Positions 1 through 64,000 of a stretch of DNA of 64,000 nt are shown here, piece by piece. The translations under genes were made by a program, and so were the position numbers. Numbering within the stretch: position 1 is the stretch's first letter; each line of letters opens with the position of its first letter. Location: assembly GCA_023898465.1 (NCBI GenBank), contig CP060223.1, positions 160,001 through 224,000 on the forward strand, in the 5' to 3' direction. The notes under the pieces were generated by a model, which saw nothing but the letters and a program-made list of their open reading frames with translations, was not told where the DNA came from and did no database searches. Source of the DNA: Candidatus Nomurabacteria bacterium. Its GTDB lineage: Bacteria; Patescibacteriota; Patescibacteriia; HK-STAS-PATE-3.

Positions 1-3000
1 ATGCGTACACTGTCACCGATTATAATATTGGAATGAGAAATGCTTTCGTTACATACGATGGCACTAACCTTTGGTTTGCTAGTAGTGACGACGATGTGGT
101 GAAGCGCGTGAATCCAGCTAATGGACAAGTTACTTCCACCTATCCAGTTGCTGAATACTTCACACCGAGTGGTATACATTGGGATGGACAATATGTTTGG
201 GTAAAAAATAAAGTTGACACCTCCGAATATCAGCTCATGCGAATTGATGGGTCAAGTAATATTTATTTACCAGGCCCTCTCGGCGGTTTTTTCCCAATTG
301 CTGAAAATTATCCAGATCCTTTTGCTCGATATCAAAGCGATAGATTCTTTGCGCGAAATGGCACAAACACATATCACGATAGTATTTATCGAGTTGACGC
401 AAGCGGAAACATCCTTGTTGAGGATTCACTTTATAGTGGGGGAAATAGCGAATACCGTCATGATGGGCTTCATGTTATTGACGGTTCCACGGTACTTGAT
501 TTCTATACCCGCTTTATACCGGGAACCACTACCTCCCCAGTAGATTTCGGTTTTGTGAAACGCAATAGGACAACCCTTGATGAAGTTGGGTCCAGATGTG
601 TTTTTCATTCACCTAGCTCGATGCAGCTCCGGGCTGGGGTAAGTATTTGGGATGGTACATACGCCTGGTTTTTCGTTAACGATACAAACTTAGGAAAATT
701 TGTAAAAAAGTTTGATCCAAATAACTGTACGCCGGTATTTTCAACTACAGGCGTAGGTTCTTATGGTTATATTGATGCGACCTACGATGGTGGGCAAAAC
801 ATTTATGCCATGAAGGAGGCAAATCGCATTATCATCGAGCGTTGGGATAAAGACACCAATACGTATTCAGAGATTGTAAATAGAGATTGTAGCGTTTGCC
901 GCCCGCTAAAGATTCAGAAGGTGGGAGATAGTTTGTGGGTTACTTATCAAGATGAAGATGGCGGTAAAGTAACCAAGTTCGATTTTTCTGAAGATGCAAG
1001 CCTGACTATTACCTCAGGTCCAAATGCTTCTCCGGTCAATTCTCGCGACGCTACCGTTACTTGGGCAACAAATCTTAATGCCGATTCCCGGGTTGATTTT
1101 GGCACCACAACCGCATACGGGAGTTACCGTACAGACTTTACCGACACAACGAGTCACAGTATTTTTATTAACGGCTTACAACCAAACACGGTATACCATT
1201 ATAAGGTAACTTCTTGTAATGATTACATTTGTGTTTCATCAAGTGATAGGCAATTCACCACAACTGCCTTGCAAGCTCCGGTGGTAACTATTACCGACCC
1301 GACTGATGGGCAAGAAATTCCCACCTCGACATATACCATGATCGGTAATGCGCACGATAACGACGGACTCATTACCAATGCCGCCTATCGAGTATGTTTG
1401 AATAACTGTACTAGTGAGTCATATTCAACCATTGCGAATCCAAACCAAGCTAACTATAACATTAGCAAGTCAATAAGCTTTTCTGGCTATGGTACTTTCC
1501 ATATTCAGGTGCGGGCTCGTGATAATGACAACCTCGAATCAGTAGCTTCAATACATGTACATCGAGGTGCGACACCTGTGGTGAATATTACCAGCCACAC
1601 CAATGGTCAATTGGTTGATACTACTACTATTGATATTTCCGGTAGCGCAACTGACGCCGATGATGCTATTACAACCCCGATGCGGGTTAGTGTGAACGGG
1701 GGAGCTTTCCAAAATATCCCCATTACTTCGAGCCAGAACGTAAGCTGGGGACCTAAAACCATCACTCTTGACTTGGGTGGTAATACCATTCGAGTTGAGG
1801 CTACAGATGCAAGTGGAAATGTTGGCTTCAAGCAAATTGTGGTAAATCGTGGCACGCCGCCAACTGTTGATATTACTTCCCATAATGATGGTGATGAAGT
1901 ACATAGTAGCTCAGTGGCACTATCCGGTACGGCATCTGATAGCGACGGCACAGTGAATCAGGTGCAGGTTCGCGTCAATGGCGGTGCGTGGAGTAATGCC
2001 TCTGGCACGAGTAGTTGGTCAAAATCAATTACCGTGAGTGCTGGGTCAAACTTGGTTGAGGTGCGGGCTCGTGATAATGACAGTCTCTATGGCTATGATC
2101 AGGTAACGCTAATCTATACGATCCCTGATTATACCTTTGAGTTAATCTCCGATAGCCCGCTCACGAAACAACGAGGAGAAAACGCAGAATATACCTTCCG
2201 ATTAAGCGGTATAAATGGATGGAGCACGGCGGTGAATTTAACCGTTGATCAGCGAGATGGCGTTCCAGTGGGTAATTTCACCTGGAGTCGAACAAGTGTG
2301 ACTCCTGATGCAGATGGTGAAGAAGTTACTTTGACCGTTACCACCTCAAACTTAAATCCATCAAGCAGTCCCTTTAATATGCGCGCTAAGGCTGATAAAC
2401 AAGGTGGCGGTAATATTAAGTACGCAAACTTTGATCTGATTTTGACTGATGGACCTGACTTTACCCTGAGCTCTCCAGACACCAGCGAAACTATTCAACC
2501 AGGACAACAAGCACATTATGTCTTGAATTTGGTTGAATCAGTGCCGAGTTATACTTTCCCGGTTGCCTTAACGACTGATTCAATTACCAAGCCGACCGGC
2601 GGCGATCCAGCTGACCTCACTATAAATTACGCCCCTGCTTCAACAACACCAACACCGCATGGCGCTGGGACGTCAGCAGTAACCATTTCAACCGCCAGCG
2701 ATATTCAGGTTGGCACATGGGTGGTAAAAGTGAAGGCAAGTGGAAGCGACCCGCTCTCCCGCATTAAATATCTTGACCTCACGATTATCATTGGTGACGC
2801 GCCTGACTTCGAGATTACTGCAACACCTTTGACGCAAATAGGTGAGTTCGGTGGCACAGTAACCTACACCTTAAACTTGCGTGAAACTATTCCTGAATAC
2901 ACCTGGCCAGTCGCGGTAACCTTAGATCAGGTATGGGGAAATGATGAAGGCGATCAAAGTAGCAAAATTACCACGACAAGCTTGCCACAAAATGTGACTC

Positions 3001-4469
3001 CCGGTGATTCTGCCGGACCTGGTACAAATCAAAATGTAGTAATTAACATTGCAGCAGACGCGCCGGCGGATACCTACACCTTAACCTTTAAAGGTGCTGG
3101 GACAGATCCACTAAATAAGACACATTTTGTGACTGTCGAGCTTGTGTTGCAAGATGTCGACTTTGACATTTATCACACTCAAGGCAGTACCTACCTTCAA
3201 ATTCAAAAAGGCACTTACCGTATATGGGACATAAAAGTAAAATCAATTAACGGTTTTACTGAGCCAGTGCGGACGACCTTAGAGGATGAATGGCCAAATG
3301 ATCCAGAAGCCTGGGATCATATTGCTGCTGAGTTTGTGAACAGCGGCACAAAAGAAATTATTGTCATACCTCCAGCTGACGGTGAAGTAGACGCTTCAGT
3401 TATCATTCGACCTGGTGGAAATACCCCGTGTGGCTTTTATCACATTACTGCGCGCGGTCGGGACGATCAAGTAGTTGGCCCACCTGATACCGCACATAGT
3501 GTCTTGGTAAAATTTGAAGTTGTTGGTTGTGAAGAAGAGGATACTGAGCCGCCAGTCATTGATCCAGCGCAGATTTCTTGCAGCCCGGATGTTGATAGAA
3601 TTACGGTCAACTGGACAACTGACGAGCCGGCCAATGGTACGCTCTTCTATGGCACAAATAATCCGCCAACTGGATCGAAAGCAGAAAATAATGGTCTGGT
3701 TACCAGCCACAGCGTTACGGCAACAGGCTTAAATCAAAATACGACCTACTATTATCAGGTGCAGTCGTGTGATGAGGCAGGCAACTGCAGTGAAAAGATC
3801 CCAGTTCCACCGGGCACATGTCAAACAACAGAATTTATTGACAATGAAGCGCCAGTTGTCAGCTGGGTCGAGCCAAGTGATGGTCAGACCGTCAGCGGTA
3901 CTATTGCTATGAAAGTGAGCGCGACGGATAATATTGGTATTCAGGATGTTCGCTTCCTGGTAGATGGCGCACTCATCAGCACAGATACAAACCCGCCAGG
4001 CTGCGATCCATATTATTGCTATACTACCTGGGATACCACCTTATACTCAGATGGTAATCATTCATTAACCGCAACCGCTCGCGACACTGCAGGTAATCCA
4101 AGCTCTCGAACCATTGTCGTTACAGTTATTAACGACACGACAGGGCCAATGTGTAGCAACTTAAGCTATGAGGTGGGCGCTACATGGGCAAATATTAGCT
4201 GGAGCACGAGCGAAAATTCTGATTCTCGCGTATACTATTGTCGAGAGGGCTATCCTGGAGAACCAGAAACCTGTGGCAATTGCGGCAGTGATGGATATTG
4301 CGCAAATGATCAGCGCGGACCTGACTGCTATTATTGTCAGGCTCAGATTCGTAACGAAAGCGTCATAAGTCACTTAGTTACCTTGAGCGACCTTAACCCT
4401 GGATCCCCGTATCATTTCATGGCTGAGTCATGTGATGATGCTGGAAATTGCGGCCAATGCGGCGGCTAG
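1..4469 (+). CDS. Large extracellular protein, 5'-truncated by the window edge. It has beta-propeller-like N-terminal repeats, tandem Ig-like/FN3-like modules, and a Cys-rich C-terminus.
   Basis: The reading frame is open from nt 3. The first ATG is at 33, but no signal peptide follows it, so the start probably lies upstream of the window. Repeated motifs (TNLWFASSDD, QYVWVKN, YAWFFVND) look like propeller blades. The protein contains FN3-like modules (SRVDFGTTTAYGSYRTDFTDT...NTVYHYKV; RITVNWTTDEPANGTLFYG...TTYYYQVQSCDEAGNCS). Internal repeats are present (VEVRARDNDSL and IQVRARDNDNL; an identical 22-nt stretch at 1507 and 2059). The tail is very Cys-rich. Confidence 0.8.
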   Translation, partial: AYTVTDYNIGMRNAFVTYDGTNLWFASSDDDVVKRVNPANGQVTSTYPVAEYFTPSGIHWDGQYVWVKNKVDTSEYQLMRIDGSSNIYLPGPLGGFFPIAENYPDPFARYQSDRFFARNGTNTYHDSIYRVDASGNILVEDSLYSGGNSEYRHDGLHVIDGSTVLDFYTRFIPGTTTSPVDFGFVKRNRTTLDEVGSRCVFHSPSSMQLRAGVSIWDGTYAWFFVNDTNLGKFVKKFDPNNCTPVFSTTGVGSYGYIDATYDGGQNIYAMKEANRIIIERWDKDTNTYSEIVNRDCSVCRPLKIQKVGDSLWVTYQDEDGGKVTKFDFSEDASLTITSGPNASPVNSRDATVTWATNLNADSRVDFGTTTAYGSYRTDFTDTTSHSIFINGLQPNTVYHYKVTSCNDYICVSSSDRQFTTTALQAPVVTITDPTDGQEIPTSTYTMIGNAHDNDGLITNAAYRVCLNNCTSESYSTIANPNQANYNISKSISFSGYGTFHIQVRARDNDNLESVASIHVHRGATPVVNITSHTNGQLVDTTTIDISGSATDADDAITTPMRVSVNGGAFQNIPITSSQNVSWGPKTITLDLGGNTIRVEATDASGNVGFKQIVVNRGTPPTVDITSHNDGDEVHSSSVALSGTASDSDGTVNQVQVRVNGGAWSNASGTSSWSKSITVSAGSNLVEVRARDNDSLYGYDQVTLIYTIPDYTFELISDSPLTKQRGENAEYTFRLSGINGWSTAVNLTVDQRDGVPVGNFTWSRTSVTPDADGEEVTLTVTTSNLNPSSSPFNMRAKADKQGGGNIKYANFDLILTDGPDFTLSSPDTSETIQPGQQAHYVLNLVESVPSYTFPVALTTDSITKPTGGDPADLTINYAPASTTPTPHGAGTSAVTISTASDIQVGTWVVKVKASGSDPLSRIKYLDLTIIIGDAPDFEITATPLTQIGEFGGTVTYTLNLRETIPEYTWPVAVTLDQVWGNDEGDQSSKITTTSLPQNVTPGDSAGPGTNQNVVINIAADAPADTYTLTFKGAGTDPLNKTHFVTVELVLQDVDFDIYHTQGSTYLQIQKGTYRIWDIKVKSINGFTEPVRTTLEDEWPNDPEAWDHIAAEFVNSGTKEIIVIPPADGEVDASVIIRPGGNTPCGFYHITARGRDDQVVGPPDTAHSVLVKFEVVGCEEEDTEPPVIDPAQISCSPDVDRITVNWTTDEPANGTLFYGTNNPPTGSKAENNGLVTSHSVTATGLNQNTTYYYQVQSCDEAGNCSEKIPVPPGTCQTTEFIDNEAPVVSWVEPSDGQTVSGTIAMKVSATDNIGIQDVRFLVDGALISTDTNPPGCDPYYCYTTWDTTLYSDGNHSLTATARDTAGNPSSRTIVVTVINDTTGPMCSNLSYEVGATWANISWSTSENSDSRVYYCREGYPGEPETCGNCGSDGYCANDQRGPDCYYCQAQIRNESVISHLVTLSDLNPGSPYHFMAESCDDAGNCGQCGG

Positions 4470-4476
4470 ATATATC

Positions 4477-7400
4477 ATGAACTTTATGCGGTATTCCTTC
4501 CTCCAAGTCGATGCAAAAAAACTGATGCGGATCAGCTTGTTTCTGCTATTGCTTGGAGTTAGCGTATTAAGCAGCAGCAATGGAGCTGGGGCAGCTGGTA
4601 GCGTGGTCATCTCCAATGTCCGTATTAATGATTTAACAACGGGGTATGCTGACATTGGATGGAATACTAACCTCCCTTCAGATTCCATTATTGAGTGGGG
4701 TGTGATTGGCGGAGGCTTGCCAAATCAAGTTGCTGCTAGTGATTTAGTAACGACACATCAACTTCGTTTAGAGCCTTTAGCAGCTGATACGGTCTACGAA
4801 TATCGGGTTGGTTCAAAGCTGGACAGTGAGGCAGAATCTGACCGAGCCTGGTTTCCGGACTCAGGAACAATTACCTTTTCCACACCATCAGGCGGTGGCG
4901 GTGGTAGTGACGAGGGTCCGCGCCTCACCAACATTCAAGTAAATGCAAACTGCTGCAGCGGCACCTTTACTTTCTCAACAAATGAGCCTTCGGCGTATAA
5001 AATTACCATTACCGATGGTCCAAACGCCGTAGGAAATTCAAGTACTTCTGCTCCAGGAAACTTCTTAAACGATTGGTCAGTAGCCTATCCAGCGGACTTT
5101 GTGAATAATATTCCTTTACTGGCCTCAAGTAGCTACGAATATAGAATTGAGTTGACTGATCCAGAGGGCAACTATCGTAGCTACGGACCCTTACCATTCA
5201 GGACTGGGTTGAATCAGTTTGATTATGTGTTTACACCTGGAGTTTGTGCGGAAGATAATACACCTCTTGGTCAATGTAATGAAGATGGCTTCTACTGTGG
5301 ACCAGGCGGCTTGGTTATCAACTGTGAAGTTTGTGGATTCCAATGTCAGGTGGGGGAGACGTGCCGTAATGGTGGAGCCTGTACGACTGATCCGGGCTTA
5401 GGGAATGATTCGTATCAGTGTAATCCTCCATCGTGCTATGGTCGGGCCTGTGTGAATAGCGGCAGCGCTTGTAGTACTGATGCGGATTGTCCTGGCAGCT
5501 CTTGTCAGGAGGGTGTTTTCTTGAGTCCAGCTGGGCCAGGGTGTTACGCATCCTGGAATCAATGTAATGCTAACACTGTAGTGCAGGTTGATCGTGATCG
5601 CGTGTGTAATAAGTGGATGACTTGCCGAACCCAAACGCAGGTAACTAATCCTACAACACAGACAACAGAGAACCTTTGCTATGACTTAGCAGCTTGTGCA
5701 GCCATCGGGCCAAATGGTGAGTGCGCGAAGCCACTCTTTGGTAAATATTGTGTAGGCGATGCATTGCGCTTCTGCTCTACTGGTAATGATTGTGAGTCAG
5801 GACTTTGTAAGCCTGCCTCGGGCACTTATTGTGCTGTTCCACGTCGCCCCAGTCCGACTGAGCCCTATGAATATGTGCCCTGTGATGTGAATGAAGGCGG
5901 TACAAATAATCCAACTTGTTTACCTTTTGACTCTAATGGAAAGTGCACTGAATTTCAGCCGGAAAATGTTACTTATGTAAGTCCAATAGATGTGCAAAAG
6001 ATTAAGTATTTGAGCGGATCAGTCAAAGCAGGTCTTCGCTGGAATACTGGGGTTTCTTTTACTTATGATGGACAGTTTCCTTGGTATTTCATGCCACAAG
6101 ACGGCTCGGTTGTGTCGCTAGGTAACGAGGCATTTGAAAATCAAGAATCAACAACTATTACTAGTAGCAACGGGACTCAGCAAACTGTTATTGATTATAC
6201 AACAAGCCCTTGGTCAGCTTACGGACGTCGCGGCAGTGATAATAGTGAAGCGACTATTACAGTTGTTCCAGAGGATGGAACTGGGCAAAGCAATCCAAAT
6301 CATATATTAAAGATAGACCCCACTGACGCGGGTAGCTATTGTCGCGGTGGAGTAAATGACGGAAACGCATGTTCGGGTGATGTTGACTGCGGCGGTGTTG
6401 CTGATTCTTGTGTTGAGGAGTTTTCCGGAGCGCAAGCCCCATCAAGCCCCTTTTCAACTCTTAATGGTGCAAAATATATTATTTCATTTAAGATACGCTC
6501 CTCTGTCCCTGAGGGTCAAACTATTCAAGCGAGAATTATGTCTCCTAATGGTAGTGTAAGTGAGCTGTGGAGAGGGGAGGTAACGACAAGCTGGCAAGGA
6601 ATAGTTGCTAATCCTGTCCCAGTAAAGGGAGGTAGTGGCTGGTTGCAGTTTGTGCGTTTGTCCGATAATAGTGATCCGTTCTACATTGATGATGTGTCTT
6701 TAAATGTAGCTCTCGGGGTTTCAAAGACTAACAATGCTGAACAACTTAATTATGTTCCCCGATCTTGTCGTTTATATCCAAGCGAAGACTCACTACTATG
6801 TCAGTATCGCGATGACTCCGGAGTCCGATACAAGGGGTGGTATGGCTATTGTCTAGAAAAAGATCCTAAATTTGCTGATCGATGCATTTCTTGGTGGCCA
6901 GTGGATATTATTGGCGGAGAAACCGATGTATATGGGACCTTTGGGTCAGAAATTCAGGCAGGTTATTCCGATCGGAGTCCACTCTATTATTGCGTAGAGG
7001 CTGAAGGGGTTACCGGTGGTGACGAGCTAGATCATGACGGAGATGAAAATGATGTTCCAGTTTCGGAAGTATCCGATGGCTGGAGATTATTACGATCGAC
7101 CATGCAGGGCTATGAAAGTGAGAATGGAAAGTGTAATACTATGCGTTTGTGGTATGGAATTGCTTCGAAAGGATTGCTTGGGGGTTGTGATGATAAAGAC
7201 TTTTTCGGTGACACTGATGGAGATTGTGAATGGAGCGGATGTGATGGAAAAGCTGATTACTCGGTATTTCATTTTGACGATAGTAATAATGACCCTGCTC
7301 ATTTTCAGTGGGATCCAGCTGATGAATATTATAAGAATGAAATTATACAAATATGTATAGATGAAAAAGCTACGACACACAGTGATTGGCATATTGGTAG

Positions 7401-9123
7401 GTTTTGTTTAAATGACGATAATAACTGGAAAGCCCGAAGGGAGCCCGGAGGAGGTAATTTCTTTGAGATCGAAGTAGTTTTTAATACTACTACCGGTAGG
7501 TTAGACGCTTTTAAACTATGGGGTAATGATAAAAGTGGAGATTACGGTGGTTTTGAGGCAAATGTTTCAGTCCAACTGCGTGAAACCTGTAATAAAATTG
7601 TGAAGGTGGTAGATGAAAATGGTCAAAATAAAGCTTGGGCAAGCCGATTATCAATTGGAAGTGGCTATACTATTCGCGACATTAATTATGTACTTACGCA
7701 GGATTTGGCACCTTATGGTGGTGCAGTAACAAGCGCTGGTGATCCATCCACCTGGACTGAAAAATTATACGTTGAACAACCGAGGACAAATGAAAATTTC
7801 ACCTTCCCATATCAATCTCGAGCAGGTTCACCGTTTGCTTGCAAAGGTGATTGTTCAAGTAGGGTTTGTATAGGTGGGGGCTCAACTGAGGGCGCAATCT
7901 GTCATACTGCTGACGATTGTCGAGATAATTCAGGAAACCAGGGCGTTTGTGCTGGTGTAGGAGTGTGTTCTATTTCTCAGAAAGCCTGTCAAGGTAATTT
8001 TAGTGAATCGGGTACTTGCTTAGCGCCTGATGGAACAACGTTAACTGCAGATAAATGTTGTTCCCTAGATAATGCAAGTGATATTTGTATAGGGGGTGCA
8101 GCCAGTATTCGAACTAGTCAGGTATACAATACTGACGATGAATACCAGTGTGAAAAATCCGGCGCTTGGTGTGGCTGTAATAGTCCGACAGATTGTAGTA
8201 ATGTCAATGGTGATACTCTTTGCGAGAGCTATCAAGACGGTGATACATGTAAGGCGATCGCACCCGCAAGTATTTTTAAACGCGCTTTTGCAATTAATAA
8301 CTTGCAGCGTATCTTTTCCGAAAGCTATGGATTCTGGACCTGGAGTCAAAAACAAGGAAAATATATAGCTCAAGAAGGGGCAGAGGATTGGTCGCCACCA
8401 ACTAAGCAATGCCTTGTTTGTAATACTTCACCACAAAAGGCCTGCGACCAGCTTGGAACAACATCTCAATGTGGAGGTGCAACTTGTAATCTTATTAGTG
8501 TTCGAGGAACATATAATACGACTGTTCCCGCGGCAGATTACTGTGGAGTGCGCCCACGGACGTATAATTTTTCGGTAAATGATCAGCAGTCAGCGGATGT
8601 TTCCGATGGATCCTGGGTAAACTTTAAATTTAATTCGACAGCTGATAGTGAGCAGTTGCCGTTAGACTCCCTCTTAATTGATTGGAGCGATGGTCAGCAG
8701 CAATCAGTTTACTTCCCTTATGCGCCAAAATCTGATGCAGGAAATCCACATAACTTGAGTCATCGCTATTTTTGCAGCCCGACGACTCTTGAGAATCTCC
8801 CTACGTGTAACAGTGATCCAAAATTACGAACTTATCCTTGTGCTGGTCCGACTGGAGGGGAGAAACAATATTGTGTATATCAACCTCGCGTGGTTGTTAA
8901 AGATAATTGGGGTTGGTGTAATGGCGTGCCAGCTGATTTTCAAGAAGGCTCAGCATGCCCTTGTGCCGACGGGCAATTCTGTCATCCTCAATATAATATA
9001 TGTGTAGATAATGATTATCTTAACCTCTCATGTGAATCAAGTGATATAAACTTCCCACCGAGCTGGCAAGATTACGCGCCAAACAAAACTATTGAGGTGC
9101 ACGTGCAGCCAATTGGAACTTAG
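4477..9123 (+). CDS. Giant secreted cysteine-rich protein of about 1550 aa, with signal peptide, N-terminal FN3-like domain, and many CxxC/EGF-like Cys clusters.
   Basis: A long ORF with a signal-peptide-like N-terminus (MRISLFLLLLGVSVLSSSNGAGAAG; the alternative start ATG is at 4525). An FN3-like segment follows (VVISNVRINDLTTGYADIGWNTNLPSDSIIEWG...YEYRVGS). Cys is abundant throughout. Coding is uniform and no strong antisense ORFs are present. Confidence 0.8.
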   Translation: MNFMRYSFLQVDAKKLMRISLFLLLLGVSVLSSSNGAGAAGSVVISNVRINDLTTGYADIGWNTNLPSDSIIEWGVIGGGLPNQVAASDLVTTHQLRLEPLAADTVYEYRVGSKLDSEAESDRAWFPDSGTITFSTPSGGGGGSDEGPRLTNIQVNANCCSGTFTFSTNEPSAYKITITDGPNAVGNSSTSAPGNFLNDWSVAYPADFVNNIPLLASSSYEYRIELTDPEGNYRSYGPLPFRTGLNQFDYVFTPGVCAEDNTPLGQCNEDGFYCGPGGLVINCEVCGFQCQVGETCRNGGACTTDPGLGNDSYQCNPPSCYGRACVNSGSACSTDADCPGSSCQEGVFLSPAGPGCYASWNQCNANTVVQVDRDRVCNKWMTCRTQTQVTNPTTQTTENLCYDLAACAAIGPNGECAKPLFGKYCVGDALRFCSTGNDCESGLCKPASGTYCAVPRRPSPTEPYEYVPCDVNEGGTNNPTCLPFDSNGKCTEFQPENVTYVSPIDVQKIKYLSGSVKAGLRWNTGVSFTYDGQFPWYFMPQDGSVVSLGNEAFENQESTTITSSNGTQQTVIDYTTSPWSAYGRRGSDNSEATITVVPEDGTGQSNPNHILKIDPTDAGSYCRGGVNDGNACSGDVDCGGVADSCVEEFSGAQAPSSPFSTLNGAKYIISFKIRSSVPEGQTIQARIMSPNGSVSELWRGEVTTSWQGIVANPVPVKGGSGWLQFVRLSDNSDPFYIDDVSLNVALGVSKTNNAEQLNYVPRSCRLYPSEDSLLCQYRDDSGVRYKGWYGYCLEKDPKFADRCISWWPVDIIGGETDVYGTFGSEIQAGYSDRSPLYYCVEAEGVTGGDELDHDGDENDVPVSEVSDGWRLLRSTMQGYESENGKCNTMRLWYGIASKGLLGGCDDKDFFGDTDGDCEWSGCDGKADYSVFHFDDSNNDPAHFQWDPADEYYKNEIIQICIDEKATTHSDWHIGRFCLNDDNNWKARREPGGGNFFEIEVVFNTTTGRLDAFKLWGNDKSGDYGGFEANVSVQLRETCNKIVKVVDENGQNKAWASRLSIGSGYTIRDINYVLTQDLAPYGGAVTSAGDPSTWTEKLYVEQPRTNENFTFPYQSRAGSPFACKGDCSSRVCIGGGSTEGAICHTADDCRDNSGNQGVCAGVGVCSISQKACQGNFSESGTCLAPDGTTLTADKCCSLDNASDICIGGAASIRTSQVYNTDDEYQCEKSGAWCGCNSPTDCSNVNGDTLCESYQDGDTCKAIAPASIFKRAFAINNLQRIFSESYGFWTWSQKQGKYIAQEGAEDWSPPTKQCLVCNTSPQKACDQLGTTSQCGGATCNLISVRGTYNTTVPAADYCGVRPRTYNFSVNDQQSADVSDGSWVNFKFNSTADSEQLPLDSLLIDWSDGQQQSVYFPYAPKSDAGNPHNLSHRYFCSPTTLENLPTCNSDPKLRTYPCAGPTGGEKQYCVYQPRVVVKDNWGWCNGVPADFQEGSACPCADGQFCHPQYNICVDNDYLNLSCESSDINFPPSWQDYAPNKTIEVHVQPIGT

Positions 9124-9126
9124 CAC

Positions 9127-12100
9127 ATGAAATTCTTTTTGAGACTTACAGGTCGGATGCGAGAAAAAAGGGGACTAGGTCCGACTGTGCTTGTGAGTGT
9201 CTTTATTGTTGCCGCACTGGTACTTTTCTTTCCTGAGAGTCGCGCCTATGCCGCAAGCACGGGAGATAAGGTAGCACTCTTCTTTATTGAGAATTTCATG
9301 TACCCGGTGGTGCAGTTTTTGGCGAACGTATTGATTGTGGTAATAAATATCCTCGTCGCCGTTGCGCAGTACAATGGATTTATCAATGCTCCGGCAGTAG
9401 AAAAAGGTTGGGTGATTGTACGCGATCTCTCCAACATGTTTTTCATTGTCTTTTTGCTTATTATTGCGTTTGGTACCATATTTAAAATCGAAGCGTATCG
9501 TTACAATCGCATTCTTGGTAAGCTAGTTATTTTTGCTTTCTTGATTAACTTTTCAAAGTTTGTTGCTGGATTTTGGATAGACATCGGACAGGTGATCATG
9601 TTGACCTTTGTGAACGGGTTTAAGGACGCAGCAGCTGGTAATTTAGCCTCCGGTCTGGGATTAGACAAAACGCTAGAACTTTCAAACAGTCCACTTCAGA
9701 ACATTGACATCACGAGCAAAGCGCTTTATGGCGCTATTATTCTTGCCTTAATCCTCCTAGGGATTGCCGTTGTAGTGACGCTCATTATTACGGTGTTGTT
9801 GCTTTATCGTATTGTGATGTTATGGATATTGATTGTTTTTTCGCCTTTGGCTTTCCTTACCCGTATTTTTCCAAATACGACCAAATACTCTGATCAGTGG
9901 TGGGGTGAGTTTAATAAGAACATCATTGTTGGACCGGTGCTCGCCTTTTTTCTCTGGCTTTCATTAACTGTTATTGCAACAAGCAATGGAAATCTTGCCA
10001 CAGACTTTCAGTCAGTAAGTACGCAAGAGACTACCGGATTATTAGGCACGGCAAATGAGGCTGGTGAAGGCACTGGTCAGACGATTTCCGCCGCCATCAC
10101 TACGATAGGTGAGTCTGATCGTCTACTTTCCTACATGATTACCATTGGTCTCTTGTTAGGCTCTTTGCAAGCTGCACAACAACTCGGTGCTGCTGGGGGT
10201 CGCTGGGCCGGTTCAATGTCAGAGAAACTGAAGACCGGTGGTTTAAGTGCGGCCGGTGTTCTGAGCGGAGTAGCTGCGGCTCGACTTGCCTTACGAGGAG
10301 GAAAGGCTGGTGCAGAGCGTGTCGGGAGTACCGCATGGCGAACTGCGGTTACGAAATCAAAGGTAGGCAATCGACAGATACTGGCACCTTTAACCAGGAA
10401 ATACTGGGAAGGGTATGCACAGCGTGGGGCTGAGCAGCAGCAAGTCCTTGATCGTCGCATGATGGCCCGTGGGCGCACCATGGCTGATATTGTCCGTGAA
10501 ACCAAGCTCTATGGTGGTGGCGGTGACTTAGCCGTGGGCACCTACATTGAAGACACTGAACGCGCCTTGATTAACGAGGGCTATAATGAAAAACAAAAAA
10601 GTTTAGGAAAAAATCCTAGCTCGGAAAAGGTTGTTCAAGAAATGTGGAGCGCCAAAGCACAAAAAGGTGAACAAGGTATTACTTCAAAAAACAGTGGAGC
10701 GCTTCTGGGTGCTAGAAATGGAAATTGGGACGATCTTAACCAAATGATGTTTTTTAATAAGGAGCTTAAATCAAACATTGAAAAATACGGGCCTGACCCT
10801 GATCAAATCCCTGCAGACGTAAAAAGTAAGCTACTTGAAGAATGGGGCTTTAGTACTGATAGTGCCATTGATGAATGGGAAGATGTGGTGAATGAAAGTT
10901 CGAAACACATGCGTGTCATTATGATGAATTATCTAGGCCTGTCACGTAAGTATGATCCAGAATATCTAGCGGCTCAGGAAGCACAAAAGAGAGGGAAGAA
11001 CATCCATATCATGCGTCGTGAAGGCGAGGCTGGTGACGCAGGTGCTGCAAAAGAATATAAAGAAATTATGCAAAAATCCCAGCAACAAGCTATGAACGAA
11101 GCTAAAAACGCTGGAATTGATGATCGCAATCGACTCATAGCCTTACAGTGGGCCGGTGATGAAGCACTTAGTGTGGGTCAGCACGTTGAACAGCGACATG
11201 GACTCTTTAATGAAGAAGAGGGGTATAGCTATATTGGCACCCTAGAAAAAATGGCAGATGATTCTTACGGTCTGCTGAACAAAACAGAATCATCCAAAGT
11301 TATGGAGCGCATGTCGCCTCATGCCATTACTCCGCGCTATTTTGATACGGAAACAGGTGAGATAGACTATAATACTGACGCATCTGAATGGAGCGAGATT
11401 GGGAAACGGATGTTTAAATTCTTTGGTAAGTTTACCAACCGTGAAATTGGACGAATGTCGGGCCGTGTCGGTGAACAAATTATTGGACTTGATGGTGTTG
11501 TAGGAAAGAAAAATGTAATCTTTGATGCAAAAGGTCAATTTTACGAAGGCGAAGGAACAGATGAAGAAAAGAAAGCGCGTCGAGCTGAATCACAACGTCG
11601 GTGGGAGGCTATGTATAGTCAAGACTCACTTTCCGCGAAGAAATTATATATGAAGGTGTTTACCGGAAGTGCTGACGGATTTAAGGATTGGGATAAAGGT
11701 GGACAAACAATAAAAGGATGGACTCCTCCAGCACCGACAGAGGCGGAAAAAGCAGCTGTAAAAAAAGCTGAGGCTGAGGAAAATACAGAGACGGCTAATA
11801 AGGCAACAGGTGAAGAAAAAACATCTACGTCCGATACCGCGCAAAAAGATGAAACTAAATCGCCCGGAGGAGTGGTTTTGACTCCAGGTGCTCAGTTTAA
11901 GGCAGAACAAGAGGGGGAGGTAAAAACATCAGATAGAAGTAGTCAAACTCCTTCAGTAGAGCCTAGTGCTGATGAAAAAGCGCCTTATAATCGAGAACAT
12001 ATGCAAGCCTCTGATAGTTATGGCAGATTGGCGAATTCTTTGACCGCCTATCATGATGAATTGCCAAAATCGGCTGATGAGTTACGTACAACTATTAGCG

Positions 12101-12345
12101 AGCTTGGTCGTAACGTAACAGATGCGGTTGATCGTTTGAATAATATTCAGAGCAATGTAAAAGCTCCAGACTTAAAAAATGAAATAGGCGGTCTGGTAGA
12201 TAAATTGAAGACCCATCAGGAAAACGGAGAATCAATTCGCTTTAATCGAACCCCGGCTGATGAGCAGCGAGAATTCTTTAAGCGCAGTACAGAATTACTT
12301 GGTGAGGTGGGTAAGGTAATAAAAAAGTCAGTTAAAGAAAAGTAG
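9127..12345 (+). CDS. Polytopic membrane protein with a long hydrophilic coiled/charged C-terminal domain. It is VirB6/TrbL-like by architecture and context.
   Basis: It has a signal-like N-terminus plus at least six hydrophobic helices in the first ~300 aa, followed by ~750 aa of hydrophilic K/E-rich sequence. It lies upstream of the VirB3-like and VirB4 genes in the same operon. The VirB6 assignment is inference from topology. No diagnostic motif was verified. Confidence 0.45.
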   Translation: MKFFLRLTGRMREKRGLGPTVLVSVFIVAALVLFFPESRAYAASTGDKVALFFIENFMYPVVQFLANVLIVVINILVAVAQYNGFINAPAVEKGWVIVRDLSNMFFIVFLLIIAFGTIFKIEAYRYNRILGKLVIFAFLINFSKFVAGFWIDIGQVIMLTFVNGFKDAAAGNLASGLGLDKTLELSNSPLQNIDITSKALYGAIILALILLGIAVVVTLIITVLLLYRIVMLWILIVFSPLAFLTRIFPNTTKYSDQWWGEFNKNIIVGPVLAFFLWLSLTVIATSNGNLATDFQSVSTQETTGLLGTANEAGEGTGQTISAAITTIGESDRLLSYMITIGLLLGSLQAAQQLGAAGGRWAGSMSEKLKTGGLSAAGVLSGVAAARLALRGGKAGAERVGSTAWRTAVTKSKVGNRQILAPLTRKYWEGYAQRGAEQQQVLDRRMMARGRTMADIVRETKLYGGGGDLAVGTYIEDTERALINEGYNEKQKSLGKNPSSEKVVQEMWSAKAQKGEQGITSKNSGALLGARNGNWDDLNQMMFFNKELKSNIEKYGPDPDQIPADVKSKLLEEWGFSTDSAIDEWEDVVNESSKHMRVIMMNYLGLSRKYDPEYLAAQEAQKRGKNIHIMRREGEAGDAGAAKEYKEIMQKSQQQAMNEAKNAGIDDRNRLIALQWAGDEALSVGQHVEQRHGLFNEEEGYSYIGTLEKMADDSYGLLNKTESSKVMERMSPHAITPRYFDTETGEIDYNTDASEWSEIGKRMFKFFGKFTNREIGRMSGRVGEQIIGLDGVVGKKNVIFDAKGQFYEGEGTDEEKKARRAESQRRWEAMYSQDSLSAKKLYMKVFTGSADGFKDWDKGGQTIKGWTPPAPTEAEKAAVKKAEAEENTETANKATGEEKTSTSDTAQKDETKSPGGVVLTPGAQFKAEQEGEVKTSDRSSQTPSVEPSADEKAPYNREHMQASDSYGRLANSLTAYHDELPKSADELRTTISELGRNVTDAVDRLNNIQSNVKAPDLKNEIGGLVDKLKTHQENGESIRFNRTPADEQREFFKRSTELLGEVGKVIKKSVKEK

Positions 12346-12351
12346 TTTTTT

Positions 12352-13755
12352 ATGGTTACCTTTGAAGATTTTTACGAATATCACGACGTAGAGCGTCTAT
12401 CAGTCGAGGAAGTACAAAAGGCTGAGGTGTTAGCGGCTATTCGTGACGCATTAACACATGCCTGGTATCAAACCCAGCCTGGTAAGGCTCATTCGGTCCT
12501 TAGTTTTATCGACCAAAAATTTTCTACAATACCAAAGAGTACACTTCCTGAAGAGATAAAAACGCTCCTTTTTCAAATACAATGTATTGTCGAATTTTCT
12601 TCTCTCCCTTCCACCAGTCCGGAAGAAGTTCAAGAATACATGCAAAAGAAATCTCGGGTACCTCTTTTCATTGAAGAGCTTGAATTACAGGACATCATGC
12701 CGAGACTCATCCAGGTGCATTTAGGCTTCCCTGATTTGTTCTTACGTTGGTTTGGATCGGCAGTACAAGGCTTGCGAGCAGGTGAGCAAGAGATCGGCAA
12801 TTCTCGCATCCAATTGTTTAATGGTAAGGTGAGTAGTCCAACAATAGGCTCGTGGACGCAGGACTATGAACGATTTGCCGAAAATCATCCGGCTGATGGT
12901 GACGTAGTTATTGCTGAGTACATGACCAAGAGTCCGAATATTCGTTCCTTGGAAGATTCGGATAAAGCAGCCATTCGTAAGCTCTTTACTTGGTTTAACC
13001 TTTTATCAATCGATCAAAGTCCAATTTTGAGGGTGTCAGAGGCCAGTCGCCCGCGAGTAAGTCCTTCTAGTGTGTCAAAAATACCAGATACTCTTACACA
13101 AGAGCCAGATAATGATGTACTTGCACCAGTTGCCCCACAAAAGAGTATGGGTAAAATAAAACCTGTTCAAAGTGCAGCACAAGAGAAGCCGGAGCGAGAC
13201 GTGAGTCCACAAGAGTTATTACTCACTAATCTGCATAATTCAAGCAACCTAGTTGAGCGCTTTGAACGTTTAGAAAAAGATTTGCCCCCGGCTGGACCAA
13301 AGAGCATTATGCAACTTACTGCATTGGCGGAAAAAGCCTTAGCAGGGCAGGAGAAGTCAGGTCGTGTAATCGCTGGAATATTTCAAATAGTGCGAGCAAG
13401 GGGATTACAAGCCTTACTGAGCGACGCTTCATTTGTGAACCTTATGCGTAAGACAATGGCGCCGGAATTAGAGCAGCGTCTGCGCCTTACGCATGACCAG
13501 GCCGTGCAGGTAAGCGATTCACCGGCCAATCGCATGGTGATCTTAAAAGAGTTTTTTAAGGCTCTCTTTAATACTGCCACCGGATCTGAGGCTGATGCGG
13601 CACGCTTAATGGTGCATGTGGCAAGTATTGTGCCAGAAACAATGGCTGGTCCAGAAGCAGGTTTTGCCTATTTTGATATGAGCGACCAGCATTTCCACTG
13701 GTCTTTGACTGAAGTGCGCTCAGCCGATGGTGTGCTTCGTAACAGAATTCCGTAG
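12352..13755 (+). CDS. Hypothetical cytoplasmic protein within the T4SS-like operon.
   Basis: A 467-aa ORF with no TM segments and no motifs I recognise. Confidence 0.6.
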   Translation: MVTFEDFYEYHDVERLSVEEVQKAEVLAAIRDALTHAWYQTQPGKAHSVLSFIDQKFSTIPKSTLPEEIKTLLFQIQCIVEFSSLPSTSPEEVQEYMQKKSRVPLFIEELELQDIMPRLIQVHLGFPDLFLRWFGSAVQGLRAGEQEIGNSRIQLFNGKVSSPTIGSWTQDYERFAENHPADGDVVIAEYMTKSPNIRSLEDSDKAAIRKLFTWFNLLSIDQSPILRVSEASRPRVSPSSVSKIPDTLTQEPDNDVLAPVAPQKSMGKIKPVQSAAQEKPERDVSPQELLLTNLHNSSNLVERFERLEKDLPPAGPKSIMQLTALAEKALAGQEKSGRVIAGIFQIVRARGLQALLSDASFVNLMRKTMAPELEQRLRLTHDQAVQVSDSPANRMVILKEFFKALFNTATGSEADAARLMVHVASIVPETMAGPEAGFAYFDMSDQHFHWSLTEVRSADGVLRNRIP

Positions 13756-13772
13756 CCACAAAGCCCTCTTCC

Positions 13773-14102
13773 ATGCGGTTGACTTTTGCATTTCCGAGAA
13801 ACATGAATACATGGAGCCTTATGCGGCGTTTAGGGTATAGTCCAGATCGCCGGACAGGCTTCCCAGCCCAGCGTTCCGCAGCTCAGGAATCTAGCTATCA
13901 ACGACGATTGGGTCGATTGGTATACCCCCGATTTCATGTGTACGTAAACCAGGACAGCTCCGATCTTCTTGTGCTCAATATTCACGTAGATATGAAGAAA
14001 ACAAGCTATGAGGGTAGTCACGCTCATTCAGGTGAGTATGATGGACCTTTATTAGAAGAGGAAGCAGCTCGAATTCAGCAATATATCAGCGCAAGCCGCT
14101 AG
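13773..14102 (+). CDS. Small hypothetical protein whose start is uncertain.
   Basis: A 109-aa ORF in an otherwise intergenic 513-nt gap. It has a non-random C-terminal segment (HVYVNQDSSDLLVLNIHVD...YEGSHAHSGEYDGPLLEEEAARIQQY) and no recognised family. It could be non-coding. Confidence 0.35.
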   Translation: MRLTFAFPRNMNTWSLMRRLGYSPDRRTGFPAQRSAAQESSYQRRLGRLVYPRFHVYVNQDSSDLLVLNIHVDMKKTSYEGSHAHSGEYDGPLLEEEAARIQQYISASR

Positions 14103-14158
14103 TTTTTGAAGCTAAAGACAGCTTGAGATAAATAGGCGATGTTTTTTATTTCTATTAC

Positions 14159-14187
14159 TTGGAATTTTCATAGCATTGTGGTATATT
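14159..14187 (+). promoter_or_regulatory. Sigma70-like promoter upstream of the 14269 gene.
   Basis: TTGGAA is followed by a 17-nt spacer and TATATT (-35 at 14159-14164, -10 at 14182-14187), inside an AT-rich gap about 80 nt upstream of the ATG. Confidence 0.5.
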
Positions 14188-14268
14188 ATCCCTAGTTATT
14201 CTCATACCAAAAACCTGTTTTTACGAGGAATTTGGATCAACTAAGGGGCGAACCGCAAAAAAGAAAAG

Positions 14269-15606
14269 ATGATAGATCTCGCAACGATTAATGCCAGTAC
14301 GATTGCTCAGCCGAAAACGCTGGAAGCAGTACGTGCAGAAGTCGATGATGTTGTCTCGCTAGGTGATGTATCGCGGGCAGGGGTTTTGTTATCGTATTTA
14401 CAGCGACAACTTCCCCAATCTCCAAATGATCCAATACGTAACAATTATCAAGAAATACTTCAATCGCTTGAACGGCTTGTTGGAGAGGCAAATCCCGCGG
14501 ATGATGCGCTCATTTCAGAAGAACGTACTCGTGTAGCAGTAAGAGATTCTTCGGGCAAGGTACAGCTCTTTAGTCATGGTCGCTTCCAGAGTCCAGAAGA
14601 GCAAAAACAGCAATTGCGCGAGCGTCCTTCCACTCCTCCGAGCTTCCGGAAGAGCATTGGAAATGTACAAAATAGTACTGAATCGCGAGCCGCGCAAAAG
14701 TCAGTCCCTGTTTCCTTTGATGTTCCGGAGGATGAAGAAGAGATTCGAGAGCATACCAATCGACTTTCCGGACTGCGTTTAAATGATCAGCATAATTATG
14801 AGGCAATGGTGGAGAGTATTATCTCCCATCATCATTTAGAGTTCCCAGATGAGCAGCTAGCGAAACGTTTCAGCACTATTGCAATCTCACGTTTGAAGGG
14901 TATTCGTGATGACAAAGAGGCAAAAGAAATCTTTACTCGTTCGCCAAAGGTCGGTGGCATGGGATTGGCGCCGGAATTAGCCGATGCGGTGCTGCAGTCT
15001 TTGGAGTCAGGCGCTGAAGTGCTTGATGAAAGCTTGCCTGAGGTGCATCCTCAACAGAAAGCGCACGTTCCGACGCCTACACCTCCAGCACCTTCGCGAG
15101 TGCTGCCACATCTAGCAAATCAGCCTACCAAGGTGATGGCGCATCAGGCTATCCCTACGCCGCCTCGTACGCAAACACCAGCAGCAACATCATCTGAGTC
15201 ACGCAAAGTACTTCCTAAGCGTCAAACAGTGCAGGCGAGCGGTCGTCCAACTTTAGACGATATTAAATCTCCTTCGCGTCGACTGGTTGGTCCGGTTGAG
15301 GAGTTGCAGCACCTAAGTCTAGAGGATTTTCGTAATTGGGGATCTACTCCAGCGGATAGTGTACGAAAAGTGTATGAGAAAATTGCCGTGCTTGGACAAG
15401 AATCATTTGGCAAACGCATTGAGGGTGTACAAGCCTGGCGTCAGAGTCCGGTGCATCAACTTTACTTATCCATTAGTCGTGAGAGTTTAGAAAAGGGGAC
15501 GGATGTGAGTAAAGTGATTAGTGAGCGGACGCAGCAAAATAAAGCCTCCTTGAGTGAGGCAGAGTTTCATGCGGTAGTTGATTTAAATACTAAGCTTCGT
15601 TTCTAA
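14269..15606 (+). CDS. Hypothetical protein with a Pro-rich middle region.
   Basis: A 445-aa ORF with a Pro/Thr-rich low-complexity segment (PTPTPPAPSRVLPHLANQPTKVMAHQAIPTPPRTQTPAATSS) and no TM. Confidence 0.6.
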   Translation: MIDLATINASTIAQPKTLEAVRAEVDDVVSLGDVSRAGVLLSYLQRQLPQSPNDPIRNNYQEILQSLERLVGEANPADDALISEERTRVAVRDSSGKVQLFSHGRFQSPEEQKQQLRERPSTPPSFRKSIGNVQNSTESRAAQKSVPVSFDVPEDEEEIREHTNRLSGLRLNDQHNYEAMVESIISHHHLEFPDEQLAKRFSTIAISRLKGIRDDKEAKEIFTRSPKVGGMGLAPELADAVLQSLESGAEVLDESLPEVHPQQKAHVPTPTPPAPSRVLPHLANQPTKVMAHQAIPTPPRTQTPAATSSESRKVLPKRQTVQASGRPTLDDIKSPSRRLVGPVEELQHLSLEDFRNWGSTPADSVRKVYEKIAVLGQESFGKRIEGVQAWRQSPVHQLYLSISRESLEKGTDVSKVISERTQQNKASLSEAEFHAVVDLNTKLRF

Positions 15607-16118
15607 TGCAGTTTGTTGTACCTCAATTCATCGACGTAGAGGATAAAGTCATCGGGCCAATATCAGTGCGGCAGTTTATTCTGCTACTCGTTGGCGCTGG
15701 CATGATTTTCTTAGAGTACGAATTAATTTACCAGTTAAATAACAACATTTGGGTCTTTCTCTTTAGCGCAATTATTACTGGTTTGTTGGACATCGTTTTT
15801 GCCTTTGTGAAGGTGAACGGACGACCTTTTCATTTTTTTCTCCTCAACTTCTTAGTGACCATGCGTGATCCACGTTTACGTATCTGGAGTAAAGAAGTGA
15901 GCCTAAAGGATTTAAAGCGTGAACAGGCAAATGCAAATCCAGTTCAGACGGTAGTGGAGCCAACCAAAAAGTCGCTCACACCCTCAAAGTTGGCAATGCT
16001 TTCTTTGGTTGTTGATACTGGAGGAGCCTTTAAAGCTCCACAGAAGATTCGCGAGGGAAGTGTGAGCGTGAAGCGCGATGAGGCCCCCTCGTTAAGTGAT
16101 GATGAGTTTCGCAGTTAA
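15606..16118 (+). CDS. Small two-TM membrane protein, VirB3/PrgI-like by position.
   Basis: A 170-aa ORF with two hydrophobic helices near the N-terminus (FILLLVGAGMIFLEY...WVFLFSAIITGLLDIVFAF). It sits immediately upstream of the VirB4 genes, as in Gram-positive-type T4SS loci. Its start overlaps the previous gene's stop. Confidence 0.5.
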   Translation: MQFVVPQFIDVEDKVIGPISVRQFILLLVGAGMIFLEYELIYQLNNNIWVFLFSAIITGLLDIVFAFVKVNGRPFHFFLLNFLVTMRDPRLRIWSKEVSLKDLKREQANANPVQTVVEPTKKSLTPSKLAMLSLVVDTGGAFKAPQKIREGSVSVKRDEAPSLSDDEFRS

Positions 16119-16127
16119 TATATTGTT

Positions 16128-16829
16128 ATGGCAGCAAAAAAAATTCAGGACAACAAAAAGAAGCGATCAGTAACGCCAACCCAGCGTTATATCGATATTC
16201 TTGAAGTGAAGGATGATATTGTCGTTCTAAAAGATGGCACGATTCGAGCTGTCCTTTTAGTATCCTCAATTAACTTTGCCCTGAAGTCAGAAGAAGAACA
16301 GAATGCGGTGATCGCCAGCTATACCCAGTTCTTAAACTCTTTAGACTTCTCTATTCAAATCGTTATCCAGTCTCGCCGTTTAAATATTGATGACTACCTC
16401 GAGCGATTAAAGCAGAGTGAGCGAGCGCAACGTAACGAGCTCCTCCGCATGCAGACAAGAGAGTATCGAGAGTATATTGCCGAGCTGATAGATATTGCCG
16501 ACTTAATGGCGAAGCGTTTCTACGTTGTTGTGCCATTTATGCCGCACTCTGATAAACCAAAACGTTTCTTCTCGCGCATACTTGAGGCAGTATCGCCATC
16601 GACAGTTATTCACCTTAAACAGCAGCAGTTTCTCACTTATCGCAGCGAACTTATGAAGCGGGTTGATTATGTTATTGATGGCTTGAGCGCAGCTGGCTTA
16701 AAGGCGGTTATGCTTGATACGCAGAGTTTAATTGAATTGTATTACAATACCTACAATCCAGAATCAGTTGGCCAGCAAAAGTTTGCTGATCTCTCAAAGG
16801 TAAATGTAGAAGGAGGCGGCAATGCCTGA
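16128..16829 (+). CDS. VirB4-family N-terminal domain protein. This is the stand-alone N-terminal half of a split VirB4.
   Basis: A 233-aa ORF. The segment DDIVVLKDGTIRAVLLVSSINFALKSEEEQNAVIASYTQFLNSLDFSIQIVIQSRRLNIDDYL resembles the conserved N-terminal region of VirB4/TraC/PrgJ-type ATPases. It ends at a TGA that overlaps the start of the ATPase ORF. Confidence 0.55.
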   Translation: MAAKKIQDNKKKRSVTPTQRYIDILEVKDDIVVLKDGTIRAVLLVSSINFALKSEEEQNAVIASYTQFLNSLDFSIQIVIQSRRLNIDDYLERLKQSERAQRNELLRMQTREYREYIAELIDIADLMAKRFYVVVPFMPHSDKPKRFFSRILEAVSPSTVIHLKQQQFLTYRSELMKRVDYVIDGLSAAGLKAVMLDTQSLIELYYNTYNPESVGQQKFADLSKVNVEGGGNA

Positions 16830-18801
16830 TATTGATTTTTCCAAAGCAGCTGGCCAGACGCCTTCACCCTCGCCTTTACCAAAGTCAGAGCGGCAACGTC
16901 AGCAAGATGAGCGACTAGAGGCCGAGCAGGAGCGCGAACTACTTGAGGCTGAGCGGGTCTATCGAGCTGGAGTAGTTACTGTTCGCGATTTAATTGCTCC
17001 GGCGGCCATGAAAGTAGAGGCAGACTTCCTGCGATTGGGAAGTCAGTATGTCCGTACTCTCTTTGTTGTTTCATACCCGCGCTATATTACTGTTGGCTGG
17101 TTTGCGCCGATTATTAATTTCAATATCCCGCTAGATATCAGCATGTTCTTCTATCCGATTGAGTCAGCGGTTATTTTGAAGCAGTTGCGAAATAAGGTGG
17201 GTGTACTTGAAGCACAAATTATTTCCGATGCTGAGAAGGGCGCCCCGCGTGATCCAGTACGAGAGACAGCGCTTCGTGATATTGAAAAATTGCGAGATGA
17301 CTTAACGCAAGGTACAGAAAAGTTTTTTCAATTTGCGCTTTACGTAACCATTTACTCTTCGCGTAAAGACCACCTTGATTTACTGACAGAAAAGATCGAA
17401 TCAATTTTAGGAGGTCGATTAATTTACTCTAAGCGTGCCTTCTTCCAGGCTGAGCAAGGTTTCCACTCGACGCTTCCCCTAGGGAGTGATCAACTGCAGG
17501 TGACCTATAACATGAGTTCATCGCCGATTGCGTCGTCTTTCCCCTTCATTTCCTCTGATCTCACCTCAGATAATGGTATTCTCTACGGCATTAATCGCCA
17601 CAACAACAGCTTGATTCTCTTTGATCGTTTCAGCTTGCAGAACGCAAACTTTGTTGTCTTCGCCACGGCTGGAGCTGGTAAGAGCTACGCCATCAAGCTA
17701 GAGATTTTGCGTAGCTTAATGTTGGGCGCCGATGTCATCGTGGTAGATCCAGAAATGGAATATCGTCACTTATCTGATGCCGTTGGAGGGACCTACATTA
17801 ATATATCCCTGAATTCGGATTCAAAGATTAACCCCTTTGACCTACCGCGCCCGTCTCGCGAAGATGAAAAACCGGCTGATATTATTCGTTCCGCCGTTAT
17901 TACCTTAAAGTCTCTCATTCGTCTGATGTTGGGCGAGTTAAATCACGAAGAAGATTCTTTGATTGACCGGGCATTATTAGAGACGTACGCGAAGAAGGAT
18001 ATTACCCCAGATTCAGATTTGCAGAATATAGACCCGCCACTTATGAAGGATTTTGAAGAGGTCTTAGGCGATATGGTGGGAACAGAAGATCTCGTGCAGC
18101 GTTTGAAAAAATACACTGAAGGTACTTTTGCCGGCCTCTTTAACAGCGCTACAAATATTGAATTAAATAATCAGCTCGTAGTGTTCTCGGTACGTGATCT
18201 CGAGGATGAATTACGACCAATCGGAATTTCCACAATTGTCTCTTATATTTGGAATATTGTACGTTCTCAACTGAAGCGTCGCATCCTCGTGATTGATGAG
18301 GCGTGGTGGCTCATGCAACATGAGGACTCAGCTAAGTTTATTTATGCTTTAGTGAAGCGATGTCGTAAATATTATCTTGGAGTAACGACTATTACGCAGG
18401 ATGTGAATGACTTCTTGCGATCACCCTATGGCCAAGCGATTGTAAACAACTCCGCTTTACAGTTACTTATGAAGCAATCGCCAGCCGGTATTGATATCGT
18501 GCAGAAGACTTTCTTGCTCACTCAAGGTGAAAAGTATCTCTTACTTGAGTGTAATGTAGGTGAGGGTATTTTCTTCGCTGGAGCAAAACACGCGGCTATT
18601 AAAGTTGTAGCGAGTTATACCGAGGACCAAATTATTACCTCTGATCCACGCCAGCTCCTAGAGATCGAACAAGCTAAGGAAGAATTCGATGAAGCTTATG
18701 CGGCCGGTCAAACTGATTTGCCGCAAGATCAATTCGGCACAGCAAAAAATGAGCCACTCGAAGCAAAGCGTTCGCTAAGTGATACGGAGGGCTTAGGTTA
18801 G
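16822..18801 (+). CDS. virB4: VirB4/TrbE/CagE-family type IV secretion ATPase (C-terminal ATPase portion).
   Basis: Walker A is VVFATAGAGKSYAIK. Walker B and the DEAW motif are RILVIDEAWWLM. The N-terminal 60 aa form a disordered Q/E-rich linker. A perfect AGGAGG Shine-Dalgarno lies 5 nt upstream of the ATG. Confidence 0.85.
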   Translation: MPDIDFSKAAGQTPSPSPLPKSERQRQQDERLEAEQERELLEAERVYRAGVVTVRDLIAPAAMKVEADFLRLGSQYVRTLFVVSYPRYITVGWFAPIINFNIPLDISMFFYPIESAVILKQLRNKVGVLEAQIISDAEKGAPRDPVRETALRDIEKLRDDLTQGTEKFFQFALYVTIYSSRKDHLDLLTEKIESILGGRLIYSKRAFFQAEQGFHSTLPLGSDQLQVTYNMSSSPIASSFPFISSDLTSDNGILYGINRHNNSLILFDRFSLQNANFVVFATAGAGKSYAIKLEILRSLMLGADVIVVDPEMEYRHLSDAVGGTYINISLNSDSKINPFDLPRPSREDEKPADIIRSAVITLKSLIRLMLGELNHEEDSLIDRALLETYAKKDITPDSDLQNIDPPLMKDFEEVLGDMVGTEDLVQRLKKYTEGTFAGLFNSATNIELNNQLVVFSVRDLEDELRPIGISTIVSYIWNIVRSQLKRRILVIDEAWWLMQHEDSAKFIYALVKRCRKYYLGVTTITQDVNDFLRSPYGQAIVNNSALQLLMKQSPAGIDIVQKTFLLTQGEKYLLLECNVGEGIFFAGAKHAAIKVVASYTEDQIITSDPRQLLEIEQAKEEFDEAYAAGQTDLPQDQFGTAKNEPLEAKRSLSDTEGLG

Positions 18802-18817
18802 CATTAACCTCAAATTT

Positions 18818-19396
18818 ATGCGTAGAATTTTTATCATCATCATCGCGCTTGTACTCTTGATTACCATTGCTGCCCTCATTCTCATCTGGATTGGTGGGGG
18901 AGACGCTTTTAATACCAACGAAAACACCAACACCACAACAAATACTAGCTTGCCGCTTGCAAATACAAATACCACAGTAAACAATAACGTGAATTCGAGT
19001 GTAGATGTTTCCCCTCAGAGCACCTTAATCGGTCAAGGGCGAAGTTTTGCCGAGCGATATGCCAGCTGGTCTCGAGCCGACTTTGATGAGTATATTAGTA
19101 GTCTCAGCGCCTGGATTACTCCTTCCTTCGCAACCGTGCTACAAACAGATAATGAAGCTCTTGATGCGGCAAAAACCGTTCAGTCGGTATCAAGTCGTGT
19201 ATTAACTAGCTCCTATAAGTCCTGGGAAGAGGATAGCTCAGCAAGTATTTCATTTGTGATGGATCGCACAGAACGACGCGACAATGAGCCAGATGCTCAC
19301 TATTATGAAACCTTGGTACTTGACTATACTTTCCTAAATGGAGAGTGGATGGTAAATGGAGCAAGTTGGCAGCCATCACGAGTCCAGCCTGAATAA
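18818..19396 (+). CDS. Membrane-anchored protein with an N/T-rich linker and a C-terminal globular domain (possible VirB8-like component).
   Basis: It has an N-terminal TM (IFIIIIALVLLITIAALILIWIG), a TNTNT-type low-complexity linker, then about 130 aa of globular sequence. The VirB8 analogy rests on size and topology only. Confidence 0.4.
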   Translation: MRRIFIIIIALVLLITIAALILIWIGGGDAFNTNENTNTTTNTSLPLANTNTTVNNNVNSSVDVSPQSTLIGQGRSFAERYASWSRADFDEYISSLSAWITPSFATVLQTDNEALDAAKTVQSVSSRVLTSSYKSWEEDSSASISFVMDRTERRDNEPDAHYYETLVLDYTFLNGEWMVNGASWQPSRVQPE

Positions 19397-19418
19397 TCAG
19401 AATCTTTGCAGTATTTTC

Positions 19419-20552
19419 ATGAGCTTTCGCTATAAAAAATTCGTTGTAGGAATGCTCACCGTTTTTCTCGGGTTTGGGGCGAGCTTTGTAGTCTCACCAG
19501 CTTCGGCACAGACAAGTTTACCCACCTGCTCATCAAGCGAGGTTTTAAATCAAATCGCTGATCACATGCAGCTCAATGTAGCGCTTCCAGGGATTACTAA
19601 CACAGTACAGTGCCTTTCGGAAACAGGTGACCAAGTAAAAACTATCCACGTTTTACAAGCAGAGTCAGGTCAGGAGCTTTCTACGTTTGTGAGAGGCTTC
19701 TATGTGTACTTTGTCTGGATTGTTGGTATTTTAGCAGTCGTGATGACTATGTACGCTGGCATTCAATGGTTAACTGCTGCTGGCAATACTTCACGGATTG
19801 AGAATGCTAAATCTACGATGAATGGTGCGCTTATCGGACTTGTATTGACGCTTACTTCATATGTTATTTTACAGGCAATTAATCCTGATTTAGTGACATT
19901 ACGAGTGCCTTTTGTTGAGCCGGTTGAAACAAGTGTTATTTCTGGGACATTTTGTCCACCAGCCCAGCAGACACAAGCTGAAAATTCAGGTCTGGTGTGC
20001 GGCGAACAACTCAAGTACTCGGATGCAAATGGTGCTGAGCACTTTTGTTTAAGTAGCGCCTGTCGAGCTGCTGATGGGGGAACTGATTGTCTGCCTTGCA
20101 CAGGGGACGGTGTTCCGTACGTGTTTTGTAAGGATCGTGGATACACCTGCGGTTACTACGACTCATTTATTTCAGTGGGGGCTACCATTACTAACTTAGT
20201 GCCAGATAAAGAACTAAAGTCGTTGAAGTTATATCGTACTAACCCAAATGCGCTTGAGGATGATAATGAATTACCATGGAAGCTTGTCAAAGAGTTTAAT
20301 GCAGATCAATTAACCGAAGGCGCGGTGCTGGAATTTACGAGCGATGATTCAGTCCCCCTTATCCAGTTTAAGTTTTCTGCGACATTCCGTGAAAGTTTTT
20401 GGAGTAATCGAGATTGTGACGCAGTAAATCCCGATGGATCAGTAAAACAACTATGGTTTGAATTACCCTATGCGCCTGGGTCAGTTGTTCACCAAGATTT
20501 TACTTTTGATATTCAAGGCATTTACAATAACAGCGAAGGCTGTATTGGTTAA
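19419..20552 (+). CDS. Secreted protein containing a conserved two-helix hydrophobic hairpin module and a Cys-rich C-terminal domain.
   Basis: A signal peptide (MSFRYKKFVVGMLTVFLGFGASFVVSPASAQ) is followed by the hairpin (RGFYVYFVWIVGILAVVMTMYAGIQWLTAAGNTSRIENAKSTMNGALIGLVLTLTSYVILQAINPDLVT) and a C-terminus with many Cys. The hairpin is about 90% identical at protein level to a segment of the 22446 gene. Confidence 0.7.
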   Translation: MSFRYKKFVVGMLTVFLGFGASFVVSPASAQTSLPTCSSSEVLNQIADHMQLNVALPGITNTVQCLSETGDQVKTIHVLQAESGQELSTFVRGFYVYFVWIVGILAVVMTMYAGIQWLTAAGNTSRIENAKSTMNGALIGLVLTLTSYVILQAINPDLVTLRVPFVEPVETSVISGTFCPPAQQTQAENSGLVCGEQLKYSDANGAEHFCLSSACRAADGGTDCLPCTGDGVPYVFCKDRGYTCGYYDSFISVGATITNLVPDKELKSLKLYRTNPNALEDDNELPWKLVKEFNADQLTEGAVLEFTSDDSVPLIQFKFSATFRESFWSNRDCDAVNPDGSVKQLWFELPYAPGSVVHQDFTFDIQGIYNNSEGCIG

Positions 20553-20563
20553 TCACTATTCAT

Positions 20564-21814
20564 ATGGAATTACCCTCACTTTCACGAAATCGAGTACTAG
20601 CTATTTTTGGCTTCTTGGTCGTACTCTTCATTCTTGGCTTCTTGCTTTTCTGGGCTTTTTTCCGCACCGATACCGCCGTAAATGGTAATACCAACACTAC
20701 CTCAAATGGTCGTTTACCAAACACCAATGATGGAGTGAATCGATCAACTACAAATACAAATAGCGTGAGTGTTTTACCGATCACTAATACACAGATAGAG
20801 GTGCCAAGCGCCACTGCCGATGGCGGGAAAACCATTGCGCAATCTTTAGTTGACACCCCTTCGGCAAATATTGCCTTAGCCGGAAATGGTGTTGATCTGA
20901 TTTATTACGAGGAGCTGAGTGGGAAATTCTATCAGCTTGATAGAAATGGCGTGGAGCGAAAAGTATTGAACGACACTACTTTTAAAGGAGTCTCGGATGT
21001 AGCCTGGTCACCAAACCGACAACGTGCCGTGCTTACTTTCAAAGACGGTGCAAATATTGTGTATGATTTTTCCAAGCAGCAGCAGATATCACTACCAACC
21101 GAGCTGCAAGAATTTTCCTTTTCACCTGATTCCGCGCAAATTGCCGCAAAGTTTATTGGTCCGACAAAGGATGATAATTGGCTGGCCGTCGTAGATGTAA
21201 ATGGGGGAAACGTGCAGGTTGTTGAGCCTTTGCGGGATAAGGAAAATCAAGTGCAGGTAAACTGGTCTCCAAACTCGCAAATTGTCGCCACCTATCAGCA
21301 GTCAATTGATAGTGAACGTCAAGAAATTGTTCCTCTAGGTATCCAAGGCGAGAATTTTAAATCCTTCGAAGTTGAGGGGAGGGGTTTTGAAGGAAAGTGG
21401 GACCAAAGTGGAAATAGGCTTCTTTATAGCGTTTACAGTTCATCATCCTCAATGAATCCAGAGTTGTATATTGTGCAGGCGAGGGGCGATGCAATTGGTG
21501 AAAGTAATACACGACTAAATCTGCAAACCTGGCCAGATAAGTGTGCCTTTACCTCGAGTGCTACTAAGGTATATTGTGCGGTTCCGCAGGGTCTAGAAAG
21601 TGGTAGTGGTCTCTATCCAGAGCTAGCAAATAGCGTGCCATATCAATTTTATGAGATTAATCTCAGCACGGGTGTACAGCAGCTGATCGCGACGCCTACT
21701 AATACAACAGGTGAAACAAGGTACTCGGTGGGTAATGTATATTTGTCAGGCGCTGAGGATCAAATCTATTTCACTGATCAGGATGGTAAGATTCGTACAA
21801 TTAAGTTGCGATGA
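20564..21814 (+). CDS. Membrane-anchored TolB-like/WD40-like beta-propeller protein.
   Basis: It has an N-terminal TM, an N/T-rich linker, then repeated AWSPNRQRAVLTF, SFSPDSAQIAAKF and NWSPNSQIVATY blade-like motifs. Confidence 0.6.
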   Translation: MELPSLSRNRVLAIFGFLVVLFILGFLLFWAFFRTDTAVNGNTNTTSNGRLPNTNDGVNRSTTNTNSVSVLPITNTQIEVPSATADGGKTIAQSLVDTPSANIALAGNGVDLIYYEELSGKFYQLDRNGVERKVLNDTTFKGVSDVAWSPNRQRAVLTFKDGANIVYDFSKQQQISLPTELQEFSFSPDSAQIAAKFIGPTKDDNWLAVVDVNGGNVQVVEPLRDKENQVQVNWSPNSQIVATYQQSIDSERQEIVPLGIQGENFKSFEVEGRGFEGKWDQSGNRLLYSVYSSSSSMNPELYIVQARGDAIGESNTRLNLQTWPDKCAFTSSATKVYCAVPQGLESGSGLYPELANSVPYQFYEINLSTGVQQLIATPTNTTGETRYSVGNVYLSGAEDQIYFTDQDGKIRTIKLR

Positions 21815-22449
21815 TGGAGAATAAGAAGCATAATTGGCTCTTACCTTTATTAGTAGCGCTTGCTGCCATAGTCCTGATTGGGTTTACCTGGTGGACTATT
21901 AGCATCCCAACTACGCCGAATCTTTCCACGCGTTTCCCAACTGTACATTTAACTGATCCGGTTCGCGGCGGACAAGATGCGCAGGTGACTATTGTTGAGT
22001 ATAGCGACTTCCAATGTGAATTTTGTCAGACTTGGCATACGGTTGCTCAGCAGATACTAGATAAATATGGCGACAAGGTAAGATTGGTATGGAAAGACTT
22101 TCCCTTAACCGATCTACACCCAGAGGCAAAAGCAGCCGCAGAAGCAGCGCGTTGTGCTCAGCAGCAATTTGCTTTTTGGGAATACCACGATCAACTTTTT
22201 GCACGTCAGAGCGAGTTAGGCACAGCGCTTTATACTGATATTGCCCAAGACCTTGGCCTAGATGCACAAGCCTTTACTCGTTGCCGAGGTTCAGGTGATG
22301 CAGACACTTTCATTACGCAGAGTCAGCAGGAAGGCGTGACCCTTGGGGTAAGTGGCACGCCAACCATCTACGTTGGTCAATACATTTTCAAAGAAGCGCC
22401 AAGTTTTTCTACGGTTGATTCACTTGTTTCTTCATTACTGTCTGAATGA
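21811..22449 (+). CDS. dsbA: DsbA/BdbD-family thiol-disulfide oxidoreductase, membrane-anchored.
   Basis: The catalytic region is VEYSDFQCEFCQTW, with CEFC as the CxxC active site. The cis-Pro loop is GVSGTPTIYV. It has an N-terminal TM. It overlaps its upstream and downstream neighbours by 4 nt each (ATGA). Confidence 0.85.
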   Translation: MMENKKHNWLLPLLVALAAIVLIGFTWWTISIPTTPNLSTRFPTVHLTDPVRGGQDAQVTIVEYSDFQCEFCQTWHTVAQQILDKYGDKVRLVWKDFPLTDLHPEAKAAAEAARCAQQQFAFWEYHDQLFARQSELGTALYTDIAQDLGLDAQAFTRCRGSGDADTFITQSQQEGVTLGVSGTPTIYVGQYIFKEAPSFSTVDSLVSSLLSE

Positions 22450-23636
22450 AGCGAAGGGATCTTTTCTTTATCTTACTCGTGGGAATTGTTGGGGGAGCTT
22501 TTTTCTCTTTGCAGACGCCGACAGCCCAGGCTTCAGAATGTTGTTGTGTAGAAATTGAAGTAGTGGGAGGAGCACCGATACAGGACTGTAAGGTGTTGGA
22601 TGAATGTGCCTTACCTTATTTACCAACAGATCTTGACCCACTCCAATGTGCAGGTGTAAACACAGATATTGAGTCAAGCACTACAAGTGATCCGATTTAT
22701 TTTACGCCTAACGCACCTATCCCAGGAGTTTTTGAAGGACCACAAGAAGTAGACGGCACACTACTGAGTCGCTACATTCGCTCTTTCTATATTTATTTTG
22801 TTTGGATTGTTGGTATCTTAGCAGTAGTGATGACAATGTACGCTGGCATCCAATGGTTAACCGCGGCCGGTAATACTTCGCAAATAGAGAATGCTAAATC
22901 CACCATGAACGGAGCCCTGGTTGGTTTAGTGTTAACGCTGACCTCGTATATTATTTTACAGGCGATTAATCCAGCACTTGTGACGCTTCAAGACCTCTCT
23001 ATCTTTTCAGTTCCAAGTCAGTTGATAGGAGAAAAAGGAGAATCAAGTGCGCGGGGTGATACCGCCGCAGGTTTACCAGAATCAATACAGGATTTAAGTG
23101 GAGTGAGTAATGTCACCAAGTGGGACGACCTGATTCGAACGATAAGTAATGAGAATAACGTCAATCCATATTATGTGAAAGCAATCATGATGATTGAGTC
23201 GCGCGGAAATGCAAACGCGATTTCACCCGTTGGCGCATGCGGATTGATGCAGGTAATGCCGGCAAATGCGAATGGCGTATGCCTGGTCGGTGAAGCACGA
23301 GCAGAGGAGAATATTCGAGCTGGTGTAAATCTCATTGCTCGACTCATTCGAAATACCTGTCCGAGCTCAGCTAGTCTAAAAAGTGGTAAAACTGTGGAGT
23401 GTAATCCACAACAGACAAATTGCTATAACGGCAGCTGGCATTATGTGATTGCGGCATATAATGGAGGAGTGGGGGCTAATTGCTCCTCACAGACTTGTGC
23501 GCCGGCTGGACCAGGCTTAAAAGGTCAGACGTGGTGGGAATGCACAGATAATGGTGGCTTTGCGGAAACTAGAAATTATGTAAAATCGGTAGAAAAGATG
23601 TATACTATTGTGCAAGGTTGGGGGGGTCTGAACTAA
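22446..23636 (+). CDS. Lytic transglycosylase (SLT domain; VirB1-like cell-wall hydrolase) fused to the two-helix hairpin module.
   Basis: The SLT catalytic motif is IMMIESRGNANAISPVGACGLMQVMPANANG (ES...SPVGA.GLMQ.MP). It has a signal peptide and a Cys-rich N-domain (ECCCVEIEVVGG...). The hairpin FYIYFVWIVGILAVVMTMYAGIQWLTAAGNTSQIENAKSTMNGALVGLVLTLTSYIILQAINPALVT matches the 19419 gene. Confidence 0.85.
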   Translation: MKRRDLFFILLVGIVGGAFFSLQTPTAQASECCCVEIEVVGGAPIQDCKVLDECALPYLPTDLDPLQCAGVNTDIESSTTSDPIYFTPNAPIPGVFEGPQEVDGTLLSRYIRSFYIYFVWIVGILAVVMTMYAGIQWLTAAGNTSQIENAKSTMNGALVGLVLTLTSYIILQAINPALVTLQDLSIFSVPSQLIGEKGESSARGDTAAGLPESIQDLSGVSNVTKWDDLIRTISNENNVNPYYVKAIMMIESRGNANAISPVGACGLMQVMPANANGVCLVGEARAEENIRAGVNLIARLIRNTCPSSASLKSGKTVECNPQQTNCYNGSWHYVIAAYNGGVGANCSSQTCAPAGPGLKGQTWWECTDNGGFAETRNYVKSVEKMYTIVQGWGGLN

Positions 23637-23646
23637 GAATTTTTGC

Positions 23647-24990
23647 ATGCGTAACAGCACCCTATTTGTTTGCTCAAAATGTGATGCGCAGTATAGTAGC
23701 TGGCAGGGCCGATGTGCCGAGTGTCAGGCTTGGGGTACTCTAGAGCCAGCCAATGCCAGCGCTAGCGATCAAATGGTTAGCGCAACAAAGCCGGCTGCAG
23801 CTACACCCTTGCATGAATTACGCGGCTCAAATGTTGAGCGATTTAGTACGGGCATAGCAGAATGTGATCGCGTATTAGGTGGCGGGATAGTTCCCGGAGC
23901 AATGTTATTACTGGCTGGCGCGCCGGGTATTGGAAAATCAACTTTAGTGTTGCAACTTGCTTCCCATATTGCGAAGGGCGGCAAAGTGCTCTATGTCTCG
24001 GGTGAGGAATCCGGGGAGCAAGTAAAATTACGTCTTGATCGGCTTGGTTTATCAGCGGAAAATATTGACTTCATCAGTAGCACCGTAATTGAGCCATGCT
24101 TGGCAGCAGCTGATAAACTGAAGCCTCGCCTCATTATTTTTGATTCAGTGCAGACACTCGCTTCGTCCAGTATTCCCTCCGAGGCTGGCACTGTTGGACA
24201 AGTGCGCACGGTTACGAACCTGGCGATGCACTATGCAAAAAATCATACCGTGGCCACTTTACTCATTGGTCACGTGACAAAAGAGGGGGTAACCGCTGGT
24301 CCAAAAACACTGGAGCACTTAGTAGATACTGTACTTTCCTTAGAAGGCGATAATAAGCATCAGTTTCGCTTATTGCGTAGCAGTAAAAATCGCTTTGGCA
24401 CAACCAATGAAGTTGGAGTATTCACGCTCGAGGAAAAAGGATTACGCGAAGTTGCTAATCCATCCGAGCGCTTCTTAGAAGAACGACAGCAGGGTAGTGG
24501 ATCAGTTGTCACAGCAACGATGGAGGGCACTCGAGCTTGGTTAGCAGAGATTCAGGCTCTAGTAAATCCCTCTGTCTTTGGCATGCCGCGACGCTCAGCA
24601 ACTGGAGTTGATGGACAACGTTTGCAGCTTATTCTAGCAGTTTTAACGAGACGAGCAGGTCTGCAATTGGGGACTCAAGATGTATTTGTGAATGTGGTTG
24701 GAGGTATTAGCGTGCGTGAGCCAGCCGCCGATCTCGCTATCGCACTCGCAGTAGCTTCTGCTTTTCGAAATGTTTCGTTTGATTCACACACGGCCATGCT
24801 GGGAGAGATAGGCTTAGGCGGTGAGGTGCGAAGTGTGGGACAAATCGAGCAGCGTGTAAGAGAGCTTGAGCGTATGGATTTTAAGAGAGTGCTGGTGAGT
24901 GCAAAGACCAAGATGAAAAAAAGTGGGATTGAAATTATCCCGGTTGCCACAGTAAAGGACGCCATTACTGCTCTTTTACCAAAAGCTTAG
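23647..24990 (+). CDS. radA: DNA repair protein RadA/Sms.
   Basis: An N-terminal C4 zinc finger (CSKCDAQYSSWQGRCAECQAWGT), Walker A GAPGIGKST, the KNRFG motif, and a Lon-like C-terminal domain. Confidence 0.9.
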   Translation: MRNSTLFVCSKCDAQYSSWQGRCAECQAWGTLEPANASASDQMVSATKPAAATPLHELRGSNVERFSTGIAECDRVLGGGIVPGAMLLLAGAPGIGKSTLVLQLASHIAKGGKVLYVSGEESGEQVKLRLDRLGLSAENIDFISSTVIEPCLAAADKLKPRLIIFDSVQTLASSSIPSEAGTVGQVRTVTNLAMHYAKNHTVATLLIGHVTKEGVTAGPKTLEHLVDTVLSLEGDNKHQFRLLRSSKNRFGTTNEVGVFTLEEKGLREVANPSERFLEERQQGSGSVVTATMEGTRAWLAEIQALVNPSVFGMPRRSATGVDGQRLQLILAVLTRRAGLQLGTQDVFVNVVGGISVREPAADLAIALAVASAFRNVSFDSHTAMLGEIGLGGEVRSVGQIEQRVRELERMDFKRVLVSAKTKMKKSGIEIIPVATVKDAITALLPKA

Positions 24991-25586
24991 GCTTCTTTTT
25001 TCCAGTCGCCCTCACTGAAACGATTCACGCCCTTATCATGCCAGTCATGTGGGTTCGCTTTTTGGATTGCGTCCCAGATTTTCTTAGCTGATGCAGTGGA
25101 GAGCTTTTCGCGCAACATCGATTGGCGTTTTGGTCCAAAAGTTTCGTTTATCTTATTACCCTTGCTTGATTGTTCGCTTATTTCAAATTCTTGGTCAAGG
25201 ATATCAGCATCCTTCACAATCTTTGCTTCGATAGATTCCTTTGCCTGATACTCACGAAATAGCTCTACATATTCACTTCCTAGCGAAGTGTCATGGAAAA
25301 TGTCCTGGGCTGCTTTTTCTTCATTTCGGCTAGTATAGAGGCGTGATACATAGTGCACATCACCCGTTCGAGTTTCCGGTAAATCATGCACGAGGGCCAT
25401 TTTAGCAATCTTGCCCGCATCGCCCTGGTTTTCGTGTCTGGCAAGAGTAAGGGCAATCCAGATAACCCGGATAGTATGTTCGCTGTCATTGGCAAAATCA
25501 GCGTTCAGAAACTGTCGCCAAGTACGTGGAATAAAGCGAAAAGTGCCTACTTCATACAGGAATTGAATATCGCGCTCGAGGCTCAT
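24987..25586 (-). CDS. HD-domain phosphohydrolase (YfbR-like 5'-deoxynucleotidase family).
   Basis: HD motif ALVHDLPETRTGD, upstream His IWIALTLARHEN, and about 200 aa in length. Confidence 0.75.
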   Translation of the reverse strand: MSLERDIQFLYEVGTFRFIPRTWRQFLNADFANDSEHTIRVIWIALTLARHENQGDAGKIAKMALVHDLPETRTGDVHYVSRLYTSRNEEKAAQDIFHDTSLGSEYVELFREYQAKESIEAKIVKDADILDQEFEISEQSSKGNKINETFGPKRQSMLREKLSTASAKKIWDAIQKANPHDWHDKGVNRFSEGDWKKEA

Positions 25587-25625
25587 AGGGGTAGTGTAAT
25601 AAGGGAAGGGGAAAAAGTAAATGCG

Positions 25626-27683
25626 TTACTCCCAGTGCACTGCATCATGCCGAATTGTTTCAAGTAACCCTGGCCACTTCTCCAGGTTGACGTCTTGTTG
25701 CAATAGCTCTTTCGCAATATCGCGAGTATGAGCAATAAGCTCAATATCTTGGAGTGACGCCATGCGAAAATCAGGTAAACCGGATTGTCGGCCTCCGCGT
25801 AATTCACCGGGCCCGCGGCGCTTCAGGTCTTCTTCAGCTACGGCAAAACCGCTCCTGGTTGCCGCGAATTTTTTCAGACGACCACTTGTTTCTGATTGAC
25901 TTAAGAGGAAGCAATACGATTGGGCGTCACCTCGGCCGACTCGTCCACGAAATTGATGCAGTTGCGCTAGACCAAAACGTTCAGCATTTTCAATCACCAT
26001 CACGCTTGCATTTGGCACATCTATGCCTACCTCGATGACTGCAGTTGCTACTAGGATGTCATAGTGATGATCAGCAAAGTCACGCATAATCTTTTCTTTT
26101 TCCTTGCTCCCAAGTTTGCCGTGCAGGAGTGCTACACGGAGTTTAGGGAAGACATGCTTTTGTAATTCTTCCGCCATATGCGTGGCAGCTTTGACGCCCA
26201 GCAAGTCGGATTCATCTATGAGCGCGGTAATGACAAAAGCTTGTCGACCTTGCGCAATTTGTTGTGCAATAAAGCCGTACATTTCCTTTCGCTTTGCCTC
26301 GGGAATGAGATGCGTTCTTATAGGCTTACGATTTTTTGGCATTTCGGTGATCGTGCTGATATCCAAATCGCTATAGAGAGTAAGCGCTAGGGTGCGGGGG
26401 ATCGGCGTTGCGGTCATGGAGAGAAAGTGTGGCTCTGTACTTAATGCTGTGCCAGTTTTTTCTTTAAGGAGTTTACGCTGAGCCACCCCGAAGCGATGCT
26501 GCTCGTCAATGATGATAAGTCCGAGACTTTGGAATTGAACATCTTCAACTAACAGGGCGTGAGTGCCAATCACCAACTGGATGCTTCCCTGGCCAATTTC
26601 TTTTTTGAGCTGCGATTTTTTAATAGCATCATTTCTATTTGCCTTTGCTTGGGATCCAGTTAAAAGAGCGATAGTTATTGACGTGTCCTGCAGGGTTTTT
26701 TGTATACTTTGGAAATGCTGCTCAGCCAGTACTTCAGTTGGTGCCATGATGGCAACTTGATGTTTGCTCCACATAGTGTTAAGAGCAGCCAAGATGGCTA
26801 CTAGGGTTTTTCCTGATCCGACATCACCCTGCAGTAAGCGATTCATTGGGTGGGCCTCGTTCATGCTCTGAATAATTTCCCAGGCTGCATTACGCTGTCC
26901 ATTGGTTAAGGTGAAGGGGAGCGTCGCTACAAAGTCTTTTGTTGCTTTTTCATGAAACTCAATCTTGGGTGCTGCAGCATGATGCAGTTGTGCGCGGTGC
27001 ATTTGATTATGTAACTGGAAACGCAGCAACTCATCAAAGGCAAGTCGAGCTCGCGCGGCCCTTAGTGCAGCATAGGTTTTTGGGAAGTGAATATCCCGTA
27101 CGGCAGTCTCGAGCTTTGGTAGCTTTTCGCTTTGACGGATTTTTGTTGGTAGAGGATCTTTAATCTCTTCCACGCAGGGTAGTGCCTGTTGCACCAAGTA
27201 GCGGAGGTACTTTGGCGTCAAACCATCAGTAACTGGATAGATAGGCACAATGCGTCCGGTATGCGTTTGTTCATCCTTCACTGGCTCGAAACTTGGATTG
27301 GTCATTTGCAGGCTGCCATCCTTTGCCAGGCTTGGTGTGCCGCTGACAATTATTTCCTCGTTATTCTCTAAACTCTTGGCGATATAGGCTTGATTAAACC
27401 AGACAAGCTTCAGATAACCACTCTCATCTTTCACAGCCGCTTCAGTAATACTCATCCGGCGACGGAAGCTACGACGGGCTCCAAGCAGCTCAACATGCAC
27501 ACGCACACTCGCTGCTATCCCAGCCTGCAAGCGAGAAATAGGGATGACTTGCGAAAAATCCTCATAGCGAAAAGGGTAATGCTGCAGCAGTTGGCGTACG
27601 TTTTGGATACCGAGACGTTGAAGCGCTTGAGCGATTTTTGGTCCTACTCCACGCAGTTGGGTAAGCGGTGTTTTGAGGTCCAT
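25626..27683 (-). CDS. recG: ATP-dependent DNA helicase RecG.
   Basis: An N-terminal wedge/HhH region (LRGVGPKIAQAL), helicase motif I GDVGSGKT, DEQH in IIDEQHRFG, TATPIPRT, and QFRGRVGRG. The protein is 685 aa. Confidence 0.9.
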   Translation of the reverse strand: MDLKTPLTQLRGVGPKIAQALQRLGIQNVRQLLQHYPFRYEDFSQVIPISRLQAGIAASVRVHVELLGARRSFRRRMSITEAAVKDESGYLKLVWFNQAYIAKSLENNEEIIVSGTPSLAKDGSLQMTNPSFEPVKDEQTHTGRIVPIYPVTDGLTPKYLRYLVQQALPCVEEIKDPLPTKIRQSEKLPKLETAVRDIHFPKTYAALRAARARLAFDELLRFQLHNQMHRAQLHHAAAPKIEFHEKATKDFVATLPFTLTNGQRNAAWEIIQSMNEAHPMNRLLQGDVGSGKTLVAILAALNTMWSKHQVAIMAPTEVLAEQHFQSIQKTLQDTSITIALLTGSQAKANRNDAIKKSQLKKEIGQGSIQLVIGTHALLVEDVQFQSLGLIIIDEQHRFGVAQRKLLKEKTGTALSTEPHFLSMTATPIPRTLALTLYSDLDISTITEMPKNRKPIRTHLIPEAKRKEMYGFIAQQIAQGRQAFVITALIDESDLLGVKAATHMAEELQKHVFPKLRVALLHGKLGSKEKEKIMRDFADHHYDILVATAVIEVGIDVPNASVMVIENAERFGLAQLHQFRGRVGRGDAQSYCFLLSQSETSGRLKKFAATRSGFAVAEEDLKRRGPGELRGGRQSGLPDFRMASLQDIELIAHTRDIAKELLQQDVNLEKWPGLLETIRHDAVHWE

Positions 27684-27734
27684 GACCCTAAGTGTAGCAG
27701 GGCTGGTCGGAAAAGCGAATGGAGAAAATAGCCG

Positions 27735-28604
27735 CTATTGTGCTAGATTTTTGTAGGAAATTGTCCTCTGCGGAAAAGGAATTTCAATACTTGCTTTGTC
27801 AAATTCCGACTTGACCCGCTTACGATATTCCCGCATGACATCCCATTGTCGGAGAGGTTTGGTATCACCTAATACTTTTAAGATAATTGCCGAGTCGGCA
27901 AACTGCTCAACCCCCAAGACTTTTGGCGCTTCAATAAGATCATTTTTCCAAGTCCCATCATTCATCATGTCTTGTCCAATTTGATTGAGGACTTGAATAG
28001 CGTAATCAAGATTTGTTTCATAGGCCACTCCAATATCAAGATTGAGGCGTGACCAGTACTTGGACATATTTGAAGAGGTTTTAATTTCTCCATTAGGGAT
28101 ATAATGTTGCACGCCGTCTAAATCACGTAACACGGTTCGCCGTAAATTAATGTCTTCTACCAAGCCGCCTATGCCGGCAATTTTCACTACGTCGCCTTTG
28201 CGATAGTGATTTTCGATGATGATAAACAGACCGGAGATAAGATCGCGGATAAGGTATTGACCACCAAAGCCAAATGCTAAACCAGCGACGCCGGCCGTGG
28301 CAATGAGTGGTCCAATGTTAATGCCTATCTCCGAAAGTATCATGAGTATGGCAGTGAGCCATAATACTACTCGAAGGCTGGAGATGGCGATGCTATTAAG
28401 CGTATCTTCTCGCTTACCCAGCGCGGCTTCTCGTACACCTTCTTGCGCTTCCTCATGCTGGATGCGGCGTACAATGTGATGCATACCTCGTTTAATGAGT
28501 CGTTCAATGACCACCTGCGCAATGCTCACGCCAACTAAGACAATGAGTATTTGAATACCGTGTCCGCTTAGCCAATCAAATATGGGTGTATACCATTGTT
28601 CCAT
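27735..28604 (-). CDS. mscS: Small-conductance mechanosensitive channel (MscS family).
   Basis: It has three TM helices and the conserved MscS beta-domain (LIRDLISGLFIIIENHYRKGDVVKIAGIGGLVEDINLRRTVLRDLDGVQHYIPNGEI). Confidence 0.85.
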   Translation of the reverse strand: MEQWYTPIFDWLSGHGIQILIVLVGVSIAQVVIERLIKRGMHHIVRRIQHEEAQEGVREAALGKREDTLNSIAISSLRVVLWLTAILMILSEIGINIGPLIATAGVAGLAFGFGGQYLIRDLISGLFIIIENHYRKGDVVKIAGIGGLVEDINLRRTVLRDLDGVQHYIPNGEIKTSSNMSKYWSRLNLDIGVAYETNLDYAIQVLNQIGQDMMNDGTWKNDLIEAPKVLGVEQFADSAIILKVLGDTKPLRQWDVMREYRKRVKSEFDKASIEIPFPQRTISYKNLAQ

Positions 28605-28666
28605 AGTTTTTTTGGTAAATAAAAAATAGCTCGCCTTTCATTAGTAACAAGGATGAGCGGATATGT

Positions 28667-29647
28667 CTACCCTCGATAGACGAGGTAGCTGATATAGAGG
28701 ACGTAGAGCAATAGGAAAGTGGTACCCTCCCAGCGCGTGAGCTGGTTTTTCTTCCCCACAAACATAGCCAAGAAAAGCAGAATAGTTACGCCAGCAGCAA
28801 AGATAGCATCAAAGGTAATTGTGCCACTAAAGGGAATTTGTAAGATAACTGCCGTTAGGCCCAGTACCCAGAAGACATTGAAAATGTTTGATCCGACAAT
28901 GTTGCCGATAGCAATATCATTATGTCCACGTGCAGCTGCCACAACTGAGGTAGCAAGCTCGGGAAGGGAAGTGCCAACGGCCACAACGGTGAGTCCAATA
29001 ATCGCTTCTGATAGACCGGCCAATCTCGCTAGAGTGACTGCATTATCAACAAGTAGCTGCCCACCAAAGTAGAGGCCAATAAGACCGCCTAGAATGAGTA
29101 AGGCCGAGGTTCCTGAGGGGTAGGTTTTTACATCCTCGCCTTGATCACCCTCGACACGGCTGACGGAAAAAGCATAAAACATAAAAATGAAGAATACCGC
29201 CATGAGGGTGAAACCGTCAGTTCGAGTGATTGCGTTTATCGCGCTTCCATCAAAGAAAATATCGTTTCCCATGATAACAATAAGCACTGCGGCAAGAATG
29301 GCAAAAGGGATTTCTCGCCAGACAGTTTGCCGCTTTACTTCCATTGGCCGAATAAAGGAACTGATGCCAAGAATAAGAAGAATATTGGCAATATTACTCC
29401 CGAGAATATTTCCTACCGCAATGTCAGCTGTTCCTTTAGCCGCAGAAACAATGTTTACAATAAGCTCTGGCGAGGAGGTGCCAAAAGCCACAATGGTAAG
29501 TCCAATAACTAGTGTGGAAACGCCCCAACGCTTCGCAAGTGAGGCAGCGCCTCGTACAAGTGATTCAGCGCCTACGATGAGTAGCGCGAGGCCCAACAGT
29601 AAGAGAAAAATGGCAGTAATCATGTCGTCAATAAAAGGGAAAAACAA
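28667..29647 (-). CDS. Na+/Ca2+ exchanger-family (CaCA, YrbG-like) membrane transporter.
   Basis: Two alpha-repeat signatures are present (GTSSPEL...GNILGSNIANIL and GTSLPELATSV...GNIVGSNIFNV). It is polytopic and 326 aa long. Confidence 0.85.
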   Translation of the reverse strand: MFFPFIDDMITAIFLLLLGLALLIVGAESLVRGAASLAKRWGVSTLVIGLTIVAFGTSSPELIVNIVSAAKGTADIAVGNILGSNIANILLILGISSFIRPMEVKRQTVWREIPFAILAAVLIVIMGNDIFFDGSAINAITRTDGFTLMAVFFIFMFYAFSVSRVEGDQGEDVKTYPSGTSALLILGGLIGLYFGGQLLVDNAVTLARLAGLSEAIIGLTVVAVGTSLPELATSVVAAARGHNDIAIGNIVGSNIFNVFWVLGLTAVILQIPFSGTITFDAIFAAGVTILLFLAMFVGKKNQLTRWEGTTFLLLYVLYISYLVYRG

Positions 29648-29680
29648 TAAAAGTATAGCAAAAAAGAATAAAAAAAGACA

Positions 29681-29953
29681 TTAGCGAAAAGGATATCGGA
29701 CAGTGCTATAAGTGGCTTGTAACTGTGTTCGGAGATCTTGACGACCTTTTCCTCCTTTCAAATAACGATCTCTTCGTAGTGCATCAATACTTGAAATATA
29801 GATTTCTACGTAAATTAGTTTTAATGGTCTACGATACTTTGTTGATAGTACAAATCCGTTTTGATGTTTTTTAATACGATTATTAAGGTTATTCGTTGAG
29901 CCAATATAGAGCTTCTTGTCATATAAGCTTAAAAGAATATAAACGTAATACAT
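29681..29953 (-). CDS. GIY-YIG nuclease-domain protein (small stand-alone YhbQ-like).
   Basis: The motif is YYVYILLSLYDKKLYIGSTNNLNNRIKKH. The protein is 90 aa. Confidence 0.8.
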   Translation of the reverse strand: MYYVYILLSLYDKKLYIGSTNNLNNRIKKHQNGFVLSTKYRRPLKLIYVEIYISSIDALRRDRYLKGGKGRQDLRTQLQATYSTVRYPFR

Positions 29954-30042
29954 AACAGAAGTGACGACATTTCGCCACGAATGTATGTATATAATGATAG
30001 TGATTGGTGTCGCGCTAAGCGCGACTTCGCACCACGCTTAGC

Positions 30043-30119
30043 GTGGTGCGCCCGGCAGGGATCGAACCTACGACCTCAGGCTCCGCAAGCCTGCGCTCTA
30101 TCCAACTGAGCTACGGGCG
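30043..30119 (-). tRNA. tRNA-Arg (anticodon GCG) with encoded CCA.
   Basis: The reverse complement folds as a cloverleaf: acceptor GCGCCCG/CGGGCGC, D-arm GCTCAGTTGGATAGAGC, anticodon stem CAGGC/GCCTG with loop TTGCGGA, and T-arm GTAGGTTCGATCCCTGC. ACCA is at the 3' end. Confidence 0.75.
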
Positions 30120-30214
30120 CATATATAATGCGTTAGATTTTAATATTGTCATCGAGATGGCCGAGGGGCCAACTGCCCGCTCGCCATCGCTTGCGCTTAG
30201 GCGCATGCGGGCGA

Positions 30215-30227
30215 GAGCTACGGGCGC
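30215..30227. repeat. 13-nt exact copy of the tRNA-Arg 5' end (gagctacgggcgc), located 108 nt from the original at 30107-30119.
   Basis: Direct sequence match. A GC-rich inverted repeat (gcccgc...gcgggc) lies between the two copies. Confidence 0.8.
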
Positions 30228-30297
30228 GTATTCACGCGTAGAGATGACTATATTGAGTCGTTGCGGTAACGACCCTCGGGACTTTAGCGTATCTGCA

Positions 30298-30783
30298 CTA
30301 GAGTTTCAAGAGGCGACTAAGTGCCTCCGAAGTAGTCTCATCTTCTCGTTCTAAATCTTCCTCTAAATGCTCGAGAAGTACCTTACGGACCTCAATAGGA
30401 TTTTCGTCCTCCAAAGGGATAACGAGCATAGGTCGGAAGGTGCTTTTAAAAGGCACGTAGAGCTTTTTTACCTCTGGTGGACGATAAGCAATCCAGAAGT
30501 TTTTTAACGCTTCATATTCAAAAAAGTCGTTTCCAATATGCAGACCATCCTCGGTAATATCGATGGTGACATCTTGTGGCCTACGTCGATTTTGCAGTAC
30601 AAGTATGACCGCAATGATAATGAGGATGATGGCGAAGAGGAAATTAAATGTCAGCATGGCAAACAAGAATGACAGCGCGCCAATCACGCCAACAATCATA
30701 TACCATCGTCGGCTACGGTTATGTTGGACGTAGTCAGGGAAGTGCCAAGTGGCTAGGACTTCACCGTATTCACTGTCGGCCAT
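30298..30783 (-). CDS. Hypothetical two-TM membrane protein.
   Basis: The tracked ORF (to 30882) would overlap tRNA-Ser. The internal start MADSEYGEV at 30783 avoids that overlap. Two hydrophobic helices are present, and the C-terminus is acidic. Confidence 0.55.
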   Translation of the reverse strand: MADSEYGEVLATWHFPDYVQHNRSRRWYMIVGVIGALSFLFAMLTFNFLFAIILIIIAVILVLQNRRRPQDVTIDITEDGLHIGNDFFEYEALKNFWIAYRPPEVKKLYVPFKSTFRPMLVIPLEDENPIEVRKVLLEHLEEDLEREDETTSEALSRLLKL

Positions 30784-30838
30784 AGGTGTGTTGATTAATA
30801 TTGATGCGTAATGCTGTGCGATTCGTCCTGCGCTAGGG

Positions 30839-30925
30839 CGGAAGGGGTGGGATTCGAACCCACGGAACCCTTTCAGGCCCAACGGTTTTCAAGACCGTCC
30901 CTTTCGACCACTCAGGCACCCTTCC
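30839..30925 (-). tRNA. tRNA-Ser (anticodon UGA), type II with a long variable arm.
   Basis: Reverse complement: acceptor GGAAGGG/CCCTTCC, anticodon stem ACGGT/ACCGT with loop CTTGAAA, long variable arm TGGGCCTGAAAGGGTTCCG, and T-arm GTGGGTTCGAATCCCAC. CCA is not encoded. Confidence 0.8.
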
Positions 30926-31090
30926 ACCTCAGTGCAGGATCTCAATCGCGACCATTCCACAGGTTCAATTCCGTGCGTCAGGTCTTAAAAAATGCACGGC
31001 ATGAGCACTGGAATTGTACGTAAAACACCAGTTTTTTTCAAGGGGCGAGAGTGATATACTTACTATATTCACGCATTAATATCAAGAGCT

Positions 31091-31624
31091 ATGGAATCAC
31101 ACCTTGGGACGAATATGATTACGTGGTGGGTAATTTTTCCCATCCTCATTTTAGCGGCGGTCGGTATTATTTGGATGATTGCAAAAATGAAGCTCAGTCC
31201 GATGAAGCGAGCAGGGATGATTGTTGGCGGTATTTTTACCTTTATTGGTTTTTCCGTTGTGGTGCTGGGTGTGTATTATCAATTGAGTATGCATTTCTCA
31301 GGAACTTTTCAGATTTATGCGTATTCAAACTTCGCTCCAAATAATGATCCTTTTAACGAGGTGGTTGGCAGCGACGGTCGTCTACTTACCATGCAAGGCG
31401 TTAAGCAGGAAGATGGAAAAGTATTTTTTGTAAAACATCCCGATCCTGATTATCCGACGGGACTATTTGTATTCACGCCAGGTAAAATGATAGTTGCTGA
31501 GGAAAAAGATAATCAAATTACCATCCCTGAAGACGTTCCAGGATCATTATCAAATGTCACTAAAACTTCACTTTGGTGGGCGCTGACCAAGGATATTTAT
31601 CTACTTGAGTCTAAGGCAAGCTAG
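31091..31624 (+). CDS. Hypothetical membrane protein.
   Basis: A 177-aa ORF with two N-terminal TM helices and a soluble C-terminal domain. It is the only + strand gene in the - strand block. Confidence 0.55.
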   Translation: MESHLGTNMITWWVIFPILILAAVGIIWMIAKMKLSPMKRAGMIVGGIFTFIGFSVVVLGVYYQLSMHFSGTFQIYAYSNFAPNNDPFNEVVGSDGRLLTMQGVKQEDGKVFFVKHPDPDYPTGLFVFTPGKMIVAEEKDNQITIPEDVPGSLSNVTKTSLWWALTKDIYLLESKAS

Positions 31625-31641
31625 AGCCTATGCAATTAGTA

Positions 31642-32256
31642 TCAACTCTTTGACGGCCTTGGAGCAAAATATCGCCAGCCGAAAAAGATTAGGACTATAG
31701 CCACTAATATCAAACTCAAATACAGCAGTAAGTTTTTTGTGCTTGATTCGGCCTCTTCTGTATCATAGTGAAATGCTTCACGTACAGTAATTTCAATTGC
31801 GTCGTTAGGAACGCGAAAAGTTTGAATTACTTCTTCCATTTTCGATATATCCGAGTTTGTCGCTACATTGATGGTAATTTTATTCTTTAACTCATTTATC
31901 CCAGAACCCGTGATTCCGTCAACAGTATAAATTATGTTATAAATTTGTTGATACCAACTATTGATTTGATTAAAGCTATATTTTACCGTATCAATTACAT
32001 ATATGGGATTTTCGTCCCTAAATAGCGGTTCTTGAGCCTCTAGTACACTGAGGACACGTTGGTGTACTTCGGGGTCTTCTGAAGCCACATTAATATGTAT
32101 AATTTGTCCGACATAATAGTAGCCAGCAAATTCAGGCGCAGTAGCTGCAATGTTTAGGAATTTATCATGAATAGAATCTTGGAAAAAGGCAGTACATGGG
32201 AACAATAAAATAATAGCTAGGCTAAATAGTCCGCTTTTAAAAATCTTTTTTTGCAT
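31642..32256 (-). CDS. Hypothetical exported or lipoprotein-like protein with a C-terminal TM anchor.
   Basis: A signal peptide followed by Cys (LFPCTAF), and a C-terminal hydrophobic helix (LLLYLSLILVAIVLIFFGW). Confidence 0.5.
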   Translation of the reverse strand: MQKKIFKSGLFSLAIILLFPCTAFFQDSIHDKFLNIAATAPEFAGYYYVGQIIHINVASEDPEVHQRVLSVLEAQEPLFRDENPIYVIDTVKYSFNQINSWYQQIYNIIYTVDGITGSGINELKNKITINVATNSDISKMEEVIQTFRVPNDAIEITVREAFHYDTEEAESSTKNLLLYLSLILVAIVLIFFGWRYFAPRPSKS

Positions 32257-32287
32257 AGTCGCAGTCCCTTTATTAAAACACCTGCGT

Positions 32288-32785
32288 TTATTCTATCCTT
32301 ATCACCTTACACGTAACCGTTTTAGCTCCTGATTGATAAGTGATACTTTCTCCTACTCGATGACTCATCAGGGCGGAGCCAATAGGTGAATTCTGTGAAA
32401 TTATTCCTTGGCTTGGATTTGCTTCGGCGGAACCGAGAATCTGATAAGTTTTTTGTTGACCCTCAATCTCAATGGTGACATGATGACCGAGCTGTATTTC
32501 AGAAGTGTTTCTTGGCGTTCTGATAATTTCTGCACGCTTTAGTTGATCCTCAAGCTCAAGTATTCTTTGATTCATTCCGCGCAAACGCCCTTTAGCCATT
32601 GCATACCCGGCATTTTCAGAAAAATCACCGCCCTCACTAAGTACCTTAACTTCCTCAGCTAAGCGTGCGCGAGTGTTTTTGATCTTTTGCAAAGTTTCTT
32701 GCAGTTCGGTGTGTTTTGCTTCTGTGAGACGAGTGTCTGGTACGGCCTGTGCGTATGTGCTTGGTTTTCGTTTTGGAATTCGCAT
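32288..32785 (-). CDS. greA: Transcription elongation factor GreA.
   Basis: An N-terminal coiled-coil, the GreA motif GDFSENAGYAMAKGRL, and a C-terminal FKBP-like domain. The protein is 165 aa. Confidence 0.85.
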   Translation of the reverse strand: MRIPKRKPSTYAQAVPDTRLTEAKHTELQETLQKIKNTRARLAEEVKVLSEGGDFSENAGYAMAKGRLRGMNQRILELEDQLKRAEIIRTPRNTSEIQLGHHVTIEIEGQQKTYQILGSAEANPSQGIISQNSPIGSALMSHRVGESITYQSGAKTVTCKVIRIE

Positions 32786-32926
32786 GGCGCTTGTTATATG
32801 TTGAGGTGTGTAGAATAACGAGACACAAGGGTTAAGTGCCGTGTATCCATCGATATAGCTGACTGTCGCGACATTATTATATTTAGAATTCGTTACTGTA
32901 ATTAACCAATTATTATTTGTGTCTGT

Positions 32927-33430
32927 CTAACGAATTTCAAAAGTGTGTAGAGAGGAGCTTAATATAGGCATATTTTGTCCTTGGTATAAAAAGCCCTGGA
33001 TTGTATATACTCCCGGCGTTGAAGGAATAGGAATATCGGGGTAGGAGTTTGGAAGAGGATTCCAAAGATATTTGTCTAATCTTGTTTCGTATATTACTTC
33101 TTCTCCAGAACTAAAAGTTTTTGAGCTGAGGGAAAGATCATGAACCGCCCGAGAATCCCACAGTTGCTTTCCATTCATATCCGATATTACAAACGCATGT
33201 GCGGGATTCCCTCCAAGCTCTATAGTAATAGCTTGATCGCTAGAATTTTTAACATGCAGTTTTAGTGTGACTTCTTCACCAACCCTAATTGAAGCGGGAA
33301 CATCTAGAGTAAGTTCGAGTAATTTAGCGGAATTCTGTGGAAGGCTGATACGGAGAACTAGATAGGTCCCTATTATTCCAATTAAGACAATCAAGAGAAT
33401 AAATATCGACTTTTGTGTTGCTAGTTTCAT
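32927..33430 (-). CDS. Hypothetical membrane-anchored exported protein.
   Basis: A 167-aa ORF with an N-terminal TM and a beta-rich C-terminal domain. Confidence 0.5.
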   Translation of the reverse strand: MKLATQKSIFILLIVLIGIIGTYLVLRISLPQNSAKLLELTLDVPASIRVGEEVTLKLHVKNSSDQAITIELGGNPAHAFVISDMNGKQLWDSRAVHDLSLSSKTFSSGEEVIYETRLDKYLWNPLPNSYPDIPIPSTPGVYTIQGFLYQGQNMPILSSSLHTFEIR

Positions 33431-33455
33431 AGTAGAAAAAATGTACTAGCTGTGC

Positions 33456-33512
33456 TGGCGGAGAGGGTGGGATTCTGCTCCCCCGAGCCATTCACGGAGC
33501 TCATGGCTCTCC
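33456..33512 (-). pseudogene. Degenerate tRNA-like remnant carrying a 20-nt exact copy of the tRNA-Ser(GCU) 3' end.
   Basis: tggcggagagggtgggattc at 33456-33475 is identical to 33595-33614, which is the tRNA 3' terminus including CCA. The adjacent sequence can pair as an acceptor-like stem (GGAGAG/CTCTCC) plus one hairpin, but it lacks the D-arm and anticodon arm. Confidence 0.45.
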
Positions 33513-33594
33513 TCCGCAGCCGGGCGGCCTCGCTGCATCCCTTACGGGCGCTCGGCTCGCCTTCGAATGCAATTATTTTGCCACGCTCAGAGCG

Positions 33595-33684
33595 TGGCGG
33601 AGAGGGTGGGATTCGAACCCACGGAGCCCTTTCGAGCTCAACACATTAGCAGTGTGCTGCTTTCGACCACTCAGCCACCTCTCC
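33595..33684 (-). tRNA. tRNA-Ser (anticodon GCU), type II with encoded CCA.
   Basis: Reverse complement: acceptor GGAGAGG/CCTCTCC, anticodon stem GCACA/TGTGT with loop CTGCTAA, long variable arm TGAGCTCGAAAGGGCTCC, T-arm GTGGGTTCGAATCCCAC, and GCCA at the 3' end. Confidence 0.8.
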
Positions 33685-33783
33685 ATGTAGTATTGCAAAA
33701 GTTTTAAAATGACCCAACTCTACACTTCTTCGTTTTATTTTTTTACTCGTCCGCCACGGCTAGACCCTAGGCGTGGCGGGCGG

Positions 33784-33795
33784 GCCACCTCTCCA
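33784..33795. repeat. 12-nt exact copy of the tRNA-Ser(GCU) 5' end (gccacctctcca), located 110 nt from the original at 33674-33685.
   Basis: Direct sequence match. A GC-rich hairpin (ccgccacg...cgtggcgg) lies between the two copies. Confidence 0.8.
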
Positions 33796-33798
33796 AAA

Positions 33799-34512
33799 TT
33801 ACTTGTCAGTGTTTTTAAGGCCTTTCGCGAATACAAGACCCCACACACGCTTGGCACCGGCCTGTTTACAGACCTGGGCCGCGGCCGCTAAGGTTGCGCC
33901 TGTAGTGAACACATCGTCGATGAGTATAACAGATTTTTCCGCGAAATCAAGGCCTGGACGGATTTGAAATGCATTGGCCAAATTTCGGATTCGATCGCTT
34001 GCCTGCAATCTGGCCTGCTGTTGCGTGGCTTTCACTCGGAGAAGCGCATCTGTGCTTATTAAGTTCGTTTCCTCAGCTACTACCCGGCTGAGATAAGCAC
34101 TTTGATTAAAGCCGCGAAAACGTAAGCGTGAAGAATGCAGAGGGATAGGGACGAGTATCGCGTTAGGTAAAGTCGGTTGATGCTCAGTCAGGCTGCGCGC
34201 CATGTGTTTACCGAGGAAGGGATATATTCCTTTCCAGAATTTGAATTTATATCCGTGAATAATTTCATGGACAAGGGGAGCTTGGTAGCTAGTGACCGCG
34301 ATCAAAGCATCGAGAGCTTTTTCTTTTTGGCACGCGTCGCAGGTAGTATTCATCTTATTCGCTTGATGACAAAAAGGACAGACGCGGGGAGCTGCTGGAA
34401 ATACATTACACTTTTCACATAACCATTCACCTTCGCGTCCGCAACCTAAACACTCGATCGGAAAAAGGAGATCGAGAAGTAGGGTAAAAAGTTTTTGGAG
34501 CTGAATTGGCAT
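33799..34512 (-). CDS. comFC: ComF-family protein (ComFC-like: double zinc ribbon plus phosphoribosyltransferase domain).
   Basis: Cys pairs CLGCG...CEKC and CPFC...CDAC, plus the PRTase motif VILIDDVFTTGATL. Confidence 0.8.
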   Translation of the reverse strand: MPIQLQKLFTLLLDLLFPIECLGCGREGEWLCEKCNVFPAAPRVCPFCHQANKMNTTCDACQKEKALDALIAVTSYQAPLVHEIIHGYKFKFWKGIYPFLGKHMARSLTEHQPTLPNAILVPIPLHSSRLRFRGFNQSAYLSRVVAEETNLISTDALLRVKATQQQARLQASDRIRNLANAFQIRPGLDFAEKSVILIDDVFTTGATLAAAAQVCKQAGAKRVWGLVFAKGLKNTDK

Positions 34513-34566
34513 AGTAGCGTATCATTATCCCGTGAGGGATGATCGCCACCATGTCTAGAATACGGG

Positions 34567-37086
34567 TCAGGTCGTAAAGGTGAGTTGGCCGTTACGAGCA
34601 CCTACTGTTACTTTAGCGCCAGCCTGAATTGATCCATCGAGCAATTTAGCCGCTAATGCATTTTCAATATGCTCTTGAATGACGCGACGAACTGCCCGTG
34701 CGCCAAATTCTGGCTTAAATCCTGTTTGCGCAATAAATTCTTCAGCGCCACGAGTGAGCTTGATGCTGATATGTTGTTCCTCAAGTCGTTGACGTAACTC
34801 CTTCATCTGCAAGCGAACGATCTCGATAACCTGCTCAGGATTTAATGGACGGAACACGATAATCTCATCAAGTCGATTCAGGAACTCCGGTCGAAATTCT
34901 CGCTCCACTTCATGCAGCACCTGTTCTTTAATGCGTTGATACTCAGTCTCAAAGTCTGAGCTCTTTTCCTCTTTTGCTGAGGTTGCGAAACCTAGACTGG
35001 CTGCTCGCTGCAATTCGGCAATGCCAATATTCGAGGTCATGATGATAATGGTATTTTTGAAGTTCACCCGGCGACCGCTGGCATCGGTTAGGTGGCCATC
35101 ATCCAATACTTGCAAGAAGACATTAAAAATATCCGGATGCGCTTTTTCAATTTCATCGAGTAATAAGACCGAATACGGTTTACGTCTGATTTGATCTGTT
35201 AGGGTGTTTTGATCTTTGTAGCCCACATAACCGGCCGGTGCGCCAAGCAACTTTGAAGTATTAAAACTTTCGCCGTATTCCGACATATCAATGCGAATAA
35301 GCGCCTTTGGATCTTTAAAAACTATTTCAGCAATCTTTTTCGCAGTTTCCGTTTTACCAATACCGGAGGGACCCAGGAAAAGGAAAGAGGCAATCGGCCT
35401 GCTTGGATGACTTAAGCCAACTCGTGAGCGACGGATAAAACTGGAGACTGACTTGATCGCCTCGTCCTGGCCGACGATGTGTTCTTTCAGTAGCGCTTCC
35501 AGGTTTAAGAGGCGTTCTTTTTCCTCTTTCACCAAATCCTCCAGCGGGATGCCGGTAGCGCGTGAAATAACTTCAGCGATTTTTTGCGTATCAACCGTGC
35601 CTTCGTAGCGTGATTCCTCGAGGCGAATTTTTTCCTGCAGTTTTTCTAAACGCTTGCGCAGTTGTAATTCTTCATTGCGTGCCTTGACTGCTTCGGCAAA
35701 GTTTTCTGATTGTACAGAAGCATTTTTTACCTGCTCTAATTCCTGCAGCCGATTTTCAATTTCCTCGTACTGCTGCATCAACGGACTTTTCTTACGCAGC
35801 ACTTTTTGCTTCGAAGCCGCTTCATCAATCAAATCAATTGCCTTGTCCGGCAGGAATTTATCTTGGATATAGCGCACACTCATTTGTACGGCAGCTTGTA
35901 CCGCATCGTCAGTGATGTGCACCCGATGATACTGTTCATAATAACGCTTGATGCCCTGCAGTATTTTAATTGTTTCCTCAGGGGTAGGTTCATCTACAAT
36001 AATAGGCTGGAAACGTCGCTCTAGGGCCGCGTCAGCTTCAATATGCTTACGATATTCATCGAGTGTGGTGGCGCCAATGCAGCGGACATTCCCTTTTGCC
36101 AGGGCGGGCTTCAAAATATTTGCCGCATCCATAGAGCCAGAAGCTGAGCCGGTGCCGACGATGGTGTGCAGCTCATCAATAAAGAGGATGATATTAGGAT
36201 CAGCTTTAATCTCTTCAATAACCTGACGGAGACGACTTTCAAATTCGCCGCGATACATTGTCCCGGCTACTAGGAGACTCATATCTAAGCTCAAGAGTCG
36301 CTTGTTGCGCAGCGCGTCGGGCACTTGTTTTTCCATAATTTTCTTGGCCAGACCCTCCACAATTGCTGTTTTTCCGACTCCCGGGTCTCCAATCAACACA
36401 GGATTATTTTTTGTGCGTCGAGAAAGGATATTCATTAAACGATCAATTTCACCCTCTCGGCCGATTACTGGGTCAATACCTTTTTGTAGCGAGGAATTGG
36501 TTAATTCGGTGGTGAAAAATTCGAGCGCCGATCCTTTTTGTTGATTTGGGTCACCCATAATACCCGCCTCGAGTGCCTCCTCTTTACCTACCTCAAAGAA
36601 ACCAGTCAGGTCAGGGAATTTGGTGGTGCTACGGAGGACGACATACACTTGGCGCTGAATCTCTTTCAATTTTATCGCGTGCTCATTGAAGTAGCGTTCT
36701 AAGGTGGGATCATTGAGTTGCAATAAACCTAGGAGCAGATGTTCAGTGCCAATATACTTATGTCCGTGCTCTTTTGCGATCAAGGCAGCTTTTTCGGTTG
36801 CTCTCTTAGCTGGCAAAGAAAATTTTACCTGCTCTTTGGTAAAATGAAGATCAGGGGAAAGAGGTTCATTCCGCTCAATAATAAAACTCTTGAGTATTTC
36901 AGCTTCCACACCCGCCTTGTTTAATATTTCTGCAGCAATACCTCCGCGGCTTTCGAGTAAGCCATAGAGCAAATGTTCAGGGTTTAAAAAGACGTGGCGT
37001 AGATCAGCTGATAAACGCGAAGCCTGCTCAAAGGTGGCCTTGAGATGGGTAGTAAATTTTTGTGCTAGAGGTGGTTTCTTCTCCAT
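34567..37086 (-). CDS. clpC: Clp ATPase, ClpC-type (Clp_N repeats, two AAA+ modules, middle coiled-coil).
   Basis: For module 1, Walker A is GDPGVGKTA and Walker B is ILFIDELHT. For module 2, Walker A is [11 protein letters not shown] and Walker B is [12 protein letters not shown]. The N-terminus has a doubled Clp_N region. The protein is 839 aa. Confidence 0.85.
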
Positions 37087-37099
37087 GAGAAGTAGATTG

Positions 37100-37143
37100 A
37101 AGATACAAAAATGTTCGCTTTATGTCAATCTCTGAAGTCAGAG
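37100..37143 (-). promoter_or_regulatory. Putative clpC promoter with an adjacent palindromic operator.
   Basis: On the - strand, TTGACA (37123-37128) is followed by a 17-nt spacer and TATCTT (37100-37105). The perfect 6-bp inverted repeat CTCTGA-ct-TCAGAG (37130-37143) abuts the -35. The leader before the ATG at 37086 is very short. Confidence 0.4.
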
Positions 37144-37172
37144 CTTAGCACGTTGAGCGAGAGATACAAGGC

Positions 37173-37955
37173 CTATGCTAGTGACTTTTTACTGCGCGTT
37201 TCTGCGTAAAGAGTGCCAAGCAGAGAAGTGATAGCCGGCAAGGTGATTAAGATGAGTATACCTCGCAGCCAGACGTTTAATCCGTCGAGTTCAGTAGAGA
37301 TAACGAAGCAAAGTACAATCAGTACGGCAAAGAGCGCAAAAAGTCGCAAACGTGATTGCCGGGCGTAGTCTCGACTAATGCTTAGGGCCTGCGTCCCTTT
37401 TTTCTCCTCCCAGATAACAATGAATGGAGTGTAGGCAAACCATAGAGTAAAGAGAGCCAGGAAGAAGAAGGTAAGCAGGAGGATAGGCAGGACTCCGCCG
37501 AAGTACCAGCGACTAATAGCATAGGCTAGCGCAATGCCACTCACCAGTATTGCGCAAAGCGTAATCAAGGCGGGTAGTGAGATAAGGAGTACGCCAGTGT
37601 AGCGCTTCCAAAGTGAGATAATTTTCTCTTCACCGCCGAGTATGGCACGATGCAGGATAGAGGTCATCCAGGTAACAAAAAAACCATTCAGCGCAAAGTA
37701 GAGCAGGGCAAATCCGATAATGGTAAATGGATCTCCTAAAATATTTACGCTGGCTCGTATGATTCCTGACAGGCTAGAAATAGAAAAGAGTGATCCAAAA
37801 TCAGGCTTCAGATAGCTTAGCGCAAAGTAAAGCACGGTATTACACGCTACTAACAACAAGGTCACAGCGAAGAGGCCAAACCAAGCATGTTGGAGGTCAC
37901 GAATCCACCAGCGGCGAAAACTACGAATGTTATTGGGTGTTGTTTTCTCTGGCAT
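37173..37955 (-). CDS. Hypothetical polytopic membrane protein.
   Basis: A 260-aa ORF with at least five hydrophobic helices. Confidence 0.55.
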   Translation of the reverse strand: MPEKTTPNNIRSFRRWWIRDLQHAWFGLFAVTLLLVACNTVLYFALSYLKPDFGSLFSISSLSGIIRASVNILGDPFTIIGFALLYFALNGFFVTWMTSILHRAILGGEEKIISLWKRYTGVLLISLPALITLCAILVSGIALAYAISRWYFGGVLPILLLTFFFLALFTLWFAYTPFIVIWEEKKGTQALSISRDYARQSRLRLFALFAVLIVLCFVISTELDGLNVWLRGILILITLPAITSLLGTLYAETRSKKSLA

Positions 37956-38664
37956 GGAAATGAATCAGCTCAGTATAGAGCGAGTAGATGAACACAACAG
38001 TGAAAGGCCACAGCAAAATATCACTTGCCAAGGGTCCAAAAACCGGAATAGTGCTAATGGTAGCCGATAGTGCGGCAAGTAAAATAAACCCAAGTAGCGT
38101 AATGAGCAGGACAGACCAAAATTTCCCCTTTACTAAACCATTACCTCTTTTTAATGCATCAATCGCAGATTTATTTTCAACAACAACTACCGTTGGCGCA
38201 AACATGAACCATATACCTAAGACAATGCCTGGAATAATAAAGAGTATAATTCCGCCCAAGACGGCGAGAGTACCAAGGAATCCAGCTATGAGCAGTGGAA
38301 GTGTTTTAGGCAGTACTGCGCGTATTTCATTGGCAATGTTTCGAGAGGAGTTATGGAGTATGCTGATAATGACTCCGGAACCCAGTGTCGTGAAGATGCC
38401 GTTTAACAGAATAACCAGAGAGGTAAATGATACCCTCAGCGTAGAAGTAAATTGTTCAGGATTATTAAATGGATCAATAAGGCCGAGATTAGCTTTCACC
38501 TGATCAAGACCGCCATTGAGATAGGTGAGTGTCATGGTAATAATGGTTACCAATGCAGAGACAGCGATAATTTGATTTGAGTAGGTCCAGAAGCGCTCCC
38601 AGCTCTTTTGGATGATGGTGAAGAGGTTAAAGGAGTTTGTTGCTTGTACCGGTGGATTATCCAT
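37930..38664 (-). CDS. Hypothetical polytopic membrane protein.
   Basis: A 244-aa ORF with multiple TM helices. It overlaps the downstream gene by 26 nt. Confidence 0.55.
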   Translation of the reverse strand: MDNPPVQATNSFNLFTIIQKSWERFWTYSNQIIAVSALVTIITMTLTYLNGGLDQVKANLGLIDPFNNPEQFTSTLRVSFTSLVILLNGIFTTLGSGVIISILHNSSRNIANEIRAVLPKTLPLLIAGFLGTLAVLGGIILFIIPGIVLGIWFMFAPTVVVVENKSAIDALKRGNGLVKGKFWSVLLITLLGFILLAALSATISTIPVFGPLASDILLWPFTVVFIYSLYTELIHFHARENNTQ

Positions 38665-39565
38665 GATGTTGGCCGCCCATTTCTCTTAATGCTTGAATAC
38701 GTTTTTCAATTGGAGGATGAGTAGAGAACACACCTGAGATGTTCTTAGCTACTGTACCGAAAGGATTCGCAATGTACAAATGCGCTGTAGCATTTGAGGC
38801 TCGTTGTAATTTCGATGACCGGGATATTTTTTGCAAAGCCGAAGCAAGTCCATCAGGATAGCGAGTAAGCAGCGCACCCGAAGCATCCGCCAGATATTCG
38901 CGACGACGGGATACAGCAAATTTAATCAATTGTGCAATGATTGGCGAGAGAATAATGAGCACCAATCCAAGTATGGCAAAAACTGCATTTCCAGAAGATC
39001 GATCGCGATTTCCCCGAAAGCTCCTAAGCATCGAGCCCCGGATGAACATGTCCGAGATAATCGCGACCATACCGACCAGCACCGTTACTAGGGTCATGAA
39101 TCGAATATCATAGTTTCCAATGTGGGAGAGTTCATGCGCCAGCACGCCTTCGAGCTCCTCATTTTCCAAATGCTCCAATAAGCCGCTTGTCACGGCCAGT
39201 GAAGCGTGTTTTGGGTCCCGACCAGTAGCAAAGGCGTTCATTGCCTGATCAGGGATAATGTAGATCTGAGGAAGGGGTAGTCCTGATGTGATGCAGAGAT
39301 TCTCAACCATCCGGTAAAGATAGGGGTTATCTTCCTTGCGAATCGGACGAGCGCCTGATGACCAGAGCGCGACTTTATCCCCAGCAAAGTAGCCGCCTAT
39401 ACTCATGGTAATAGCCAAAAATAGGGCAATACCAAGGAAGAAGACACCGGAATCAGACCACGCGTCGATGGAATAACCCAGAGCTACAATGAAAACGAGG
39501 AAGAATACCATCAGTAGCACTGATCGGCGCTTATTTGCGGCAATATGCGTGTAGGTTGTCGCCAT
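38657..39565 (-). CDS. htpX: HtpX-like M48 zinc metalloprotease.
   Basis: The HExxH motif is HELSHIGNYD. A downstream Glu is present (REYLAD), along with N-terminal TM helices. Confidence 0.85.
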   Translation of the reverse strand: MATTYTHIAANKRRSVLLMVFFLVFIVALGYSIDAWSDSGVFFLGIALFLAITMSIGGYFAGDKVALWSSGARPIRKEDNPYLYRMVENLCITSGLPLPQIYIIPDQAMNAFATGRDPKHASLAVTSGLLEHLENEELEGVLAHELSHIGNYDIRFMTLVTVLVGMVAIISDMFIRGSMLRSFRGNRDRSSGNAVFAILGLVLIILSPIIAQLIKFAVSRRREYLADASGALLTRYPDGLASALQKISRSSKLQRASNATAHLYIANPFGTVAKNISGVFSTHPPIEKRIQALREMGGQHHG

Positions 39566-39581
39566 GTATCCTTGAGCGCGA

Positions 39582-40136
39582 CTAGAATTTTACCTGAACG
39601 TTTTCTCGCTCGCTTGGTTCTTCGATCTCAAAGAATTCGCGAGTCTTGAAGCCAAACATTCCGGCGATCAAGTTGGTTGGGAAAACCTGCAACTTTGTGT
39701 TCAGATCTCGTACGTTACCATTAAAGAAGCGACGAGATGCTTGAATCTTGTTTTCCGTGTCAGAGAGCTCGTCCTGTAGTTTGGCAAAGTTTTCTGAAGA
39801 ACGTAGCTGTGGATAATTTTCCGACACAGCAAAAAGGCTTTTTAAAGCACCAGAGAGAGCGTTTTCTGCCTGTGCTTTTGCCTCAGTTCCCTGGGCGCTA
39901 ATTGCTTGAGCTCGAGCCTCGGTGACTTTAATAAAGACATTCTGCTCTTGCTGCGCATAACCTTTCACCGTTTCAACGAGATTGGGGATAAGGTCGTGTC
40001 GTCGCTTTAACTGAACGTCAATATCTGACCATGCTTCATCAGTGCGGTTGCGTAGACTAATAAGACCGTTGTAGGTTCCCCAGAACCAGAGCGCAATCAG
40101 AGCGATAAGTGCGAGTACAATCCAAAGATATAACAT
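39582..40136 (-). CDS. lemA: LemA-family protein.
   Basis: It has an N-terminal TM and the LemA signature (YNGLISLRNRTDEAWSDIDVQLKRRHDLIPNLVETVKGYA). LemA and HtpX commonly occur as a pair. Confidence 0.85.
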   Translation of the reverse strand: MLYLWIVLALIALIALWFWGTYNGLISLRNRTDEAWSDIDVQLKRRHDLIPNLVETVKGYAQQEQNVFIKVTEARAQAISAQGTEAKAQAENALSGALKSLFAVSENYPQLRSSENFAKLQDELSDTENKIQASRRFFNGNVRDLNTKLQVFPTNLIAGMFGFKTREFFEIEEPSERENVQVKF

Positions 40137-40159
40137 AATAGAGTTGCTTAGAAGTTAAA

Positions 40160-40678
40160 TTATTGCGAAAGGACTATTTTTTGAGCTGTACCTTTATTTA
40201 CTTGTCCAGCAGTATTTTTCGCTAATACTTGTATTTTATCACCAACTGATAGGGAAGAGATAGTAATGCTTTCCTCAGTGGCTGGAGCCGCATCAGTATA
40301 GTAGATTGTCCGTACAATAGCAGTATTTTCCTCAATCGTAAGGGTAATTTCTTCTCCATTTTCACCCTGCATAATGAGGGAATTACCTTGAATTCGTGCA
40401 ATAGTGCCACTAATTCCGATCATTTGACGAGCTTCATCGGAAATTTGCGATCCGGAAAGCCTTTCCAGCGCTCCCATACCTGTTACTTCATTTCCATTCG
40501 TGTCACTTTCATTTTGCTGTTGGCCCGGGAACACTAAGACGAGGACGGTAAGAATAGTCAGCACAATAGTAACGCCAATAACTGAACGCATAACCCTAAT
40601 CCAAGGGTCGTGCGCGTGTTGTCCTAGCTCGGTCTTTCGTATAATGTTTTGTGTCAGACCTGGAGTTTGTTTAGGCAT
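40160..40678 (-). CDS. Hypothetical membrane-anchored protein.
   Basis: A 172-aa ORF with one N-terminal TM. Confidence 0.5.
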   Translation of the reverse strand: MPKQTPGLTQNIIRKTELGQHAHDPWIRVMRSVIGVTIVLTILTVLVLVFPGQQQNESDTNGNEVTGMGALERLSGSQISDEARQMIGISGTIARIQGNSLIMQGENGEEITLTIEENTAIVRTIYYTDAAPATEESITISSLSVGDKIQVLAKNTAGQVNKGTAQKIVLSQ

Positions 40679-40687
40679 GGGATTTTG

Positions 40688-40716
40688 TTGACGCTAGGTC
40701 GAGAAAGTGGTAGAAT
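40688..40716 (+). promoter_or_regulatory. Sigma70-like promoter for the paralog operon.
   Basis: TTGACG (40688-40693) is followed by a 17-nt spacer and TAGAAT (40711-40716). It lies in the divergent intergenic region upstream of the 40850 gene. Confidence 0.5.
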
Positions 40717-40849
40717 TTTTTTGTATTTTTTGGACGAGTGTAATTCGACCATCTGACCTACTCTATGATAGTATAGGTGTGTCGACAAGGCTCTGTCAAA
40801 GCCATTTTCCTTACTACAACAAAATTGTGCTACATCGGGGGAGTACATA

Positions 40850-41881
40850 TTGATGCGAATAAATAGTAATTCGCGTCGAAAAAAGCATATTAGTCTGCTC
40901 GTCATTCTTGGAGTGACGATGCTGTTTTTTGGTGTTTCCCAAGCATTTGCGTATTGGACTGAGCCTGATTTACCAGCCCCTGATTCCAGCGTGGGATATC
41001 CGATTTTCCAGGGCAGTGCAAGTGATATTTCTAGCCTTCTCAGTCAAACTAAGACCGGTGGACTCACTATTGGTCCTCCTGGAACTTTAGATATATCAGG
41101 TGGATTAAACACCAGCACTGTTTCTAGCACCTCAAATGTGGTTGTGGACAGTGGCCAGCTCTGTTTAAACGGTTTGTGTATTAGCTCATGGGGTGCGATT
41201 GCGGGAGGATATGTCCATCTGAGCCCTATTTCGGCTGATGCGGGTACGCTTTGGGTGCAGAGTAACAGTTCTGACCCGGCGCTAAACTCAAAGATTATTC
41301 CTAAAAGCAACTTCTTTGGAGTCCGCAGTATTGCCGCAGAGCCAAGTCCAGCTGCTCAGACTGCTGGAATAGCAGGTGATAGTTCAGATCAAGCCTCACC
41401 ACCCGGAGACACTCCCACCTATGGTATCGGTGGCGTGGCGGTTAACATCTCCTTCTGTGTTGGTGGAAGTAACGCCGGCGAGGTGTGTACGGCAAATAGC
41501 GATTGTACTTCAAATGTTTGTACGCCATACGATAAGAGTACGGGTGTATGGGGCTCAAATGGTGGAAATGCGAATGCCTGGGCTGGACGTTTCGATGGTC
41601 GGGTCGGTGTAGAAGGCGAACTTTGTATTAACGGCGATTGTCGCGATGTTTCAAACTGGGGCCCACCTGGTGGGTATAACGATTATGTGCGGGTACAAGA
41701 CAGCGGTGATCCTATTTTCCAAAGCGGTTTGGTAAAAATTCAAGGTACAGTGAAGAGTGGTCAGTTTGTTTTAGGTGCGCCGACTGCCTCCACCTCAATT
41801 TTGTTGACCTGCGGCGATAATCTTTGTAATTACGGTGAAAATGGCGAAAATATTGTAAATTGCGCGGAGGATTGTTCCTAA
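40850..41881 (+). CDS. Secreted protein, short member of the paralog family (N-terminal EPD-motif domain only).
   Basis: Signal peptide, then YWTEPDLPAPD, QLCLNGLCISSWG, and a C-terminal TCGDNLCNYGENGENIVNCAEDCS that matches an internal motif of the 41883 and 47020 proteins. Confidence 0.75.
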   Translation: MMRINSNSRRKKHISLLVILGVTMLFFGVSQAFAYWTEPDLPAPDSSVGYPIFQGSASDISSLLSQTKTGGLTIGPPGTLDISGGLNTSTVSSTSNVVVDSGQLCLNGLCISSWGAIAGGYVHLSPISADAGTLWVQSNSSDPALNSKIIPKSNFFGVRSIAAEPSPAAQTAGIAGDSSDQASPPGDTPTYGIGGVAVNISFCVGGSNAGEVCTANSDCTSNVCTPYDKSTGVWGSNGGNANAWAGRFDGRVGVEGELCINGDCRDVSNWGPPGGYNDYVRVQDSGDPIFQSGLVKIQGTVKSGQFVLGAPTASTSILLTCGDNLCNYGENGENIVNCAEDCS

Positions 41882-41882
41882 T

Positions 41883-43511
41883 ATGCGACATCTTTCCTCC
41901 ATTGGAACGCTGCTTCTCCTCATCATACTAGGGACGACTAATGCTTTGCCTGTGCATGCACAATGGGTCGAACCTGATACTGGTGAATTTCCTACCACCG
42001 GAGGAAGCACGCAAGCGCCTTTAAATACTTCCAACGTAGATCAAACAAAGACTGGATCATTCTTTTTACAGCGCGGCTTAACAGCGGAGAATGGAGTGAG
42101 TTCAAGCGGCGTACTCACGGTACAAAATGGTAATTTGCGTGTTACGCCAGACGGCGGCGGTCAAATTTGTCTCAACGGTGTATGTAAAAGCTCGTTAGAA
42201 ACAAGCTCGGATAACTATGTACGTTTGTCTGCGATTGATCCTGACCTCGGCTTTGTGCTACTCGGTGATGGCTCAACTAACGAAGGTTATTTAGACATTA
42301 GTTCGACCGAAACAATTGGCTTATACGGTATTGCCGGTGATCCTATAACAAAAAACACCTACGGTTTATTGGGTATTGCTGGTGCTGATGATGCTCCGTG
42401 GCCTAATTTTTCAGCCGGTGTTTTTGGTGAGGCTGGTGCAAATACAAGTCAATCGATTGGTTTATCTGGTGTGAGTCCCGATCCAGACGGCCCTGCCTAT
42501 GCAGCCTACTTTAAGGGGCGAGTGAATATTGTGGGATGTCTTGAGTGGAATGGAGGCACTTGCTTAAATGCGTGGCCAAGTGGATTACCAAGCGGTGAGT
42601 ATGTTGCGCTTCTTGAAGATGACGATGAGCCGCAAATAGGAAATATTGATTTATCGACCAGCTCGACAACAGTTTTTACTAGCGTTGTGTTAGGCGATGA
42701 CCCCTCGGGCTTAAGTTTACCTGTGACCTGTGGAGACGGTATTTGCAACAATAGCGAGAGTGGGCTTACTTGTGCGATCGATTGTTTCACCATTATCAAC
42801 CTCCAAGTTACCAATATTACGGATGGCAGTGCTACCGTTACCTGGCGTACGCTGATCAATGCTGATTCATATGTTGAGTATGGATTGACCAGCGATTTTG
42901 GTAGTGATGTATATGATGCCTCGATGGTGACGATGCACTCTTTGCAAATACATAGCTTGAATCATGATACGCATTACTATTTCCGGGTCCGCACAACGAC
43001 CGGCTCGGGCATTTCTCAAACCAGCTCGATACAATCATTCACAACCCTACTTGATCAGACAGCACCTAATGTGCCGGCTAATTTGCGAACTACAACCCCA
43101 GCACCAGATCGAGTGCCATTAGCGTGGTTCCACTCTCAGCTTGATAATCCGGGTGGATCTGGTTTTAAAGAGTTCATTGTTTATCGTGATGGATCACCCT
43201 ACGACACTACCGGTAATACCTACTATGTAGATTATTTCCCAGATCCTGGATATGACCACGTCTATTGGGTGACTGCTGTGGATAATCGTAACAATGAGTC
43301 AGAGGCTTCAAATCCACTTATCGTGCATGTACCAACTCCGTGTATTAGCGACCTTGACTGTACTGATCCGCAGTATCCAGTTTGTTATGGTGCATTGGGG
43401 TGTGGCACACCTCCGCCCGGAGGCTCGCCAGTCATGCTTAAAGAAATTCCCTTAGAGTATTCCCAATATCAGGATCCAGGTGGTTGGGATGAAGGAGGTG
43501 GCTGGTACTAA
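41883..43511 (+). CDS. Secreted paralog with N-terminal EPD-motif domain, FN3 domains, and Cys-rich C-terminus.
   Basis: Signal peptide, then QWVEPDTGEFP, QICLNGVCKSS, TCGDGICNNSESGLTCAIDCF, two FN3-like modules (VTWRTLINADSYVEYG...THYYFRV; ...YWVTAVDNRNNESE), and a C-terminal GGSPVMLKE motif. Confidence 0.8.
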   Translation: MRHLSSIGTLLLLIILGTTNALPVHAQWVEPDTGEFPTTGGSTQAPLNTSNVDQTKTGSFFLQRGLTAENGVSSSGVLTVQNGNLRVTPDGGGQICLNGVCKSSLETSSDNYVRLSAIDPDLGFVLLGDGSTNEGYLDISSTETIGLYGIAGDPITKNTYGLLGIAGADDAPWPNFSAGVFGEAGANTSQSIGLSGVSPDPDGPAYAAYFKGRVNIVGCLEWNGGTCLNAWPSGLPSGEYVALLEDDDEPQIGNIDLSTSSTTVFTSVVLGDDPSGLSLPVTCGDGICNNSESGLTCAIDCFTIINLQVTNITDGSATVTWRTLINADSYVEYGLTSDFGSDVYDASMVTMHSLQIHSLNHDTHYYFRVRTTTGSGISQTSSIQSFTTLLDQTAPNVPANLRTTTPAPDRVPLAWFHSQLDNPGGSGFKEFIVYRDGSPYDTTGNTYYVDYFPDPGYDHVYWVTAVDNRNNESEASNPLIVHVPTPCISDLDCTDPQYPVCYGALGCGTPPPGGSPVMLKEIPLEYSQYQDPGGWDEGGGWY

Positions 43512-46500
43512 TGCGCTATTTCCAACTTCATTTACGTAAACGTTTAACAAATCTGGTGACTTTTGGATTAGCCGTACTTATGCTCGGCGTACTTATGATT
43601 GCTAGCCGTTTCGTAGGTAACGCAAATGCAGAATTTGGACTGACACCACGGTGGTCAACTGAGCCTCATGTGGGAGATAGTTCAGTCTACATTGGTCCAT
43701 GGTCAGCACCGATACAAAACTCTGCTTCCAGTCGACTCTTTGTATATACCGATGATATTCCTGGCGGGGATCGCAATAATTACGTGTTCCGTGTGAACGA
43801 TGATGGTAGCTCAGTGTTAGGAACCAAACTCACTCCAGCGCTAAATGTGGGAACAAACCAGGGAAATAATTTTGGCTTTGTCTCAGATGGTATCGGCGGC
43901 GCTTACGTTGGTTGGACCTCTAACGTTATTGGGGTGGGGTATAACAACGTCATTGCTCGAGTAGGTTCAAGTGGTAATTTGCAGTGGGTGCGTGCAAACA
44001 ATGATGCCGTGGGTGTATCTGAAGTAAACTGGGGACAGTATTTAGCCTCAGACACGAGTGGCAATGCGCTTATTACTTACTTTAAGGGTAGTTCTGTGTG
44101 TGCGATGAAGCTTAGTCGAGCAACTGGTGTGAGTCAGTGGTCATCATCAGCCAATTGTACCGTGGGAGCTCGATCTGCCCGTGAAATTTATCACTCTAGT
44201 TCAAATGCCATTGTGCGAGGCATGATTTCTGATCAACAGGGCGGCATGATTGTGCTACATCGCGATGGCGCAGGAAGCATTTTGCATGCCACTCGAGTAA
44301 ATAGTACTGGTACCGTACTCTGGACAGTAAGCATTACCGATGCTACTGGTGGTTCTCCAACTGGATTAGAATTATTTGCCAAGACTCCAGATACTTTTTA
44401 TGCGATTTGGCGTAAGAGCTCATCAAACTTTATTCAAGCTTTTCACACCTCAGATGGAAGTGCTGCCTGGGTTAACCCCCTCCTCTTTGCTGAATCGAAT
44501 AGCTATGATCCATCAAGTCAATTTGATCGAGCAAAGTTTGTTTGGAGTGGAGCCGATGAGTTGGCCACCGCTTGGCGGCGAACATCTGATAGCGCCCTGG
44601 TAACGAATCGCATTAATGTGGAAACGGGCGCGAAGCGTTGGGCTTCCGACGTTGTAGTGACGACCGAAGCTGAGGATAATAACTATAAAGTGGCAGGGAC
44701 GGCTCAGGGAGTCACCTTCTTTGCCTATTGTCATGATAATGTGCCATCTGATTCAGCACTTTGTGAAATGCAGGGAGTGAGTGCGGGCGGAGCGCTTGTC
44801 TTTTCTGCTGACGGAGTTGATGTTCGACGGAGTAAACCAGATGACATGCAATTCGGTCTGCACACCGTTACTTCATCGACAAGTAACACATATTGTTTGG
44901 ATGAGGGCTTCCGACGTATTGGAGAATCTGTTGGTGCACAAAGTTATTGTCTGAATAGTTTACCTACAGTTTCAGATCCGATTTGTAGTATTGATAACGG
45001 TAGTAATTTTGTACTTTGTTCTGATGCACAACAGGGTTCAACGGTGAGTCACGTGCAAGTAACCTGTGACCCAGGAGATTTTGTCCCACTTTCAGAAGGT
45101 ATGGTAGCAAATACTAGTGGAGTGCACGAGGATTCTGCCTTTATTGAGGGTCGCTATGTGGTATATCGCTATCTTGACTCCGGTCCTCGATGGAAAGTGT
45201 ACGCGTACGATTTAGGTCCTGATCAGCAGTTTGGTACGGGTGATGACCTAGGCACAAAAATTTTGGTGGATGAGGGGAGTATTGATACCTACCCACAAGA
45301 TATTAAGAATGGAAGAATTTTATATTGGCGTTCAGCTGGTGGCACGGCCTCTTTGCGTTTTTATAACCTCAGTGATGACTCGATAGATCCAGGCACCTTA
45401 ACGAGCGTCGCCTTTTCTTCAATTTCTGGCTACGATGGACGCTACTTAGTCTATGCACCTAGCGGCACAACCAACTTGAGTGTGAAAGATTTAGGTGTGG
45501 ACGAGGTGCTCGGTACGGCTGATGACGGGGGAAGCACTCAGCTTAATTCGACGCCCATGGCAAACTATGCCCGGGTGAGTGGACGTTATGCAGTTGGGCA
45601 CTCCACCGGTGGTTTAGATGATATCTATCTCTTCGATCTTACTTCGATTACACAAACACCTGTATATAGCAATGCTTCGGTGCAAGCTGATGTGCCAGAT
45701 ATCCAAGGACGATATATTGCTTGGATGGATTTTCGTAATGATCCAAATGGGTACGATGATGGCAGCGGCACCAGCAATGGCGACATCTTCATTTATGACA
45801 TGGGTCCAGATGAACAATACGGCACCTCTGATGATATCGGTGAATCACAAATCAGCGCCTCGGCGAAAAAAGATAGCTCACCGCGGATTGCCGGTACAAA
45901 GATTCTCTGGCATCAAACACAGAATGGCGGCGCGTCCGATGCAAATCAAAACGTTATGATGTACGACCTCGGACCGGATGGTGAATATGGTACGGCCGAC
46001 GATACTTCAGAAACCCAATTAACCAATAGTCTTAATAATGAATACTGGCCACGCGGAGATGGTGAGAACATTGTTTGGTTAAGCGATCAAAACGGTCCAG
46101 CAAATACCGATATTTTTATTACACCAGCTGGAATTGGTGCTGCATCAATAAGCGAAGTTCGCTTCACTATGACTGCGCCATCTGGTACGCGTTATGTTGA
46201 TCAAGTAGCTGGTGAGGTGAATGCTTCAACGTATACTCTTTATTACCCTGAGCTCATTGACGAAGAGGGGCAGTGGACGGTACAAGCCACTTGTGAAGAT
46301 GTGGCTGGACAAACAGTGCAGCGTGAAAGTATTTGGGATGTTGGACCTTGGCCTTTTAGTGATCAGCAAAAACTTTCTGTCTACGACGGAGTAGCGCAAA
46401 TTTCTAAGAATTCCGGTGATACGATGGAGATAGGTAATGCTGGACGCGATATTACCTCGAATGGAAATATTTACATCCGCCCGAATAACAGTTACGCGGG

Positions 46501-47020
46501 AGCGTACTTCGAAGGCGTAGCTTCAACTGGATCGCAGCGACTCCATCTACCCTATGGTGTGCCAGGTCAACACACTGTCTTTGCCAAGGGCACAGGTACG
46601 GTAAATAGCGCAGATGGTGCGAGTGGAATTGCAGGAATTTTTACAGGACTCTCTAATAATGCAGGTGGCAGTGGGGTTTACGGTGATGTAATGAGTTGTG
46701 CAAGCAGCGGTGGATGTGCCGCAGGGTATTTCCAGGGTGGAGATCAGATTGGCCTCTACGCCTCGACAAACAATGCCTCTTTACCAGCCCTACGAGCAGA
46801 AAACGCTGCCACACCAAATGCATCTACGCTGAATATGTCCGCACTCTTTACGGGTAAGGTGCAAGTGAGTCAGGACCTCTCCGGTTCATTTAGCCCTGAT
46901 GCCTGTGTATGGGTGACGGTAGACGTGGGCGATACTGTGTGTCCAAACGAAGGCTTTGTCTTTGGTTACGATAGCACCAGTTTCGGAGTAGCTGATAAAC
47001 TTTATTGTTGCGGAAACTAA
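43511..47020 (+). CDS. Large secreted or membrane-anchored paralog of 1169 aa, with repeat units and the shared C-terminal YCC domain.
   Basis: An N-terminal TM/signal is followed by EFGLTPRWSTEPH. There are four repeats of about 45 aa (D[LM]G[PV]D..[YL]GT.DD.G). The last ~230 aa are homologous to the 48686 and 49461 proteins and end in LYCCGN. A TAATG stop/start overlap joins it to the previous gene. Confidence 0.8.
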   Translation: MRYFQLHLRKRLTNLVTFGLAVLMLGVLMIASRFVGNANAEFGLTPRWSTEPHVGDSSVYIGPWSAPIQNSASSRLFVYTDDIPGGDRNNYVFRVNDDGSSVLGTKLTPALNVGTNQGNNFGFVSDGIGGAYVGWTSNVIGVGYNNVIARVGSSGNLQWVRANNDAVGVSEVNWGQYLASDTSGNALITYFKGSSVCAMKLSRATGVSQWSSSANCTVGARSAREIYHSSSNAIVRGMISDQQGGMIVLHRDGAGSILHATRVNSTGTVLWTVSITDATGGSPTGLELFAKTPDTFYAIWRKSSSNFIQAFHTSDGSAAWVNPLLFAESNSYDPSSQFDRAKFVWSGADELATAWRRTSDSALVTNRINVETGAKRWASDVVVTTEAEDNNYKVAGTAQGVTFFAYCHDNVPSDSALCEMQGVSAGGALVFSADGVDVRRSKPDDMQFGLHTVTSSTSNTYCLDEGFRRIGESVGAQSYCLNSLPTVSDPICSIDNGSNFVLCSDAQQGSTVSHVQVTCDPGDFVPLSEGMVANTSGVHEDSAFIEGRYVVYRYLDSGPRWKVYAYDLGPDQQFGTGDDLGTKILVDEGSIDTYPQDIKNGRILYWRSAGGTASLRFYNLSDDSIDPGTLTSVAFSSISGYDGRYLVYAPSGTTNLSVKDLGVDEVLGTADDGGSTQLNSTPMANYARVSGRYAVGHSTGGLDDIYLFDLTSITQTPVYSNASVQADVPDIQGRYIAWMDFRNDPNGYDDGSGTSNGDIFIYDMGPDEQYGTSDDIGESQISASAKKDSSPRIAGTKILWHQTQNGGASDANQNVMMYDLGPDGEYGTADDTSETQLTNSLNNEYWPRGDGENIVWLSDQNGPANTDIFITPAGIGAASISEVRFTMTAPSGTRYVDQVAGEVNASTYTLYYPELIDEEGQWTVQATCEDVAGQTVQRESIWDVGPWPFSDQQKLSVYDGVAQISKNSGDTMEIGNAGRDITSNGNIYIRPNNSYAGAYFEGVASTGSQRLHLPYGVPGQHTVFAKGTGTVNSADGASGIAGIFTGLSNNAGGSGVYGDVMSCASSGGCAAGYFQGGDQIGLYASTNNASLPALRAENAATPNASTLNMSALFTGKVQVSQDLSGSFSPDACVWVTVDVGDTVCPNEGFVFGYDSTSFGVADKLYCCGN

Positions 47021-48681
47021 TGCATTCAAAACTACGCATCTCAATTTTCTTTCTCGCTACAATCATTGTAGGAACCTTTGCTTTCAGGGCGATGGCTTTT
47101 ATCGAGCCGGATGATTTCCCGCCCAGTGATACAACGAGCGCACCAGTATTGACTGGTCCACAGGATCAGACTCGTCAGGGACCCCTGACAGTGCAAGGCA
47201 ACGTTAGCGCTTCCGGACCTTTAATTACTCGTGATAGTGAAATCGTTACCTCCGGTGATGTTACGGTGAGCGGTGGTGCTTCAATTTGTTTGAATGGAGA
47301 TTGTATTAACGCATGGACAGCGGCACTTGGTGATTTTGTTCGTCTCTCGCCACCGTCATCTGACGACGGATATATTCACTTGCAAGGTGGGGCTACTTTC
47401 CAAGCTGCCACTGACGCTGACTTTGCTCTATATTCTCGCGCCATTGCTCCGACAGCTAGTGCGAGTTATGGCTTTTATGGCAAGTCTTGGACTGGTCCAG
47501 TTACGAATAACTATAGCTACGGCGTACTTGGAGTGGCAGCTCATGAGGGAATAAATCCCGGAGCCCTAGCTTATGGCATTTTTGGCTGGAATGGAGATAA
47601 CCTCAATGCCTATGCAGGCTATTTCACTGGGAATGTTCAGTTAGTGAATAACTCGGAACTTTGTCTGACTGATGGTTTCACTATTGACTGTCGAACCACT
47701 TGGCCAAATGGAGCACCGGGCGAAGAATTTCTCCTCTTACAAAATACTTGGCCTACTTCAAGTCAGATTGGAAACACCGCGGTGAGTGGAAATGCGCAAT
47801 TTGCGAATGCGCTGTTGGGTGATCCGGGCGCCGGCACTCTTACCTGTGGCGACGGATTTTGTTCCGAGGATGCGATCAGTTGTCCAATTGACTGCCCGAC
47901 GATAACGAACATCGATGCGGAGTGGCTGACCTCTAGCAGCGCCCAGTTTACCTGGACTTCAAATACGACGATGACCTCAGTAGTTCAGTTTGGTCTTTCA
48001 GATCTCTATGGTGGACAAGACATTGACGGTTCATATGTCACAAGTCATTCAATCACCATTGAGGGCCTAGATAGCGATCAGGATTATCATTACCGCGTTG
48101 GTGGTCTGACGGAAAATTCTGGTGCAGCTGTGTTTTCCTCAGATCAAATATTGTCAGCCAGCGTGGTTGATATTGATCCTCCGCCAGTTCCGAGTGGATT
48201 AGTACTTGATGTGCATATTCCACCTCCATCTCCAACAGAAATCATCGACTTAACCTGGGCTCATGATTTGAGCGATAACCCAGTGGGTGGAAGTGGTTTT
48301 AAAGAATTTCATATCTATCGATTAGACTGGTCAGTTGGTCCTCCCTTTGTAATGATTGGCACCACCACCGATTTGAATTTCATTGATGATTCAGGGGATT
48401 TGAGTCAGACAAATGATTATACCTATAGTGTCACTGCAGTGGATAATAATGGCAATGAGTCAGATCCTTTCGAGCGAGCAGTGCACATTCCAGCGAGGTG
48501 TTCTTTTGATGTGGAATGTGGCGTTGATCCGGGATATCCTTTCTGCTGTACATGGAATGAAGGTGATAAAGCCTGTAGCGCAACTTCTTGTAAAGGAGGC
48601 GGGTCTCCAATTATGTTGAAGGAAGACCCTCCGCCATTAGGGCCACCTCCATGTAACGGTCCTGATTGTTATGGACCATAA
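47020..48681 (+). CDS. Secreted paralog with N-terminal EPD-motif domain, FN3 domains, and Cys-rich C-terminus.
   Basis: AFIEPDDFPPSD, SICLNGDCINAWT, TCGDGFCSEDAISCPIDCP, FN3 modules (ITNIDAEWLTSSSAQFTWTSN...YHYRV; YTYSVTAVDNNGNESD), and a C-terminal GGSPIMLKE motif. The start is at the TAATG overlap (the tracked 47005 start is 15 nt upstream). Confidence 0.8.
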   Translation: MHSKLRISIFFLATIIVGTFAFRAMAFIEPDDFPPSDTTSAPVLTGPQDQTRQGPLTVQGNVSASGPLITRDSEIVTSGDVTVSGGASICLNGDCINAWTAALGDFVRLSPPSSDDGYIHLQGGATFQAATDADFALYSRAIAPTASASYGFYGKSWTGPVTNNYSYGVLGVAAHEGINPGALAYGIFGWNGDNLNAYAGYFTGNVQLVNNSELCLTDGFTIDCRTTWPNGAPGEEFLLLQNTWPTSSQIGNTAVSGNAQFANALLGDPGAGTLTCGDGFCSEDAISCPIDCPTITNIDAEWLTSSSAQFTWTSNTTMTSVVQFGLSDLYGGQDIDGSYVTSHSITIEGLDSDQDYHYRVGGLTENSGAAVFSSDQILSASVVDIDPPPVPSGLVLDVHIPPPSPTEIIDLTWAHDLSDNPVGGSGFKEFHIYRLDWSVGPPFVMIGTTTDLNFIDDSGDLSQTNDYTYSVTAVDNNGNESDPFERAVHIPARCSFDVECGVDPGYPFCCTWNEGDKACSATSCKGGGSPIMLKEDPPPLGPPPCNGPDCYGP

Positions 48682-48685
48682 GTAT

Positions 48686-49459
48686 ATGCAAATGCAAAAA
48701 CATCAATTCGTACTAATATTTGGAACTGTGCTTTTCTCTGCTCTCTTCCTGGTCAGTAGTGCCTTGCCTGAAAAAGGGTATGCGGCTACACCTTTTGGAG
48801 GAAACAGCAATAAGCGCTTGTCTATTTATAATGGTACTTTATTACTTGATGGTAGCGCACAATTGCGCTTAGGTAATGCCGGTCGCGATATTCAAGCAAG
48901 CGGGACTCTGTATCTGCGTCCTGATGGAAGCGCGCGTGGCTCCTTCTTCAGCGGTGTTACCAATGATGTTGGTCAGCGCCTTTCATTAACTGGCGGCATT
49001 AGTGGCAGTGATACTATCCAAGCCTCCTGGATCGGAACGAATGGAGTAGACGAAACTCGAGGCGCGGTCACTGGTTATTTCCACGGCGCTCCTGATAGTG
49101 CGGTTGGTGCCGCAATTTTTGGTGAAGTACAATCATGTGGTGTTGGGCAAACCTGTTACGCTGGTTACTTTGCCGGTGGCCAAAGCACAGGAGTGCAAAC
49201 GTATACGGCGACAAATCCAAACGGTGGAGCTACTCCTGCTTTGCAAGTATTAAATGCTGATGCAAATGGCGTAGCCGCTTCCTTTACCGGTAATGTGCAG
49301 ACAAATCGGCTTATTCTCGATAATAATACTCGTTCTGCGTGTACCTGGGAGTCGGTAAGCGGTGCAGAATTAGTCTGCCCTAGCGGAAAATTATTAGCCG
49401 GTGTCCGAGCGAGTAATACAGACCCAGTCATTTCTGATATTTATTGTTGTGAGCTGTAA
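48686..49459 (+). CDS. Secreted protein made up essentially of the shared YCC domain alone.
   Basis: Signal peptide, then LSIYNGT, GNAGRDIQASGTLYLRPDGS, QTCYAGYFAGGQ, and a C-terminal CPSGKLLAGVRASNTDPVISDIYCCEL. The start is chosen just after the upstream stop. Confidence 0.75.
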   Translation: MQMQKHQFVLIFGTVLFSALFLVSSALPEKGYAATPFGGNSNKRLSIYNGTLLLDGSAQLRLGNAGRDIQASGTLYLRPDGSARGSFFSGVTNDVGQRLSLTGGISGSDTIQASWIGTNGVDETRGAVTGYFHGAPDSAVGAAIFGEVQSCGVGQTCYAGYFAGGQSTGVQTYTATNPNGGATPALQVLNADANGVAASFTGNVQTNRLILDNNTRSACTWESVSGAELVCPSGKLLAGVRASNTDPVISDIYCCEL

Positions 49460-49460
49460 T

Positions 49461-51716
49461 ATGCAATTCCCGCGATTACATAAACTACACATTTTAAGCG
49501 CGATGTTCATCGCAGTGCTTGGTTTAGGTGTCGCAGTTGGTGCCTACACCTATTCAAACTGGACTCGACAGCAAAAAGGAGCCGAGAATACGAGCGCTAG
49601 TACTGATAATGGTCCAACCGCGAACGTGGTGCAGGGGACGGTGTCGGGTTGTGTAAGCGGTACCACGCAAACGGTTGATTGGACGATGGTACGAGATGGA
49701 GAGCTTATCGTTGTTGCACATTCTGAGTCACAGGAAAAACTTTGCATTTATGATTATAACAGCGTTGCCACTTCACCGATTCGACAATATGACATGACTC
49801 AATCCGAGCGAAGTCCGGTTGTGGTAGGGGATGTGCTCTATCGAGTCAAAAAAGGCTTAAGTCCAATTCAAGTAGAGGCACGTTCACTCATCGATGGATC
49901 AGTGCTGTGGACAAAAACGATTAGCTCAACTGCGGTGGGTAGTACTTACAATGTAATAACCGCAGCTAATGGCAATCTCTATATCGGAGCGAAATTTAAT
50001 GGATCCGAGCAGAGAGTGCTCGCACTGCAGCAGATTGATGGTCAGCTGTTATGGATGCGCACTATTGAGCCAAGCTTTGGCTTTTCGACCAGCGTTGAAC
50101 AGCTTGGCGCCTTAGCAGTTAGTAGTGATCAAGTGTTTATCCAATTTGTTGAAGGTTCGCTGTCTGATGGTCGGGTTGGTTATCGTGCGCTTAATGCGAG
50201 TACTGGAGCCGTGAACTGGACTGCCGGTCCTTATGGTTCCGGAGTGATTCGGACCAGAGCGTCACTAATTTACGCTGATAATGCTATTTATGCTGCGCCT
50301 GATGCATATATTTCTCTCAGTTCAGCTACTGGAAATCAAACCTGGAATCAAGCAATGGCAGCTACGAATGAGGCCTTAAGTATCGCCTATAGCAGCACTA
50401 AGGTGTACTACTCCGAGCGACGAAGCACGCAATACGCCTATCTCGCTCGAAGTGCTATAAACGGCGGTTTGTCATGGACAGCTGGAAATTATAACGGCTC
50501 TATTGGTGATGGTCCCCTTGTCGTAGTAAATAACAACTTCCTATATCACTGCGCAAATAGTACCTTGCGAGGCATTTCCACTGTGACTGGTTTTGTTACG
50601 TTCACGGGAGTTGCGCCCACCTTCTGCAATGCCGCTGCAGTATATAATGGAATATTGTATGTGAATGGTAATGCCGGCTCAGTAGACCAAGGTAAAGTGC
50701 GTTTAATCGCAAATACTTTGCCCGCAAGCGCTACAACAACAGTTGGTGTGCCGACATGTAGCATTGATAATGGTTCTAATTACGTTGATTGCGCGAACTT
50801 ACAATATGGCGCGATTGTGACACATGCTCGGACAACCTGTACGAGTACTGCAGGAGTAAAAGAGGTGCAGTTCACCTTAACAGGGCCCGCCGGTACACAA
50901 TACTCCTCAGTAAAAGCACAAACAGTCGTCGGTGCTACCTATACTACACATGCGCCGGGAACGCTCGTAGGTAGTGGGCAATGGACCCTGACGGCAAAGT
51001 GCGTGAATAGCATTAATGAGAGTACATCGAATCAAAAGATTTGGACTGTTGGATCTGCTCCAAGTGAAGGATCTCAGAAGCTTTCTATTTACGAAGGAAG
51101 CGCTCGCTTTACTGATGGTGAGACTATGGAAGCGGGTGCGCTCAGCGGAGATGCAAATATCGACTGGATTGGCTCTGATAGTATTTATGTTCGTCCAAAC
51201 ACTTCAAACGGTTCTTCATTCTTCCAAGGTGTTTCAGCACTTGATCGGCAAAGCCTCTATTTAAGCGGCGGCATTAATGCGAAACCAAGCTTGGAAGCAG
51301 TTGGTTTAGGACAAAATGGAGTACCGTACCTAGGCTCTGCTATTGCCTCAACTTTTGATGGGGCTAGTTTTTCCTCCGGTGGCGGTGCAATTTACGGAGG
51401 AGTGAGTAGTTGCGGGGCAGGGAAAACTTGCTACGCAGGATACTTCAATAACAGCTCCGAAACTGGCTATGGTATTCTCGTTACGAATAACTCCGCGTCG
51501 CAACCTACGCTTCGGGCGGAAAATTTAGCCGGTGGCACTGCAGCCAATTTCGTGGGCGTAGCTAAGGTGAGTGGCGATCTACAGGCAGATAATAATACGG
51601 TGAATAGTTGTACCTGGACACCAGTGAGTGCAAAAGAATGTCCGGCTGGGACTGTCGCCTCTGGTATGCGATTTAGCGGAGGAGTGGTGAGCGAATATAA
51701 TTGTTGTAGTCTCTAA
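49461..51716 (+). CDS. Secreted paralog with a beta-propeller-like N-terminal region and the shared C-terminal YCC domain.
   Basis: Signal/TM, then a region of about 450 aa, then LSIYEGS, IYVRPNTSNGS, KTCYAGYFNNSS, and a C-terminal ECPAGTVASGMRFSGGVVSEYNCCSL. Confidence 0.8.
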   Translation: MQFPRLHKLHILSAMFIAVLGLGVAVGAYTYSNWTRQQKGAENTSASTDNGPTANVVQGTVSGCVSGTTQTVDWTMVRDGELIVVAHSESQEKLCIYDYNSVATSPIRQYDMTQSERSPVVVGDVLYRVKKGLSPIQVEARSLIDGSVLWTKTISSTAVGSTYNVITAANGNLYIGAKFNGSEQRVLALQQIDGQLLWMRTIEPSFGFSTSVEQLGALAVSSDQVFIQFVEGSLSDGRVGYRALNASTGAVNWTAGPYGSGVIRTRASLIYADNAIYAAPDAYISLSSATGNQTWNQAMAATNEALSIAYSSTKVYYSERRSTQYAYLARSAINGGLSWTAGNYNGSIGDGPLVVVNNNFLYHCANSTLRGISTVTGFVTFTGVAPTFCNAAAVYNGILYVNGNAGSVDQGKVRLIANTLPASATTTVGVPTCSIDNGSNYVDCANLQYGAIVTHARTTCTSTAGVKEVQFTLTGPAGTQYSSVKAQTVVGATYTTHAPGTLVGSGQWTLTAKCVNSINESTSNQKIWTVGSAPSEGSQKLSIYEGSARFTDGETMEAGALSGDANIDWIGSDSIYVRPNTSNGSSFFQGVSALDRQSLYLSGGINAKPSLEAVGLGQNGVPYLGSAIASTFDGASFSSGGGAIYGGVSSCGAGKTCYAGYFNNSSETGYGILVTNNSASQPTLRAENLAGGTAANFVGVAKVSGDLQADNNTVNSCTWTPVSAKECPAGTVASGMRFSGGVVSEYNCCSL

Positions 51717-51717
51717 T

Positions 51718-54700
51718 ATGGCATTTGTACAACGACATTCACGAGCACTATTTATCAGTATATTCGCAACACTTGTTATAGTGGCTGCTGGACTTCTTAT
51801 TGCAAAGGTTAGTTTTGCTGGGCTCGAGTGGGAGCCGCAAAAACCTCCAGAAGTATATCAGAATAACAGTAGCATCGACTTCTATAAAGTTGATTTCCAA
51901 CAAAACCCCAGCGATAATAAATACTATGGTTGGGTGGTAGGTGAGGACTTAAGCGGTAAACAATCAAGCCTCCTTTACTTTAATGGCGCTTTTTGGAAAT
52001 CAATTACCGACGACGGTTTGGGTGCGGGGTCGACATCGGACCTCTTTGATGTTTCCGCTGTTTGGAATTCAGATATTGATCAGTATCTTGTTTGGGCAGT
52101 AGGGGAAAATCAAGCGCTCTGGTATTTAACTGACAGCGAGACTGTGTGTAATAGTGAAGCTATCCCATGTCCTGATAGTCCAGCTGGAGCTGTGACTTTA
52201 AATTCGGTTGAAGGTGCTTGGTATAGCGGAGATGATAAAGTTGCCTTTTTTGTAGGTGATAACGGGCACATTTATCATGCAGTGGCTGATGATTACCAAA
52301 GCGCATTCGCCTACACCGCAGCATTTGCTACGAGCGGGACCATCCGCGATATTGATTCTTTTGACGCTGCACATACTTGGGCAGTATCAAGTGATGGCAA
52401 GATATATTTTAATAGCGATTATCTGACAAACTCGTGGGTGCAACAAGCCTCTTTCCCAGGCATTGATTTTACAGGAGTGTCAGCGGCAGATGCCAGCCAC
52501 GTATGGGCTTCGGCAATTAACGGCACAAAAGGTCAAATTTATTTTTACGACGGGTCCACCTGGTCGCTCCAATTCACTACAGTGCTTGATATTCCGCTTC
52601 ATGATGTGAGTGCATTTTATAATCCTACTTTATCTATTTATAATGCCTTTGCGGTTGGTGATATTGATTCCTCTACAGGCAACGGAGGTGTTTATCAATA
52701 TAATGGTACAATTTGGGAACGGCAGGATTCAAATAATAATGGTGAAGTATTACGCGGCATTTCTGCTGCCAGCCTTATTGAGATACGAGCCGTTGGTGCG
52801 AACACCACACTCTTAACCAGCTCACCGGGAAATATATTTGGTTGGATTTGGCTAGGATCAAGCACAAGTAATGGAAGTGGCGATGCGCTGGGATGGGGAA
52901 GCGGAAGCTGCGCTAATCTTGATAGTTGTGAAAGTGCTGGCTTTACTTACGGCGTAAACATCCGCCGCAGTGGCACCAGTCAAGGTGCTTTGTCTGGTTA
53001 CTTTTGGCTAGGGAATGCTGATCCGGATGCTTATATTCCAAATGACTGTGACACCGATCCAGGCGTCGAAGCTTGTCAATCTAATTCGAGCATTAGCTGC
53101 ACTACTGATTTTGAATGTCGTTGCGCTATTAATTCAGCAGCTTGTTTTTCAACTGGTTGGATGTCGTTTAACAAAAAAGGCTCGGATGGTGTGACTGATG
53201 AGGCTGGCACACCTCCAGCTGCACCGTACAATGATGGTGCGCAAAACTATATTGCTCGATTTGATGCAAAGACGGGTAAGGTAACTGGCTGGGCTCGTTT
53301 ACTTTCCTTATACGAAGATCCAAGCACTGGTGGCTGGATTCGTTTGCGAGGGAATGCAGTTACTCCGAATGTAGGTGACTTACCAGTCCGAGACTGTAAA
53401 AATTGTGGCAAATTCTGCAGTCTCGACACTACGTATAAGTGTACAGTTGACGCTGACTGTAATGTAGACGCAGACGGTGATGGAACAGATGAAAACTACG
53501 GCCCGTGTAATGTGAGTGTTTGTAAGATTTGTAATGCTTTAAATGATGAAACAATCGTTTCTGCAAACATGTGCTCAAATACCGGCGGCACCTCATGTAC
53601 GCGACGTTGTGAGCTTAACAACAGTATTACCTGTACCGATGATGCAGATTGTATAGGATTTGGCTCATGTGTGAATGAGACTTTTTGTGATTCTTGTGTG
53701 ACCTATGACCAATATGGTGTAGCGATTGATGACGCAACTGGTAAGATTACCGGCTATGCTTGGAGTGGCGCGTCTACTACATATGGTCAACTTGGCTGGA
53801 TTGATTTTAATCGAGCAAACTATTATAGCCAGGCTTGGTTACAGACCCAATTTGGGAATATCTACGCTCAAGCTGATATCGGTAGCGTTGGTACGCCAGC
53901 TGCTCCAGAGGGTAAATGTAATGCGACATACGTGATTAGTGCAGCTGGTACCATCACTAACTTCTGTTCGCGCTACGAAGAAATCGATCCAACCGCCCCG
54001 CCAGGGGACTACACCACTCGCCCCTTCATCCAGCAAAACTACGATGAAATTTATTATCCAACCGAGGCAAATAACTATACGAACGTCCTAGGAAAATTGG
54101 ATCCAGATGCTCTGGTGCAGGATGTGGGCGCTGGAAAAAATAAATATGGCGATGAAATCATTACGGTAAACAGCGATGCTGATTTACTTGACCTTGGCTT
54201 GTGTGATGCTGACGGAGTAACGCTTGATGGCAAGGTATATCATGTGGTTGGAAATCTCAGTATCGGTGTCTGTAATCCTGGTAGCGGTGATGTTACTGAA
54301 TTGATTATTAAGAATTCTTCACTCGCCAGTGGGTCAGGGACAATAGTGGTTGATGGTAATCTCACCATTGATATGAATATAAGCTACGAACAAAGTTCAA
54401 TCTCTAATATTAGAGATTTGGCCTCCCTGGGTGTGATGGTGAAGAAAAATATGATAGTGACTGGTGATGTAGATTCAATCGTCGGCTCCTATATCGTCTT
54501 TGGAACCGATGAGACAGAAGCTAATAAATTTAGTGGAATTAAGATTGAAAACTCCTTAATCGAACGCTCCTTTAGTGCGCAAGGTCTCATGATCGCCCGA
54601 GGCTTCAAATTCGAGCGCACATATCGTGGCACCTTAATCGATCCACAACCAGCTGAGCAGGTGGTATACGATGGACGGGTGATTGCAAATACGCCGCCAG

Positions 54701-54756
54701 GATTCCGTGATTTTGCGAAAGTCTTACCAGTTATTCGAGAAACCATACCTTTTTAA
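51718..54756 (+). CDS. Large membrane-anchored secreted Cys-rich protein (1012 aa) with an N-terminal EPQ motif.
   Basis: An N-terminal TM is followed by GLEWEPQKPPE. The middle is Cys-rich (CKNCGKFCSLDTTYKCTVDADCNVDADGDG...) and the C-terminus is beta-helix-like. It is the last gene of the paralog operon. Confidence 0.75.
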   Translation: MAFVQRHSRALFISIFATLVIVAAGLLIAKVSFAGLEWEPQKPPEVYQNNSSIDFYKVDFQQNPSDNKYYGWVVGEDLSGKQSSLLYFNGAFWKSITDDGLGAGSTSDLFDVSAVWNSDIDQYLVWAVGENQALWYLTDSETVCNSEAIPCPDSPAGAVTLNSVEGAWYSGDDKVAFFVGDNGHIYHAVADDYQSAFAYTAAFATSGTIRDIDSFDAAHTWAVSSDGKIYFNSDYLTNSWVQQASFPGIDFTGVSAADASHVWASAINGTKGQIYFYDGSTWSLQFTTVLDIPLHDVSAFYNPTLSIYNAFAVGDIDSSTGNGGVYQYNGTIWERQDSNNNGEVLRGISAASLIEIRAVGANTTLLTSSPGNIFGWIWLGSSTSNGSGDALGWGSGSCANLDSCESAGFTYGVNIRRSGTSQGALSGYFWLGNADPDAYIPNDCDTDPGVEACQSNSSISCTTDFECRCAINSAACFSTGWMSFNKKGSDGVTDEAGTPPAAPYNDGAQNYIARFDAKTGKVTGWARLLSLYEDPSTGGWIRLRGNAVTPNVGDLPVRDCKNCGKFCSLDTTYKCTVDADCNVDADGDGTDENYGPCNVSVCKICNALNDETIVSANMCSNTGGTSCTRRCELNNSITCTDDADCIGFGSCVNETFCDSCVTYDQYGVAIDDATGKITGYAWSGASTTYGQLGWIDFNRANYYSQAWLQTQFGNIYAQADIGSVGTPAAPEGKCNATYVISAAGTITNFCSRYEEIDPTAPPGDYTTRPFIQQNYDEIYYPTEANNYTNVLGKLDPDALVQDVGAGKNKYGDEIITVNSDADLLDLGLCDADGVTLDGKVYHVVGNLSIGVCNPGSGDVTELIIKNSSLASGSGTIVVDGNLTIDMNISYEQSSISNIRDLASLGVMVKKNMIVTGDVDSIVGSYIVFGTDETEANKFSGIKIENSLIERSFSAQGLMIARGFKFERTYRGTLIDPQPAEQVVYDGRVIANTPPGFRDFAKVLPVIRETIPF

Positions 54757-54762
54757 GGTTTC

Positions 54763-54791
54763 TTGCGACAGAGTAAGAAAAATGCTATAAT
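54763..54791 (+). promoter_or_regulatory. Near-consensus sigma70 promoter upstream of pilM.
   Basis: TTGCGA (54763-54768) is followed by a 17-nt spacer and TATAAT (54786-54791), about 45 nt upstream of the pilM ATG. Confidence 0.55.
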
Positions 54792-54838
54792 TGATCGAGT
54801 TCATACACGTTTTTTCTAAATGATTAGGACGCTGGGGG

Positions 54839-55927
54839 ATGGGTTTATTTAACAAAAAAGAAAGCTATCTCGGGATTGATATCGGCACTTCTAGTATTAA
54901 AGTGTCTGAATTCAGAAACGAAGAAGGTCGTCCGCGCTTGTTAAGTTATGGCTTTGTCGAGCAACCAAGCGAGGTTTTAAAAAGCGATTCACCCGAAGCA
55001 ATCCAGCAAGTGGTGACTACCTTGTTAGGTGTGTTTAAAAAGGGCCATATGCAAAGCCGCAAAGTGGTTTCGGCTCTGCCTAGCTACGCAGTTTTCACAT
55101 CGATTTTGAGCTTGCCAGTAATGCCGAAGAAGGATTTATACTCGGCAATTCGCTGGGAGGCAAAAAAAATCGTCCCAATGTCCCTCGATGAAATGGTGCT
55201 AGACTGGCGCTTACTCCATGACCCAGAAGAGGCGACTGATGAAAAAGGTAAAAAGAGCAAAAAGGATCAAATAAGCAGTGGAGGTCCTAAAAATACCCGT
55301 GTGCTCATTACGGCAGCTCCAAAAAACTTAGTTAAACGTTACATTGATATATTTAAACTGGCTGAGCTCGAAATCGTCAGCCTAGAAACCGAGTCATTTG
55401 CCCTTGTTCGTTCACTTCTTGGACGAGATAATTCCACAGTGATGGTGGTGGATATCGGGGCAATTGCCACGGAAATAAGCGTTATACTCGATGGTATACC
55501 TTTTCTCAATCGAAGTATCGACGTAGGGGGAGAAACTATTACGAAATCAATAGCCAATAGTCTCAATATTGATGCAGAACGCGCTGAGCAAATTAAGCGC
55601 GACTTTGGCGTTATGAGTGGGCCGAGCACGAGTCAGATTCCTCGGGTTATTGAATTTGTCATGCAGAATATCGTGAATGAGATTCGCTATATTTTATCGA
55701 TGTATCAAAATCAGGGCGAAAAGCCAATTGAAAAAATTGTGTTGTCTGGTGGATCAGCCTTCCTGCCCAATTTGCCTAGCTATCTCGAGCAGATGATTAA
55801 GCTCAAATGCTATATTGGAGATCCGTGGGCTCGAGTAGTCTACCCAGTAGAATTAAAGCCAGTGCTAGATGAGATTGGACCACGCTTTGCCGTGGCAAAT
55901 GGTCTAGCCATGCGTGAAATTGTGTAA
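54839..55927 (+). CDS. pilM: Type IV pilus assembly protein PilM (actin-like ATPase fold).
   Basis: The N-terminus LGIDIGTSSIKVSEF is typical of PilM. An acetate/sugar-kinase fold signature is present (VVDIGAIATEISV...LSGGSA). Confidence 0.85.
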   Translation: MGLFNKKESYLGIDIGTSSIKVSEFRNEEGRPRLLSYGFVEQPSEVLKSDSPEAIQQVVTTLLGVFKKGHMQSRKVVSALPSYAVFTSILSLPVMPKKDLYSAIRWEAKKIVPMSLDEMVLDWRLLHDPEEATDEKGKKSKKDQISSGGPKNTRVLITAAPKNLVKRYIDIFKLAELEIVSLETESFALVRSLLGRDNSTVMVVDIGAIATEISVILDGIPFLNRSIDVGGETITKSIANSLNIDAERAEQIKRDFGVMSGPSTSQIPRVIEFVMQNIVNEIRYILSMYQNQGEKPIEKIVLSGGSAFLPNLPSYLEQMIKLKCYIGDPWARVVYPVELKPVLDEIGPRFAVANGLAMREIV

Positions 55928-55930
55928 TCT

Positions 55931-57244
55931 ATGGATATTAATCTCCTAAAAGATACTCAGCGATCTGAGGACCAGAAGAAAAAACAGTTGAACTCAACTG
56001 GTAATCAGGAGATGACAAATCCAGACAAGCTCCCGCCCGCTAAACCGGAGCCAAAGCTGCCTTCACGCTTTAGCACCTGGCTACAATCCCTCCGTGGTAA
56101 AAAAAATCCTAAAGAAATGCAAGAGGAAGAAATTATTCAAGAACCAATAAAAGCCCCAAAAAGTCCAACATTTGATGAGAGCGCTCGACCCAAGACCGAG
56201 GATATTTTTGCTGACCTCGACACACCCTCTTCTCAGCCTGAGTCAAATCCAGAGCCAATCATGTCAGATGAAGAGTCTTTACAAACCTTTACGCCGCCAG
56301 AGCCTAAGAAAAAGCAAGCAATGCCCAATGCGGTGAAACCCCCACGCTTCACTCAGAAGATGGAAGAAATTAAAATGACGCCTCCGCCAGAGTTACCCAA
56401 GAAAAAGGTAAAGCAGCCAAAAATTTCCTCATCGCGCGACCAATCCTTTTTGGTAAACTTGCTGCCAACTGAGTTTCAGCGATCAATTGACCCCCGTTCG
56501 AAATTAATCAGCCTGGGAATTACCGTTTTAATCACCGCCTTAGTGATTGGAGCTGCCTATGGAGCGTTGACGCTCTACCGCACCTCTATTTTAGAGCAGA
56601 TTCAGAGTCTACGTACGGAGCGCTCGGTTGTAGAAAGTACTATTAGCGATTTGCGCCCGAGTCAGCGTGAGGCGATTACCACAAAAGAGCGGACTGAATT
56701 GGTAAAGACCTTACTTGACCAGCACGTGTATTGGACAAGGTTTTTTGAAAAGCTTGAGGAATATACCATTGATGACGTGTATTACATTGGTGCCTTTAAT
56801 GGAAGTCTGGGTGGTCAAATTACGCTTTCGGCAGTTGGCACTTCCTTTAGTGCTCCGGCGCGCCAGTTAATTGCTTTTCAACAAGCCAGCGACTTTGTTT
56901 CCAGCGTGCGAATTACCTCAGCCCGTTCGGCTGATTCAGCCACTGGAACCACCGTCGGCAGCACCGGCACTGAGCAGATTTCTTTTTCGGTAACACTAAG
57001 CCTACTGCCTGACCTTTTCTATTATGATGCTTCTACCTTCCCCTTAGAGCGAATCGGCAATGTAACAACACCTTTGCCCGGTGACACTTCGCTCTTACCT
57101 GGTGCAACCGGAGTACCGGACTTAGGGACATCCACCAATACCAATACTTCAGGAGCTACAAATACGAACACCTCGACAAATACTAATTCAAGTACGAATA
57201 CCAACACCAGCACGACGCTTAATAGCAATATCTCGAACCCATGA
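55931..57244 (+). CDS. pilN: PilN-like pilus assembly protein with an unusually long Pro/Lys/Glu-rich cytoplasmic N-terminal extension and a T/N-rich C-terminal tail.
   Basis: The PilN motif (FLVNLLPTEF) lies immediately before a single TM (LISLGITVLITALVIGAAYGALTLY). A periplasmic domain follows. The C-terminus is low-complexity TNTNTS. The N-terminus also begins MDINLLK. Confidence 0.7.
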   Translation: MDINLLKDTQRSEDQKKKQLNSTGNQEMTNPDKLPPAKPEPKLPSRFSTWLQSLRGKKNPKEMQEEEIIQEPIKAPKSPTFDESARPKTEDIFADLDTPSSQPESNPEPIMSDEESLQTFTPPEPKKKQAMPNAVKPPRFTQKMEEIKMTPPPELPKKKVKQPKISSSRDQSFLVNLLPTEFQRSIDPRSKLISLGITVLITALVIGAAYGALTLYRTSILEQIQSLRTERSVVESTISDLRPSQREAITTKERTELVKTLLDQHVYWTRFFEKLEEYTIDDVYYIGAFNGSLGGQITLSAVGTSFSAPARQLIAFQQASDFVSSVRITSARSADSATGTTVGSTGTEQISFSVTLSLLPDLFYYDASTFPLERIGNVTTPLPGDTSLLPGATGVPDLGTSTNTNTSGATNTNTSTNTNSSTNTNTSTTLNSNISNP

Positions 57245-57909
57245 AAATCTTCGGCAAAAGCTTCACTGAATTCTTAATTGAGCAATACCGCTATGTATTA
57301 GTGGCGGTTGCGCTTATACTTGCTTTGGTCGGCTATCTGGTGTTTATTGGACCGGAATTGCAAGAAGTCCGTCGTTTCGGTACAGCTGACTTAAAAGATG
57401 AGAAATCGAAATTAGAAGATCGGAAAACCTATTTGACTCGTTTACAGGGCATGCTTGATGCCTATAGTACGCTGAATCAAAATAGTTTAAGCGAGTTAGA
57501 GGGGGTGCTACCGACCTATGAAGATATCCCTGACCTCTTCATTATTGTAGAGGACTTGGCCAAGCAGAGTGGCTTATCACTCAGTTCTGTTTCTATTAAT
57601 CCGGCGAATTTAGAATCCGAATCAAGCGCAGCCGGTGCAAGTACAACATCGCTGAGTCAGTTGGCTAAATCAAAGAACTTAAAAGCCTTTGACATCTCAG
57701 TGACGGCTATTAATGGTACTTCATACGAAGATTTCAAAGACTTTATTACGAATATCGAAAATAGCAACCGCCTGTTTGATGTGCGATCTATGCAGTTTAC
57801 GCCGGAGCCGCGTCAGTCAGCTGACCGTACGAGTGAGACCTCAGCTGCTACGACTCCGTACTCAATCAACTTGCGCACTTATTATATTGACGGTGAGGAG
57901 GCTTCCTAA
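57241..57909 (+). CDS. pilO: PilO-like pilus assembly protein.
   Basis: A 222-aa ORF with an N-terminal TM (YVLVAVALILALVGYLVFIG), a coiled-coil, and a periplasmic domain. It occupies the PilO position in the pilMNO order. Confidence 0.6.
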   Translation: MKIFGKSFTEFLIEQYRYVLVAVALILALVGYLVFIGPELQEVRRFGTADLKDEKSKLEDRKTYLTRLQGMLDAYSTLNQNSLSELEGVLPTYEDIPDLFIIVEDLAKQSGLSLSSVSINPANLESESSAAGASTTSLSQLAKSKNLKAFDISVTAINGTSYEDFKDFITNIENSNRLFDVRSMQFTPEPRQSADRTSETSAATTPYSINLRTYYIDGEEAS

Positions 57910-57912
57910 GCT

Positions 57913-58206
57913 ATGGCACTGGTACAGAAAAGCAATAAAAAGAGCGTCACTATTTTACTCAGCGTCCTGGTCGGTGTCACGGTGATTGGTTTACTTGTGT
58001 ATTTCCTGGTTATCGCTCCACCGGATGTTGATCCAAATGTGAATACCTCCAATAATATTGTGCAGAGAGATTTGCCAATCTACACTACCTTTGGCGAAGA
58101 CTTGTTTGATGATCCGCGTTTCCGCGCCCTCGTGCCCTATGGTGATCTGCCGGTTGATCTAGGTGACGTGGGGAGGACTAACCCATTTGAGAAGCCATCC
58201 CCATGA
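57913..58206 (+). CDS. Small single-TM protein of the pilus operon.
   Basis: A 97-aa ORF with an N-terminal TM (VTILLSVLVGVTVIGLLVYFLVIA). It is translationally coupled, overlapping pilB by 4 nt. Confidence 0.5.
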   Translation: MALVQKSNKKSVTILLSVLVGVTVIGLLVYFLVIAPPDVDPNVNTSNNIVQRDLPIYTTFGEDLFDDPRFRALVPYGDLPVDLGDVGRTNPFEKPSP

Positions 58207-59984
58207 GCGCTGCCCGACGTAGCAGCTCGGTTCAGGACGATTCCGTCTTAGGCATGCCTAGGGCGATTATTAATGACTTGGAAGAACGGGGATTAATCAG
58301 CGAGGAAACTCTAGCTCAATATGTAGAGCAGGCTAAAGCAAAGAAGTTTACCCTCGAACGGATTCTCTTAGATACTCGAGCAGTGAGGGAAGAGGATATC
58401 ACCAAAGCAAAGGGCAAGCTTTTTAACGTGCCCTATGTTGAGCTATTTGGAAAAATAGTACGCGCTGAGGTGCTGAATCTAATACCACAGGAGTTAGCGC
58501 AAAACTACAGCATGGTAGCCTTTAGCCGAGATGCTGATGAGCTATCTGTGGCAATGGTGAATCCATCTGACTTTAAGGCGCTAGAAGCAATTGAATTCAT
58601 TGCTCGTAAAAATCGCCTCAAATTAAAGTATTTCATTGCCTCGGAAACAGGCGTGAAGCACATATTGCAGCAATACGAGAGTCTTTCCGCTGAAGTTGAA
58701 GAAGCGCTCAAGGATACAGAGTCAGAAGGCGACGCAGAGGTAAAGTTAAACATTGCCGAGCCGGGCATGGAGGAGGTAATCCGCCAAGCTCCGGTTTCAA
58801 AGATGGTTTCGGTTATTATGCGACACGCAGTAGAGGGTAAAGCTTCTGACGTGCACATCGAGCCAGTCGGCAATGAATCTCGCATTCGCTATCGTATTGA
58901 TGGTGTGCTGCATACCTCGCTTGTGTTGCCAAAGCATGTCCATGCCTCAATCGTTGCGCGCATTAAGGTGCTGTCTAATTTGAAGATTGATGAAACGCGT
59001 GTGCCGCAAGATGGTCGCTTCCGCATGAATATTGACGGGAGAGATGTTGACTATCGTGTTTCTACACTGCCGCTCGTCAACCAAGAAAAAGTCGTGATGC
59101 GTATTCTCGACACTAGTGGCGCCATGACTGATTTGCAGGATTTGGGTTTCGACGGGCGCAATTACGAAATTATTCAGGAGAACATTGATAAATCCCACGG
59201 AATGATTTTAGTCACTGGTCCGACCGGTTCTGGTAAGTCAACCACCCTCTATGCCATTATGAGTCGCTTGAATGAGGAATCTGTGAATATTGTGACGCTG
59301 GAAGATCCGGTTGAATATTATATGAAAGGAGTAAACCAGTCACAAATTAATCCTGACGTTGGACTTACCTTTGCAGCAGGTTTGCGCTCCATCTTACGTC
59401 AGGACCCTGACATCGTCATGGTTGGAGAAATTCGGGATACTGAAACTGCAGATTTGGGTGTGCACGCCTCATTGACTGGTCACGTGGTACTCTCAACGCT
59501 TCACACCAACGACGCTTTTGGAGCAATACCGCGTTTTATTGACATGAAGATCGAACCATTCTTACTTGCTTCATCGCTCAATGTTGTCATTGCCCAACGC
59601 CTGGTCCGTCGTATTTGTCAGCATTGTACGACCACGATGGAGATACCGGCCGCCTTGCAAAAAGAGGTACAAGAGGGCTTAAAAGAATTAAAGCCTGAGC
59701 AGTTACCAAAAGGTATTAGTCTAAATTCGCCTAAGTTTTATCGAGGTAAAGGTTGTGTACGCTGTGAAAATACCGGCTATAAAGGCCGTGTTGCTATTGC
59801 TGAGGTGCTAGATATGACTGAAAATTTGAAGAAGGTGATCACTGGTGAACAGGCGAGAATTTTAGAGAACATTCACGAAGAATTTAATAGACAGGGCCTA
59901 TTAACCATGAAGCAGGATGGCTTACTGAAGGCTCTGCGCGGCTTAACCACCATTGAAGAGGTGTGGGACGCTACCCGAGAATAA
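58203..59984 (+). CDS. pilB: Type IV pilus assembly ATPase PilB (GspE family), catalytically intact.
   Basis: Walker A is LVTGPTGSGKSTT. The Asp box is EDPVEY. Walker B is IVMVGEIRDTETA. The His box is GHVVLSTLHTNDA. The tetracysteine motif is CQHC...CVRC. It also has an N-terminal GSPII-type domain. Confidence 0.9.
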   Translation: MSAARRSSSVQDDSVLGMPRAIINDLEERGLISEETLAQYVEQAKAKKFTLERILLDTRAVREEDITKAKGKLFNVPYVELFGKIVRAEVLNLIPQELAQNYSMVAFSRDADELSVAMVNPSDFKALEAIEFIARKNRLKLKYFIASETGVKHILQQYESLSAEVEEALKDTESEGDAEVKLNIAEPGMEEVIRQAPVSKMVSVIMRHAVEGKASDVHIEPVGNESRIRYRIDGVLHTSLVLPKHVHASIVARIKVLSNLKIDETRVPQDGRFRMNIDGRDVDYRVSTLPLVNQEKVVMRILDTSGAMTDLQDLGFDGRNYEIIQENIDKSHGMILVTGPTGSGKSTTLYAIMSRLNEESVNIVTLEDPVEYYMKGVNQSQINPDVGLTFAAGLRSILRQDPDIVMVGEIRDTETADLGVHASLTGHVVLSTLHTNDAFGAIPRFIDMKIEPFLLASSLNVVIAQRLVRRICQHCTTTMEIPAALQKEVQEGLKELKPEQLPKGISLNSPKFYRGKGCVRCENTGYKGRVAIAEVLDMTENLKKVITGEQARILENIHEEFNRQGLLTMKQDGLLKALRGLTTIEEVWDATRE

Positions 59985-60009
59985 TTTTGCCAATAATTTT
60001 ATTACGCCT

Positions 60010-60420
60010 ATGACAAAGGCAACAAGTAGTGCAAAAGAGCAGTCAAAAAAGAAGAATCCCCAAGTGCTTATTGTGGAGGATGATACCTTCCTGTCTGGAA
60101 TGTACGTCACCAAACTTGAGCTAGAGGGGATTGATGTAGAGTTGGCCAGTGATGGTCAGCAGGCTATTAATGTCGTGCAGAAGAGGAGACCAGATGTCAT
60201 CCTGCTCGATGTGGTGATGCCTAAGATGTCGGGATTCGATGTCTTGACTTGGTTAAAAAAGACCAAAGAGACAAAAGATATCCCGGTTATCTTATTAACC
60301 AATTTGGGAGAGAAAGAAGACGTACAAAAAGGCTTGAAGCTTGGCGCTGTCGATTATCTCATCAAAGCACATTTCTTGCCATCAGAAGTGGTAGAAAAGA
60401 TTAAGCGTATTGTTCGCTAG
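60010..60420 (+). CDS. Stand-alone response-regulator receiver domain (CheY/PilH-like).
   Basis: The acidic pocket is LIVEDD. The phospho-acceptor lies in ILLDVVMP. A conserved Thr is in LLT and a Lys in YLIKA. There is no output domain. The start was chosen at MTKATSS to avoid overlap with pilB. Confidence 0.8.
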   Translation: MTKATSSAKEQSKKKNPQVLIVEDDTFLSGMYVTKLELEGIDVELASDGQQAINVVQKRRPDVILLDVVMPKMSGFDVLTWLKKTKETKDIPVILLTNLGEKEDVQKGLKLGAVDYLIKAHFLPSEVVEKIKRIVR

Positions 60421-60421
60421 C

Positions 60422-61498
60422 ATGCCCTCATCCGACACTATAGCTATTCAGAAAATTTTGGCCTCGGCGGCTGATTATGGAGCCTCTGATATTCACATTG
60501 TGCCAGGTAATCCACCGACCCTGCGCGTGGACGGTAAATTAGTGCCTTTAGAGAATGAAGTAGTGGTCACGCCGGACCTGATGACCGCTTTAGAAGAACT
60601 TTTACTTACCCCTGAGCAACGTGAGCGTTTCCATGCTGACAAGGAGCTTGTCACAGCAACCAGCTTAGAGAATCGCCAACGTTTTAAAGCCAGCTTTTTT
60701 TACCAAAAGGGTTTACCAGCCAGTTCGCTCCGTTTAATTGCCAGCCGACCAAAGTCTGTCCGAGATTTAGGCTTACCGGATAATATTGAGGACCTCGCCC
60801 GTTTGTCATCTGGACTCGTGGTTATTTCAGGTCCCTACGGATCAGGACGGTCTTCAACGGTGTCCGCCTTACTCCAAACAATTAATCAGCAGCGCGCCGC
60901 TCATGTGGTTACGATTGAGTGGCCGATTGAGCATCTGTTTGTCAACGAGAAGAGTATGATAGAGCAGCGTGAAGTAGGTCGTGACACACAATCGTTTACC
61001 AAGGCGATTGAAACGGCAACTCGAGAAGATGTGGATGTGGTGATGGTGTCTGAGATGGAGGATCCAAATGTGGTGCAGTCAGTGTTGCAAATTGCCTCGA
61101 CTGATCGTTTAGTCGTGAGTATGTTATTAGCCGATTCGGTGCCGCAAACGGTAGAAAAAATCCTTGACGCATATCCGGCTGAGGAACAGGAGCAGGCTCG
61201 ACGTATTTTTGCCGAACATCTGGGTGGTATCGTGTGTCAGCGTCTCTTACCGCGTGTGGGCGGCGGGCGCATTGTGGTAGCAGAAATCCTGCTGCCCACT
61301 GATCCGGTGCGCGCCCTTATTCGCGATGGGCAGATTGGTCAGCTCAAGACTATGCTACAAAGCTCCCAAGAGGAGGGATTAGTTTCTTTTGATCGTTATT
61401 TAGCCGCTTTAGTACGTAATGGTGAAATATTAGTTGATGATGCATTAGCCAATGCAAATGATCGGGCCGAGCTCTCAGCCGCCCTACGAGGACGATAA
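60422..61498 (+). CDS. pilT: PilT-family retraction ATPase homolog with degenerate catalytic motifs.
   Basis: It aligns along its full length with PilT (GASDIHIVPGNPPTLRVDG, NQREVGRDTQSF, AEEQEQ, GGGRIVVAEILL). However, Walker A is GPYGSGRSS (Lys replaced by Arg), the Asp box is EWPIEH instead of EDPIEF, and the His box is DRLVVSMLLAD instead of GHLVFGTLHT. The ATG at 60422 follows a TTG at 60410. Confidence 0.8.
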   Translation: MPSSDTIAIQKILASAADYGASDIHIVPGNPPTLRVDGKLVPLENEVVVTPDLMTALEELLLTPEQRERFHADKELVTATSLENRQRFKASFFYQKGLPASSLRLIASRPKSVRDLGLPDNIEDLARLSSGLVVISGPYGSGRSSTVSALLQTINQQRAAHVVTIEWPIEHLFVNEKSMIEQREVGRDTQSFTKAIETATREDVDVVMVSEMEDPNVVQSVLQIASTDRLVVSMLLADSVPQTVEKILDAYPAEEQEQARRIFAEHLGGIVCQRLLPRVGGGRIVVAEILLPTDPVRALIRDGQIGQLKTMLQSSQEEGLVSFDRYLAALVRNGEILVDDALANANDRAELSAALRGR

Positions 61499-61504
61499 TT
61501 ACTT

Positions 61505-62713
61505 ATGCCAAATTTTGAATATACTGCACGAGATAGTCAGGGAAATACCAGTACAGGTATTGTTGAAGCGCCAACTGAGAGCATAGCGCAGGATGTTTTG
61601 CGTGAACGCGGTTTGATAGTGACCGGTATTAGCGAGCGTCAGCGCAAAGCGCTTTTTCAAACCTCGCTGAACATATTTAATCGCGTGCCTCGTCGTGATG
61701 TCACTATTTTTTCACGGCAGCTGGCAGTGATGATTTCGGCCACGGTACCGATTGTGCAGGCTTTGCGTATCCTCGTGAAGCAGACAGAAAACGTAGCTTT
61801 TAAGATTATTATCTCAGAGGTTGCTGATGAGGTTGACGGTGGATCAAAGCTTTCCGCCACTTTAGGGAAGTATCCTCATGTGTTCAATGATTTCTTTGTG
61901 CACATGATTCGATCTGGTGAAACCACGGGTAAGTTGGATGAAACGCTCAACTATTTAGCTGATCAGCAGGAAAAAGACTACGATTTGATCTCTAAGATCA
62001 AAGGCTCGATGACCTATCCGGTCTTTATTCTGGGTGCTTTGGTGGCTGTCGGTATCCTTATGATGATTTTTGTGATTCCACAGCTGACCGATATCCTGAC
62101 AGCTGGTGGGCAAGAGCTGCCGATTATGACGCGAGCTTTAATCGCTACCTCGGCATTTTTGCAGACAAAGTGGTGGGTGTTGCTTATTGTGATTGCGCTT
62201 TTGTACGCGGCATATCGCTTTGTGGAGCGGTCTGAGCAAGGTCAAGACGTGATTGATCGCTTGAAGCTGCACTTCCCAATTTTTGGACAAATTTTTCAGC
62301 GTATTTACCTTGTCCGTTTCGCGCGCAGCTTATCAACCTTAATCTCCAGCGGCGTGCCAATTACTCGCTCACTCGAGATTGTGGCTGATGTGATTGATAA
62401 CCGTCTCTATCGTAAGTTAACCAAAGAGACTATTGAAGCAATTGAGGGAGGTAAATCTATCTCCTATGTCTTTGCGCAAAATAAAGATATCCCTCCTATG
62501 TTGACGCAGATGATGAGCATTGGTGAATCAACTGGTAAGCTTGATTTCATTTTAGAAAAGCTGGCAAATTTCTACAGTCGTGAGCTAGAAAACAACGTAG
62601 CAAACCTGGTTAGCCTGATCGAACCTTTGATTCTGGTGGTTATGGGTGTGGCAGTTGCCTTCCTCGTTATCGCTATTCTCTTGCCGATGTATAATTTGTC
62701 ATCAGCCATTTAG
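61505..62713 (+). CDS. pilC: Type IV pilus platform protein PilC (GspF family).
   Basis: A 402-aa ORF with two GspF-type repeats and three TM helices. The N-terminus is PNFEYTARDSQGNTSTGIVEA. Confidence 0.85.
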   Translation: MPNFEYTARDSQGNTSTGIVEAPTESIAQDVLRERGLIVTGISERQRKALFQTSLNIFNRVPRRDVTIFSRQLAVMISATVPIVQALRILVKQTENVAFKIIISEVADEVDGGSKLSATLGKYPHVFNDFFVHMIRSGETTGKLDETLNYLADQQEKDYDLISKIKGSMTYPVFILGALVAVGILMMIFVIPQLTDILTAGGQELPIMTRALIATSAFLQTKWWVLLIVIALLYAAYRFVERSEQGQDVIDRLKLHFPIFGQIFQRIYLVRFARSLSTLISSGVPITRSLEIVADVIDNRLYRKLTKETIEAIEGGKSISYVFAQNKDIPPMLTQMMSIGESTGKLDFILEKLANFYSRELENNVANLVSLIEPLILVVMGVAVAFLVIAILLPMYNLSSAI

Positions 62714-62892
62714 CTAAAGTTAGCCGAAAAAGTAGGGGATTTGTTGTCGAATGTGGAAAAGTAAGAACACTTGTTCGGTATTTGCAAAAATGGTACACTA
62801 CAACTGTACAAATTGCGTACACTAAAAGCCTCGGCATATTTCACGCGTGAAGTATGTACAACGGCAAAATGAAAGGGGGTGAGACAGAAAGA

Positions 62893-63459
62893 ATGAAAAA
62901 AGGATTCACACTTATTGAGCTCTTGGTCGTGATCGCGATCATCGGTATTTTGTCTGCAATTGGGCTCGTCTCACTAAACGGTGCACGTGAAAAGGCCCGT
63001 GACGCCCAAGCCAAGTCTGACCTTGGTCAGATGCGCACTGCGTTGACCTTGTTTGCTGATGATAACGGTGGAAGCTTTGTTGGAGTGCAGGTAGCAGGCG
63101 CAAGTAATACGCCTGATTGTTCTGGTGACACAAACGACGCCGGATCGACCGCAGCTGGTAATGATTAAGTGTGGGATAGCAACGACGGTTACCGATTATC
63201 TCTCAACCTATCTAAATTCACCACGAGCTTGGTTACTGGCGCGGACGCGTGCGAAGGTCGTTATGGTTATGTGGCAAATGAATTCAGCTGCTACCGTAAA
63301 CGACGCTGATGATTATGTGTTGTTCTATAGACCGAAACAGGTGATGGACAAAACTACTACAAGCTTAGCGCTGACGGGCAGTCGGTTGATTATTCAGATA
63401 ATGAAACAGGTGTTCCTACCTGTCCAAACACGGGTGCGGCTTGTACGCTAAATCCGTAA
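62893..63459 (+). pseudogene. Type IV pilin gene that has an intact prepilin N-terminus but is interrupted by in-frame stops and compensating frameshifts (pseudogene or silent-cassette-like).
   Basis: The class III signal is MKKGFTLIELLVVIAIIGILSAIGL. An in-frame TAA lies at 63166. The same frame then continues with pilin-like sequence (VWDSNDGYRLSL...GADACEGRYGYVANEFSC), matching GIWDGTGG...YGYVSNG of the downstream pilin. Further in-frame TGA, TGA and TAG lie at 63307-63330. The +1 frame carries DDYVLFY, similar to SDYGLYY in the neighbouring pilin. The original frame ends ...TGDGQNYYKLSADGQSVDYSDNETGVPTCPNTGAACTLNP* at 63459, just before a terminator. Confidence 0.65.
62959..63035 (+). repeat. 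77-nt segment perfectly identical to 63619..63695 (the conserved pilin N-terminal region).
   Basis: A direct nucleotide comparison of the two pilin genes shows the flanking codons differ at synonymous sites while these 77 nt are identical. Confidence 0.9.
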
Positions 63460-63470
63460 GGTTGATAAAC

Positions 63471-63500
63471 AAAAAAGGGGTGCTAGTTGACCCCTTTTTT
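63471..63500 (+). terminator. Rho-independent terminator (bidirectional hairpin).
   Basis: AAAAAAGGGG, loop tgctagttga, CCCCTTTTTT. This is a 10-bp perfect stem with A- and T-tracts, located 12 nt after the pilin-frame stop. Confidence 0.8.
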
Positions 63501-63552
63501 GTTTATTGTGCTATACTTACCGCATTGAAGCTTAAGTTAAAGGGGGTAGTTA

Positions 63553-64000
63553 ATGAAAAAAGGATTCACACTTATTGAGCTCCTAGTTGTTATCGCGATT
63601 ATTGGAGTACTTTCTGCTATTGGGCTCGTCTCACTAAACGGTGCACGTGAAAAGGCCCGTGACGCCCAAGCCAAGTCTGACCTTGGTCAGATGCGTACAG
63701 CATTAACTTTATTTGCTGACGATAGCGGTGGATATTATCCAGATGTACAAAGTGATAGTCCTGGTGTGCCAGATGAGAGCGCTCCCAATTTAACTGAGGG
63801 CGGTATTTGGGATGGCACCGGTGGGTCAATAATTCCAAGTTATCTATCAGCAGAACTTGAATCCGGCTCAAGTACTCCTTACGGTTATGTATCGAATGGA
63901 CTAGATGCTACTCCAAATGTATCTAGCGATTATGGGCTCTATTACTTGTTAGAATCTGGCGATGGAGCGCGCTACTACGTGCTTACTGCCAATGGAACAG
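63553..64000 (+). CDS. Type IV pilin (major pilin candidate), 3' end beyond the window.
   Basis: MKKGFTLIELLVVIAIIGVLSAIGLVSLNGAREKARDAQAKSDLGQMRTALTLFADD... with GGGGGT as a Shine-Dalgarno 6 nt upstream. The ORF is open to the end of the window. Confidence 0.85.
   Translation, partial: MKKGFTLIELLVVIAIIGVLSAIGLVSLNGAREKARDAQAKSDLGQMRTALTLFADDSGGYYPDVQSDSPGVPDESAPNLTEGGIWDGTGGSIIPSYLSAELESGSSTPYGYVSNGLDATPNVSSDYGLYYLLESGDGARYYVLTANGT

Follow-up and report, generated by a model that had tools for sequence, protein, structure and literature searches.

The tfpQ and tfpI genes of Moraxella form an invertible pilin segment with inverted copies and a site-specific invertase, Piv, and recombination within the 5′ segment common to the two genes exchanges their variable 3′ parts. 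The locus described here is similar in that a 5′ coding segment is common to two pilin genes, but the tandem copies run in the same direction at a distance of 660 nt, with no gene for a recombinase next to them. An invertible switch of the Piv type was discarded on these grounds, since the copies are direct and no ORFs other than the pilins were found between pilC and the end of the window.

In Neisseria gonorrhoeae and N. meningitidis, RecA-type conversion moves short stretches of sequence between the pilin copies of the pilE–pilS system (PMC2188579, PMC3547852). As in Neisseria, the present locus holds several pilin genes, and one or more of them cannot be expressed, though the plan differs in three respects. 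The silent copies of Neisseria lack a promoter and the N-terminal region, whereas our first pilin gene (pilin 1) keeps its leader box, its ATG and 91 intact codons. Conversion in Neisseria alters the variable C-terminal part, whereas here it falls on the invariant helix codons 23–47 and changes no residue. Finally, the process in Neisseria is started from upstream of pilE by a G4 structure together with an sRNA, whereas a search for the G-quadruplex motif (G3+N1–7, four times) found none on either strand of the whole window, and a G-quadruplex initiator in the window was accordingly rejected. Antigenic variation of the Neisseria type, with its 5′-truncated cassettes, G4 element and conversion of a variable region, is thus not what this locus displays.

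Saccharibacteria are known to deploy several pilins, in work concerned with pilin function (PMC11623550), and the present locus resembles those of Saccharibacteria and other Patescibacteria in that an ultrasmall episymbiotic bacterium carries several pilin paralogs beside pilB, pilT and pilC. It also shares its main traits with gene conversion in bacterial multigene families (tuf, rrn operons, surface-protein paralogs), namely a short identical tract within diverged paralogs, mosaic incongruence, and a tract placed where conservation is highest and homology suffices. From these there is no difference in principle, only in setting, which is a tandem pilin array in the reduced genome of a Patescibacterium. 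No description of pilin gene conversion in Patescibacteria was found in the literature searched.

The window, by which we mean the whole 64-kb stretch of DNA analysed, comes from a metagenome-assembled genome of an uncultured member of the Patescibacteria (Nomurabacteria). Its 3′ end holds a type IV pilus cluster followed by two tandem prepilin genes, with the following features.

54839–57909: PilM and PilO, further upstream of the pilB-like gene (Pfam matches)
58203–59984, plus strand: pilB-like ATPase (Pfam T2SSE and MshEN)
59953–60420, plus strand: response regulator (Pfam Response_reg)
60410–61498, plus strand: pilT-like ATPase (Pfam T2SSE)
61505–62713, plus strand: pilC platform protein (Pfam T2SSF)
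58203–62713, plus strand: the whole upstream pilus machinery block (pilB, regulator, pilT, pilC), a gene order also present in the related locus L003
62867–62880, plus strand: box AAATGAAAGGGGGT with the leader and ribosome-binding site of pilin 1, upstream of the gene (repeat family D2)
62892–62922, plus strand: first identical block, pilin 1 copy, 31 nt (an A plus codons 1–10), equal to 63552–63582
62893–63459, plus strand: pilin 1, a probable pseudogene, ATG at 62893
62959–63035, plus strand: 77-nt tract, pilin 1 copy, codons 23–47 plus 2 nt
63465–63506: perfect 17-bp hairpin with an 8-nt loop, between pilin 1 and pilin 2 (inverted repeat I1)
63534–63547: counterpart box AAGTTAAAGGGGGT upstream of pilin 2
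63553–64000, plus strand: pilin 2, cut at the window end, ATG at 63553, with the N_methyl motif
63619–63695, plus strand: 77-nt tract, pilin 2 copy, an exact match to 62959–63035

Both genes have the character of type IV prepilins. The cleavage/methylation motif KKGFTLIELLVVIAIIG is found, with KKGFTLIEL in both pilins, so that a class III signal peptide with the G/FTLIE motif is followed by a hydrophobic helix, and PF07963 (N_methyl) matches the N-terminal ORF of pilin 1 at E = 8e-9 and pilin 2 at E = 4e-8. Genes for pilus assembly (pilB, pilT, pilC, pilM/O) lie alongside at 54839–62713. The full pilin 2 protein has 173 aa (P0001, USN53719.1), and the part encoded in the window matches it at 100%; its reading frame is intact and it carries an invariant C-terminal cysteine pair, C163 and C170. 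The leader box is conserved in L001, L002 and L003, the closest relatives at hand; L001, a JGI contig, contains pilC together with three pilin genes. The hairpin at 63465–63506 is bordered by A- and T-runs and looks like a bidirectional intrinsic terminator, although it is absent from the list given by a consensus terminator scan; because of this resemblance, pilin 2 appears to be transcribed as a unit of its own.

Three further observations concern the surroundings of the pilins. The stand-alone response-regulator gene has pilB on one side, whose end it overlaps, and pilT on the other, an arrangement shared with L003. Two antisense ORFs with TTG starts, at 62841–63014 (minus strand, 57 aa) and 63537–63674 (minus strand, 45 aa), have nearly the same sequence, each lying opposite a pilin N-terminal region; most likely they arise simply because the coding sequence is repeated. 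Directly upstream of the pilin 1 leader, 62845–62866 (GTGAAGTATGTACA...) resembles positions 75–104 of the contig L085 (GTGAAGTAAGCTAATTACA...), which are the 3′ end and spacer after pilin 2; the unit duplicated in the array may thus reach about 45 nt upstream of the start codon.

The sequence-only reading had drawn attention to 77 consecutive nucleotides shared by the two genes, and the identity of 62959–63035 with 63619–63695 is exact. Both copies begin at base 1 of codon 23 and encode IGLVSLNGAREKARDAQAKSDLGQM plus two bases of R. A search of the window for the 77-mer returned only these two copies with up to three mismatches allowed, and shuffled sequence gave none. The surrounding synonymous differences that it had described are likewise present. 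Codons 1–10 are all identical between pilin 1 and pilin 2; 9 of the 12 codons from 11 to 22 then differ (8 synonymously, plus I19V), none of the 25 codons from 23 to 47 does, and all six of codons 48–53 differ, every one of them synonymously. Its statement that the genes diverge completely after codon 55 was too strong, in that the proteins can still be aligned there despite strong divergence.

A run of this length is significant in a codon-level permutation (p = 6e-4). The GENECONV-style test that had also been suggested, a permutation limited to sites polymorphic among six close sequences, gave p = 5e-5 for pilin 1 against pilin 2, which favours conversion, and no significant result for the other 14 pairs. 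The tract is not explicable by chance or codon bias: based on the codon usage of the window's long ORFs, the probability that 25 independently drawn codons all agree is about 1e-12, which led us to reject codon bias as the cause, and the tract contains rare codons (e.g., GGG at 0.11 and CTA at 0.09). Agreement in the flanks, by contrast, is at the level of chance (6 of 22 codons, against 7.3 expected), so the flanks are synonymously saturated, and pilin 1 and pilin 2 must be old paralogs. Saturated flanks around a perfect core cannot fit a very recent duplication, which the sequence-only reading had offered as the alternative and which we rejected for this reason.

Comparison with L001 and L003 shows that tract and flanks tell different stories. 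Across codons 11–22, pilin 1 differs from L001/L003 at 8–9 sites and from pilin 2 at 12, with pilin 2 at 13–14 differences from L001/L003. In the tract, however, pilin 1 and pilin 2 show no differences, and each shows 15–17 against the relatives. The downstream flank, codons 48–58, supports the incongruence only in part on these counts: pilin 1 differs from L001/L003 at 9–10 positions and pilin 2 at 12–14, while pilin 1 and pilin 2 differ at 8, which puts pilin 1 slightly nearer to pilin 2. Such incongruence between flank and tract is the classic signature of non-allelic gene conversion, and the tract is, in addition, longer than the surrounding divergence would lead one to expect. We therefore consider, with good confidence, that the 77-nt identity was left by non-allelic gene conversion that took place recently between old tandem pilin paralogs, as the sequence-only reading had envisaged in the first of its two proposals. 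Divergence from the relatives is about 0.6 per codon in the tract, 0.76 in the pilin 1 flanks and 1.17 in the pilin 2 flanks; the tract thus lies nearer to the pilin 1 flanks, which weakly suggests pilin 2 as the recipient and a transfer from a sequence of the pilin-1/pilin-3 type into pilin 2.

The second proposal was that the nucleotides themselves are under constraint, for example through an RNA structure or a recombination hotspot; we extended it to regulatory targets, so that the 77-mer would have to remain identical in both genes for any of these roles. The encoded peptide IGLVSLNGAREKARDAQAKSDLGQMR is highly conserved among the pilins of Patescibacteria, so protein-level constraint is strong and general. 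L001, L002 and L003 encode the same peptide with other codons, and across 29 pilins with the same or nearly the same peptide (27 from other genomes, at loci anchored on PilC, plus the two window copies) hardly any third codon position in the tract is invariant. When the 26-residue peptide was back-translated degenerately, no match turned up in genome_contigs, and in metagenome_contigs only the contig of L001 matched. Folding of the 77-mer, another of the checks proposed, gives a minimum free energy of −25.7 kcal/mol and a predicted 7-bp hairpin (UCUGACC/GGUCAGA), and the codons AAG TCT GAC and CAG ATG are common to the five closest relatives, both of which speak for a nucleotide-level role. 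The fold is nevertheless no better than that of shuffled controls (z-scores of only −1.6 sense and −1.0 antisense), the hairpin is broken in L003 and gone in more distant relatives, an Rfam search of the 77-mer at a permissive threshold found no match, and, besides the missing G4 motif, sub-words of the tract are no more frequent in the rest of the window than expected.

Given free variation at third positions, an ordinary fold and no Rfam family, we reject nucleotide-level constraint on the tract, to which the comparative sequences leave very little credence. A nucleotide function specific to this lineage is possible, being compatible with the comparative data taken alone. The sequence-only reading had held that normal synonymous variation in related genomes would reduce the identity to a recent duplication; that variation is indeed what the relatives show, but it excludes constraint and not conversion. 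An uptake-sequence-like or dispersed repeat was discarded in view of the expected rate of sub-words. A diversity-generating retroelement was likewise discarded, as the repeat is exact, N-terminal and free of adenine-specific differences, and the window has no bAvd-like gene between pilC and the pilins. Proteins of the bAvd type are accessory proteins of diversity-generating retroelements, and in two relatives a small gene with a Pfam 23S_rRNA_IVP / bAvd match adjoins pilC and the pilins (L001:675–1037 and L002:1347–1727).

The sequence-only reading had counted two pilin genes, of which the first proved not to be intact, with a premature stop and apparent frameshifts. Codons 1–91 of pilin 1, prepilin motif included, are intact up to an in-frame TAA at 63166–63168, and in tblastn the homologs align to pilin 1 from start to stop, albeit across in-frame stops. 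A profile HMM of the pilin family, built from 25 homologs, matches pilin 1 in frame 0 over profile positions 4–81 (62893–63165), in the +1 frame after the TAA over positions 94–140 (about 63179–63346), and again in frame 0 over positions 137–173 (63331–63456). A weak frame-0 match, RYGYVAN, lies mid-way and suggests two pairs of compensating frameshifts. On this sequence evidence, the TAA and at least two, probably four, frameshifts would crowd into about 165 nt of the part encoding the globular domain, and pilin 1 is probably a pseudogene. There is no protein accession for it between PilC (USN53718.1) and pilin 2 (USN53719.1), and an exact-protein look-up of three possible pilin 1 ORFs returned no record. 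It is possible that the lesions are consensus errors in a strain-variable region. Should they be genuine, a decayed gene that retains a flawless 5′ half is what one would expect if functional neighbours had overwritten it repeatedly.

The array appears to extend beyond the window. A third pilin, P0002 (USN53720.1, 184 aa), carries the accession that follows that of pilin 2, and on this basis we take its gene to adjoin pilin 2 just past base 64000, from about 64112 onward. Its first 60 residues are those of pilin 1. This brings the array to three copies or more, whose globular domains differ greatly. A homology search with P0002 found no close relative that could serve as a DNA stand-in for pilin 3.

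Evidence on the DNA of this region comes from a second protein in the 90% cluster of pilin 2, P0121, which derives from an ENA assembly. Its contig, L085 (ERZ27309238, k141_753943, 700 nt, MEGAHIT k = 141), matches window 62867–63035, from the pilin 1 leader to the end of the tract, at its positions 105–273 (169 nt, no difference), and matches pilin 2 over the 382 nt that begin with the tract and run to the end of the window (no difference). It thus joins a pilin-1-type leader and codons 1–22 to the body of pilin 2 exactly across the 77-nt tract, a junction that also speaks for conversion. The ends of L085 repeat 141 nt, which makes it a closed loop with a unit of 559 nt, equal to the 522-nt pilin 2 gene plus a 37-nt spacer before the next pilin-1-type leader, and also to the spacing predicted for the tracts of pilin 2 and pilin 3. 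L085 could equally be a real recombinant (an excised circle or a duplication junction) or an assembly loop, formed by de Bruijn merging of repeats at small k and carried forward. Under either reading a pilin-1-type leader follows pilin 2, and the leader of pilin 3 appears to be that of pilin 1, after the 37-nt spacer. If the loop arose because the tracts of pilin 2 and pilin 3 were merged or recombined, the tract occurs a third time just past the window.

The loop bears on whether the identity itself could be an artefact of assembly or consensus, that is, whether the paralogs truly differ inside the tract and were rendered the same when the graph was simplified or when mis-mapped reads were used in polishing, the frameshifts of pilin 1 being errors of the same origin. 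The source is a metagenome-assembled genome, the frame errors cluster in pilin 1, and L085 demonstrates that assemblers merge paths at this repeat; moreover, 77 is a common default k-mer size of assemblers and equals the length of the tract. Set against this, L085 comes from another assembly, made at k = 141, and reproduces the tract with a pilin-1-type left flank and a pilin-2-type right flank without a single difference. Over 54010–60038, the window is matched at 100% identity by same-strain contigs from three sequencing runs, and the rest of the window contains long uninterrupted ORFs. De Bruijn assemblers, furthermore, break or mis-join at repeats and rarely make exact identity amid dense differences. 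We therefore regard an artefact as unlikely.

Taken at face value, L085 also bears on programmed pilin variation, in which the tract would serve as a crossover handle for swapping variable 3′ cassettes behind different 5′ ends, with the silent pilin 1 among the cassettes and with swaps common enough to be appreciable in the population. In favour, the array holds three or more copies that differ greatly in their globular domains, one of them silent, and L085 has the structure expected from recombination between the tracts of pilin 2 and pilin 3, with the 559-nt unit as predicted. A low-k assembly loop accounts for L085 equally well, however; the converted patch lies in the invariant part and changes no amino acid; and there is neither a G4/sRNA element nor a recombinase gene beside the array, whose copies are direct. 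Programmed variation is, in our judgement, highly improbable. Scarcely more probable is a pilin cassette-shuffling system of an episymbiotic Patescibacterium with the tract as its crossover handle, in which recombination between tract copies would excise, duplicate or re-pair the globular cassettes, silent pilin 1 included. Were this true, the population would be a mixture of pilin architectures with L085 as a real product, and the outcome would be host-range or phage-evasion variation on a plan unlike that of Neisseria pilE/pilS.

Gene conversion, our preferred reading, finds parallels in other pilin arrays, although the 77-nt tract itself is known from one genome only. The 31-nt block of codons 1–10 has one difference in each of L001 and L003 and five in L002. 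In L001 the pilA/pilB pair after pilC is 96% identical over the first 174 nt, its few differences being clustered elsewhere than in the window pair, and the globular parts have about 40% protein identity. Among the other tandem pairs, with 75–95% N-terminal protein identity, most have synonymous differences spread evenly along the sequence, and their exact runs measure 9–23 nt; longer patches of 32–42 nt occur in L013, L040, L051 and L070, and the two L046 copies do not differ at any of the 128 nt that remain up to the end of the locus. These loci indicate that patchy homogenisation of 5′ ends recurs and is not tied to one sequence. L003, which has a single pilin, carries a Y1_Tnp (IS200/IS605-type) transposase gene directly after it (L003:10701–11156), where the window has further pilin copies.

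As to mechanism, we infer a process of the RecA-dependent kind. The DNA coding for the conserved N-terminal α-helix, common to all copies, would supply the homology for RecA-type strand exchange, and mismatch repair of the resulting heteroduplex would copy a short patch of one pilin into another. The 31-nt block over codons 1–10 may be a second or earlier patch, or a product of the same event with discontinuous repair. Repeated events would keep the 5′ ends of the array alike while the 3′ parts, which code for the exposed globular domain, remain very different; the intact 5′ half of the decayed pilin 1 could be upheld in the same way, through overwriting from its functional neighbours. The outcome would be concerted evolution of the 5′ ends without change to the protein.

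Read as gene conversion, the event is an ordinary non-allelic conversion in a bacterial multigene family, a known process in a little-studied group. This reading accounts for an odd-looking pattern in the sequence and leaves no need to suppose that a signal in RNA or DNA is hidden there. The case also flags a pilin pseudogene with a pristine 5′ half, and it carries a warning, since the repeat can make assemblers yield loop or chimeric contigs, through which chimeric pilins, such as P0121, enter protein databases. For the family, the implication is that in the pilin arrays of Patescibacteria the 5′ ends evolve in concert while the exposed domains diverge, which matters for pilin trees used to address host specificity or gene transfer.
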